A stretch of 62,947 nucleotides of DNA, filler included, from Squatina squatina (Eukaryota): NCBI GenBank assembly GCA_031763465.1. It is 4 parts of 4 records of this genome, joined end to end, with 100 filler letters (N's around TTAATTAATTAA, not from the genome) between each part and the next. Parts side by side here need not be neighbours in the genome. Positions count along the whole stretch, not along the records: positions 29,078 to 44,601 come from JARFOE010000051.1; 3 more parts are not named here. One strand, written 5' to 3'. Below the pieces are notes generated by a model that had not been told where the DNA came from, ran no database searches, and saw nothing but the letters and a program-made list of their open reading frames with translations. The position numbers were made by a program, and so were the translations under genes. Shown here piece after piece: positions 1 to 62,947 of this stretch (the stretch's first letter is position 1; each line of letters opens with the position of its first letter).

Positions 1-1130
1 GTTCTCCTATAGTTTGATTGCCTTCACTCTGGTGCCAACTCCTTCAGTCTGGCATGATTTCCTCAAATCTGCATTCATCTCCTTGAGTCTGAAGTCATTT
101 GCTGCACTGTCAAGTCAGGGGCTGGAGTACTTTGTGTGCGTCTCGCCTCTGCACATTGCACCTTAAGTGCCGATTTAGCTCCAAAAGATCAAGTGCCGAT
201 TTAGCGCCTCCAGAATGTGCCTCTCCTAAAAAAAATTTTTTTACTGAGTTTCGTAACATTATAGCACCTCTGCGGCCAGGCGCGATTAAGGTGCCAAATA
301 TTTTTGCAACACCTTCACAGAGACGCTATCGAATTCACCCCCCCTAGTTCCCAAAGCTCTCCACCACTGAGGGTTTTCCTCACCTCATGTCTGGGTCTGT
401 TGTGGACATATCGATAGAGATTGATCACTGTGATTGGTCAACAACTGCATTGTACCATGGGACTACAAGGATGGTAGAAGGTGAACTGGAAGGACTTGGG
501 TCTTTTTTCATCTAGCAATTCCTATGTTCCTATGATGATGGACAAACAGAAATCTGATCACCTTACAGACCCCCTGGGTCAGCGGACTCCAGATTCGAAA
601 CCTAAGCTCCAGCTACAGTTGATTGGCTGATAATTCAGGGTGAAGATCGCCAATAAGCAAAGTTTCACCAGTTTCACCCTGGCCCACTCCACATCCTCCC
701 CAAGACTTCAGCTGACCTTATCTTCTTGGATTTTAGGCTTTACGGAGCTGCCTGGCGCAGGGAAATTAAAGCTGAGGTGAGATTCTCTTTACTCAGATCC
801 GACTTTTGACATAATGGCCCTGAAATTGCGATTTCCCCGGGTGAGAATGATATCCCATGCACCCAGGGAGACATCGCAAAAGCTGGTTATGGGCTGTANN
901 NNNNNNNNNNNNNNNNNNNNNNNNNNNNNNNNNNNNNNNNNNNNNNNNNNNNNNNNNNNNNNNNNNNNNNNNNNNNNNNNNNNNNNNNNNNNNNNNNNNN
1001 NNNNNNNNNNNNNNNNNNNNNNNNNNNNNNNNNNNNNNNNNNNNNNNNNNNNNNNNNNNNNNNNNNNNNNNNNNNNNNNNNNNNNNNNNNNNNNNNNNNN
1101 NNNNNNNNNNNNNNTCTGGTGTGATCTTAC

Positions 1131-1370
1131 CTGGTCGTACATGATGATTTTGTCGGCCATGGTGTAGAGCAGGGTGGCCTGCGTGATGAGCTCTTTCTTC
1201 GCATCTTTGTTCTTTTCTTTCCGAGCCTGCTGTACATAGTAAGCGGCGAGTGTGTCCAGACAGGTCATCTGGTCCTTCTCATGATCTCGGTAATCCAGGT
1301 TTCCATCGATACGAGCGGCTTCCAGCAGCTTCACGAAATCTTCTGTCTTTCCTTGCTTGAAGTACTCGAG
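1131..1370 (-). CDS. CTR9: CTR9 (PAF1 complex TPR subunit) internal coding exon, 240 nt
   Basis: Translates [80 protein letters not shown], near-identical to the vertebrate CTR9 N-terminus. Acceptor ttaaag| and donor |GTAAG, phase 0-0. Confidence 0.97.
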
Positions 1371-2584
1371 CTTTAAGATAGAAATGTTTTTAATTTGCGT
1401 GTGACAGTAAAAAAAAATACTCCCGTAGCCTTGCGATTTGCGTGTCCTGGAATCACGCTGTGAGCAGCACATTCGAAACATAGGATCAGAAGCAGGCCAT
1501 TCAGCCTCTGCTTTGTCTCCTATCTCTCAACCAATTAGCAACCCACGTCACAAGGTTCTGTGCACTTTTATTTTTACCGATAATCTCCTGTCGAATGCCT
1601 TTCGGGAGTCCATGTAGATGACCTCCACAGACTCTCCCCCACCTACAATAGGAACAGGAGGAGGCCATTCAGCCTCTCGAGTCTGTTCTGCCATTCAAAG
1701 AGACCATGGCTAATCTGTATCCTCACTCCATGCACCCATCTTGGCTCCATGTCCCTTTCTTTATACCCTTGCCAGCAAAAATCTATCGATCTTGGATTTA
1801 AAATTATTAATTGAGCTACTAACTACTGCTTTTTGTGGGGGAAGAGTTCCAAACTTCNNNNNNNNNNNNNNNNNNNNNNNNNNNNNNNNNNNNNNNNNNN
1901 NNNNNNNNNNNNNNNNNNNNNNNNNNNNNNNNNNNNNNNNNNNNNNNNNNNNNNNNNNNNNNNNNNNNNNNNNNNNNNNNNNNNNNNNNNNNNNNNNNNN
2001 NNNNNNNNNNNNNNNNNNNNNNNNNNNNNNNNNNNNNNNNNNNNNNNNNNNNNNNNNNNNNNNNNNNNNNNNNNNNNNNNNNNNNNNNNNNNNNNNNNNN
2101 NNNNNNNNNNNNNNNNNNNNNNNNNNNNNNNNNNNNNNNNNNNNNNNNNNNNNNNNNNNNNNNNNNNNNNNNNNNNNNNNNNNNNNNNNNNNNNNNNNNN
2201 NNNNNNNNNNNNNNNNNNNNNNNNNNNNNNNNNNNNNNNNNNNNNNNNNNNNNNNNNNNNNNNNNNNNNNNNNNNNNNNNNNNNNNNNNNNNNNNNNNNN
2301 NNNNNNNNNNNNNNNNNNNNNNNNNNNNNNNNNNNNNNNNNNNNNNNNNNNNNNNNNNNNNNNNNNNNNNNNNNNNNNNNNNNNNNNNNNNNNNNNNNNN
2401 NNNNNNNNNNNNNNNNNNNNNNNNNNNNNNNNNNNNNNNNNNNNNNNNNNNNNNNNNNNNNNNNNNNNNNNNNNNNNNNNNNNNNNNNNNNNNNNNNNNN
2501 NNNNNNNNNNNNNNNNNNNNNNNNNNNNNNNNNNNNNNNNNNNNNNNNNNNNNNNNNNNNNNNNNNNNNNNNNNNNNNNNNNNN

Positions 2585-2938
<354 letters not shown>

Positions 2939-4224
2939 CTAAACAATAACGGTGAAATGTAGCTTAGTTGCGACAGGGTTTCCACATACACCTCTGCAAG
3001 CATCAACAGACCGCACTGCCAGCAGAGAAATTGCTCAAATACAACAATCGGCTAATCCTTTGCAATTCCAGAAAAGCATTTTCAGAAAAAGAGTTCCCTT
3101 CCATCTAATTAGTAGAGCACAAAGGCAGGAAATTTGAAATAAGTACAGAACACGATGGAAATTTACAATGTTGTTGTTTCTGTAAAGAGAAAAGACAGGC
3201 TAATGTTTCTGGCATGGACATTTCTTCACAACAATTTGCATTTATAGAGTGCCTTTGTTGAAGAGTAACATCCCACAGATATGAGAAAAATTAGCAAATC
3301 AGAGATTAGGAGGTAACCAAAAGCTCAGTCAAAGTGACAGAGAGATAACTGTAATAACAGCCAGTACTGTATTTATATAGTGCCTTTAACGCAAAACATC
3401 CCAAGGGGCTTCACAGGAGCATTTTCAGACAAAATTTGACACCGAGCCACAGAAGGAGATATTAGGGCAGGCGGTNNNNNNNNNNNNNNNNNNNNNNNNN
3501 NNNNNNNNNNNNNNNNNNNNNNNNNNNNNNNNNNNNNNNNNNNNNNNNNNNNNNNNNNNNNNNNNNNNNNNNNNNCACCCACATCCTGAGAATGAATTTT
3601 TTTTTTTTAAATGTCGTTTTAACTTGGTGGGTAATATTGTTGCCTCAGAGTCAGAAGTTGTGCTGCACTATTGGAGGGATCAAGCAAGTTTCCATCTGCT
3701 TGCTCAAGACAACTGTAGCACATTGTTTTTTTAAAGCAGGGAGATCTGGTCAGCATTTTTCTTTCTTCAGTACCACCAAAAGAAAACCATGTTAACTGTT
3801 TATTCATCTTATTCCTGTCTGTGGGATGTCACAGATATATTTTCCTACATAACAATTACTGCACTCCAAAAACTATTTTACTATATGAAGAGCCTTGAGA
3901 TGTTTGGAAACAATAATGTGGTACATAAATTAAAGTATTATTTTATTGTCGATCAAAGGATCTCTCCTACCAATGCTCACAGTGAGTCAAAGGAGCAGCT
4001 GGGATGTGGAGGCAGGACCCAGCCTGTCAGGACAGGAGTTGCACAATTTAGGGTAGTCAGGATTTTCCCAACCACCATTTTTTAATGTCTCTCCCTGAAT
4101 GGTATGATTTTGAACAGTGTTGCTGTATTTAAAGGCAGGTGTGAGAAGCAGCTTGCTATAATTTAGTGCAAACTGCTCCTTCTGCGAGCATTCAGGCGTG
4201 TGACTTGTGAAAAACTTCCAACAG

Positions 4225-4341
4225 GCAGCAGTGAAACCCGGCCTTCAGAAGAAGGGGCAGAAAGCTATGACGAGGCTAGTGCCTGCTCTGAGGAGGATGT
4301 GCTGAACTTCACCTTCAAGGTTTGCGACACTGAGGGCACAG
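4225..4341 (+). CDS. Probable IRAG1/MRVI1-locus exon encoding a KASH5/LRMP-like EF-hand-like N-terminal segment (117 nt)
   Basis: Open frame SSETRPSEEGAESYDEASACSEEDVLNFTFKVCDTEGT(G), acceptor caacag|, donor G|GTACGG, phase 1-1. EEDVLNFTFKVCDTEGTG resembles the recalled KASH5 motif EEQILNSTFEACDPQRTG. It lies between CTR9 and a clear IRAG1 exon, on the IRAG1 strand. Confidence 0.6.
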
Positions 4342-4507
4342 GTACGGACGGAGTCTCTAAACGTTAACATCTCCTTTTGGTGCAATTGTGTGAAATGTCC
4401 CTTTCTGNNNNNNNNNNNNNNNNNNNNNNNNNNNNNNNNNNNNNNNNNNNNNNNNNNNNNNNNNNNNNNNNNNNNNNNNNNNNNNNNNNNNNNNNNNNNN
4501 NNNNNNN

Positions 4508-4905
4508 TCTCCTTGGAGCAGAGAAGGTTGAGAGGAGATTTGATCGAGGTGTTCAAAATCATGAGGGGTCTGGACAGAGCAGATAGAGGGAAATTGTACC
4601 CATTAGCGGAAGGGTTGGGAACCAGAGGACACAGATTTAAGGTGACTGGCAAAAGAACCAAAGGCGATATGAGGAAAACATTTTTTTTGTTTAAAAACAC
4701 AGCGAGTGGTTATGATCTGGAATCACTGCCTGAAATGGTGGAGATGGCAGGTAATTGTATAAGTAGCTGAAGGAAAAAAAATTACAGGGCTACGGGGAAA
4801 GGGCAGGGAAGTGGGACTGGCTGGAAGTGCCCTTGCAGAGAGCTGGCAAAGGCTCAATGTGTCGAATGGCCTCCTTCTGTGCTGTAACCATTCTATGGTT
4901 CTATC
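4508..4905 (+). mobile_element. CR1 LINE 3' end
   Basis: SLEQRRLRGDLIEVFKIMRGLDR...GTRGHRFK is the CR1 ORF2 C-terminus, followed by the 3' tail gaatggcctccttctgtgctgt...ttctat. Confidence 0.9.
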
Positions 4906-4914
4906 CATGTAGGA

Positions 4915-5275
4915 GCATAGAAACAGGAGTAGGCCATTCAGACCCTTGAGCCTGTTCTGCCATTCAATTAGATTATAGCTGATCTGTATCTTAACTCCAT
5001 CTACCTGCCTTGGTTCTCAATACCCTTGGCTAGCAAAAATCAATCAATTTCATGTTATGAAATTTTCAATTGACCCCCAGCCTCAACAGTATTTTTGAGG
5101 AGAGAGTTCCAGATCTCCACTACCTTTGTGTGAAGAAGTGCTTCCTCACATCACCCCTAAATGGCCTACATCTAATTTTAAGGATATGGCCCCTTGTTCT
5201 GGACTCCCCCACCCCAACAGAGGAAATCGTTTCTATCTACCCCGATCAAATCCTTTCATCGTTTTAAACACCTCT
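4915..5275 (-). mobile_element. CR1 LINE 3' end (reverse)
   Basis: Reverse CR1 tail (atagaaacaggagtaggccattcag...) and terminal ORF2 remnant. A similar copy lies at about 1645-1857. Confidence 0.8.
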
Positions 5276-5834
5276 GATGTCATTAAAATGTGGATGAGCC
5301 AGTAGGCTAAAAGGTTGCAGAAAGTGAATGAGTCACAGATTTGAAAGAAGTTTTATTTTTATAATACCACATCATGTCCTCAGTACCTCCCAAAGCACTT
5401 TACAACCGGTGGATCACATTTTGAAATGTAGTCACTCGAGTTAGTAGGCAAAGTTGTACACAGTAGGGTGCCACAAACAGCAAAAAATGACCAGCATAGA
5501 CCTGTTGGGCCGAATGGCCTTTGTCATGTAAATTTTATGTATATAAAGATTAACAGGATAATCTGATAGTGGTTTTAGTTAAGGGAACATTGCTGGACAG
5601 GACACCAGGAGAATATTGCTCTTATTTGAATAGTGTCAAAGGATTTTTACATCCACCTGAACAAGATAGTTGGGACCTCGGCTTAACGTCCCAAGCAAAA
5701 GACGATGCAACACTCCGTCAGTACTGCACTGAAGTGTCAGTCCATATTGTGTTCAAGTTGAAATCCGTAGTGGGGCTTGAATAAATAGGTATATTACACG
5801 GCTGTATGTAATTCTATGTAATTTCTTTAGTGAG

Positions 5835-5939
5835 ATGTCATTAAAATGTGGATTTTGCAAGCAGACAAAGGAGGAAGTATTCAGTGGCGAACTGCTACTT
5901 TCTCGGGATAGTCAACTGGTAGTTCACCGCAGATGTCTG
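5835..5939 (+). CDS. First coding exon of a PHF6/PHF11-like extended-PHD zinc finger protein (not in ORF track)
   Basis: Acceptor atttctttag| at 5830, ATG at 5835, peptide MSLKCGFCKQTKEEVFSGELLLSRDSQLVVHRRCL, perfect donor |GTAAGT at 5940. The CxxC...HxxC pattern and exon end match PHF6 (KCGFCK...GQLLISENQKVAAHHKCM|). Confidence 0.72.
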
Positions 5940-6809
5940 GTAAGTGTTTTTTTTAATGGTTTTGGCTACGGAGAAAGGAATGGTATCTTCTTTGTTTAAA
6001 GCTTTGATATTAATTTCACAGAAATGCATGGAGCGTTAGTTGCTTAGTGGTAGCATTCCTGCTGTTGAGCCAGGAGGTGCACGAGTATTGCTCCAGACAG
6101 TCACGGCAAGTGGGGACCGGAGCTCCAGCTCTGAATTCTGGATTGACCTTTCAGTGGGACACTCGCGCTCAGTAGGTTATGGGTGCACACCCGCAGCCGC
6201 AGCGCGCCCCCCCACCCCCAACCCATCGTGTGGGTTGTGGGAGACCATAACACCCTCCAGTCAAAAAGGACTAACAACCCGATCCGGAGGTATAAAGATG
6301 GATACAGCCATGGAAGGAGCAATCACATTGTGGCCTGTCAGATCTGTGAATCCTTCCCAACACTTCACACTACTCTCCATGGAAAGAGTGTGATGATTCA
6401 AAATTCCAGGACATTAGCCTTCCTGCAAATTCCCCAATGCAGCAACAATAGCCCTCCAACCTGAGCTTTTTACTGCTGGTGAATGAATTGGGAAATATGT
6501 GACATTTTGCAAACTTTTTGGAGCATAATCAATTCTTAAATAATATAACAAACAAAAAATGCTGGAAATACTCAGCAGGTCAGGCAGCATCTGTGGAGAA
6601 AGAAACAGAGTTAACGTTTCAGGTCGATGATCCTGATCTGGGACAAAGGTTCGGCACAACATCGTGGGCCGAAGGGCCTGTTATGTGCTGTATTTTCTAT
6701 GTTCTATGTNNNNNNNNNNNNNNNNNNNNNNNNNNNNNNNNNNNNNNNNNNNNNNNNNNNNNNNNNNNNNNNNNNNNNNNNNNNNNNNNNNNNNNNNNNN
6801 NNNNNNNNN

Positions 6810-7002
6810 GACAGAGTGAGGCAGGGAGAGAGCGAGACAGAGAAGGACAGACAGAGGGAGAGTGAGACAGCAAGAGAGAGAGACAGAGGGGGAAACAGAG
6901 AGAGAGACAGAGGGGGAGACAGAGAGAGAGAACGAGACAGGGAGAGTGAGAGAGAGAGAGAGAGAGACAGAGAGAGAGTCAGGGAGAGAGAGAGAGTGAG
7001 AG
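6810..7002. repeat. Degenerate (GA)n/(GACA)n microsatellite
   Basis: Directly visible GA-rich simple repeat. Confidence 0.95.
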
Positions 7003-7637
7003 CCAACAGGACCAGATGGATATTGACCTTAAATGGTAAAAGCTCCCAGGAGTGAGAGAGAGGCTGGGCTCAGAATAGCAGGAATTAGTCCGCCACTGTG
7101 TTGTGTGTGTGTGTGCAGGGTGATCCAAATACCCGGGATCTGAGGGCTTTCATTCCACCGGCATTGAGTTGACTCGACCTTCCCGTGTCTTTTACTTCTG
7201 ACAAGGTATAGTACCTTTGCCACGAGCTCGAAAATAGAAATTGGAGGGATGCTGAAAGCAGCCCTCAGCTTTTAAAGATAAGATCCCGGTGGTGCAATTA
7301 ATTAGCTGCGCGCAGTAGTTAAGCTGTAAAAAAAAAAGAAGTTGCACTTTTTCCTGTGATTCAGCAGCTGTGTTGTTAAGTGTGTTGTGATCTGTTGGGA
7401 GCCTTTGTGTGTGCCTTGTTGCTGTGTGTCACTGAAGGGGGAAACAGCAGCAGTGAAACGATAAAGGTTGTTCGTTATAGAGCAACTTGCAGGTACAGCT
7501 CTCTGACCATAGCGTGAACTGTAAGAGGGCTGCACAGAAACGCCAGTAGGGAACACACGATCAGGAGATTGGGTGCCTCTCGTGACTGGATTGTGCATGC
7601 CCTGTTAAAGCCTCCTCCCACCTCTCTTCATCTTACC

Positions 7638-7870
7638 CATGGAGTACAAAAACAAGGAAGTTATGATAAACCTTTATAAAACACTGGTTCGGCCCGAAGT
7701 GGAGTATTGTGTCCAATTCTGGGCACCGTATTTTAAGGATGTCAAGGCCTTAGAGAGGATGCAGAGGAGATTTACGAGAATGAGTCCAGGGATGAGGGAC
7801 TTCAGTTCCGTGGACAGACAGGAGAAGCTGAGGTTGTTCTCTTTAGAGCAGAGAAGGTTCAGAGGAGATT
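7638..7870 (+). mobile_element. CR1 LINE ORF2 C-terminal fragment
   Basis: LYKTLVRPEVEYCVQFWAPYFKDVKALERMQRRFTRM...SLEQRRFRGD. Confidence 0.92.
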
Positions 7871-8127
7871 NNNNNNNNNNNNNNNNNNNNNNNNNNNNNN
7901 NNNNNNNNNNNNNNNNNNNNNNNNNNNNNNNNNNNNNNNNNNNNNNNNNNNNNNNNNNNNNNNNNNNNNNGCCAAAGGCAAAGTTTAGTGTGGGAAATGC
8001 AGTTGCCAACTCGCAGACAATGCCTCCAATGCGATTCAAGCGGCAACACTGCGAGTTATACAACCAAGATGTGGAACCCACCTGGCCCTTTAAATAACGG
8101 CAAAAAACAATGGATGGAGTTTGTCAC

Positions 8128-8393
8128 TGACCGAAAACCGGCCGGTGTCACAGCTAGTTTTAAATGTTTGGAACAGAAGTGAATTCATTGTTGCGCGGCC
8201 ATTTTGGACGCTGCGCCTGATGATGACGTCATGCACGCCACCCACTGCCTGACGCCGAGTTTGGAACGCTGCTGGAGCACTGCCCATTTAGCGCCTGTGC
8301 TGCTTCGATGTCAATTCAGCGCGGAGCCCCTTATCGCCAAAAACTCATTTACTACTCATTTTGCGCTTGCGCTGGCAGACCAATTGGGCGCCC
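8128..8393 (+). mobile_element. End of a GC-rich non-autonomous DNA transposon (related copy at 24975-25257)
   Basis: Shares gaaaa(a)ccgg...attttgg(a/g)cgctgcgcct..tgatgacgtcat...gcgc(t/c)tgcgctg..accaattggg(c/t)gcc with the second copy on another scaffold. Confidence 0.6.
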
Positions 8394-8699
8394 CTGGTCT
8401 TTGCACAATTTAACTGATTGAGTTCACCTAGTTAATGTGAAATTTATAAATATGGCCTTTTTTTTCATTAGCCATTTGCATTCTCACTATATTAGCCGCA
8501 AGACTGGCTTATACATTTTGAAGATGTTTGAATCTTTTAGCACATTTGCTGGTGTGATCCAGCATGTTGTAGCAGGCGCCTGCTTTAATCTCATTATGAT
8601 CCCTCTGCTGACTGAGTCCTGCTCACTACTGCTGCCACCTGAATCCTGCCTACAGTCATAGTGGTAGGCTTTCCTCAGCCACCAAAAGTTTATAGAAGT

Positions 8700-9032
8700 A
8701 TATAGAATTCACAGCACAGAGACAGGCCATTCAGTGCTGGTGTTTATGCCCTACACGAGCCTCCTCCCAGCATACTACATCCAACACTATCCACATAGCC
8801 TTCTATTCCTTTCTTCCTCTTGTACTTATCCAGCTTCCCCTCAAATATGCCCTTCGCCTCAACCACTCCATGTGGTAGCAAGTTCCACATTCTCACTACT
8901 TTTTCTCCTGAATTCCATATTCGGTTTATTAGTGACTATATTATTTATGTCCCCTAGTTTTGGACTCCTCACAAGTGGAAACATCTTCTCTATGTCTACC
9001 CTGTCGAACATCTTCATAATTTTAAATCTATC
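8700..9032 (-). mobile_element. CR1 LINE 3' end (reverse)
   Basis: FKIMKMFDRVDIEKMFPLV plus reverse tail. The same subfamily occurs at 11155-11420 (-) and 59415-59740 (+). Confidence 0.85.
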
Positions 9033-9132
9033 NNNNNNNNNNNNNNNNNNNNNNNNNNNNNNNNNNNNNNNNNNNNNNNNNNNNNNNNNNNNNNNNNNNN
9101 NNNNNNNNNNNNNNNNNNNNNNNNNNNNNNNN

Positions 9133-9510
9133 TGTTCCAATGAAACTCAACGCAAGCTCGAGGAACAGCACCTCATCTTTCGATTAGACACTTTACAGCC
9201 TTCTGGACTCAACATCGAGTTCAACAATTTCAAACCATGACCTCTGCCCCTATTTTTTCAGGCAGCAGCTGTTTATGATTCCCCATTGACAACATTTAGC
9301 CTCTCCTGCCTTCCACCCTGTCACAGACCTTCCCTTTTGTTCTTTCCTCCCCTCCCCTCTTTCGCTGCCTTTGCACCTGCTTAAAATCTGTTACATCTCT
9401 AACTTCTCCAGTTCTGACAAAGGGTCTCTGACCTGAAAGGTTAACCCTGTTTCTCTCTCCATGGATGCTGCCTGGCCTGCTGAGTGTTTCCAGCATTTTC
9501 TGGTTTTGCT
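9133..9510 (+). mobile_element. Penelope-like element 3' part (GIY-YIG C-terminus and terminal repeat with degenerate hammerhead)
   Basis: CSNETQRKLEEQHLIFRLDTLQPSGLNIEFNNFK is the typical PLE endonuclease end. It is followed by ttctgacaaagggtctctgacctgaaaggtt...gctgcctggcctgctgagtgtttccagca. Related short copies lie at about 6550-6635(-), 20710-20800(-), 35715-35840(+) and 56875-57170(-). Confidence 0.85.
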
Positions 9511-9651
9511 TGTTAGTAAATTGGGAGTTGAGCATCTTAACCTCTAACCTACCGAGTAATAACAAACAGTGCCGCCCGGGCAGATTCTACTCTTTCCTCC
9601 CCTCCCTTTATGATTCAGTAAAGCCGAATTCTTTATTTCCTATGTGCAAAG

Positions 9652-9774
9652 TGGGAAGCAGAATGCAGATCAGGAGACCGAGCGTCCGAGTGCAGGAGCT
9701 GTGCAGCCGGTCAAGGTCGAGATAACTAGCTCAGAGACAAAAGCCAAGATCGAAGAGGAAGCTTACAATAAAGG
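9652..9774 (+). CDS. IRAG1: IRAG1 (MRVI1) internal coding exon, 123 nt (not in ORF track)
   Basis: GKQNADQETERPSAGAVQPVKVEITSSETKAKIEEEAYNK(G) matches recalled human MRVI1 GKTNGDP...ELSQETKARMEEEAYSKG. Acceptor gcaaag|, donor GG|GTGAGA, phase 2-2. Syntenic position between CTR9 and LYVE1. Confidence 0.85.
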
Positions 9775-10456
9775 GTGAGAGTGTCCCTGTGCCTGGAGAG
9801 AGTCTGTGTACAGAATGGTTGGCTATTTATATGCGATAGGACAGCACGCACGCTCACAATCCACACAGTGTCAGCTGCCCAAAGCTGAGACTCCTCACTG
9901 TTCAGAATCAGCAAAGACATTACTGGGCTCCCAGATATCACAACAACCGCTGCCCCCATACCGCCAGGATATGGGAATCCTGTTACTCGGTGCCTGTTGG
10001 CAAAACTTTACGAATCATTTCTTGCCCTTCGTCCCAGCTGCTTGTCTTGTTCTCCTGTCGACTGCCCCCAGTCCCTGCATATTCCCCGTCTCTCCTGCCA
10101 TGTCTTCCTGCAAATCTCCATAATTGGACTCTAGGGAAGCCTTTCATGGATCTGTGGAAATAAACCCCAGGTTGCATCTGTTCCTCTTCAATTCTCAGNN
10201 NNNNNNNNNNNNNNNNNNNNNNNNNNNNNNNNNNNNNNNNNNNNNNNNNNNNNNNNNNNNNNNNNNNNNNNNNNNNNNNNNNNNNNNNNNNNNNNNNNTT
10301 AAGGTACAAATCAGCCATGATCTATTTAAATGGTGGAACAGGCTCGAGGGGCTGAATGGCTTCCTTCTGTTCCTTGGCAGCTGGCTCTTCACCAATCAGC
10401 AACAGGCAGTTACGATCGGTTTCAATGTCTAACTTTTACCTGTATCCTTTTCACAG

Positions 10457-10741
10457 ATGCCCAGAAGACGAATACCTGTGAGCCGTTCACGGTTCAGACC
10501 ACAACCGTCATGAATCCGACAGAAACGTCAGTGATGGACCTTGGTTCTGCCAGCACAGAGACCCTAACAGTTTCCAGCTCTGAACCCATCCCCTTACTGG
10601 ACAACGAAACAACTAACCTACCTCAGGAAACAAGGGCTTCTTTGATATCCTTGATCAGCACAACCCCTTGTACATCAGCGTTGCCCGAGTCAGTGATAGT
10701 GGAAGTCGAAAGAGTGTGGCGCCAGGGGATCATCTACTGGG
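10457..10741 (+). CDS. LYVE1: Probable LYVE1 Ser/Thr-rich stalk exon, 285 nt
   Basis: Branch-like tctaac, acceptor ccttttcacag|, donor G|GTGAGG, phase 1-1. (D)AQKTNTCEP resembles LYVE1 DTWTNSCIP, then a mucin-like stalk ends in WG just before the expected TM exon. Synteny with IRAG1 and AMPD3 supports it. The rest of ORF 10330-10977 is intron read-through. Confidence 0.62.
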
Positions 10742-11564
10742 GTGAGGTTCATCACGGTGCAATAATTGATGAAGTGGAAAGTCACTTAGCTTCTACAGCA
10801 AAATCTAGGTTAAACACTCGACTGCTTAACCTAGTCCAACAGATGTCTTGTCCTGTTGGGATGGAAATTGCCATGGAACGTTTTGAGGAAGAACAGAATC
10901 TTGGCCAACATTCCTCCCTCATTCAGTGGCACCAACATTGCCCCCCCCACCCCCTGCCGTTCTCCCTGCCCCAGTAAAACTGGTTATCAATTCANNNNNN
11001 NNNNNNNNNNNNNNNNNNNNNNNNNNNNNNNNNNNNNNNNNNNNNNNNNNNNNNNNNNNNNNNNNNNNNNNNNNNNNNNNNNNNNNNNNNNNNNCTCACT
11101 CTGCACAGCTCCTTATTGAATCCAGTAACAGGTTGTTTCGAAGCTGGAGATTTCATAGAATGTACAGCACGGGAACAGGCCATTCGGCCCAGCTGGTTCA
11201 TGCTGGTCTTTACGCTCCACACGAGCCTCCTCCCACCCCTCTCTCCATCACCATATCCCTCTATTCCTCTCTCCCTCATGTGTTTATCCAGCTTCCTCTT
11301 AAATGTATCTCTGCAATTCACCTCAACCCCTCCCTGTGGGAGCGAGTCCCACATTCTCATTGCTCTCTGGGTAAGGAAGTTTCTGCTGAATTCCCGATTG
11401 GATTTGTTAGTGACTATATTGTATATAGAACAGGTCGCAACGGTTGCAGGAACACAACCTGCCTGAAAGCTCCTGAAAGGGTCGACAGTTTCTCTTCGCC
11501 GGCCCCAGGTAATTACCGCTGTGGGGAGGATTGACTTATTTCTCTTTATGTCGAGTGTCCTTAC

Positions 11565-11694
11565 CTTCCTGACATTGTAGAAATCCCGATGGGGCACACC
11601 CTTCAGCTCCCGGAGTTCCGCCATTTCGTTTAACATCTCGTGCAAGTAGAACTTTGACCCCAAGAAGTTTAGCCTCCGATGGCAGTAGGTCTTC
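11565..11694 (-). CDS. AMPD3: AMP deaminase 3 internal exon (130 nt visible, abuts gap)
   Basis: [43 protein letters not shown] with donor |[22 protein letters not shown] is AMPD3-type. Confidence 0.88.
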
Positions 11695-12029
11695 NNNNNN
11701 NNNNNNNNNNNNNNNNNNNNNNNNNNNNNNNNNNNNNNNNNNNNNNNNNNNNNNNNNNNNNNNNNNNNNNNNNNNNNNNNNNNNNNNNNNNNNNAATACT
11801 AGAAGGGAAAAATGTGCAGGGCTGTGGGGAAAGAGCAGGGGGACTAATTGGAGAGCTCGTTCACAAACACAATGGGCCGAATGGCCTCCTCTGTGCTGCT
11901 AGATTCTGTGATTCAAGGTACCAGGCAGTGTTAGGCATTCCATGCAATGGAACCACAGGCCCAATGTGACTGGCCACCAGGTTCCCCTCAAAACTGTCCA
12001 TAGTCACTAACCCGTGTGGCCACATTGTC

Positions 12030-12524
<495 letters not shown>

Positions 12525-13032
12525 CTACAATAAATCGATCCCAATTAAACACTGTCCATGACATTTGACACCACTAAGGATACAGCGGCTGGGATTTAGA
12601 ATCATAGAACGGTACAGCACAGGAGGAGGCCATTCGGCCCATCGTGCCTGTGCTGGCTCTGAACGAGCTCTCCAATTAGTCCCACTCCCCCTGCTCTTTC
12701 TGCATTCCTAGCATAAGTTTCTGCAGCCAAAACATTGAGACCTTATTAAAACACACTGATGCTGTAATTGTACAACTTTCTTTGAATTCTTTGATGCTTT
12801 GTGCATTAACTGATCAATCCCTTCATCCTGTACAGAGAAGTGAGCTTACAAAAAGTCTAAGACTACACCGTTATGCAATTAATTTCGAAGTGTTGTGTGT
12901 GATCATTCAAGCTCAACTGATCAAGGCACAACTGAACTGAAAAAAAGTGAAAATACTGATGCGCTGTCAAACCGACGTGACAATATAGATTAATGGATAT
13001 ATGTGGAGGGTCTCCTACCCGTGATTAATGGA

Positions 13033-13251
13033 CTAAACGTGGCTGCCTCCAAGTCCCCCAGTATCCAGGCCGTCAGTAGACTGAGATGAGGATGGGCGGG
13101 AGTGAGATCGCCCATTTATCCCCAACGGTGTTCCCAGGTGATGACTAAGCTGCGACACTGTCTCATCAGACTCCCAGCGTTCCAGCTCCTCGCGCACCAA
13201 ACGCTCCATTTGCTCCCGGTGGATGTCGTTGTCGCGACCCAGTCGCTCATC
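13033..13251 (-). CDS. PKD2: Polycystin-2 terminal coding exon
   Basis: [72 protein letters not shown] matches the PKD2 C-terminus. Acceptor gtcccgcag|, stop TAG at 13033-13035. Confidence 0.93.
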
Positions 13252-15319
13252 CTGCGGGACAAGCAAAAGTGGAAGGCANNNNNNNNNNNNNNNNNNNNNN
13301 NNNNNNNNNNNNNNNNNNNNNNNNNNNNNNNNNNNNNNNNNNNNNNNNNNNNNNNNNNNNNNNNNNNNNNNNNNNNNNGTGATTCGCGTTTGTGTTTTTC
13401 AAGTTAGTTTTTCTGTCATTCCAAAGTTTGCTTCTGGTCCTGGATCTGTCCTGCAGCAGTCCTGCTGACAGTACTATGATTTTTAAGTTACTTTTTTGGT
13501 CTTTTTTTTGTGGCGCCTGTGAAGATTTATCTCTGGGGCTTTCAAAGTCTTTGCTTGAAAGAAGTACTTTTTACCCCTTGGTTTGAATTGTGCATTTCAC
13601 TCGGTAATACAGTAACAGCAGCATGTGAAAACTTGCCAGCAATCGCATAGTTTAGAGGACTGAGTTATGAGATCAACATTCAGAAGGAAATTGAACCCAA
13701 AGCCTTTCTGAATGCATTGTTTGTATTGCTATTATATGTGGGCTGCATGTGTGTAACTGTGACCGAATTAATGAACTTCAGGAGAAGACCTCAGAAGTAG
13801 CTCAGTGCGTTAGCTGGTGACTGAGTCATGTTGGCATTCAAAGAATGCCATGGGTCTTTGCCATTTTAAACTTGATTTTTTTTATGCGGGCACATTTCGC
13901 TCATTATAAATTAATACAAAAAAACCTTGTCTACCTGCAGGTGCTCATCTACCTAGTTTGGTTCAACTGAAGCTGAACAGCAGTTTTATTGCATCAGTAA
14001 GGTAGGTTGCCAACTTGTCCATGAAGCAATGAAGATCCATGTTTATCTTGTCTGCACTTCTGAATGAACGAGAATAAGTTGCAGGCCTTAATTACACTAA
14101 TTCCTGTACTGACATTTTTTCTCTCCTGCCAGTTGAGTTCCAGTTTGTTTGACTTGCACTAGCAAAGCATCCTTATTTACTATAAAGCTCATTGTATAGT
14201 TCTCGCCTCTAATTTGCATATTTTACACATTCTCGTCATTCTATGCAGATTTGCAAGATCGCAAGCTGGGGTCAGGCGAAAAGTGGTTTGGGACTTTTTT
14301 TTCCCACATTAAAGGCATGGTCTAAATGCAAGTAGTTGCACCTATGAAAAATACAAGCAGTCATGTTTTTACAAGTACAAGCAAATTAATTTCAATGGCA
14401 AAATTACACTGAATTAATCTATTCATACAAAATATGAGCAGAAAGATTTTCAGAAACAATAACCAACTATGCTTTTATAATATAAAAAGGGAAACATTTG
14501 TTTTATTTTTGCCATTAGAATTATATAGTTGTTGATGATCATGTTTAGATCCCACACAGATCTTGTGCCAAAGTTAACTGTTTCTTTCTTTGAGACTGGT
14601 ACATAAATCAATCAATTCTAGTTATGAAGTGGTTACATGCACAAATTACGCTCTATATCAGAGCTCAAATGAGTACAAATTCTGTGTGAAAGCAATTTAT
14701 TAATTCTTCATATAAAGTTTGTAAGAAAGACTTTATATGAAGAATTATGGGGGCACATTACTGGCTCCCGAGTAATTGCGCGGGATTTAGCGGAGGTGCT
14801 GCCACCCATTCGTGCGTCGACCCCATTCTGTCAATCGGCGGAACTTAGCCAGTGCCCCGCGAGCCAACCACAAGTGACGGCAGCGCCAGCCTCACGGGTT
14901 GCAAACCGGGCTGACATCTGAGTAGGACGCAACTTACAGTGGAGGTCACGAGTGCCCCTTGCTGCGATCTTGGTGGTTTTGCCAACTCACCGGTCACTCT
15001 CATTTCTTGTCCCCTTGTGAAGTGTGAGCCGCCGTCATGCAGCCCGGAACTTCGTTTTGGGTGCTGAACCACGCTACCCTGGTGGAGGCTGTGCAGAGTG
15101 CACAGTGGCAGTCCTCCCCTTAAGCAAAGGGGAGGGGGCTGTTGAAACACATCTGCAGTTAGACCCACCCCAAGAGGAAGTGGAGGGCGTAAGATTGCAC
15201 TCTATTTCCTGAAGGGTGGTACGGCCAATTCCACAGCCAGGGTGGGACTTCTGTGCTGGGTGCAGGAAGTACTGCCCCATTCGGGGCACAGGGCAATTTC
15301 TCTCTTTTTTTTTTTTGGG

Positions 15320-15419
15320 NNNNNNNNNNNNNNNNNNNNNNNNNNNNNNNNNNNNNNNNNNNNTTAATTAATTAANNNNNNNNNNNNNNNNNNNNNNNNN
15401 NNNNNNNNNNNNNNNNNNN
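15320..15419. other. Artificial scaffold linker (N44-TTAATTAATTAA-N44)
   Basis: Six-frame stop spacer centred in 100 nt. Identical at 28978-29077 and 44602-44701. Confidence 0.98.
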
Positions 15420-18400
15420 GAGATTGAAGCCTGAGGATTTTGTTGAGCGCATTGCAAAGAGAGTAGATTGCGGCTATTTACAAACAGATGGAAAACTGTT
15501 ATAAAATGTGATGCCAACAGTAGCATGGCAGTTTAATATGTTTAATTTATGAGCAGTAGCACTGCAGCATGACTCTCATTAAAGTAAGCATGTTTTCCTT
15601 CTAATAAAAATGCTCTTAATCAGATCCAGACACCATTCCAAATTTCACAGTATTCATTACCTTAAAACAGTAACTTATTAAGAGCTGTAATGACAATTTC
15701 CTCATTTGGTGGAGTAATTGCAATTAATCCTATGATCTGGTCCTGACAGACGATGCCGAACCTTGTATCAAATGCTCTTTAAATCAAATTTTCAATCATT
15801 ATAAATCTGGTGCGAAAAGACGTTCTCTTGGATTCGATAGGACCCAAGGGGTTTGCTTTGTGGTTTCATTGCAACTGACATGTGTTTAATGAACAGAAGC
15901 AACATGAAGTGCTTCAAATGACCCTTTCATCTGTTGCTGTCCAAAGTCAGTGAAGATCATTTGTCATTGATTGAGATCTCAACAGAGGCATACAAGTGCC
16001 AAAGCGCAAGGATGTCAGTGCTGGGGCATGAACCACCTTTCCACTTTTGGCACTCAGTATCAAAATTAAGCATACCTTAGTGAAGATAACATGTCAAGTG
16101 CCGAGTATATCCCAACTAAGTACCTCACCGCAACTTAAGAACACCCAGCTACTGTACCGGTGAGAATTTCTCTACTACCTATACCAACCATCATTTGTCT
16201 GGGCAGATCACCAATTTGGACAGCATGTGATTGTTTAAACAGATTTATAGATGCTGCAGCCCAACCAGCTTTCTAAGACACTATCAATATTTTATGCAAA
16301 ATAAGATATTTATGAAAAAATAATTGGTCACCAAATTGCAGAAAACATATTACCCAACCGCTATAAAATAATGAAAGTCATTGAAACATAACCATATTGT
16401 TGAGTTAATTGATACACAAGTCAGCTTTTACCTAAATTGATGCAAGGTGAAAGATCCTAAATGTATTTGAATATTTGAAGCAATGCCAAATTTGATTAGC
16501 AACAATTTAGCATAATCACATTTATACACACCCCACTGTAGCATTTATGAATACTATAGTTAACAAACCACTCCCAATTGTTACATCATCCCAAATGTAA
16601 AAACGTAGATTAAACTGTCGTGCTTGAGAACACTGGAAACAATGATCATTCTTACTATTTCTATTCAAGCCTTCAGTCGTTAGATATATTATACNNNNNN
16701 NNNNNNNNNNNNNNNNNNNNNNNNNNNNNNNNNNNNNNNNNNNNNNNNNNNNNNNNNNNNNNNNNNNNNNNNNNNNNNNNNNNNNNNNNNNNNNTTAGTA
16801 ACTTCAATCAGGCATGTTTCAAGCCTCACATTCTGGTCATTCCAACATGCTGTCTAACACAAAACTGGATTTAGCAACTAAGATCTTAAAGCCACTACTG
16901 CCTGAAATGTGGGCATAGTTAAACTTAAAAACTGCATTATTTTTCTTGCAATGTTCTTTACTGACAGGTGAACCATGTATATTGAGCTTTATTCAATAAA
17001 TATATTGTTCAAATATCAGTAAAACACCTATAAAAACAAAATGTTATTAGGCCCTAGAAGCAAAACTGACTTTAAGCAAAACATGAGAGCAAAGAACTCC
17101 AGTGTGTTTTCTCAGTACACTTAATCCTCTATGTTGTACAGATGGCAGACATCCACTCCAGCTTAACAAACAGAACCTTCATTCTAACAGAGGCTTTTGT
17201 ACACTTCCTCCAAGTGCAGCTGCATACTTCTTTTGAAGCTCCTGGGCATTTGAGAATGTACTGCACATTCTCCATGGGTTTAGGATGTCACCCAAGCATG
17301 CCAATAGTACCATGCAGCAATCCACATCAAATCACTGCACCATAAACACTCACAGTAACTCCAAAAATCCAAAACTCAGAGAGTAACTACCAGCATGGGA
17401 TATATTTAAATTTCATATTGATTTTTACACATATTTATTGGTATCTCATGTTACCTATAATTGCTTTTTGTAGCACACATAATTAACTGTTGCTTTATAG
17501 GATAAATCTGCAATAACAACTAAGCAGAACTTGTTGATTTTTTTTTCTCTTTCAAGGCGCAGGCATACAGAAGCAACGGAGTATTTGTTTTAGTACAGAG
17601 TAAAATCATAATAAACTCATTAGGCGTTTTGAAGATTAATTGATCAAATTTAACATGTGCATTATGCTGTATAAGTAGATTTAAAGAACATGACTGTGGT
17701 ATAGAGATTAACAGAATTTGTAGTCTCAACCATTTAAGCATAATGTACTAACGTGATCACCCTATTTTTAGAATGACCATACAAATTGAGTGTTTATATT
17801 CATGATGAAGATGTTTTGTTTTTTAGTTCACATTTGATGCAAAACTTCTTTGTACGTTTTTCAAAATACAGTTATTTATAATCTGCAACTTCTTCNNNNN
17901 NNNNNNNNNNNNNNNNNNNNNNNNNNNNNNNNNNNNNNNNNNNNNNNNNNNNNNNNNNNNNNNNNNNNNNNNNNNNNNNNNNNNNNNNNNNNNNNGACAT
18001 TTTCTCCCCGTCTTGGACGGTTTACTGGTTTCTGTCTTTTTACAGTTTTCCACCTTTAACACAAGTTCAGTTGCATTCACTTACAAGATTGGCTTGGATG
18101 AAGAAGTCCTATTGGCCTATTTGACCTCATCCTTCTAGTACACCATCTCTACTATTTTCCTACCATAGCACTGACATTTTTTAAAAAAGTTTTCTAATAC
18201 AGTAAATGCCCAACCAAATGTATTGTTTGAAAACCATTGAAAGACTACATACAATGTTCTAATCATAGGGAGTTAATATCCCAGGAATTGAAGCATGGCT
18301 TTCAAAGTCAAAATAGCAGATACTCTTACTCAAACTTCTAAGCATAGTGAAACCATTCTATAACATTATTGAACATTTTCAAATGCATGAAGGAGCTTGA

Positions 18401-21400
18401 AAAAAAAAGATTTGCCTTATCAATGTACTTAAGGTGTACGCCTTAATGTAGATGAAGTTGCTTTGTAAGTTACCCATATGGAATCGAACTTGAGTAAAAG
18501 TAAGAACTATAAAAATAAAACTTAATAACCAAGAGATAAGAACACAGTAAAGAACATTTATTTTAATACTCCATTCCCTCACACAATTTGATGTTTGGAT
18601 TTTCTCATCCATTGCCAAGTGGGCAGGCAGACAAGTGACTGGTTCCCAGCTTTTTCTTTGACCAGCAGAAGCTTGGTGCACAGACACAGATGGGCAATGG
18701 AGTCCAGTGGTGACATTCATACTGACGGATTCATTGTGACACTTCAAGGTAGAATTACATGTGACAATATTAATCATACAAATACTTAATGTATTCACAC
18801 AAAATTCCTTTCTCCACTGTTTTACTGGAGGCATTAACCCATTTAAAATAAACATCACTGATGGTAATTTTAACCCATGTAAGTTTATTGTGAACTTATA
18901 ATTTGCTGTAATTAGTGGGAAATGAGGTGGTCAGTGTATGAAAGTAAAAGTAGATCTATGTTACTTGTGGTTTTTTGGAAACTTCTCAGGAATAACAAAA
19001 TAAAGCTATAAGGGACACAATCAATACATTTTGTGAGTAGTTCAGTGTACTATGGAGAATATTGAAAGGAAGACATGGGCAGAGCTTTACCCCAGGTTTA
19101 AGGATAGTTTAATGGACCTTCATACAGGCCACAAATTTAAATTTAAATTGAAATTTGATGCAGCACACACCTCATAGCTTTATTATGAGCCATTTGGCAA
19201 GTCAATGTGACTGGCAACAAGGGTTCAAAGATTTCATCTAGAAGATTTAGCACACACGAGGAGGCTGATTTTAACTTGAGACGCTGGCCATCTACCTGTT
19301 GTTACCGCTGTGAAGCCCAAGTCATTTTGAGATCCTGGACTGGCTTACTTGAGTTGTTGCCACTAAATCATCAATCTGAGGCAGCTCGGCAGTTGTGGGG
19401 TATGTGAAATCGGCTGGCTCCTAAGCGGAACTGGCTGAGAGTTGGAACCTGGAGCGGAAAGGAGGGAGGTGAGCCTAAAGTAGGCCTCGCACAGACTGAC
19501 AGTGGGCTGTAGTTTTTTTGTGGCCTCTAGAGGAGCACTCCTGGCCTTACAAAACTAAAAGTTAGAAGGAAACTTTGGCTGTTTTCCGAGAGGCTTCCAG
19601 TGGTTCTTTCAAGGACTGCTCAACAGAGGTATGAATGGGTGTAGCGAGAACATGGCTGTAGTGAGACCAACATGATGAAAATAAACTTACTGCCAACCTA
19701 CTGCCCAAGGTCTGCTCACTGCCATTTCCAAGCGGACATTGCTTTAGGTGGCTAATGCTCCTGTCGGAAACAGGTGGGGAGCTTTATTATTCAATGCGAA
19801 TTGAGATTCTATGATGTCATAAGGACCCTGATGCCATTTTGATGCAGTTAAGCATGATGCCTGTTGATTGCTGAAGTTACCCACTGCACAGAACGGTAAA
19901 AGGTCAGGCGAGCTTCCCTTAAAGGGATCTCTGAGTGCAGCTCTTGGAACAATAACAAATAATTTATTGGACGTTCTTTGGGCAGCAGGATGAACATAAT
20001 TGTGGTCCTGTGCCTCGCTGCTAATCTTCCCCTTTCAATAATGCTCTCCATCCCCCGTCTCTCCATCCCCCGTCTCCCCATCCCATCGGCTCTGCTCTCC
20101 CGTTTAATCCCTTGCTGGAGACACGTACCCTCTGGATGGCCTGCCGGAATTCCTGTCCCCTGCCCTCCAAATAGCAAGCTGCTGATCAGTGCCCAGAACA
20201 CCAATGAGGCCTAGCCATCAAAATGGTCATTCCCAATTCACTCTATCAAAAGTCTTCATAACTTTAAGCATTGCTATTAGATCTCATCTTAGTCATCTCT
20301 GCTCCAGTGAAGTAATTACAGTATCTAAAGTATCTCCTCATAACTATATTTTCCCTGAAAGTAGATGAAGCTATAAAAAGGCCAATTTAATTTAGGGCTC
20401 ACTAGATTGATTCTGGGGCTGAGAGGGTTGTCCAGTGAGGAGAGATTGAGTAGGTTGGGCCTATAATCTTTGGAATTTAGAAGAATGAGAGGTGATCTCA
20501 TTGAAACATATAAGATTCGAAGAGGNNNNNNNNNNNNNNNNNNNNNNNNNNNNNNNNNNNNNNNNNNNNNNNNNNNNNNNNNNNNNNNNNNNNNNNNNNN
20601 NNNNNNNNNNNNNNNNNNNNNNNNNAGCTGTGTATTTAATTTCAGACAGCATCACTTTGCTTTGTTATGTGTCATGCCCTTTGAAGTTTGTGGAACAACA
20701 CCTCAATCAGAAATAAAAATGCTGGAAATACTCAGCAGTTCAGACAGTACCTGTGGAGAGAGAACCAGGGCTAACGTTTCAGGTCGATGCCCTTTCGCCA
20801 GCTCAGTGAGTCTAGTTTTATGTGGAATGCCATAATGAACAGAGATACATGGAAGAGATACTTATAAAGTCTGGCATACATTTGATAATGCCAATGGTGA
20901 TTGATTGATAAATTCTTGTCAAATTTGAGGTTCTTTTAGACACTAAAGAATTTAATTTCAGGCTTCATCCATCCATTCAATATTGTGACATTCTGGAATG
21001 AGGTGACATTCAGAGATTAGTTATCACCTTTCAAAAAATTGACAGTTGAATAATCAGTGTGTCCACTCAGTCCCAGAATTCAAAGATTATTGCTACCATT
21101 TACATGGAGTCAATGAAAGTCTCACTAAGAATAAATGAACTGTGACAGGTAACTTTACATTCATACAGCTCAGCTTACATATTGGCGGCACTCAGCTTCA
21201 GCCACATCTGTTAACTGGGGCAGTCTCTGGTTATTTTTTATTACCAAGATATATGAAGCTGACAGCACTGAATATGAGTGAACTTTTACCGACTGTGCAT
21301 AGAGCTTCATACTAGTGAACTGTCAACTTCTACCCACTATATAGTTCCAAGTGTATAAATCAAAATCTGTGGAGTCAACACGGAATAGCAAAAACAATCA

Positions 21401-24024
21401 CTTTTGCCTCTGGTCTTCTTCTTAGGCAGTCCCTCGAGGTCGAGGATGACTTGCTTCCACTCTGGAGTTGAAGGTTCTGAGGTGACTAAATAGTCCTATA
21501 CTAGATCTGTAAACCCTACCACANNNNNNNNNNNNNNNNNNNNNNNNNNNNNNNNNNNNNNNNNNNNNNNNNNNNNNNNNNNNNNNNNNNNNNNNNNNNN
21601 NNNNNNNNNNNNNNNNNNNNNNNTCCTCTCCAGATCAGTCAGTGGGGTGGCCTCACCTTCCTGTCCTTGTCGTTCCCCTCTTCTGGGACGTCTCAAGGCT
21701 ATGAGTTTTCTCTGTCAAAATAATGAGCAGCATAAAGTCATCCCAGCTCTCTATTATCAGAAAATACAACCCTCCAAGATAATAGTTCAGTTTCAGTTCT
21801 GGGTAAGAAATGTACCAGCAAACTTACAGTTTTTCCATTAGGTCATACAGGAAATGAATCCACGTTGTTACCTATGTCAAACATTTCCTTTAATATTTAC
21901 AAACTGTCCATTAGCTAGTTTCCACTGTACCAATATTTTAAATATAAATATTATTCTATTCCAAATATAATAGTCAACCTGATTATTGGCCAGCTGTGAG
22001 CTCTATTAGTTACCAGTGTCATTCCTATTTTAACCCAGTTTCATCTTTAGACAAATTCCAGTTAATTATTATATTTGATATGCACAAACAAGGAAATATA
22101 TTCCGGAAAAATTCGCAAAGAGACTCTTTTGTACTTGGATGCGCTTGTGGTTTCAGTAACACATGGCTGCTTTTATCCCCTTTCCATTCTTTAGTGAAAA
22201 CTAAGAGCTGAGCTTGAGGCGTGTTTGCTTAGTTTGCTGCATGCTTGACTGAACAGCACCTAGCAACAGACTAACACAGGACATTATCTTCAGATTTAAT
22301 GCTTACTTACACATACATAAAAACCGGTTGACTGATAGCTGATTGGAGAGAAATAGCAACAGCAAACAGGAGGCTGTCAGACTTTTTGTTGTAGTTATTA
22401 ATGGAGATGAAGACACATTGTGCTCTCATTCTTCGGTGTTTTAGTAGCCAGTTTCATGCTGCTCACAATTTTTCCTTTTCTTTTATAATTATATAAACAA
22501 TGAGTATTTTATGAACTGAAGTATGGAAACATTAATGATTANNNNNNNNNNNNNNNNNNNNNNNNNNNNNNNNNNNNNNNNNNNNNNNNNNNNNNNNNNN
22601 NNNNNNNNNNNNNNNNNNNNNNNNNNNNNNNNNNNNNNNNNGCAAAATTCATTATAAGCCAGAAGATGAAATAGGCTTTTTTCTTAATCAAGCTTCACCA
22701 TGCAGAACATGGAAGATCAAAAAAATGGTTCAGGTAGGAAAAATGAATGCTAAGAAGTATTTGCGTTCATGTAGTGTATAGTGCGCTGTTTCACTGAAGC
22801 TCCATTACACTCTGCTTAGTCACACTGGCGGTTAATTGAAATTTTTTTAATGCAAAAAGTGGCTTCCAATTAAGTGGAGTAGATTGAATTCCTTTACTTT
22901 AGCAAAGATAAGGTAGGAAACATTATATTAACCTTCAGCAGACCATTGTTAATTCATTGATTCCTTAACTGGAATAGCTGGACATCCACATGGAATGAAA
23001 CCGTTTCTTTGTCATTAAGTTAGTGAACGATNNNNNNNNNNTGAGAGCCTAGAATTTCTGCTTGCACAGGATTAGAAGCTCCTGCTGAGCAGGACATTTG
23101 TGACACCAGAGAAACCCCCGTGACCGCAGCCCATCTCTCCTTCACTCCTTTCTCTCAATGGAAGGGCCAATGGACACGTCCTGGCACAAGAGAGCTGAGG
23201 CCGAACAGAATAATTGGCCACAGTTATTTAGTGATGTGTGAGTCAAAATAGAATGTGACCAGGGAATCAGAATTTAGCAGGCCTTTCTTATCAACATTTC
23301 TTTAGAACCAAATTAAAATATCAAGCAGTTAGGGCTGTAGTTATTCATTTTTCAGTGGTTTGTTCTAGATTTCAGTGGATTACAATTTATCATTCAGTAA
23401 AGCTTCTGGAAAAGTACAATTGCTGTTGACTAAACAGTGAATACACATTCAACATACTGCTCCTGACGAAAGCTGTGATATGCCAAGAAACTGGCATGAA
23501 TCTATGCATAACACAGCCCCCACATCTGAAATGTGTCCTCTAACTATATGCAGATGGTGAAGGAATTTGAAAGGTTTATTGTTAAATGTTCACACATGTA
23601 AAAGAAAAACAAAAAAATCCACAGCTGTCCAAATAAAAATAACTGTTCTTATTGATCAGAGTTCTCACGCACCAGAATGTGATAAAATATTTAATATGTG
23701 TGTAGAGTAATTGAATTTAGCCCAAAGCTAATTTGCAGCTTGGCACTAAATGTGGATCTTTGTACTCATGTATGTTTAATGATCCAAAAAGTAATTTTAT
23801 TTTCTACTTATTTTTAAATGTTCTTTTTCTTACACGATTTGGTTCCTCTTGCATTGGACAGCATTCCAATGGTGAAGGCTGGCAGGAACTTGCTCCTTGG
23901 TTTCTTCGCTAAAGCTTTATTCATNNNNNNNNNNNNNNNNNNNNNNNNNNNNNNNNNNNNNNNNNNNNNNNNNNNNNNNNNNNNNNNNNNNNNNNNNNNN
24001 NNNNNNNNNNNNNNNNNNNNNNNN

Positions 24025-24420
24025 ATATGCAGTTGGTGTGCAACCACAGACCGCACATTATGCAGGTAAATGTTAATTATCCTGGCCGTAGTCACAATTC
24101 TTTCATTCTGCAGCAGTCCTCTGTTCCACCTGTATTTGTACCACGGCAAGCTGGCTACTGGGTGAGAAGGGTTATCCACTCATTAAATGGCATATGACTC
24201 CAGTCCAAAATCCATGCACAAGTGCACAGCAGGCTTAAGATGAGAGCTATGCTGCCACAAGGAACATTACAGAATAGACCACCAGCGTTCTTCAGCAATG
24301 CTTCCATTGCCTGGACCGCTCTGGAGGAGCACTGCAGTATTCAACTGAGTGGGTATCAAGATTTGTGATAGCCTGCTGCATGCTACAACCTGGCCATAAT
24401 GAGAACTTGCCACCACCTAT
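24025..24420 (+). pseudogene. Degenerate PIF/Harbinger (HARBI1-like) DDE transposase fragment
   Basis: MQLVCNHRPHIMQVNVNYPGRSHNSFILQQS / frameshift / WLLGEKGYPLIKWHMTPVQNP ... QCFHCLDRSGGALQYS ... VIACCML. These match the Harbinger motifs PGSxHD, LLGDxGYPL and RFRCL, but with stops and D-to-N/E changes. Confidence 0.88.
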
Positions 24421-24974
24421 CAGGCAAGAATCTGAGGAGCAGGAGTGCGAGGAAGAGGAGGACAAGGAGGAGAAGGAAGTAGAGGAGGAAGTGCAACAGG
24501 AAGTGGAGGAACAAGAATAGGAAGGGAGGCTACAACGTAGACAGCCCCTTTTTGCCTGGGTTCTACATGATCAAATAATTCATGAGCAATACCAGTAACC
24601 TCAACCACACCTCCCCATTCACCAATAGTCCCACACTCCTTACCTTTCCTCTATCACTGACCATCATATCACCCTCTTTCCAACAACACAAAATTAAAAA
24701 CCACCAGAAAATACACAATCTAATCCAATATAATTATTATATATACTCATTATAAAATGCATAAAAATTAAACTAATAACCTTTGTGCATTCGCTTAGTG
24801 CCTGTCTACCATATGCCTTTGCCTGTAGCTTCCCCAGTGGCTGCAGCATGGCTGGTGGAAGGCTGCTGACATTNNNNNNNNNNNNNNNNNNNNNNNNNNN
24901 NNNNNNNNNNNNNNNNNNNNNNNNNNNNNNNNNNNNNNNNNNNNNNNNNNNNNNNNNNNNNNNNNNNNNNNNNC

Positions 24975-25257
24975 CTGAAAAACCGGGTGCGACACCGCTA
25001 TTTTTTGAGGCTTGTAGTGCTAGCAAATTGTTTGTGGGGCGGCTATTTTGGGCGCTGCGCCTCTTGATGACGTCATGGAGGCCATCCAACGCCCGACGCC
25101 AAATTTCCAGCACTCTTGTCACAGCACCCATTTGGCACCATTGCTGCTCCAATGCGAATTCTGCATTGGAGCCCCTTAGCACTAGAAACGGGCGTTACAT
25201 CCCTAACGACCATTTAATGCTCATTCTGCGCCTGCGCTGAAGAACCAATTGGGTGCC
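24975..25257 (+). mobile_element. Second copy of the GC-rich non-autonomous DNA transposon end
   Basis: Colinear similarity with 8128-8393, including TGACGTCA and the terminal ccaattgggtgcc. Confidence 0.6.
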
Positions 25258-28200
25258 TTTAATGTATTGCCGGATATTTCATTATCATTACCATTCCGAA
25301 TAAGTCAATAAGAGTTGAATGTGCTTTGTGCAAGTATAAATGGCATGAATGAAGTCTGGACTGAAACTGTTTTGATCTCCGCTGAGGTTTTTGCTTTCTT
25401 ACCATCATTAATCTATTTTCACAGGACAAGAGTTTCTCAGGTTAAACTGCAAAGTAATTATTAGCCTGTCAGAAAGCACGGGGCTTTGATGCCTAATGGC
25501 CCAGGAACTGTTTTTGCGAGAAGCCCACACATGAAGTTAAGCTAATCCGAGAGTAGCAATCGAGTGCCAGTGACGGAAAGAAAAACTTTCTAAACATAGG
25601 GTTCGATGAAAGAAAATTGATGTGTAAGTGGTTTATGTCTGTCATCTGGTTCAACAAATTACATTGAGGCTGTTTAACAGCNNNNNNNNNNNNNNNNNNN
25701 NNNNNNNNNNNNNNNNNNNNNNNNNNNNNNNNNNNNNNNNNNNNNNNNNNNNNNNNNNNNNNNNNNNNNNNNNNNNNNNNNTTTGGCAGAATAGCTAATG
25801 CTGTTTATTCTTTTGAGGTGTGCCAGTTTCTCTCTACATTAACTAGAATGTCAGGGATCTTTAGATAAACCCTCTCTACTGGTGGCAATAACTCCTGATA
25901 GATTTACCAGACATAGTAATGTTATATGAAGATAGCAAAAACATGAGCTGTATCACTGAGTGTTTTTTGAAGGATATTACTTGGATTATCTCATCTGTGA
26001 TGGAACTGCTACCATGAATTGTTGGCAAACTTCCATCTCTTTTGATCGTAGAAAACATGTGTGTGAATATTTTACTGGAATTATCCATAATGGCATTGTG
26101 TATTTTGTGCATGGAACTGGATGTTTTGCCAACATTTTATTGCCTATTTTATAGTTACATTAATTTAATTCAGGAATGCCAGAAGTAACTTTATATAACT
26201 TCAATTTATTTTTATTTGGTCTGCCATTTTAGATCTGCCCCTGGGAACAGAGACTATTTTACCATTGTGAACAATGTTTCCTTGATACCCTTCCAGAGTG
26301 CACAGGTTTCCTCCATGCCAAAGAAAAAGTTGTATTTCAATGATCCAGACTAACACAGAGGCTTAGTTTTCCACTGTGCATTTAAACCCAAGTTCTATTT
26401 TTATTAGGGCAAGTAGACTTTGCATTACTTTCTAAATTGTTATCCCATGCTAACACAGATGCAAGGAAGATAGCGCTATGCCAGCAGATCAGGTGAGATG
26501 TGAGGAAAGTATTGATCAGCATACATAGGAACTTCAGATATTGGCCACTAAAATCTGTGACCATACTTGATACTCCTGCCATAACTTTAGCAGGCGTCTA
26601 TCAGAATGGCTGCAAATTAGGTCAGGACCCAGCCTAATTAACCTGTAGGCATGGAGTCTTTGCTCATCCCTAAACAGGCCGTTGTTGTAAGATGGGTGGG
26701 GCCAGGAGCAGAGACTCTGAGTGTCTGATTCCCATATCTCTGGCCCTTAACTGGATCTAGCATTGGTAAAAGAAAAGACTTGCATAACTTGCATTGATAT
26801 AGCGCCTTTCACGACCACCGGACGTCTCAAAGCGCTTTATAGCCAATGAAGTACTTTAAAAAAAATGTATTCACTGTTGGACCTCCTCGCTGACAACCAG
26901 CAAAAATGTTGCCCAGCTGGAATTTGTTTTCAGTAAGTTATTTTAAACTGGATCACTTACCAGATGGCGCCACTGAGACCAGCAATCTTCCATTTCTGGG
27001 AGCGGATGGGCCCCAATACACTCCCCCAGCTGAACACACCAGCCACATTTTGCTCCCTCGTTAGCAGACAGACACTCGAGATGCTTAACTTTTGCAAATG
27101 CAGTGCTGGAAATTCAGTACAGGTGCAGCTAGGAATTTATTGCGGCACATGACCTGTGCTAATTTTTGGGCCATTATCTATGCATTGTTTTATCTTCATT
27201 TTGCAAAGCAATTTTGAAAATGGAGGAACCATTCTCCTGGACCATNNNNNNNNNNNNNNNNNNNNNNNNNNNNNNNNNNNNNNNNNNNNNNNNNNNNNNN
27301 NNNNNNNNNNNNNNNNNNNNNNNNNNNNNNNNNNNNNNNNNNNNNCTAGTGTCAGGTGTCTATATAAAGAAAGACTGGAGAGACGTGAGCACTTCAGCCT
27401 TGAAAGGAGGCGAACTTATAGAAACATAGAAACATAGAAAATAGAAGCCATTTGGCCCTTTGAGTCTTCTCGTGATAGAGGTATATAAGATAGTTAATGT
27501 GAATCCAGAGTATTATTTTAAATTAAATTGTGGGAGTAGAACAAGGTTGAAACTACCTAAACTCATAGAAGTTTATGTAAGTCGCTTGGAGATAGCAAAG
27601 AGAGAAAATGCAGAGAAAGGCTGAGTTCAGACCTCAGTCCCACAAACGACTGTATCTGTGACTTGTTGGGCTTTGACAAGATCTAAAGGGAAATTGAATT
27701 CAGGCTTCTGTAGAAAAGTGGAATACGACAAACTAAAATAATCATATTCACTAGCATATCCTTGACTCAGAAACCTTTAGGAATGAAACATCTATTTCAT
27801 CCTGCAAAAACAGAAATATAATTGAACAGAATCTTTAATATGTGTTGGACAGTCGAGTGGTCCCATTTTCACTTTGTAATATATAGCTAATAATACTGCC
27901 TGTCATATCATATTTGGAAACTTACATCTTTGTCTTTGGCATTGAAAACATCCCTTGTGAGATGAAATCCCCAATAATGCTTTTACCATGAGGAATGATG
28001 TCATTCTGTGAGTGCTTGCAAATTACATTATCTATTTGGCAAAGTCTCCAGGAGATGAAAATGTAGTCTGGGAATATCAATCAATCAACTGGAATCTATT
28101 AGCTGTTGATGGACTTCATTAATACATTCTCTCCAGTTATTTCTGTTGTTTCTCATTTTTTAAGGCTTATCCGACATGTTTTGTGCAGNNNNNNNNNNNN

Positions 28201-28977
28201 NNNNNNNNNNNNNNNNNNNNNNNNNNNNNNNNNNNNNNNNNNNNNNNNNNNNNNNNNNNNNNNNNNNNNNNNNNNNNNNNNNNNNNNNTGGATTTTCTCA
28301 ACTGTCAAACCTGGTAATGCTTCAGTTTGATACGCTTTGACTTCAGATTAGTACCGGTACTGTACCAGCTTGGAATGTTGAGCGTTCCTTTGAAAGGTTC
28401 GCACTGATTCGCTGTAAAAAGCGTGGCAGCTCATTAAAACACGAGCCAAGGTGGAACACAGATCTCGCATTCAGGGGTGGAATACCACAGCTGTATTACT
28501 TAAAGCACATTCACTCAGTTTCATGAAGGAAGTGTGCAACTTTCAGCTGGCGCCAGAGTCTATTACCTGATTCATGGACTCCTGGAGTGTAGATTGAGTT
28601 TATACTGTGCAGACCTACAAGCTCAGGGAATTAATTTGTTGTGTTAGCTGGTTCCCAATTTCGAGTCTGTATCTATGCATGCATAGGTGCAAAATCCACA
28701 TGGTGACAGGCCAATTAGATTAATGGACTGTATTTGCTTGATGAAGAGTTGATAACCCATTTCACTAGCCGTTTCATCTGGCCCCACTAGGAAACCCTAC
28801 AGGCTTTAAGGCAGAAAGCAGAGTAGATATTAGGTCAGGGAGATGCCATTTTTATTTTGGCATAACACAGGGTGCCTTGTTCAACTTCAATATAAAATAA
28901 TTATATTTTCTATAAATATTCCAAAAGTTTGTCAAAATGTCATATTATTGTTTAATGAACTATTTGTCCTAAGTTGT

Positions 28978-29077
28978 NNNNNNNNNNNNNNNNNNNNNNN
29001 NNNNNNNNNNNNNNNNNNNNNTTAATTAATTAANNNNNNNNNNNNNNNNNNNNNNNNNNNNNNNNNNNNNNNNNNNN
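28978..29077. other. Artificial scaffold linker
   Basis: N44-TTAATTAATTAA-N44. Confidence 0.98.
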
Positions 29078-29193
29078 GAATCTTTTATTTGTCCAATCTT
29101 AAGTGCTTTTTTTTTGGAGTTAGTTTAAAAAAGGAATGGTTTCAAGCTTCATACGATGTGGAACGCACACTTTTGCTTATGTAAGAATGTTGT

Positions 29194-29642
29194 GTGTCAG
29201 CTGTGGCTCAGTGAGGCAGAAGGTTGTGGGTTCAAGTCACACTCCAGAGACTTGCACACATAAATCTAGGCTGACACTCCCAGTGCCGTACTGAGGGAAT
29301 ACCGCACTGTTGGAGGTGCCGTCTGTTGGATGAGACGTTAAACCGAGGCCCTGTCTGCTCTCTCAGGTGGACATAAAAAATCACAGGGCACTATTTTGAA
29401 GAGAAGGGGAATTATCCTGAGTGACCTGGCCAATGTTTATCCCCCAATCAACATCACTGAAACAGATTATCTAGTCATTATCACATTGCTGTTTGTGGGA
29501 GCTTGCTGTGCGCAAATTGGCTGCCGTGTTTTCTACATTACAACAGTGACTACATTTGAAAAGTGCGTCATTGGCTGTAAAGTGCTTTGGGACGTCCAGA
29601 GGTTGTGTAAGGCGCTATATAAATCCAAGTCTTTCTTTCTTT
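29194..29642 (+). mobile_element. Near full-length Deu-domain SINE (SacSINE1-like)
   Basis: tRNA-like head (tggctcagtg A-box; gggttcaagtc B-box), Deu core (gtgccgtc..ggatgagacgttaaaccgaggccc), L2-like tail ending gcgctatataaatccaagtctttctttcttt. Partial copies at about 3600-3900, 5350-5780(-), 26770-26880(-) and 60938-61118. Confidence 0.85.
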
Positions 29643-29760
29643 ACATATGGTTTAATGTGTNNNNNNNNNNNNNNNNNNNNNNNNNNNNNNNNNNNNNNNN
29701 NNNNNNNNNNNNNNNNNNNNNNNNNNNNNNNNNNNNNNNNNNNNNNNNNNNNNNNNNNNN

Positions 29761-30546
29761 AACCGGATCAAGGGCCTTGATTTAAGTGGTTGTAAACAGG
29801 GAGGAGACCACTGGGCATGCCCAAATGAGCTAGTCGACCAGGGAGAAGAGGTATGCGGGTTAGACACATAGTCTAACTGTTCTTTAATCCTCAGGCCGGT
29901 GACAGCCAATTTCACTCGTGTGACACTGGTGGGCCAAACCTATTATGTGATCACTGGACAATCAAACTACGCTAAGGCAGGCTTGACCTCTGAACTGATC
30001 GATCACAATGTAGCAATGACAAAGGTAACGCGGGCCTTAAAAATTGGAGATCAGTTCCTTCCCCCTTTACGAAGGAATGGGTGGATTAAAGAGATATTAT
30101 CACTTGAGAACGCCGATACCGACGATTTATTGCATCAATTCGTACCCACTTTACTCCCAGATTTACCCCCGCGAACCGCCGATTGGCAAATGCTGGAGGA
30201 ACAAGCAAGGGAGATAGTACACAAGTGGCATGAGCTTAAAAAGGACGTGCAGCGACACAAGGAACAAGCAGAGGAAGACCTCAGAGCCCGATCCTTCTGG
30301 GAAACGTTGTGGGACTGGGGACTTCATGTAAATATACATCCTTGGATCCGTATTATATCACACGTAGTAGTAGCAGTGCAATTTATAGTACTCTTTATTG
30401 TCGTAATACTATTCTGTTGCCTCTGTAGAGAATATAAACGGAAAACCCGAAGATGTAGCATCACCAAGACTATCAGAGAAATAAGTGAAAAGGGCTTTGC
30501 CCAGACTAGACTTAAGCCACGAATAGATTACGACTTTATTCTGTAG
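29761..30546 (+). pseudogene. 3' part of a retroviral-type envelope (fusion glycoprotein) gene with one in-frame stop
   Basis: The frame is open from the gap at 29761 except TAG at 29869-29871. It encodes a Cys cluster GLDLSGC..HWACP..VCGL..NCS, sequons NCS and NFT, a heptad-like helix (WQMLEEQAREIVHKWHELKKDVQRHKEQ), a Trp-rich membrane-proximal region (FWETLWDWGL), a TM (VVVAVQFIVLFIVVILFCCLC) and a basic tail. A PPT and LTR follow directly. Confidence 0.85.
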
Positions 30547-30584
30547 GTATGACTCGTTCTGGGTCATTATGGACCAGAAGGGTC

Positions 30585-30596
30585 AACAGGAGGGAT
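30585..30596 (+). other. Polypurine tract of the LTR element
   Basis: AACAGGAGGGAT lies immediately before TG at 30597. Confidence 0.7.
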
Positions 30597-31315
30597 TGAT
30601 CGGGTGAGAATAGAGTGAGTTGCATAGACTAGTAAGAGGTACATCTATATTTAGCACACCTCAAAATTAGGTACCTAGCCACTGGCTGAAGGGATACCAG
30701 CAAGTGAACAAGGCATTCTGGGAAGCTCCTTCTCAGCTTGACCAAATACCACAAGATTAATTAAAACAGGGATAACCTGTCTCTTGTGATCTCTAAATAA
30801 TGAGGAGTTCTCCAAGCATAACCGGATACCACAAGACAAGATTGAAACAAGAAATCACAGCTTGCCTTTTGTTCTACTTGGTGATAAGAAGTTCTGCAGC
30901 TCATAATGCATTAAATCACCCTGCAGCTATGGGGGGTGTGTGGATTGAGGCTACGTTATAGAAACCAGATGTTTCACAGCGCTAGATAGGTCAGCCGGGG
31001 TCATAGCAGTTAGTGATAAGATACATTCCCTTTCACACCGGTAAGGATGTAGCAATTATATGTTGTTTTCAGTGACTTTTATTGATAAATTAATCACTGT
31101 ACAACATTGTGATTGGACGGGAAAAGATTAAGTAAGACACAGCAGTATTGTAATTAACCACTTTTTTGTGTATAATTGTACAACTATCGAAGAATCCTCT
31201 AAGACATGCCTGAACGGAGGAGTTTACGCATGGCTTCCCTGATCTCAGGAAATAAAGCTTACCTTTACTTTCAAGTGACCTGTCTGGAGTCTGTTATTTT
31301 TAAAGACCCCGAACA
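30597..31315 (+). mobile_element. 3' LTR (719 bp) of an endogenous retrovirus-like element
   Basis: TGATCGGG...CCCGAACA termini (TG..CA, 7/8 inverted repeat). Imperfect U3 repeats (ataccacaaga at about 30747 and 30826), inverted CCAAT at 31112-31116, TATAAT at 31171-31176, AATAAA at 31251-31256. Confidence 0.82.
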
Positions 31316-31894
31316 CATTAGATACACTCCAATCCACAGGAACTGATCCAGAACCGAGAGAATTTTGGAAAATGATCATCCTGATGGGCCAAATGGCCTC
31401 CTTCTGTGCTGTACATTTCTCTGATTCTATGTTTCAATAATTCAATGCTTTTCATTGAAGCCTTCCGGCCGTTGGAATTTTGCCTTCCATTTAATATAAG
31501 GAAACATATACTCGGACAAGCAAACATGGAACTACAGGAGTTATTTTCGGATCTCAGAAAAACATTAAACCTAAGAATTGACCCACAGATTCTGAAGGTG
31601 TGGTTCGATTATTTTCCCGGTCCGCTGGAAGCGGATACCCAGTCCACATTCACAGTCCTTCCATCGGCTCAATTCCAGTTGATTCAATTTCTCTGAGGAT
31701 GGGTTTGAAAAGTGATCTGTATAAATGTATAGGTTTTGACAATAGTGCTGTCTGTTGCATTAGTTCATTTTTTGGTCCGTGCTGTTCAATTTGATTCTGA
31801 TCTCAATTTTGACAATAAATCAGTTGAAGGGAAACGCTGTTCGCCCCATTGCTGAGAGCCTTTATTACATTTGGGTGATAATTATGCTGTGGTA

Positions 31895-32826
31895 TCAGGG
31901 AGGCACTTCCGGCTTCCCTTCACAATTTCTCCTTATTTTACTAACGAGAATAAATGGATATTTCAGAGCATTGAACATCTCCTCTCTGAACTGTCTCTGG
32001 GTTACTGTGTAAATGGCTGTGTTCATGCAGGAACTCAGGAGCAGAAGCATAGTCCCAGCTTCATTGAAACTTCCAAAATAGTTAAAGGTGGATCTGCGGT
32101 TATAGCGCCCTACAATTCGATAATATATGAAATACACGACCGCTGTCATCCACAGCAGGATAAAACTGCTGGATATTGCAAACAGTAAAATGATGGACCG
32201 TCTGCGGTTCTGTATCTCCGGATCCTTCTCTTTCTCACCATTGCAGCAGTCTCGGAGGCTCCTTCTGGCCCGACTGGCAACCAAAATGCGTCTGGCGGTG
32301 AGAGCATTAAAGAACAAAACTGAAAAGAATGGAAGCAACGGGGTTAACAGCTGATCGAACCAGGAAAATGCTATCCATGGGGTAAAAATAAAAAAATGCG
32401 CCGATACAAGGCAGCCACTTGGTATATTGTTAACTCTCGTCATAGGTACATAAATGAAGGCCCAGGGAATGTTCTTTAAACAGAACAGCAGGCTCACGGT
32501 GATGATAATTGCAGCTGCAGTTTGTTCGGTGCAATATTTTGTTTTCAGCTTCTGACAGCAAATAGCAACAAACCGATCAAAGGTAAAAGCGACGGTGAAC
32601 CAGACAGAACAGTCTATGGCAGTTGGAGACAGGAAGAGAATGAATCTGCAAACGGAGGTGTAAAGCAGGAAAGAATCCCACCAATAAATGTCTGCAATCC
32701 GATATAATATCACATTACAGACAATCACCAGGAGATCTGCCGTCGCCATGGCCACCAGGTAGCGAGTGATGCACTTGGACAGTCCGCACTTTCCCCGGGA
32801 CAGGATGACGATCGCCAACAAGTTGA
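31895..32826 (-). CDS. GPR139/GPR142-like class A orphan GPCR, main coding exon
   Basis: Intact 7TM frame with NLLAIVILSRGKCGLS, YLVAMATADLL, FTFDRFVAICC and SSCMNTAIY. Acceptor tatttctcacag| in phase 1. With the 35010-35079 exon it gives 333 aa. Confidence 0.92.
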
Positions 32827-33504
32827 CTGTGAGAAATAGAAAAGAAAACAGAAAAATACCCAGCCAGACTCAAATGTAAAGAAGCAGCTTATTTCATGGC
32901 CATTCTTTGTTGAACATCGACGCTTGTGTTCTGCTCTCCTCTCCTGAAGGTGCAGGACATGCTGATGGAGGAAATTGTGATGCCTCATCTCACAGTTCAA
33001 TCTTTATCCATTCTATGAGGATCCATAAAGCAGGAAATAGTGAGTATAAAGCAATATTAGAGATACTGATTCTAACATCCCGATTCAACTTGAACAGAAG
33101 AGAAAGCGACAGAATAAAAAAAAGCGAGAGAATCAACATAAGTTTGAAAGGCTGTGCGAGAAGAGAACACACCAAGAATAAGATGGGTTATGAGAGAGGA
33201 AAACAAGAATTGAGAGGGTCAGAGGAGGAGACATCACCAAGAATAGTAGTCAGAGTGACTGGTAATTAAACGGCACCGAGATTCCAGTGAAAGAAGTCAA
33301 AGCCAAGAACAAAGGCGAGCTCAAGAGTGAACAATAAACAATGCAAGAATTTGGCAGGTGAGAAGACAACACAGATGTTCAAAGGGAGAGCAGCAGAAGT
33401 AAATTCGAATTATAAATTGGTCGTGAAGATATGGAAACACAAGGCTATGAGGAAACAGAGAGAAGAATATACAAAGCGCCAATTGGATTGGGAGAGATGA
33501 AACA

Positions 33505-34610
33505 ATCCAAAGATAAAAAGTGACTGGAGAGACGACAACATGGAGGATAAAAGGGACCGGAGAGAAGTCAACACTGATGATAAAAGGAAAGGGAGTGAAG
33601 ACAACACTGAGGATAAAATGGACTGGAGTGAAGACAACGCTGAAGATAAAAGGGACTGGCGTGAAGACAACACTGAGGATAAAAGGGACTGTAGTGAAGA
33701 CAACACTGAGGATATAATGGACTGGAGAGAAGTCAACACCAAGGATAAAAAGGACTGGAGAATAGACAAGACACCACGGAGGATAAAATAGAGTGGAGAG
33801 AAGACAAAACTGAGAATAAATTGGACTGGTGAGAAAACAACACTGAGGATAATTTGGACTGGAGAGAAGACAACACTGACGATAGAAGGGACTGGAGAGA
33901 TGACAACACTGATGCTAAATAAGACTGGAGGGAAGAAAACACTGAGGATGTTTTGGACTGGAGAGGAAACAACAGTGAGGACAATTTAGACTGGAGTGAA
34001 GGCAATATTGGGGATAAAAGGGACTCGAGAGAAGATGACACAGAGGATAAAAGAGACTGGAAAGAAGACAAAACCGAGGATTTAAGGGACTGCAGTGAAG
34101 ACAAACTGAGAATAAAACTGACTGGAGTGAAGACAACAGAGTGGATAATAGGGACTGGAGGGAAAACAATATTGAGAATAACTTGGACTGGAGAGAAGAC
34201 AACACTGAGGATAAAATGGACTGGAGAGAATACAACAACGATGATTAAAGGGACTGGATGGAAGACAACACTGATGGGAAAAAGCGACTGTAGAGAAGAC
34301 AACACCAGGACTAAAAGGGACTGGTGAGATGACAACTCTGAGGATAAAATGGACTGGAGAGAACCCAACACTGAGGATAAAAGGGACTGGAGAGAAGACA
34401 ACACTGAGGATAACAGGGACTGGAGAGAACACAACACTGAGGATGAAAGGGCCTGGAGAGACAAAAACACTGAGGATGAAATCTACGGGAGAGTAGACAA
34501 CACTGAGGTTAAAATGGACTGGAGAGAAGACAACACTGAGGATAAAAGGGACTGACATGAAGGCAACACTAAGGATAAAAGGGACTGGCGTGAAGACAAC
34601 ACTGATGATG
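33505..34610. repeat. 33-bp minisatellite (about 33 copies) in the GPCR intron
   Basis: Consensus GGACTGGAGAGAAGACAACACTGAGGATAAAAG is directly visible. Confidence 0.95.
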
Positions 34611-35009
34611 AATGGCAGAAGCACAGCTATAAATACTAAAGATTAAATTCAATCGGATACGAAAAATAACTTTGATATACGGAAAGGAATGGAGAAGAAA
34701 TCCTCACGGGCAAAAGTGAGTGAGATAGTTGACAGGAAGAAGAAAACATGGAGTGTGAGAGAAGACCACAGCAGTGAAGAAATAGCTCATTGCAGGAAAT
34801 AACAGCCAGGATGAATGGGAATGGAGAGACGGCAGAGCAAAGATTGAAAGGGATTGGAAGGGTGGACAATATCACAGATAAAAGGTGTTTGCTAAATGTC
34901 AATATGAAGGATGAAATGTAGCAAGAGAGAAGACAGCACCTCGGATGAAAAGTTATCGGACTGAAGACAGCATCAATGATGGCCACAAGAAGTCCTGAAA
35001 CTAACTTAC

Positions 35010-35079
35010 CAGGGACTCCTACTGTTGCGAGAACAGGGAAGTATACAGCCTGTATCTGAGAAATTGATGTCCCATGCAT
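35010..35079 (-). CDS. GPR139/142-like GPCR first coding exon
   Basis: MHGTSISQIQAVYFPVLATVGVP then G|GTAAG. The phase-1 join restores TM1 (GVP-V-NLLAIVIL). An upstream acceptor (attcctttcag| at 35124) implies a further 5' UTR exon. Confidence 0.9.
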
Positions 35080-36265
35080 TCTTCGTGTGTTGAGGATTCC
35101 TGTGGATATTGGAGCCGAGCGATCTGAAAGGAATAATGAGACAATGGAGAGAAATGAGAGTTTTATTTATAGTGCAGTGAATCCCCAATCATGCTGTTAG
35201 ATTGCGTCCCGAAGGTTATTTGTTCCAGGTTGTGGAACAACCAATGTACTGAAAACATCTGGACCTTCACTGCGAAACTCATCAGACAAGAAGTCAATTA
35301 ACATATACCAGATGTGTCACCTTTGGGAACAAGAGCTGCAAGTTCAAAGAATAACACAATATATTCAGGCTCAAAGCGAGCTAAACAACGTAGGCCATTT
35401 TGAAACCTTTCCTATCAATGAGATATTATTACTTGAAGTTTGGACACAATTCTTCGATTATCTCTCTTCTTCTCATATCTCCTCTCTCACAATTCCTCTT
35501 CCAAAGACCAAGTTATTATTGTGAGTTCCTCGCCCCTTTCTCCTTCATTGAGTCAAATTTTATCTCTTGGTATCTCTCCATCCTTGTTTCTCACATTAAC
35601 TCTTCTCTCATTTTATCTTTATATTTTATTCCAGTCTTCTCTCCAACTCCATCTCTCCCGTGTATAATATAAATAGAGACAAGGCTGGACATCCTCCACT
35701 GGTCGGGCAGCACCTCAGGGAAGGCCATCGACCTGAAAGTTTAAATCTCTTTCTCCCTCCATAGATACTCCCTGGCCTGCTGCGTATTCCCAGCGTTTAC
35801 ATTTATATTTTAGATTTCCAGCATCAGCACTATTTTGCTTTAATCTTTCCCTTTCTTTCTTTCCCTTTTACTCTTTCTCGCAGCTTCTCTTCGTTTCTGG
35901 CTTTGATTCCCCACCTCTCTGATTTGCTCTGCCCTCTTTTCCAAGACATTCCCTCTGTCCTTCTCTCTCCATTCTCCAATTGTTCTCACTCACATGCTTT
36001 CTTTCATTCCCTTTTTTTCCCCAATGTCTCTATATTTACTTCTGCTTGTCGGAGTAAGTGGTTCGGAACATGTGATGAAGGAGTCGGAATGGGCTGCTCG
36101 TGCAGCCGAGCCTGCTCCCCCATTCAATAAGATCATGGGTGATCTTCTAACTCAACCCCATTTTCCTGCAGTATCCACACATCCCTTGATGACATTAATA
36201 TCTCGAAATCTCTCGATCTCTGTCTTGAATATATTCAATGAATTGAAGCCTCCTCAGCACTCTAT

Positions 36266-36975
36266 GGTACAGAGGTGTCTGGGTGATCTCGTACATGAAA
36301 CACAAAAAGTTAGCACGCAGGTATTGCAATATTTATGAAGGCAAATGTCATGTTAACCTTTATTGCAAGATGATTTCAGTGTAAAAGTCGGGAAGTCTTG
36401 CTGCAACTGTTCAGGGCGGGGTTAAAAGCTGGCCTACATACTGCACACAGTTTTCCTCTCCATATGGAAGCATGGACGTACTTGCATTGAAGGCAATTTA
36501 GAGAAAGTTAACTCGATTGATTCTTGGATGAAGGGGTTGTATTGTGAGGAGAGGTTGAGCAATTCTGGTCTGTACTCATTCGAGTTCAGAAGAATGAGAA
36601 GTGGTCTTATTGATGTTTCTGAATTATGGATGATTCTGAGGTGGCTTGACAGTGTCGATGTTGAGAGGATGTTTAACCTTGGTGGCGAATAAAGAACCAA
36701 GTGACAGATTTTAGGTCGGAGGCGTCACACTTTTAGACCGAGATGAGGAGAAATTTCTTCTTTCAGTGGGACGTGAAAACTTGCAATTCTTTAGCCCAGG
36801 GATCTGAGTATCAGCATCGTGGAATATAATCAACGTTGAGAAAAACACATTTTTGATCCACAGGGGAGTCAAGAATTCTGGGGAACAGGAGGACTGTGGA
36901 CTGAGGCCAAGGTGAGATCAGCCATGATGGTATTGAATGACGGAGCAGGCTCGAGGGGTCGAATTGCCTCCTTCT
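36266..36975 (+). mobile_element. Degraded CR1 LINE 3' portion
   Basis: Contains gtctgtactcattcgagttcagaagaatgagaagtggtcttattga and the tail agatcagccatgat..gaatgacggagcaggctcgaggggtcgaattgcc. A reverse CR1 tail precedes it at about 36055-36265. Confidence 0.8.
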
Positions 36976-39485
36976 TGCTTTCTTTCTATCTTACTTTCTA
37001 TCTTTCTTTCTATCTTTCTTGCTTTTATCTTTTCCTCTTTTATTTTTTCTTTCTTTCACCCATCATTTTTCTCTTTCTCTCCTTACTTTGCTCTCTCTTG
37101 CTTTTTTGCTTTTCTTTCTTTCCTTCTCTCCTTCTTTCTTTCTAATTATTGTTTATTCTATCTTTTCGCCTCCGTTTTTCTTTTTTCCCTTCTTCCATTC
37201 TTGCTTTGTTCTTATTAGTTTGTTCTTTCTTTCTATCTTTCTTGATTTTTTCTCAGTTTCCTTCCTGAATTCTTTATTGCGCTTATTCTTTCTTTCCAGC
37301 ATTTTTCAGTTCTTTCTTTTTTAAATTTTTTTCATGTTGCATTTTATTCTATTTTTCATCTCATCTTTGTTTCTTTCTTTTCTTCTTTTTCGCTTTCTTT
37401 ATTTTATGTATTTTCTCTTTAGTTATTTCCTTCTTTCTTTCTTCCTTTCATCTTTTCTTTCTTTCCTTATTCTTGGTCTCTTTCAATCTTGACTTTTTCC
37501 TCCCTCTCTTTTTTTCCTTCCTTTTTTCAGAATTTGCTGGTTTATTTCCTTTTTTCTTTCTTGCTTTACTTCTTCCATCGGTTTCTTTCTTGCAATTTTT
37601 TTTCCCTTCCTTCTAATATTTTTTCTCCATTTTCTTCATTTTTCTTTAGTTCTTTCTTTCCATATATCTATATTTCTTCTTACCTCCTCATTTCATTCTT
37701 TCTTTCAGTTTTTCTTGCTTTCACTATTATTTTCTCTTTTTCATTCCTGTACTTTTTCGTCCCTTCTTTCTTTCCTTCATTTTTTTTCTTTATTCACTTT
37801 CATTCCTTCCTTAGTTTATTGTTTCCTGCTTTTACTTTATTCTTTCTTTCCATCGAACGTTCTTCCCTTCTTGCTTGCTCTTTCCTTTCCTTCTGAGTTT
37901 CATGTCTTTTTCTTTCTTTCTTTGTATTTTCTTCCTTTGTTCCTCCTTTTCTGCTATTTTCTTTCTTTCTTATTTACATTCCTTCTTGCGTTTTTCCTTT
38001 TTCATTGTTTCCTTTTGTCCGTGTTTTCATTCCTTCCATCTTTCTCTCTTGTTTTCTCTCTTTCTTACTTTCCTTCTTTCTGCATTTCCCGGTTCCTTGA
38101 TTTTTTTTTACTTCATTTTTTCTTTCTTGCTCACTTGTTCTGCTTCCTTTCGTTCTTTCTGTCCCTCTTTCTTTATTCTCTTCTTTTTCTGTTCTTTGTT
38201 TCCTGTTTTCCTTATTTCATTTTTATGTTCTTTCTTAATTATATGTTCATTTTTATTTCTTCTCTCTTTCCTTTTATCTTTTATCCTTTACTTTTTTCTG
38301 TCTTATATTTCTGTCTTTCTTGATATCTTTCTTTCTTTGTTTCTTATTTCTCCCTTTCATTCTTTCTTTCAAACCTTTTTCTGTGTTTCTTTCTTTGTTG
38401 ATTATTTTCATTCTTTCCTTATTATTGTCTCTTGTTCCTTCATTTTTACTTGTATTCTTCATTTGATGTTTCTTTCACTCTTTCTTTCTTGCTTGCTTTT
38501 TTAATTATTTCTTTCTTTCATTCCTTCCTTCTTCCCTTCGAGCTTTTTATTCTTTCTCTCTCTGTTTCTTTTTTTTAATTTCTTTGATTCGTTTTTTTTG
38601 TTCTTATTTTTTTTTCATGTTTTTCTATTTTTCTCCTTTTGGGACATTTATTCCTGTGTTCCTACTTTACTTCTTACCGTTTTCCATCTTTCTTGCATTT
38701 GTACTGCCCTTCATTCCTTCCTTCTCTCAGTGTTTCTTTCTGTCCTTGTATTCAATCCCTTCATCTTTGTTTCTTGTTTTCTCTCTTCACAACTTTCCTT
38801 CCCTATTTCATTCATTCTTCATTTCCTTCTTTCATTCTTTCTTCCTTCCTTATTTTTTACGTGTTTTCTTTTTTTTCTTGCGGATTTGCTCTTTGTTCAT
38901 TCATTCTCACTATCCCTCTTTTGTATTTCTCTCCTTCTTTCTCTGTTTCTTTCTTTCTTGTTTCTTCCTTATTTCTTTTTACATCTTTTCTTTGTTACTC
39001 ACTTTCTTCCTTTTATTCTTTCATCACTTTTTTGTTTTCTAATGTTTATTTTATGTCTTCATTTTCTCTCATTCTTGATTTTTTTCTTTCAGTCTGATTT
39101 GCTTTTTTATTTGTTCCTGTTTTCTGTCGATCGTTCTTACTTTCAGCTGGTTTTTTTGAACTTCATTCTCTCTTTCCTTTTTGATGGTCACTCTTTCTCT
39201 CATGTCTCATTTTTCATCTTTCTTTCTTTCATCCCTGCGATTTTGTTCATTCTTTCTCTCCTTTTTTCATTCTTCTTTGCTATTTTCCTTCTTTTAGTCT
39301 TGCTTTCAATTTTCGTTTCTTGCTGTTTTCTCTCCTTCTATCGTTCTTCCATTTTATTCTGCTATTCTTTCTTTCATACATTTATTCTTTCTTTCATTCA
39401 TTCTTGCTGTTTTTCCTTCCGTCTTTCTTTCATGTAGCTTTTTCTTTTCTTTCTTTCATTCTTTGTTTCTTCCTTTTTGTTTATT
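36976..39485. repeat. About 2.5-kb T/C-rich low-complexity tract (degenerate TTTC)
   Basis: Almost purely pyrimidine on the + strand. It produces the spurious F/L/S-rich ORFs. Confidence 0.95.
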
Positions 39486-39489
39486 CAGA

Positions 39490-42400
39490 ACGTAAGAACA
39501 AAGTAACTTAAGCAACATGTGCAGGAATATTCTATATGTCCTCTCGGCCTACTCCATCATTCAACAAGATCATGCCTGATCTTCCAGCACAACTCCTTTT
39601 TGATGCACTACCCCCATATCCCTTGATGCATTTAATATCTAGAAATCTACCAATCTCTGCCTTGAATATACTCAATGACTGATACTACACATTCCTCTGA
39701 GTTACAGAATTACAAAGATGCACCACAGTCTGAGTGAAGAGATTTCTCCTCATCTTAGTCCTAAATGGACTACACCTTATTTTGAGAAAGCTCGAGATCA
39801 AGCAGCCAGGGGAAACATCCTCGCTGAATCTCCCTGTCGATTTGTGTAAAAATGTTGTATGTTTCTATGAGATCAACTGACATTATTCTAAATTCTAGAA
39901 AATGCATGTCTAGTCTCCTCAACAGCTCCTCATAGAACAATCCCCCCATCTCAGCAATCAGACTTGTGAGCCTTCGTTACACTCCCACTATGACAAGTAC
40001 ATCGTTCCTTCGGTCAGTAGACCAAAACTGCACACAATACTCCAGTTGCTGTCTCATCAACGTCCTATAAAATTGCAGTTTTATTGCCCATCTTCAGAAA
40101 CCATGCAGAGATGCAGATACAGGCAACAATCATTATATTGAAATGAGTCGCAGGGAGAGGTGCTCTTGAAAATCTGCAACAACCACACTCTGCAAAACTA
40201 CAACAATTCATATCTTTTATCCACCTTTGGTCATTTGCACACATTCCAATCCTGTCACTTTGCAATCTGAATGTAAGCAGACTCACACTTCGCCCTGATT
40301 TCATCTCACGACTTTTCCCTTTAGTTCTCGTTATCTTTACTAGTAGAATGTGACTTCTTACCACCACCGAGTCTAGGCTGACCTGGCTACCTTATTGATG
40401 TCTTGTGCCTGTTTGTTATTCTGACTGATGAGTTGTACACCATGGTACCAAGCTGCAAATACCTGGCTTCTCACCACGTGTCACATTTATCAAGATGGTG
40501 TTTGGGCTTAATGGTACTCAAGATATAACATCTCTCTCCCTGTCTCCGTCATGGAACACTTCTTTGCTATTCGAAACTTAGCTATGTTATGCCAACATTC
40601 GGTCAACATAAGACATATGCTGTCTTTTGCACTAATACAAAGAGGGCTGTCAGCTGTGTGTTTTCTGTCCTGACAGCATTAACCGTGTTGTCCTTTTAAC
40701 CCTACTTGACTTGTTGCTTTTCCAGAGCAATGCTTGATATGAAACTCACTAAGTTAATATAAAACGCACTAAAACCAATTTCTACCCCAACAGCAGTAAT
40801 ATTTCTGCACTCAAATCCCCTTGTAATATAGCCCCAGCTAACATTCGGTTTCCTAACTGCTTGCTGCACCTGCATGTTAGCTTTCAATGACTCCTGTAGA
40901 AGGTTACCCAGGTCCCTTTGAACATCAACATTTCCCAATCTCTCACCAGTTAAACAATACTCTACATTTCTCTTTTCCAACCAAAGTGAATAACTTCATA
41001 TTTCGAGTTTACATTCCATCTGCCACGTTCTTGCCAACTCACTTCGCCTATCTATTTCCTCTTGAAGCATGGTTGTATACTCCTCACAATTCACAATCTC
41101 ATCATCATCTTCAAACTTGGAAATAAAACACTTGGCACCTCATTCAAATCATTGATATCAACTGTGACTAACTGAGGCCCATGAACTAGCCCTTGAGATA
41201 GCCCACTCTTCCCAGCCTGCCAAACAGAAAATGACCCGTTTATTCCTACTCCCTGTCATCTGTCTGTTAACCAATTCTCAATCCATGCCAATATGTTACC
41301 TGCAAGCCTGTGATCTCTAATTGTGTTCACTAACCTCTCGAGTGAAACCTTATCGATCGCATTCTGAAAATCCAATCACACCATATTTCTTTTCTATTCT
41401 TCGAGTTACAACCAAAACAAATCCAACAACCATGTAAAATATGATTTCCCTGCCATAAATTCATGTTGAATCTGTCCAATGCAAACATTATTTTCGAAAT
41501 GTCCTGTTATCACATACTTTTCCATAGATTCTGTCCTGCACCCCACGACTGATATATGTAGTTCCCTATTTTCTCTCTCGCTCCTTTCTTAAATATTGGG
41601 ACTACAGTCGCTACATTCTTATCTGCAGGAACCGTTCTAAAATCTATGGAATTTTTGAAGACTGCAGCCAATGCATCCACTATCTCTATAGTCATCTCTT
41701 ACAAAACGCTCAGATGTAGATCTTCACGTTCTGGAGATTTATCAATGCACAGTCTCATTAATTGCTCCAGTACTTTTTTTTTACTGATACTAATTTCTTT
41801 CAGTTCCTCCTTGTCACTCGTCACCAGTTTGTCCTTTATTTCTGGCGGATTTTTGTTTCTTCCTCCGTGAAACCAGGTAAAACGAATTTGTTAAATTTCT
41901 CTGCCACTATCTTCTTCCACATTATAAATTCAAATGTTTCTGCCTGGAAGAAACGCACGTTTGCTTTCACCAACCTATTCCTTTTTACACACCAATAGAA
42001 GATTTTACAGTCTGTTTCAATGTTGCTCGCGAGTTTACTCTCTTATTCTCTTTTCCCTTCCTTGATCAATTTCTCGGTCCTCTTTTGCTGATTTTTAAAA
42101 TATTTCCATTCCTCAGGCTTAAAGCATTTTTTTTATCGAAAACTATGTTAAACTTCTCGTTTTAACTACGGGTGACCAATTTTCCTGTTGTTTTTTTTTG
42201 CCTTAAAGGATTTATGTTTATTGAAAGTTATGGATCCAGTCTTTAAATGATCGCTGTTACATGTCTACTGTCATAACTTTTAATTTAGTTTCACAATCTA
42301 CCAAAGTTAACTCGCCCCCCAAACCCTCTTATCTCCCTCTGTTTATATTTCAGACCCTAGTTTAGGATTCAACAACATCACTTTCAAAACTAATATAAAT

Positions 42401-42890
42401 TCTGTGATTATAGTGTCACTCTTCCCTAAAGGCCCTTTTGCAGCAATATTATTAATTAGTACTTTCTCATTGCACAATCCAAGATCAAAATAGACTTTGG
42501 GTTTGTTCCTCAACGTACTGCTCCAGAATACCTTCTAGTCGACAATCCAGGAATTCTTCCTCCACATTATTAGTGCTAATTTCGTTTGTCTAGTCTATAT
42601 GTAGATTATAGTATCCCGTGACTTCTGTATGATGCTTGATATATGCATCTCCAATCTCCTGATTTATACCGTGCCCTGCATTACCACCACGACTGAGTGT
42701 CCTGTAAACAAGACTGCACAATGTTTTCTGCCACTTGTTGTTTCTTATCTCCACCCAAGGAGATTCTACATCACGATCTTCCCATCCAAGTCCCTTCCTC
42801 ACCATTGAACTGACCTCCTGCTTCCCCAATAGTGCTACCCCAGCTCCATATCCATTTGGCCTTTCAATCCTAAATGTCGAATCGCCTTGA
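39490..42890 (-). mobile_element. Long degraded CR1 LINE (endonuclease to 3' tail), interrupted at about 40075-40790
   Basis: EN remnant VESPWVEIRNNK..LVYR (about 42700), RT remnant IVDALAAVFKNSIDFRTVPAD..ATVVPIFKKGAREKIGNY, VQRDLG..QVQQAVRK (about 40900), reverse tail at 39490. Confidence 0.87.
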
Positions 42891-42914
42891 ATATTCAGCT
42901 CCCAGACTATCTTT

Positions 42915-43650
42915 TCAGATTTGCTTTCATCTTGCTTCCTTTCTATCTTGGTTTCTTTCTTTACTTTATTCTTTCTGTCTATTCATTCTTTCTTGGTTTT
43001 TCACTTTCTTTCTTTCCTTCCTTCCTCCTTGCTTTATTTCCAGCATTCTTCTGCTTTCTAACTTTCCATCTTTGTTTTATTTCTGTATTTCCTTCTTACT
43101 TTCTTTCTGTTCTGTCTTCCTTTCCTTCTGTCTATTTCTATCTGTCCTGCTTTCTTTCTTTCCATCTTTTTCATTCTTTCATTCTTTCTCTTTCCTTCCT
43201 TCTTTCTTTTTTTCTGTCTTATTTTTTTCTTTCTTGTTTCCCATCTTGTTTTTTTCGGTCCTTATTTATTTGGTTCTTGCTTTTTGCTGTTTTGCTTGAT
43301 TTTCCTTTCTTTCTTTGCTTTCTTCTTCCTTTCATTTTCTTTGGTTCCAGATATGTTAATTTTCTTTTTAATTTATTTCCTTCCTTCCATCTTAATTTTT
43401 GTTTTTCCTATCATTTTATTCTTTCTTGATTTTCTCTTCCTTTCTTTCTTTCCTTCCTTCTTTCTTTCTTCACTTCTTTCATTTTCTCTTTCTTCCCATC
43501 GTTTCTGTTTTTTTCTTTATTTCCATTTTCATTTCTCCATTTCTTGCTTTTTTCATTTGCTTCTCTCTTTCTTACTTTCTTTTTTTCTTGAATTTTTACT
43601 TTCTTCTCTGCTTTTTCCATTTCTTTCTTCCCCCCTTCTTTATGTGTTCC
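42915..43650. repeat. Second T/C-rich low-complexity tract (runs into gap)
   Basis: Same composition as 36976-39485. Confidence 0.93.
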
Positions 43651-43750
43651 NNNNNNNNNNNNNNNNNNNNNNNNNNNNNNNNNNNNNNNNNNNNNNNNNN
43701 NNNNNNNNNNNNNNNNNNNNNNNNNNNNNNNNNNNNNNNNNNNNNNNNNN

Positions 43751-44180
43751 ATCTCTCCTCACAGGACAATCCCGCCATCCCAGGAATCAGTTTGGTAAAC
43801 CTTTGTTGCACTCCCTCTATGGCAAGAACATCCTTCCTTAGGTAAGGAGACCAAAAGCGTAGACACAGTATTCCAGGTGTGGTCTCTCCAGGACCCGATA
43901 TAATTATACTTAAATCCTCTTGTAATACTGTAAAGGCCAACTTACCATTTGCTTTCTTAATTGCTTGCTGTACGGCATGTTGACTTTCTGTAATTTGTGC
44001 ACAAGGACACCCGGGGCCCTCAGAACACCAATACTTCCCAATCTCTCAACAGTTAAAAACAAATACTCTGCTTTTCTATTTTTCCTACCAAAGTGGATAA
44101 ACTTCACGTTTCTCCACATTATAGTCCATCTGCCATGTTCCTGCCCATTCACTTAACCGGTCTATATCCCCTCGCCTCCT
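43751..44180 (-). mobile_element. CR1 LINE RT/C-terminal fragment
   Basis: FWSPYLRKDVLAIEGVQQRFTKLIPGMAGLSCEER and IHFGRKNRKAEY. Confidence 0.9.
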
Positions 44181-44601
44181 ATCCACCCATTGCTCCCCAA
44201 GACTTGGGTACAGAGTTGAAACCCAAGCAGATGGAGCAACATTTGTAAAATGGGCATACGAAAGTCAGAGAGGAGAACAACAAATGAAGAATCGTGGCAA
44301 GATCAGGATTTAGCAAAAAAAGGGACTTTTATTTGAACCGATCAAAACAAAAATCCATCACCATTTGACAATAGGCTGCACCTTCTTATTCTATGTATTT
44401 TATTCCACTGTTTAACCGTTGATGACGGTTACGTTACAAATAACTGGTACAAGTCAAACCCAGAATTGAGTAGTGATTGATACAAGTGTATAAATTTATC
44501 CTGAGTATTAGCACATAACGTTGAATTAAGTACCCATGTCAGAGACCAAAGAGGAAGTCTTACTCAAATTCTAAAGAGACTATTTAAGCCATAGTCACAA
44601 C

Positions 44602-44701
44602 NNNNNNNNNNNNNNNNNNNNNNNNNNNNNNNNNNNNNNNNNNNNTTAATTAATTAANNNNNNNNNNNNNNNNNNNNNNNNNNNNNNNNNNNNNNNNNNN
44701 N
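44602..44701. other. Artificial scaffold linker
   Basis: N44-TTAATTAATTAA-N44. Confidence 0.98.
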
Positions 44702-45331
44702 AGCGAAAATCAAATTGTGGACCACAATGGATTCAATATCCATGATCTAAACAATGCCAGGTCCATACCTGGAGTTGAATTAAATACTGACAACATCAAT
44801 GCATCGCTGAATATCGATTCCCAAGAAGCTACCAGCGAGATGATGACCGATGATGAAACATTGACCAGTATGAGAGATCCAAACCCTCAAGACGTCCAGC
44901 AAGCTAAAGATGATGATGATGAAGAAAACCAGTTCTTTAATTCCTTCACTTCTGTGTTGCCTAAATTTAGAAGCAAGCCCAAACAATCACCACCAGTAGA
45001 ACCTCAGATTTTGAAAACACCTCCTTCATCGCCAGCAGAGCCTATTCCTATCCTATCTACAAAGCCATTGAGATTTCTTCCTGGAGTTTTGGTTGGTTGG
45101 GAAAACCAATCCACATCTCTTGAATTATCTGACAGACCATTGGATGATATTCTTCAGAGTCTATTGGGAGATGCAGATAAAGAAGCTGAACAGAAGTCTG
45201 TCTCCAGCACTGGACCTGACTTAGGAGAGCCTCTAGTTAGTAAAAAAGATTTAAAACTACCTGAAGAAACCAGTGAAGATCAGGAGAAGGCTAAAAATGT
45301 CTTGCATGATCTTCCAGAGGAAAATGAGAAA
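44702..45331 (+). CDS. PHF3: PHF3 terminal exon, 5' block (partial)
   Basis: EENQFFNSFTSVL...KPLRFLPGVLVGWENQSTSLELSDRPLDDILQSLLG matches recalled PHF3 EENDFFNSFTTVL...KPLRFLPGVLIGWENQPTTLEL...DDILQSLLG. The right boundary is approximate. Confidence 0.9.
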
Positions 45332-45820
45332 GCTATTTATTGCTTTTGGAATAGGAGAAGATAAGTTAGGGTCAGAGGAGTTGTAATATAGCAACCACTT
45401 TTATTANNNNNNNNNNNNNNNNNNNNNNNNNNNNNNNNNNNNNNNNNNNNNNNNNNNNNNNNNNNNNNNNNNNNNNNNNNNNNNNNNNNNNNNNNNNNNN
45501 NNNNNNNNNNNNNNNNNNNNNNNNNNNNNNNNNNNNNNNNNNNNNNNNNNNNNNNNNNNNNNNNNNNNNNNNNNNNNNNNNNNNNNNNNNNNNNNNNNNN
45601 NNNNNNNNNNNNNNNNNNNNNNNNNNNNNNNNNNNNNNNNNNNNNNNNNNNNNNNNNNNNNNNNNNNNNNNNNNNNNNNNNNNNNNNNNNNNNNNNNNNN
45701 NNNNNNNNNNNNNNNNNNNNNNNNNNNNNNNNNNNNNNNNNNNNNNNNNNNNNNNNNNNNNNNNNNNNNNNNNNNNNNNNNNNNNNNNNNNNNNNNNNNN
45801 NNNNNNNGGCCGGGAGGGGG

Positions 45821-45970
45821 GGGGCGGGGTTTGGGTGATGGACGCGCGGGTGTGGGCGGGGTTTGGGTGATGGACGAGTGTGTGGGCGGGGTTTGGGTGA
45901 TGGACCTGAGTGTGTGGGCGGGGTTTGGGTGATGGACGTGAGTGTGTGGGCGGGGTTTGGGTGATAGACG
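45821..45970. repeat. G-rich tandem repeat, 5 copies of about 30-32 bp
   Basis: Core GTGGGCGGGGTTTGGGTGATGGAC. Confidence 0.9.
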
Positions 45971-46029
45971 GGAGGGTGGGCGCGGCGCGGGTCGGCTAAC
46001 GGTTGCTTTCCCTTTCAGCAGCAGTGGCC

Positions 46030-46119
46030 ATGGCGGAGTTAGCGCGGTTGGAGCTGGCGGTGCAGCAGCAAGGCGAGCGGGTGCGCCAGCTGAAGGCGGA
46101 GAAAGCCCCTCAGAACCAG
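46030..46119 (+). CDS. HARS1: WHEP-TRS domain start exon, most like histidyl-tRNA synthetase (not in ORF track)
   Basis: Branch ggctaac, polypyrimidine tract, acceptor at 46018, Kozak GCCATGG, peptide MAELARLELAVQQQGERVRQLKAEKAPQNQ (30 aa), donor |GTCAGT. QGERVR and the 90-nt coding length fit HARS. Other WHEP synthetases are not excluded. Confidence 0.65.
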
Positions 46120-46597
46120 GTCAGTGCCAGGAACAGCGGTAAAGACAAGCTCCTGTGACGGGCGAAGCCGTGGCCTCGCATGGCGGCAGCCGCCACGAAT
46201 CGCGGCTTCAGTCCCGGGGCCCGGGGGCAGCAGGCCTGGGGTGGGGAGCAGGTCTGATGACGAAGCGAGTAGCCCACTGCTGCTTGCTTCCCCCCACGGT
46301 CGAGTAGCCCACTGACATTTGTCATGAATGACCACGTGGACAGGATGCCTCCTGGCGTCCCTGAAACTCTTATCAGTGAGAATCCAAGAGGAAGTGTCCA
46401 TACTGTACCTTTGTCAGTGCACATCCTCCTGCATTTTGGCTCATTGAATCTGCCTGTGGTACAAATGGACCTCGGTGTAAGCAAGATATAAAAGAAAGCT
46501 ATTGAAACCCATTTATGCCGGAGCCACAGATTGAAACTTAGCTAATTTGTGTAAAATCATTATGATAGCACTTGCAATAGTACCTACTTAAAAAAAA

Positions 46598-47257
46598 CCT
46601 TTCACCTCTGACCATCCAATTGATGTCAATAGATATGTACCAAATTCAGGAACACCAAATTTTCAACCTATTAAGGATGACCATAGACAAGAAAGACATC
46701 ATTGTGATCTTTGGGATAGATATAGCCAACGTTCAGAACATAATTTTAGCAAGGAGCATGGCAGTCATCATAGACATAGGTTTTATAGTGATTCTTATCA
46801 TCGAAGAAAAGATAGGCACAAAGAAAGAGAGAGGGATAAAGAAAGAGAGAGGGACCAATATTGGGACCGAGATTCAGAGCGAGACAGGGACAAGTATAAA
46901 GAAAGAGACCGCGATAAAGGGAGAGACAGAGAGAAGAGAAGAAGTCATGAGGACAGGTATAGAGATAAAGATCGGGACCGATATCGAGAGCGTGAAAGGA
47001 GCCATGATGGCGCGGATTCGAGAAGAGAACGAAGCAAAGAAAGAGAAAAGGGTAAATCTGAAAATGAAGATCACGATAGTGACAAAGATAGAGGAAAGGG
47101 AAGGAGCAAGGACAAGCACAGAGAGAAGATCCAGGAAAGAGAAAAAGATGTGGAACGAGATAAACACCATAGGGATAAAGACCATGATAAAAGGGACCAC
47201 AGTGACAGAAGCAAAAGCAAGAAGAGAAAGAGTTCTCCAGAGTCTACTGTTGACTAA
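46598..47257 (+). CDS. PHF3: PHF3 terminal exon, C-terminal Arg/Asp/Glu-rich block (not in ORF track)
   Basis: The frame of 46622 reads PNFQPIKDDHRQERHHCDLW...RHRFYSDSYH...KRDHSDRSKSKKRKSSPESTVD* (TAA 47255-47257), matching recalled PHF3 ERRHSDPW..RFYSDSHH..RDHTDRTKSKR. The left boundary is approximate. Confidence 0.88.
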   Translation, partial: PFTSDHPIDVNRYVPNSGTPNFQPIKDDHRQERHHCDLWDRYSQRSEHNFSKEHGSHHRHRFYSDSYHRRKDRHKERERDKERERDQYWDRDSERDRDKYKERDRDKGRDREKRRSHEDRYRDKDRDRYRERERSHDGADSRRERSKEREKGKSENEDHDSDKDRGKGRSKDKHREKIQEREKDVERDKHHRDKDHDKRDHSDRSKSKKRKSSPESTVD

Positions 47258-47559
47258 CTTATCGGTATAGAACCAAAAATGCTAATCTGTGAACTTTGTC
47301 CTGATAGTTTCAAGCAGATATCTGTACTCGTCAACTAGGATGCCAGTTCATGTTGCAATGTTATGATGACATGATTTCACTTGTGTGTTTTCTTGTACAA
47401 CATACAGTATTTACAACCATGTCTTGCTGCTCTTAACTACTAATTAACAATACGAGAAGCTGGTAGTATAACTTTTTAAGTAATTTTATTACTTCTGATT
47501 ATTAGCCAAACAGATAGTTCTAGCATGAGCTACTATACATGTCAAAATTGAAAAAACTA

Positions 47560-48190
47560 CAGCTCTTGCTGTTACTGTAGTCTCTGCTGCTGCTGCTCTT
47601 TCTGTAGTCTCTGCTGAGCCCTCTTTTTCTGTAGTCTCTGGTGCTCCCGATCATTCAGTATTCCCTGCTGCTTCCAATTATTCTGAAGTCACTGGCACTC
47701 CTGTTCTTTCTGCAGTCTCTCCTGCTCCTGCTGCTTATGCACTCTCTGCTACTCCCGCTCTTTCTGTACTCTCTTCTGCACCTGCTCTTTCTGTAATCTC
47801 TCCTGTTTCCGCTCTTTCTCTGGTCTCTGCTGTTCCCCCTCATTCTGTTGCCTCTGTTACACCCACTCTTACTGTAGGTTCTGCTGCTCCCGCTCTTTCT
47901 GTAGTCCCTCCTGCTTCTGTTCTTTCTGTAGTCTCTGCTACTCCTGTTCTTTCTGTCGTCTCTGCTGCTCCCACTTGTTTTGTAGTGTCTGCTGTTCCCT
48001 TCCTTTGTGTAGTCTTTGCTGCTCGCACTATAGTTGTAGTCTCTGTTGTCCCCACACTTTCTGTGGTCTCTGCTGCTACCACTCTTTCTCTAGTAGATTC
48101 TGCTCCCACACTTTCGGAGTCTCTGCTGCACCCACTTTTTCTGTAGTCTCTGCTGCTCCCGCTCTTTGTGTAATCTCTCCTGCTCCTGCT
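47560..48190. repeat. 30-bp minisatellite (about 20 copies)
   Basis: Consensus CTGCTCCCGCTCTTTCTGTAGTCTCTGCTG. Confidence 0.92.
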
Positions 48191-50248
48191 NNNNNNNNNN
48201 NNNNNNNNNNNNNNNNNNNNNNNNNNNNNNNNNNNNNNNNNNNNNNNNNNNNNNNNNNNNNNNNNNNNNNNNNNNNNNNNNNNNNNNNNNAGTTGTGGTT
48301 GTACATTTCTGAGGTTTTATGTTGTACTTCTATTTCAATCTATTAATTCCATTCGCAGGAGTTGGCTGTTAACTATTGCACTGTTTTGATGCTTAAACAA
48401 GCAATCACTACAATGTAAGTGTTGTATTAAAATTTTAGATAAAGAGTGCATTGAGAATAAAACTATACATCCAACTATATTTTGTAAAATTGTCACATTG
48501 TTATCTTTGTTGCTTCAACATTGTAGACTATTGCTTGTATACTACCTTTTTCTGTTTTATTCATTGATCTTTTTACTGATGAATCTCAGTGTAAATATTT
48601 TAAATGATGTTTTCATTGTAAATGATTATAAAAATGAATTTTCTTCACATTATAGTTGTGTTATGGTTTTAACATAGCATCTTGTCCAAGTGTGATTTGT
48701 TTTCTTTCTAGAATAAACCATATGATGCAGCTAGCACGGAATTGTATATCACTTTGTAGGGGAGGAAGTGGAACTCCTGTTGTGTCTTGGTGTAAAGTAC
48801 ATTGTTGGGCAGTACGAGGGAACTTTACCCTTTTCTTAAGTAATGCTATGACTGGGTGCTTAGTGCTCACATTGGGAAAGTACTTAATTTTTCACACTGG
48901 TAAGGATAGCATTGTAAAGCTAAGAAAAATGAATAAGATACAGATCAGGTTATGAGAGCTGAAGTAGAGCTGGCATTAATTTTAACCCTTTGAGCTCCTC
49001 TTACAGTCTTCTTGACAGTTAGATTGCAAGGGCACCATTAAGAAACATCCCTTCCAGAATTTGATACAGAAAATACATCACAATTGGACCTGGTTAACTT
49101 TTCAATGCTTGTCATTTAATTGGATGGAAGCTTGGTCTTTTAAAGGCAGTTTTCAGGTCATGAAAATAACTTTTTCTGAAAAAAAAACTCATTTTCCCCC
49201 ATCTTCAAAACATTTCATTGCTAACTGGTTTCAAAGTGGAAGACCATGGCAAATATAAATTACCCCATTAGCAGGGTCCTTACACCGTTAAATAGCAGCC
49301 CTAATTTAATGGGTTTAATTTGGTTTTGCAATTTCTTGACACTCTTAGAGGTTGATGGTGAGCTCCATGTTTTTTCTTATGCAATTCACGGCGTATCTCT
49401 TCCTCGCTACAAGTTGCTGGATTTTGTACACACCGATAACAGCATGCCCATTTAATTTGCTGTTACTTTGCCAACAAATTCTGGCCCAATACCTGCACCC
49501 TGCTTTCTTCCCAAATCTAATATCTTCCTCTGCTTCAAATATTCAATTCTCCCTTAAAAGGTGCAATGGTCTCTGCCTCAACCCCACCCGGTGGCAACAA
49601 CTTACATTTATATCGTGCCTTTAACATAGTAAAATGTCCCAAGGGACTTCAGAGAAGGCTTATCAAACAAAATTGGACACCAAGCCACATAACGATACTC
49701 GGACAGGTTACCAAAAGCTTGGAAAAAGGTAGGTTTTAAGGTGCACCTTTAAAGGAGGAGCGAGGCCGGAAAGATTTAGGGAGGGAATTCCAGACCTAAT
49801 GGCCGAGGNNNNNNNNNNNNNNNNNNNNNNNNNNNNNNNNNNNNNNNNNNNNNNNNNNNNNNNNNNNNNNNNNNNNNNNNNNNNNNNNNNNNNNNNNNNN
49901 NNNNNNNNCATTTAGCCGAAATTAACTAATTTGCTTTGAAATGCTTATTGTAGAAGACCAATGAAAATGATGAATTCAAATATGATATTAATTCAAAGTT
50001 GTTTTCTGCACTAAAAAAATGCTGAATTAGCCAGCAACTTAAATAAAATACCACGTGGCATTCTGTGCTCAAAATAAATTGAATGAAGGGTTATTTCAAA
50101 TTGAGCGACACTAAATTAAAATATGACTATATATGAAATAGATGAGCTTCATATTTTAAAGAAGTTGGTTTTGATGAATGTTCAGTTGTAAATGACAAGA
50201 TTGCGTCTTTGTGTTAGATTTGATACCTGACAGTGCCATCATTATAAT

Positions 50249-50842
50249 TCAGTTCTCATCACCGCTTAGGATGTTGTACCCTTCTGTGTTATTAGAAAAT
50301 AGGACCTGTCTCGGGTCCTTGAATATCAAAACATCTTTAATTTGACCCACCAGCCCCTGAGTAAAAAGTCCAGCCGTGACGCTCTTCACTTTCCTGGAGA
50401 GCTCAAAACCGCCAATGTAGCAAATCCCCCCATAATTCAAGGCACCGTATCTTCTCTGTAGGTCCAGATCTTCAAAGAGTATCCTCACGCCGTTGTGCTT
50501 GACGGTGATGATGGTCTGGTTTTGGTGAATGGAGACAAAGTGCCATCTATCGCAACACAGTGAGGAGTTTCTAAAGATGAAAGGCTGAGCGATTCTTTCC
50601 CCAAGGTTAACTGCGATCTTAAGGTGCCCGTTGGAGATGCCAACAGCAAGATAATCGTTGTCTTCATCTTCAGCTCTTCCCATCCACAAAACCAGACCAT
50701 CTCTCTCGCTGGTGGTGAAGTTGAAAGAGATGGAGGTAAAGCGAAGATCTCTCTTCAGGTATAGCGGGTCGCTGTGCTTGGCATAAGAGCTGCCAGAAAA
50801 CCTTGCAATGAAAAGAGTGATTCGGTTCTCGCAGTGGACCCC
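50249..50842 (-). CDS. EYS: Eyes shut homolog, last exon (final laminin G domain; 5' part in gap)
   Basis: GLVLWMG..DNDYLAVG..LKIAVNLGERI..CCDRWH..ALNYGGICYIGGFE..EGYNILSGDEN* matches the EYS C-terminus. Confidence 0.95.
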   Translation of the reverse strand, partial: GVHCENRITLFIARFSGSSYAKHSDPLYLKRDLRFTSISFNFTTSERDGLVLWMGRAEDEDNDYLAVGISNGHLKIAVNLGERIAQPFIFRNSSLCCDRWHFVSIHQNQTIITVKHNGVRILFEDLDLQRRYGALNYGGICYIGGFELSRKVKSVTAGLFTQGLVGQIKDVLIFKDPRQVLFSNNTEGYNILSGDEN

Positions 50843-51671
50843 NNNNNNNNNNNNNNNNNNNNNNNNNNNNNNNNNNNNNNNNNNNNNNNNNNNNNNNNNN
50901 NNNNNNNNNNNNNNNNNNNNNNNNNNNNNNNNNNNNNNNNNNTGCAATACCGAAACAGGACCAATGAAATATTCTTTATTCTCTGGGTGCCTCATTCAAG
51001 CCTCATTTTCCTAACGCAGCAAACACAACCAGGGAAACGCATGCTCAAAGTGAAAGACATTTATAACTCCTGACATTTAAGGCTTCTAGCACTGCCACCT
51101 CTCAGATATAATTAGCAACGCATTCCGTGCTCAGTATACAGCTCAATGTTGAAAGGGCCACATTATTTTTAAACCATAATATTGACATGCAGAATATTCC
51201 CTGGAGACCAGTGCAATCTGAAGATTTAGCTGTCAGCACAGTAAACAGTAGGAGCTTTTTTTACATGCTTCTGGAGACTGGTAATCCTCTGTGCAATCAT
51301 TTTTACCCTTTTGCAAAACTGCAAACTCTTTGCAGACTATAACTAATAAAGAATCGTACTATTTTTTTGACGACATAACAGTTTTAAAGGGAAATGCTAC
51401 GCTGGGGTAAAAAAGATATAATGAAGAAAGCGTTACAGCTACGGCCAGGTGCAGTTACATAAGGCATGTATCAGTTTCAGTTAAGGCAGTTCCTTTGATG
51501 AATGTTTCGTTTAACCTTATCTTGGTGATCAGTTTGCCAAACGCAATCTGCATGCTTTTAAAAATATCTTTNNNNNNNNNNNNNNNNNNNNNNNNNNNNN
51601 NNNNNNNNNNNNNNNNNNNNNNNNNNNNNNNNNNNNNNNNNNNNNNNNNNNNNNNNNNNNNNNNNNNNNNN

Positions 51672-52130
51672 AATGGTGGAAAGTGGTGTTCCACAAGGAT
51701 TCAGGAATCAGAGTACAATTTCAAACTTTGAGGATGACACCAAATTGGGGGGGTGTAATTAATACAGATTAGGACTGCAACAAAATACAGAAAGACCATT
51801 AATCAACTTGCAGAATGGCCGTGTAAATGAACTTCAATATAGGCAAGCGTGGGGCAGTACATTTTGGTAGGAAGAATAAAGAGGCCACATACACCTTGGA
51901 AAATAAGTGTCTAAATGGGCTACAGGAGCAGAGGGATCTGGGGGCTACAGATACACAACTCACTAAAAGTAGCAGCGCAGATTAACAAGGTCATTAAAAA
52001 AAGCTAACAAAGCACTGGGGTTCAGTTCTAGAGGGATAGAATTGAAAAGCAGGGAAGTTATGTTAAACTTGCATCGAATCTTGGTTAGACCACATTTGGG
52101 CGTACTATGAACAATTCTGGTAATCATATT
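51672..52130 (+). mobile_element. Degraded CR1 LINE RT fragment
   Basis: Contains tcaaactttgaggatgacaccaaattggg (SKFADDTK-like), cattttggtaggaagaat and ttggttagaccacattt. Confidence 0.8.
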
Positions 52131-52873
52131 GGCCCTGAATTTGCGATCGGAAGCTTCCTGCGTGCGGATGCCTCCAATCGCAAAAAATGTCTACGAACTT
52201 ACCCGACAGTCCGATTTCCACGTAAGCTTGCAATTTTCTGCCCCCATCGTTGTGCGTGGGCAGCGCGGCTCTGTTCTTTGCAGTCTACGTCCTGCGAAGA
52301 GACTGGAGAGGTCACATGGAAGGCCCCAACCCATCAGGGAGGAGTATCTCTCATTCAAGCTTTGACAGATTTGACAGATCTGTCAAAGCTTGAATGAGAG
52401 ATACAAAACTACACAAGCACATCAAAAAACATTGTAACATTAAAATTTAATAAAAATGAGATAAATAATACAAGAAGATATTTTTTAAAATTAAAAATAA
52501 AATCTTTTAAAATGTTTAAAAACATACTGGGAATGGTTTTAAAGTAATGTACCATTAATTTTTTTGATTTTAACTTTTTAAAAAAACTCTTACGCTGGTA
52601 AAACCAAGCCTGTATGCTTGGTTTTACCATGCGTAAAAAATTAAAGAGATTTCCATGGGCAAGAGTTGAGAAAATATCGCAGCTCTCCACCCCGGAAACC
52701 TCTTTTCCAGCAGAAGTGGATGATCTGTCAGGAGAAATCGTGACAGATCACAAGTTCAAGCTCTGTGGGCATGCGCAGTGCAGCCCTAGGTTTGGAACTT
52801 GTGAGGTCCCCCTGGGTGCGTGCGAACACCGTACACACTTGGGGGGACCCAGAGGGATTGCAATTTCAGCTCC
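52131..52873. mobile_element. Non-autonomous DNA transposon (MITE) with imperfect TIRs
   Basis: Starts GGCCCTGAATTTGCGATC and ends GATTGCAATTTCAGCTCC, with an AT-rich core. A similar terminus GGCCCTGAAATTGCGAT occurs at 816. Confidence 0.7.
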
Positions 52874-53197
52874 AAATATTTAAATGCTAGCCAACTTAAA
52901 AAACTGGTCAGTAGCTTCAATAAAAGCCGACCTGCATCCCCCGAAACTGCCCGTCACTCACCATCCTCACTTGGACATACATGGCCATTCCTTCCTCCAC
53001 CATTGTTGGGTTGGTAACCTGCCTAACACCATCACAGGAGCACCATTGCCACAAGGACTGCATCGGTTCAAGGAGAAAGCTCACCACCACCTTCTCAGGC
53101 CAACAAACGGGGCCTTGTCAGCTCTGCTGACCTCCCGCAAACAAAATTAAAAAAAAAATCAAGTGTCCTACTTGCCAACTGCTCAGGTGAGCCTTAC

Positions 53198-53380
53198 CTT
53201 GCCCCTTTTGCCCAGTGAAGAAGATGAGGTTGTCTTTGGTGGCCGAGTCTTGATCTGCTAGGGTAAATTTTAGTCTGAATTCATAGTAGAAGCTGATATT
53301 CTCGATCGTCGAATAAGCCAGGAAGGAGGTAAAGCCAAACTCATCTGTGCCACTAAAGTGCGGGTATGTGATGTTCACAG
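53198..53380 (-). CDS. EYS: EYS internal exon, 183 nt (LamG start)
   Basis: VNITYPHFSGTDEFGFTSFLAYSTIENISFYYEFRLKFTLADQDSATKDNLIFFTGQKGQ(G). Acceptor cttgcag|, donor G|GTAAG. Confidence 0.94.
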
Positions 53381-56300
53381 CTGCAAGATGAACAACAGAA
53401 CAACACTGATAGAATACACAGGTATCAGTCAGAACGACTCAATCCTCAACAGTTTTTTGGTCATCTTGCGACAAATTCGTTGTTTTCACTACTGTTTAAA
53501 AAACTTTTGTTTGTCACCTTAAAAGAATTTGAGGGAAACCTTTCCAAACTGCAAGAAAATGTCACAAAGTACTGGCATTAATCAAAGTCAATAGTTTCTC
53601 TTCCCCAACTGTCTCCCTGTCTCTCATGAAGAAGACACAGTCTATTCCAATGCTCTCCTGGCCGGCCTCCCATCTTCCACCCTCCGTAAACTTGAGCTCA
53701 TCCAAAACTCTGAGAAATATTGACAGGGTATGACAAAGAAAGTAATTNNNNNNNNNNNNNNNNNNNNNNNNNNNNNNNNNNNNNNNNNNNNNNNNNNNNN
53801 NNNNNNNNNNNNNNNNNNNNNNNNNNNNNNNNNNNNNNNNNNNNNNNATCAACGGCACAGAATTCAATCAGGCAAAAGTCTATTGTGGATCAGGCATTCC
53901 TGGAAGCCTGAATCTGCTGCATATTGATAAGCTCTGGAGAAAATATTGATTCAATCACTCTGCCCTATTTAATTAGCTTTGAGGGAAAAAAGCGTTCTTG
54001 AGTCTTAAAGGTATTCTGCACTATGTGGAGACATGCAAATATATTATAAACTGCACCTTGCATTTGTTTGCTTTCATTACAGGTGTTTTCTGTTGAGATG
54101 CTTCAGAAAAAAATTTGTGCAGACAAATACAGAATATAACTGTGTCAGGGACAGTCTGATTCTTTCATTAATTATATATCCATAGACAAAATAAATACAA
54201 GTAAATAAAAAGCAATATGATGGAAAGGTACGTAAGTAGGGTTAAGATCCGCCAATGGGCTTTTTGGACCAAGTGTTTAATTAATACGATTCGTCATGGC
54301 GGTTGGCGGATGGAACAGCTGAATGTCCCCAATAAGGTTTACACCAGTTCACAATGAAGGAGAAGTATTTAAGACACGGAGGTCCTCATTTTGAGCCTGG
54401 TCTGTTTTTCAGTTNNNNNNNNNNNNNNNNNNNNNNNNNNNNNNNNNNNNNNNNNNNNNNNNNNNNNNNNNNNNNNNNNNNNNNNNNNNNNNNNNNNNNN
54501 NNNNNNNNNNNNNNTGGCAATCAAGGAACATCAACCTAAATGTCACATAACCTTGATTATAATAATTTCTAACTTCACTTTAATAGCTCCTAAATTTATC
54601 TTGTTAACCAGCATCCTCCTAATCCGATGCACAAACCTAAATTCCACCAATGGAATGCTTCTCTTGGTATTTGCCAATGACATTGTCAAGGTTCTTTGTG
54701 TACTTTTCCAACTTCTGTTTCTTCCTAATGACATCATTTTGGTTATTAGCTTGAAATTAATTTAGTCCATTAGCCAAGTAAACAGGACTGGAATATTTCA
54801 AACAATATGGCATCTTTAATGTAGGCTTAATGGTTCAACATTGTGCTATTAGTGCAATTATGCAGAGCTTATGATGGAGAGGGTCAGACTGAAATACTAA
54901 TGGGTTGAGTAATAAGTAATAGTTCAGTGTGCATAACATGTCCCAGCCATCCAAACAAAATGGGGTGGGATCCATTTCTATCTAATTGTCTTGAAACAAA
55001 TTTTTAGATTTTCCTTGATGACAAATCGGCTCATTATTGTCAAAAAAAACAGCAGCAACAGCGAGGTGTACAGATGGTTTGGGAATTTGTGGCAGTAGAA
55101 CAAGGCTGGAAGCACCAGTAAACACTCAATTGTATAGTTGCCTGCACAGCACAGGCTTGTTGTAACACGAGAAAGCTTAGAATAAGAAAAGGTTCATTGG
55201 CCCCCATCCTTCTTCTGGTGGGTCTAGACAATTCCCAAGATCCTCATCTGTTCGAAGAGGGATGGGTAGTCCTCCCAATGTCCCGGCCAACATTCTTTCC
55301 CAGACTACAACCACCACCATGAAAACCATGAAAGATCATTTGGTCAATATTCTCAGTGCTATGTCATGCGACCTTGCTGCATATATTATAGTGTTAGAAA
55401 TACAGGCATGGCACAGTGAGGAAGTCCCCTATGTTAAAGGTCCTACATAAATTTAAGTTGTTGTTGTTGCTCTTAGATCCTGGAGTGACCGGGAGGAAGC
55501 AGCCATTGCAAAAGAAGGAACTCATCACATGTGGCAGTCAGCCAGAAAACCTACTTTGAAGAGATGTAATCCTGGGACAGAAGATGACCCACTGTGAGAG
55601 TAACAGAAAAATGCTAGAGTGCTGAGAAAAGTTACATTGAACAATAAGTAGTACGGAGGAAAACTGCAAGATGGCTCAGGGTCTGACATATATGCAGATA
55701 AAAGGGAAAACAAACAAAAAAACACTTGCATTTGTATAGAGCCTTCCATGACCTCTGAATGTCACAATGCGCTNNNNNNNNNNNNNNNNNNNNNNNNNNN
55801 NNNNNNNNNNNNNNNNNNNNNNNNNNNNNNNNNNNNNNNNNNNNNNNNNNNNNNNNNNNNNNNNNNNNNNNNNTGAGTCTTTTCCTTTCACAGATCTGCA
55901 CAAAGTGTATCCAATTTAGTTTGTCTCTGAGGGAAGATGCTGCAAAGTTTTTCACCGCCTTCTCAGCACGAACTAAGTGAAGCTCCTAAATATCTCTTTA
56001 GCTCTTCCCAGTCACCATTATTCATACTTGACCAGTTCCTCTCCACGGATGATGTTTCCATGGCCCCACAGCCCCACAGCGTTCCACAGACTATGTGAAC
56101 ATCTATATTTATAACCTTCTAGACAGTTCCTCACCTTTATATTTATTCAACTCTATTTTATTTTCTTTCAATGTGTTAATCAGCACAATTGCAGCTAGGT
56201 CTGCAGGGAATCTGTCCACACTCCCACCACTCTAGTCTCTAGAGTCTTGCTTGAGACATACTAAATGCACCGCTCATGTCGTCTACTTCCATGCTCATTG

Positions 56301-56974
56301 TCCAAGTTAACTAGCCTGTGGATATTTACATTATTCATCTTTTGTCAGCATTTCGAAGGCACAGAGCATGACCTCGCTCAATCTTTTCTCTAATGAAAAC
56401 ACGGCCAAGAATGTCAAGTCACCTATCGTTTCTGAGCACTCGAATGTCCCGGACTCATTATGGGCTGAATGCAGGCAGAAAGTGATGCTAAATTAATAGA
56501 GAAGCTGTGTCTGCAGCATTGCGAAAGATTAAACAAAGATATGCGGTAGATATCAACATCAAAATATATCTCAAAATGCCTTTTGTAATCATAGAATTGT
56601 ACAGTGCAGAAGGAGGCCATTTGGTCCATCGTGCTTCTGCCGGCTCTATCCAATTAGCCCCCCCATCCCCGCTCTTTCCGCATAGTCCTGCAAATTCTTT
56701 CTAATGTATGTGTGTCTGTTAAATTACACCAGGAATTCTATTCAAGTGAAGATCAGGACAGGTCCACCCAACCTGTCCCATACAGTTATGGTGCCTCATA
56801 CAGTACTGACACTCCCCACTCCCTCCAGAGCCATGCAATCTCCTGGAAGAGACAAAAAAACAGATTAAAACTCAGACACAAAATACTATAGATGCTGGAA
56901 ATCTGAAATCAAAACAGAGAATGCTGGAAATACTCAGCAGGTCAGGTGGGCAGCATCTGTGGAGGGAGAAACAG

Positions 56975-57011
56975 AGTCAACGTTTCAGGTCGATGGCCCT
57001 TCGTCAGAACT
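56975..57011 (-). ncRNA. Minimal type I hammerhead ribozyme in a Penelope-derived repeat
   Basis: Minus strand reads AGUU-CUGACGA-AGGGCCAUCGACCU-GAAA-CG-UU-GACU: intact CUGANGA and GAAA cores, stem I AGUU/GACU, stem II AGG/CCU, palindromic AACGUU in place of stem III. Confidence 0.7.
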
Positions 57012-57579
57012 GGAAAACTGGGTAGAAATGTAGCAGGTTTTCAAGCAAGTGCAGGGGCAGGGAAAGTGGGAGAAAGAACAAAAGGGAAAGTCTGTGATAG
57101 GATGGAAGGCAGGAGAGATTAAAGGATATTAAGAGATGGTACAAGACAAAAGGAGATGGTAATTGGCAAGATATTCATCTGTTGCTCAGGCAGAGATCAG
57201 TACAGACTAGGAATAAAACCTGGGTTCCTCCCTAGTCTGCATGGCTCAGCATATAAACAAATAATTGAATAATATCTCTTTCTTTCAGTGAACCCTCAGA
57301 ACGTTGAGTGGATTATTGCGTTAGAATCTGTGCTTTATACTCCCATATTCCTACGACGCGCTATAGGCTCATTATGCAAGACTCAGTCTGTCCGTTCAGG
57401 ATGTTTCCTCACAAATGTTTAGTTTGACTTGGCATCGCTATGACCAAGCAACTGCTCACCTCCCTTAGCTGTTCCCTCCTGCAATCTGCAGAGCCAAGGT
57501 TACAATGAAGGTTGGCGTCAATTAGTGAGACAGGAATCTTCTCCGAATCTGTCTGCCAGTCCCAGCAGACTCAACCTTG

Positions 57580-57880
57580 TTTTGACACCTTTTGTGCTGC
57601 ACTTTTTCAAAGATTTTTTCAAAATGTCTAGATACACAAATGTCCACTGGACCTTCAACATTCATCAACTTGTAACTTGGTGAGACAAGACCTTCTTTTC
57701 CAGAAACCGTGCTGAGATTCCTTACTCATCCGTTTGCTTTCAATGTGCTCATACAATGCATTGCCAATGATCTCTTCAAGCCAGTTGCTTATTACAAAAG
57801 TCAAACTAATGGTCTCCACAATTTTGACTTACTGCCCTTTCTAAATATTCGTACCACACCGACCTCCTTCTAGTCCATGG
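57580..57880 (-). mobile_element. Degraded CR1 RT fragment
   Basis: Minus peptide NWLEEIIGNALYEHIESKRMSKESQHGFWKRRSCLTKL. Confidence 0.75.
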
Positions 57881-58348
57881 GGAACAATTANNNNNNNNNN
57901 NNNNNNNNNNNNNNNNNNNNNNNNNNNNNNNNNNNNNNNNNNNNNNNNNNNNNNNNNNNNNNNNNNNNNNNNNNNNNNNNNNNNNNNNNNTTCCTTTTTT
58001 CAGCCACCTATATAGACTGGTCATCTATCTCCTTGCTGTTAGTTGGATCTAGCTGTGCGCTGATCAGCTGTGATAGCTACCTACCTAACTACAATTTAAA
58101 AATAATTGTAATAATTATTGGCTGTGAAGCAGTTCAGGACACCCTGGGGATAGAAATGGTGTGACAGAAAGGTAAATTAATTATTTTCTTGTAATTCTTC
58201 TTCTAGACACTGTTAGCTGTTGGGAGGACTTATTACAGACAGATTCAAAAATGGACCATCAGGCAAGGTCCATAGTTCTTAACATCTTACCTTTGACCGC
58301 ATATCCTTAGCAATATTACAAAGCAGTTTATTATCAACAGAAAGTTAC

Positions 58349-58587
58349 CTTTTTCACAGAAATGCCCAGCAAAATGTAGAGGGCAGTCACACTGTAAAGA
58401 TGCAGCACCACTGGGTAACCAGATGTCACGGCATGTACCCCCATTCTGGCAAATGTCTCCTTGGCAGTTGGAGGTCTTTGGTGGTGGGAGTTGCGTAGTC
58501 ATTGCTGGGAGGACAGAGGTTAGTAACACTGGGAGCAACAAGGAGGTTGCATCATCCTCAAGGGCAGTCCCCGATGTTCCTGTTGAA
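58349..58587 (-). CDS. EYS: EYS internal exon (linker plus EGF-like domain; 5' boundary at gap)
   Basis: ...NCQGDICQNGGTCRDIWLPSGAASLQCDCPLHFAGHFCEK matches recalled EYS CQQDVCHNGGTC...FQCDCPLHFTGRFCEK. Donor G|GTAAC. Confidence 0.92.
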
Positions 58588-58994
58588 NNNNNNNNNNGGC
58601 CTACTCCTGCTCCTATTTCTTATGTTCTTATGAGTCGAGCTCTCCAGTGCAGGCAGAACAACGCCAAAAAATATTAAATTAGGCTGACCCCGGGAAATCT
58701 GCAAGAAACCAGAATTAGAACAACTGTCAGCAGCAATACCAATGTGGCAAAACCCTTGCCAGATCAATTCCTATTTTCCACAGAGAAGTTCATTGTGGGT
58801 GCGATTTAATCTCAACAAATCGCCCTTGAGTTTTCATATCTTCACGAAAATGAACAAATGTGAATATACAGCAGACATTCTAGGTTCCCTCCTTCCTCTG
58901 GAAAAAACTGGAGGAAGGAGGAAGAATTATTGTTTCTGGAGGAAGAGGGGAAGGAGGGAATCTAGAAGGTCTCTCTGCTCTACACTCACTATTA

Positions 58995-59740
58995 TCATAG
59001 AATCTTACAGCGCAGAAGCAGGTCATTCGTCCCAATGTGCCTGTGCCAGCCTCTCTGAAAGAGCTAGTCTCACTTCCCTGCTCTGTCCCGATATCCCTGT
59101 ATTTTTCTCCCCTTCAATTATTTATCCAATTCCCTTTTGAAAGTTACTACTGAATCTGCTTCCTCCACAACTTTCAGGCAGGGCATTCCAGATCATCCCA
59201 ACTTGCTACATAAAAAAAAATCATCCTCAACTTACCTCTGGTTCTTTTGCCAATTATCTTAAATCTGTGTCCTCTGGTTACTGAATCTTCAGCCAATGGA
59301 AGCAGTTTCTCCTGNNNNNNNNNNNNNNNNNNNNNNNNNNNNNNNNNNNNNNNNNNNNNNNNNNNNNNNNNNNNNNNNNNNNNNNNNNNNNNNNNNNNNN
59401 NNNNNNNNNNNNNNCAAGGGTTTGATAGGATAGAGGTAGAGAAGATGTTTTCATTTGTTTTCCAAAACTAGGGGTCATAAATACAAGATAGATACTAATA
59501 AATCCAATAAGAAATTCAGGAGGAACTTCTTCACCCAGAGAGTGGCTAGAATGTGGAACTCACTACCACATGGAGTAGTTGAGGGGAAGCTAGATTGGTA
59601 CATGAAGGAGAAAGGAATTGACGGATATGCTGATCGGGTTTGATGAAATAGAGTGGGAGGAGGCTCCTATGGAGCACAAATACAGGCATAAACCAGTTGG
59701 GCCGAATGGCCTGTTTCCAGGCTGTAAATGCTATGCAATT
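58995..59740. mobile_element. Two CR1 3' ends (reverse 58995-59314, forward 59415-59740)
   Basis: TRGHKYKI...FRRNFFTQRVARMWNSLP plus typical tails. Confidence 0.87.
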
Positions 59741-62700
59741 GTATGTAATTAGTTACTGAAGTACGATTACCATGGATTATTTGGTTTTTAGAATACTTGC
59801 TTCGTTATCTTATAAGCATCAGTATCTTATAATCATCTTATAATCTTATAATCAATAGCTTCATAATCGTGTGTAAGAATTAAAAGTCTATAATCATCAA
59901 TTTAATCAATGATAACCTGAATTAGATGACATGTAACCTTTTTGCTTATAATTAAGAGTCTGTGAGTAAGCGGTAACTCAGACAGACTGAGGTGAGGAAG
60001 AAGACTGCTGTAGTTGAATAGTGAAGTCAACCCCGCACAGCCCGTTTCTGCCTCCTTCCCAAGATCCACAAACAGGGCTGCCCTGGTAGACCCATTGTTT
60101 CAGCCTGTTCTTGCCCCACGGAACGGATTTCTTCCTACTGCGGCTCTTTTTTTCCTCCCCTTCCCACCTACATCTGTGACTCTTCCGATACCCTCCGNNN
60201 NNNNNNNNNNNNNNNNNNNNNNNNNNNNNNNNNNNNNNNNNNNNNNNNNNNNNNNNNNNNNNNNNNNNNNNNNNNNNNNNNNNNNNNNNNNNNNNNNTGT
60301 GCGCTGAGTAGTGACACAGTTATTGCACCGCGTTGGGTAAAGTATCTGCCCATGGTCTCCAGTTGCACAGAGAGGTCACAGAGAGGGTTGCAATCCTGAG
60401 CAGTAGCGGCACCCTCGGGACTGCTCCAAGAGGTCGCCCCTTCGGGTGTTGAGGCAGATCAGCACCCACATTTGCACACATGGTGACCTTGAAGCTTTAG
60501 TCCACATTGGGAGAATTTCCAAGCAGACTTCTCACTCTGGATATGGACACCGGGAAGGCCAGACCCCTAAGAGAGAGCAAAAGAAGGAAAGGAACCACTA
60601 AGTCCCGAGCTCCAACAACAAGGAATCCCCAGGGCACCACTTAGCAGTTAACTTGAATACGTTTCTATTCTGCCTACTATGGTGAATAGAAATGAGCGGC
60701 TTCTCACCTGATATGAATAACATACATCATTCCATCATCGACTCTCACTGTAGTGTTAATATTATTGACAACTCCAGAAGATGTGCATAGAAACTGGAAC
60801 TGTTGAAAGAATAATTTTCTACTTTAAGGAAGCAATGNNNNNNNNNNNNNNNNNNNNNNNNNNNNNNNNNNNNNNNNNNNNNNNNNNNNNNNNNNNNNNN
60901 NNNNNNNNNNNNNNNNNNNNNNNNNNNNNNNNNNNNNTCAACATAACAAAAACAGATTATCTGGTCATTATCACATTGCTGTTTGTGGGAGCTTGCTGTG
61001 CACAAATTGGCTGCTACGTTTCCCACATTACAACAGTGCCAACACTCCAAAAGCGCTTTGGGACATCCAGTGGTCATGACAGGCGCTATATAAATGCAAG
61101 TCTTTATTTTCTTTCTTTAATGAGACAAGGCTGGTGGTAAGCCTTTTCCTTGGACTAGTGTATTTTGCAATTGTTAAGTGAACAGAGAAACATTTGTAGT
61201 AATTCTCACCACACTATGATTTGGTCTGTATCACTCCTTTCAGCAAATTAAATATCACACACTATCTCCATCAGTGGGCTCACTTAACAGTTTTTGGTCA
61301 GCCGTATCCTTAAAAACTGACTGCCTCTCTGGGCTTAATCAACCTCCCAAATGAGAATCTGTCTGATCCTTTTCTCCATTACAAAATCTTGTGCTAAATT
61401 GAACTGCTTATGTATGAATAGGGTCATCCCAACAATAATAAGTATGGAAGTTTACAGAAAATCTGAAATTAGATTAGAAATTATTATTGTCTCAGTGGCT
61501 GCAGGAAGAAGAACTTTAAGCCTGTGCAAACCACTTTTACAGGAAAACACAACACTTCAGTGCAACTCATTTCCAAATACTTTCTGTGGAAAAATGGGCC
61601 AAGAAAAAAACTCTGAAATGTGAGACAGTAATGAGAATACTGACCACTTCTCTCCGCTGGCAATTCAGGGGCTGTGAAGCTAATTACGATGCGCCAATTG
61701 CCATGCCACCTTACATGAGCTTACTCCTCACAGATGAGGAATTGAACCTCATTCCTTCTTGATTAGCATTTAAAATATTACACTGGGCAATGGGTTGTCC
61801 ATATTAGGGAGCTGGGTGAATACTTGATGATCCCTTGCAAAGTTGTTAACAGATTCTGAAGTTTATAAAACTCAGAACTGTTACACAGTGAGAATAAATG
61901 CAGAGCTACAACTCCCAGAGAGAGTTTTTAAATATTGGAATGACGTTGTTGATCAGGTTTACAGTGGTTGTTTTAGAAACTGTGGAACACAGCACTGAAT
62001 AAAAGTCTCTGGTGTAAAGAAAGATGATGTGTTTCACTCAGCCTCTCTCTTGATGGACTCATTAAAAGCCTGATACTTTCAGGTCAATTCCTTCAAGAAA
62101 GCTAACTCAGAAACATTAGAAACCTGCCACTACAGAAGGACTGACCAAGTGATATCATTGGGGAGTGCAGGCACTCTCTGTGCAAACAAAATGCTCGCAC
62201 TTCAAAAAGGAAGCTGCATGCTAGCTTTATCACATCTATTTTTATGCGATTCTAAAGACAAAATAGTGAAATTATATCCCAATTGGCTGTTATTTATTAC
62301 ATTGAGTGTTTGATTGTTANNNNNNNNNNNNNNNNNNNNNNNNNNNNNNNNNNNNNNNNNNNNNNNNNNNNNNNNNNNNNNNNNNNNNNNNNNNNNNNNN
62401 NNNNNNNNNNNNNNNNNNNCCGGCTGAAAGTCAAATCTCAAACCCCGATGGTTAACACCTACAACAAGATGGCAGCCAGAGCCATCAGGTATGTGGAACG
62501 CCAACTTTTCCGTGCAGATATTCCGATTCACACTCCTAGCACCCATAGCTGCGTGCTCGGGTGCTAATTTGCAACATCTACCCTCTAAGCTGCTAGCACT
62601 TCTGTAGTTCAGGGACTTGCTGTAGAAAGTATTGTTCTGAAGGATAGCCTTATTATACTATTATACAAACAATGACCCAGATAATTAGATTGTTACCCAT

Positions 62701-62947
62701 ACTTTACCAAGATTAATGGCTGCTTATTGTATAATCATGCGCCAAAATAGGCCAGCCTTTTAAAAGAAAATCAGGCCGAGACAGCTTTAATAAATCACAA
62801 GAAATTACTGATACAGTGTGTGTGCTCTAAAGGAAAAAAAAAGGTAGTCATCGTCACATTGTAGTCAAAATTGTACCAGTAATTATCATATTAGGCGAAA
62901 TGTCACACACTGCAGAATGTCTTTGTTTGCATTTACTAGTGGGGGGT

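What the first reader, a model, noticed from the sequence alone, without database searches (positions are those of the whole stretch)
29761..31315. Endogenous retrovirus-like element with an atypical, non-gamma-type envelope in a cartilaginous fish
Seen: a 261-codon env-like frame with one stop, then a PPT and a complete LTR. The visible region before the TM is long (over 200 aa), has a four-Cys cluster (DLSGC-x8-CP-x10-CGL-x5-C), a C-terminal heptad and a Trp-rich membrane-proximal region. It has no immunosuppressive domain or CX6CC motif. Known: gamma/epsilon-type TM subunits are short and carry ISD plus CX6CC. Long Cys-rich fusion subunits occur in foamy, snakehead-retrovirus-like and lokiretrovirus Envs, the last reported (as I recall) to resemble paramyxovirus-type F proteins. 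Inference: a fairly young member of a deep-branching, possibly undescribed retroviral lineage. gag and pol are lost in the gap, so the class cannot be fixed here.
Basis: partly seen in the sequence, partly recalled or inferred. Interest (0 to 1): 0.75.

Follow-up and report, generated by a model that had tools for sequence, protein, structure and literature searches.

The report
Shark provirus tail with F-like envelope
This is the broken tail end (part of the envelope gene plus one terminal repeat) of an endogenous retrovirus whose named relatives all come from sharks, and its envelope is predicted to be built like the fusion (F) protein of measles- and RSV-type viruses, likely on an ordinary fish-retrovirus backbone, a pairing my literature searches did not find described.

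Summary
Observation confirmed. 29761-30546 is the 3' part of a retroviral env (261 codons, one stop), followed by a short purine tract and a 719-bp LTR (30597-31315). Contigs from four other organisms place the LTR's right edge exactly and show a primer-site-like sequence behind it. All 12 named homologues are from five shark genera. No ISD or CX6CC.

Fold evidence points to an F-type (class Ib) fusogen but is weak: best E 0.01 for this protein, 4e-4 for a relative, and Ig folds tie in Z.

Lineage is not fixed, because pol lies in the gap. Against lokiretrovirus: 0 of 6 chondrichthyan genomes in the defining paper. Against foamy: no accessory genes. A catshark gene model joins this env to an MLV-like RNase H (a second by recalled motif), suggesting an SnRV-like or epsilon-like backbone.

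Two corrections: walleye epsilonretrovirus Envs are themselves non-gamma, and this copy is decaying neutrally, so it is not clearly young. The scan noted F-like shark ERV envelopes earlier on other DNA. Verdict: new variant of a known kind.

The parts
29661..29760 (.). 100-N assembly gap; the rest of the provirus (5' LTR, gag, pol, 5' env), if present, lies here
   Evidence: no second LTR, no other env piece and no matching left flank in the window
29761..30546 (+). 3' part of env, 261 codons, broken by one in-frame stop at codon 37 (29869-29871)
   Evidence: 15 homologous proteins, 12 named, all from sharks
29791..29880 (+). four-cysteine cluster C-x8-CP-x10-C-x7-C (likely end of F-type domain I; placement inferred)
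   Evidence: sequence; conserved in relatives; poorly modelled, pLDDT under 50
29896..30078 (+). small beta-sandwich (residues about 46-106), predicted equivalent of F-protein domain II
30178..30288 (+). C-terminal heptad helix (HRB/HR2), residues 140-176
   Evidence: weak Pfam GP41 match over 148-227, E 6e-4, below cut-off
30295..30345 (+). Trp-rich membrane-proximal region with the family signature W-x-W-G-x4-[IV]HPW
   Evidence: strict regex matches 8 of 16 proteins scanned; alignment A1
30355..30426 (+). transmembrane helix ending in a Cys-rich motif
   Evidence: hydropathy up to 2.9
30427..30543 (+). basic cytoplasmic tail, 39 aa, ending in a YxxI-type motif (role recalled, untested)
30577..30595 (+). 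purine-rich tract (PPT; core 30588-30595), 50 bp between env stop and LTR, no room for accessory genes
30597..31315 (+). 3' LTR, 719 bp, TG...CA with terminal inverted repeat; TATAA 31171, AATAAA 31251
   Evidence: depth step in bin 30586-30660 (about 4.5- to 5-fold in X1 and X2, slight in X3 and X4) and loose ends at 31315
31316..31380 (-). host flank: fragment of another, high-copy repeat (CR1-type LINE RT by recalled motif) into which the provirus inserted
   Evidence: contigs in all 4 runs carry other letters before 31315 and continue this repeat; translation

Best explanation
The stretch is the dead right-hand end of an endogenous retrovirus of a shark-wide family, whose envelope is predicted to be an F-type (class Ib) membrane-fusion protein and whose missing polymerase was likely of the ordinary non-foamy, non-loki kind (SnRV-like or epsilon-like). 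Shown: env remnant, PPT, complete LTR, insertion into another repeat, shark-only named relatives, neutral decay. Predicted: the order Cys-rich segment, domain II beta-sandwich, linker, HRB, Trp-rich segment, TM, tail matches the C-terminal half of paramyxo/pneumovirus F and foamy Env. Inferred by analogy: the intact ancestral protein would have been a cleaved trimer whose fusion peptide and HRA (in the gap) inserted into the target membrane while HRB zipped back along the HRA coiled coil, pulling the two membranes together. Inferred in two steps: the backbone, from RNase H pieces joined to a 31-32% identical env subfamily in catshark gene models. This copy can no longer make the protein.
Against: No fold match for the window's own protein reaches E 0.001. 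Ig/FnIII and alphavirus E2 domains score equal Z, and the wide VIA search returned only generic helices. Both models are poor overall (pTM 0.30 and 0.27). The top BFVD hits are arthropod-virus glycoproteins whose fusion class I did not verify, and Atlas feature hits were led by class III-type families. Profile searches of PDB found no F protein at E up to 10. The RNase H link rests on ab initio gene models of decayed loci, which may splice together neighbouring elements; P0016's piece had no PDB support and is read by recalled motif. Env genes are swapped between lineages, so the window's pol may differ from the catshark one.
Confidence: 0.55

Rival explanations
1. It is a foamy-like ERV of cartilaginous fish (FLERV/EFV) with the ordinary foamy class Ib Env.
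For: Foamy Env is F-like (PMC11468914, section 9) and ranks 2nd and 4th in the BFVD searches. Shark foamy-like ERVs are published (PMC5512871, PMC10699275; passages), and fish FLERV Env cannot be aligned to mammalian foamy Env.
Against: Only 50 bp between env and LTR, whereas the full-length FLERVs described carry accessory genes there. No Foamy_virus_ENV match in 10 members at E up to 10. MLV-like RNase H in a relative.
Confidence: 0.14
2. It is the first lokiretrovirus of cartilaginous fish.
For: Loki Env resembles paramyxo/pneumovirus F and the genome is simple gag-pol-env (PMC7947760).
Against: 0 of 6 chondrichthyan genomes screened had loki RT, including S. torazame and C. punctatum, which hold this env family. 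Loki RNase H groups with foamy, not MLV. No ray-finned fish protein among the 12 named homologues.
Confidence: 0.09
3. It is an env-carrying Ty3/Gypsy (errantivirus-like) LTR retrotransposon with a baculovirus-F-type env.
For: Weak Baculo_F matches; F-type env occurs widely in metazoan Gypsy elements (bioRxiv 10.1101/2023.10.26.564294, passages).
Against: That preprint found no intact vertebrate elements homologous to the invertebrate ones. The RNase H in a relative is retroviral.
Confidence: 0.07
4. It is an ERV, but the envelope is not homologous to F: an Ig-like domain plus a gp41-like membrane-proximal part of another origin.
For: Ig/FnIII folds tie in Z; the best sequence-level family match is GP41 over HR2-MPER-TM (E 6e-4).
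Against: F-type proteins of several virus families cluster near the top of two independent model searches; domain order and the near one-to-one length of the domain II match fit F.
Confidence: 0.15

Closest known systems
Paramyxo-/pneumovirus F and foamy virus Env (class Ib fusogens; PMC11468914)
   Same: Predicted domain II beta-sandwich followed by HRB, membrane-proximal segment and TM; Cys-rich segment upstream; no ISD/CX6CC.
   Different: Sequence identity 16% or less in fold alignments; no Pfam Fusion_gly or Foamy_virus_ENV match; no accessory genes after env; fusion peptide, HRA and cleavage site not visible.
Lokiretroviruses (PMC7947760)
   Same: Vertebrate ERV with an F-like Env, env directly before the LTR.
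   Different: Not found in 6 chondrichthyan genomes; loki RNase H is foamy-group, while relatives of this env carry an MLV-like RNase H piece.
Walleye epsilonretroviruses WDSV/WEHV
   Same: Env lacking gamma hallmarks (PMC9967133); WEHV-1 Env appears weakly in the fold search (E 0.15); an MLV-like RNase H would fit.
   Different: WEHV-1 Env is 1317 aa; the walleye viruses have accessory genes after env and a very long tail (recalled), this has neither; no sequence-level hit.
SnRV-like ERVs (clade Huo of PMC6001957), including CmiERV lineage I of elephant shark (PMC4422223)
   Same: Shark host; an RNase H type compatible with this clade; long LTR with AT before the primer site in CmiERV scaffold 2.
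   Different: CmiERV scaffold 2 and scaffold 324 both have gamma-type env with ISD and CX6CC and different LTR ends (read by eye). SnRV Env itself could not be compared.

Membership tests
LTR retroelement / ERV | env, PPT, LTR with TG...CA ends, primer site behind the 5' LTR | tested here: met
   loose ends starting AT-TGG behind 31315 in X1, X2, X3
Gamma-type Env | ISD followed by CX6CC in a short TM ectodomain | tested here: not met
   absent over about 198 residues before the TM and in 15 hits
Class Ib (F-type) fusogen | domain II beta-sandwich, then HRB, then TM | tested here: inconclusive
Class Ib (F-type) fusogen | cleavage site, fusion peptide, HRA, domain I/III core | not testable with these tools
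   lies in the gap; no full-length homologue found
Lokiretrovirus | RT sister to all other retroviruses | not testable with these tools
   no pol in the window, no genome held
Lokiretrovirus | foamy-group RNase H | tested here: inconclusive
   relative P0009 is MLV-like, but the link is through a gene model of another subfamily
Lokiretrovirus | published host range | tested here: not met
   0 of 6 chondrichthyan genomes
Foamy viruses / FLERVs | accessory genes between env and 3' LTR | tested here: not met
   50 bp only against acc genes in PMC5512871
Foamy viruses / FLERVs | Env of Pfam PF03408 | tested here: inconclusive
   no match in 10 members, but fish FLERV Env is too divergent to align to mammalian foamy Env
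Foamy viruses / FLERVs | RT in the foamy clade | not testable with these tools
   no pol available
SnRV-like clade (Huo) | RT groups with snakehead retrovirus | not testable with these tools
   no RT retrieved (one search found none)
CmiERV lineages I and II (described shark ERVs) | same env and LTR | tested here: not met
   both have gamma-type env and other LTR ends; lineage III is printed without env
Epsilonretrovirus (WDSV/WEHV type) | Env without gamma hallmarks | tested here: met
   (a shared absence only)
Epsilonretrovirus (WDSV/WEHV type) | Env homologous to WDSV/WEHV Env | tested here: inconclusive
   WEHV-1 Env E 0.15, rank 15; not in the top 50 for P0015
Env-carrying Ty3/Gypsy (errantivirus) | Baculo_F-type env with Gypsy pol | tested here: inconclusive
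   Baculo_F below cut-off (E 0.18 here, 0.0011 in P0010); RNase H piece in a relative is retroviral

The most novel reading that the evidence does not exclude
Sharks harbour an undescribed, multi-lineage family of orthoretrovirus-type ERVs (MLV-like RNase H; SnRV-like or epsilon-like) that enter cells with a paramyxovirus-F-type class Ib envelope. The F-type fusogen is then not confined to foamy viruses and lokiretroviruses: it was either ancestral to all retroviruses and later replaced by the gamma-type Env, or captured again, and the unexplained Env of the walleye epsilonretroviruses may belong to the same class.
Probability: 0.45. Interest if true: 0.7.

Novelty: new variant of a known kind. 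Interest (0 to 1): 0.5.

Why it matters
The origin of retroviral env is open: PMC7947760 lists four scenarios it cannot separate, and PMC11468914 places orthoretroviral Env (class Ia) and foamy Env / paramyxovirus F (class Ib) in classes of likely different origin. A class Ib Env on an orthoretrovirus-type polymerase, in the oldest jawed-vertebrate lineage, would break that split and make the scenarios testable with paired RT and Env trees. The family signature and LTR ends given here are enough to pull full copies from shark assemblies. This locus alone is a dead fragment and settles none of it.

Full report
1. What is there. The window is a gapped scaffold with 44 N-runs; the finding opens a gap-free stretch 29761-43650. 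Frame 1 from 29761 gives 261 codons with one stop at codon 37, read as X (P0001); such a frame has a chance of about 3e-6 at local composition. Its order is: four Cys (11, 20, 32, 40), a beta-rich block, a helix at 140-176, a Trp-rich segment, a TM at about 199-222 and a 39-aa basic tail. No ISD-like or CX6CC motif occurs in about 198 residues before the TM, so the absence is not a gap effect. Fifty bases after the stop, behind a short purine tract, a 719-bp segment runs from TG (30597) to CA (31315) with a 7-of-8 terminal inverted repeat, TATAA at 31171 and AATAAA at 31251.

2. The LTR is real. Fourteen runs were listed, 13 holding part of the stretch; I laid the top 4, from four organism codes. 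Their contigs cover env and LTR. Summed depth steps up in the bin 30586-30660 (X1 38 to 171, X2 8 to 39; slight in X3 and X4); depth is not a copy number. At 31315, contigs of X1, X2 and X3 run on with AT-TGG..., as a primer-binding site would behind a 5' LTR, and contigs of all four runs arrive at 31315 from other letters and continue through 31316-31378, a separate high-copy repeat. Its minus-strand translation resembles CR1-type LINE RT by a recalled motif. So this is a 3' LTR inserted into an older repeat. The left flank and a second LTR are not in the window.

3. The family. phmmer over 1.84 billion representatives gave 16 hits. One is a bacterial adhesin (dropped). Of the other 15, 12 carry names and all 12 are sharks: Scyliorhinus torazame 6, Heterodontus francisci 3, Heptranchias perlo, Pristiophorus japonicus and Chiloscyllium punctatum 1 each. 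Identities to P0001 are 23-44%, so several subfamilies exist. They share the Cys cluster and a W-x-W-G-x4-[IV]HPW signature before the TM (strict pattern in 8 of 16 scanned). No full-length Env was found. The host is taken to be a cartilaginous fish from these names; it was not identified further.

4. Age. The longest env pieces from the four runs differ from the window by 2.0-4.6%. Of the 40 difference rows shown (123 not shown), 16 lie in env. I kept the 13 where every covering run differs from the window and dropped 3. The 13 fall 4/5/4 on codon positions 1/2/3, the stop codon among them, which is what neutral decay after insertion gives. That is at least 1.7% of env sites. With the two rates used in PMC4422223 (2.2e-9 and 2.2e-10 per site per year) this spans roughly 8 to 75 million years, so 'fairly young' is not established.

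6. How it would have worked (inferred). In class Ib fusogens, domain II is followed by HRB and the TM, and HRB zips back along the HRA coiled coil after the fusion peptide inserts (PMC11468914, section 9 and passages). The visible part maps to that C-terminal half. Cleavage site, fusion peptide, HRA and receptor-binding part are in the gap and untested. This copy is broken upstream of all its confident domains.

7. Lineage. pol is missing. Two S. torazame gene models on different contigs join an N-terminal piece to this env family. P0009's piece is RNase H (Pfam E 4e-5) and aligns without gaps to MLV/XMRV RNase H (E 2e-5), with no foamy or HIV RNase H among 17 matches. P0016's piece looks like the start of an RNase H by recalled motif only (one search gave no support). 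PMC7947760 (parts 1-3 of 4 read) groups loki with foamy RNase H and the other retroviruses apart; its supplement (searched, cut when stored) lists 0 lokiretroviruses in 6 chondrichthyan genomes, including S. torazame and C. punctatum. Full-length foamy-like ERVs in PMC5512871 carry accessory genes after env (passages); here there are 50 bp. The elephant-shark ERVs of PMC4422223 (part 1 of 2 of the text and all of supplement 1 read) are not this family: scaffolds 2 (SnRV-like) and 324 (epsilon-like) have gamma-type env, and 2324 is printed without env. PMC9967133 says WDSV/WEHV encode a distinct, non-gamma Env (passage). An orthoretrovirus-type backbone, SnRV-like or epsilon-like, is therefore favoured but reached in two inferential steps.

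8. Known and new. F-type Env is published for foamy viruses, lokiretroviruses and invertebrate Gypsy elements. Searches found no paper describing one on an orthoretroviral backbone. Passages of PMC6001957, PMC10699275, PMC8227577, PMC10435555, PMC8672886, PMC13709493, PMC4977317 and bioRxiv 10.1101/2021.11.05.467493 showed none either. PMC9972966 could not be read. Unchecked notes of this scan report F-like envelopes in shark-type ERVs of other genomes (e1-7806516, e1-8036072), one with relatives nearest the SnRV clade (e1-7806250; also e1-7789907). Sequence look-ups did not link them to this family. The SnRV note moved me from epsilon-first to SnRV-like being at least as likely; it is not counted as evidence.

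9. Verdict. Real feature, ordinary as a locus (dead, partial), interesting as a family. New variant of a known kind; interest 0.5; most novel reading probability 0.45, interest 0.7 if true.

Noticed in passing
window 31895-32869 (-): Open 324-aa rhodopsin-family GPCR frame (7tm_1 E 1.2e-16), about 580 bp from the LTR; GPR139-like by recall. A second GPCR-like N-terminal piece is at 34636-35166 (-).
   Followed up: partly
window 29022-29033 (also 15364-15375 and 44646-44657 by spacing): A 12-nt TTAA repeat between two 44-N runs, a linker with stops in all frames as used by some scaffolders; with the many 100-N gaps it suggests an ordered pseudo-scaffold, so adjacency across gaps is unreliable.
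   Followed up: no
window 33516-34609: 33-bp tandem array, 33 copies, 77% matches, strongly purine-skewed; gives long low-complexity open frames.
   Followed up: no
window 36972-39476 and 42930-43616: Long degenerate TTCT-type pyrimidine tracts.
   Followed up: no
window about 29196-29640: SINE-like repeat of the kind common in sharks (recalled) just left of the gap.
   Followed up: no
window 1116-2938 (-), 12165-12524 (-), 50252-50842 (-): Exon-like pieces resembling CTR9, a RAS GTPase and a laminin-G domain protein (names recalled from the translations).
   Followed up: no
proteins P0010 and P0015 (Heterodontus francisci): RefSeq models carry this env family; one fbxo15 isoform has the env C-terminal part spliced onto an F-box protein. 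It may be an annotation artefact or an exonised ERV piece.
   Followed up: partly
ESM Atlas rows 1-2: Two unnamed 874-aa chordate clusters (60 and 57 members) are the best structural matches of P0015 (TM 0.50, 0.47); they could be full-length related Envs, but could not be fetched.
   Followed up: no
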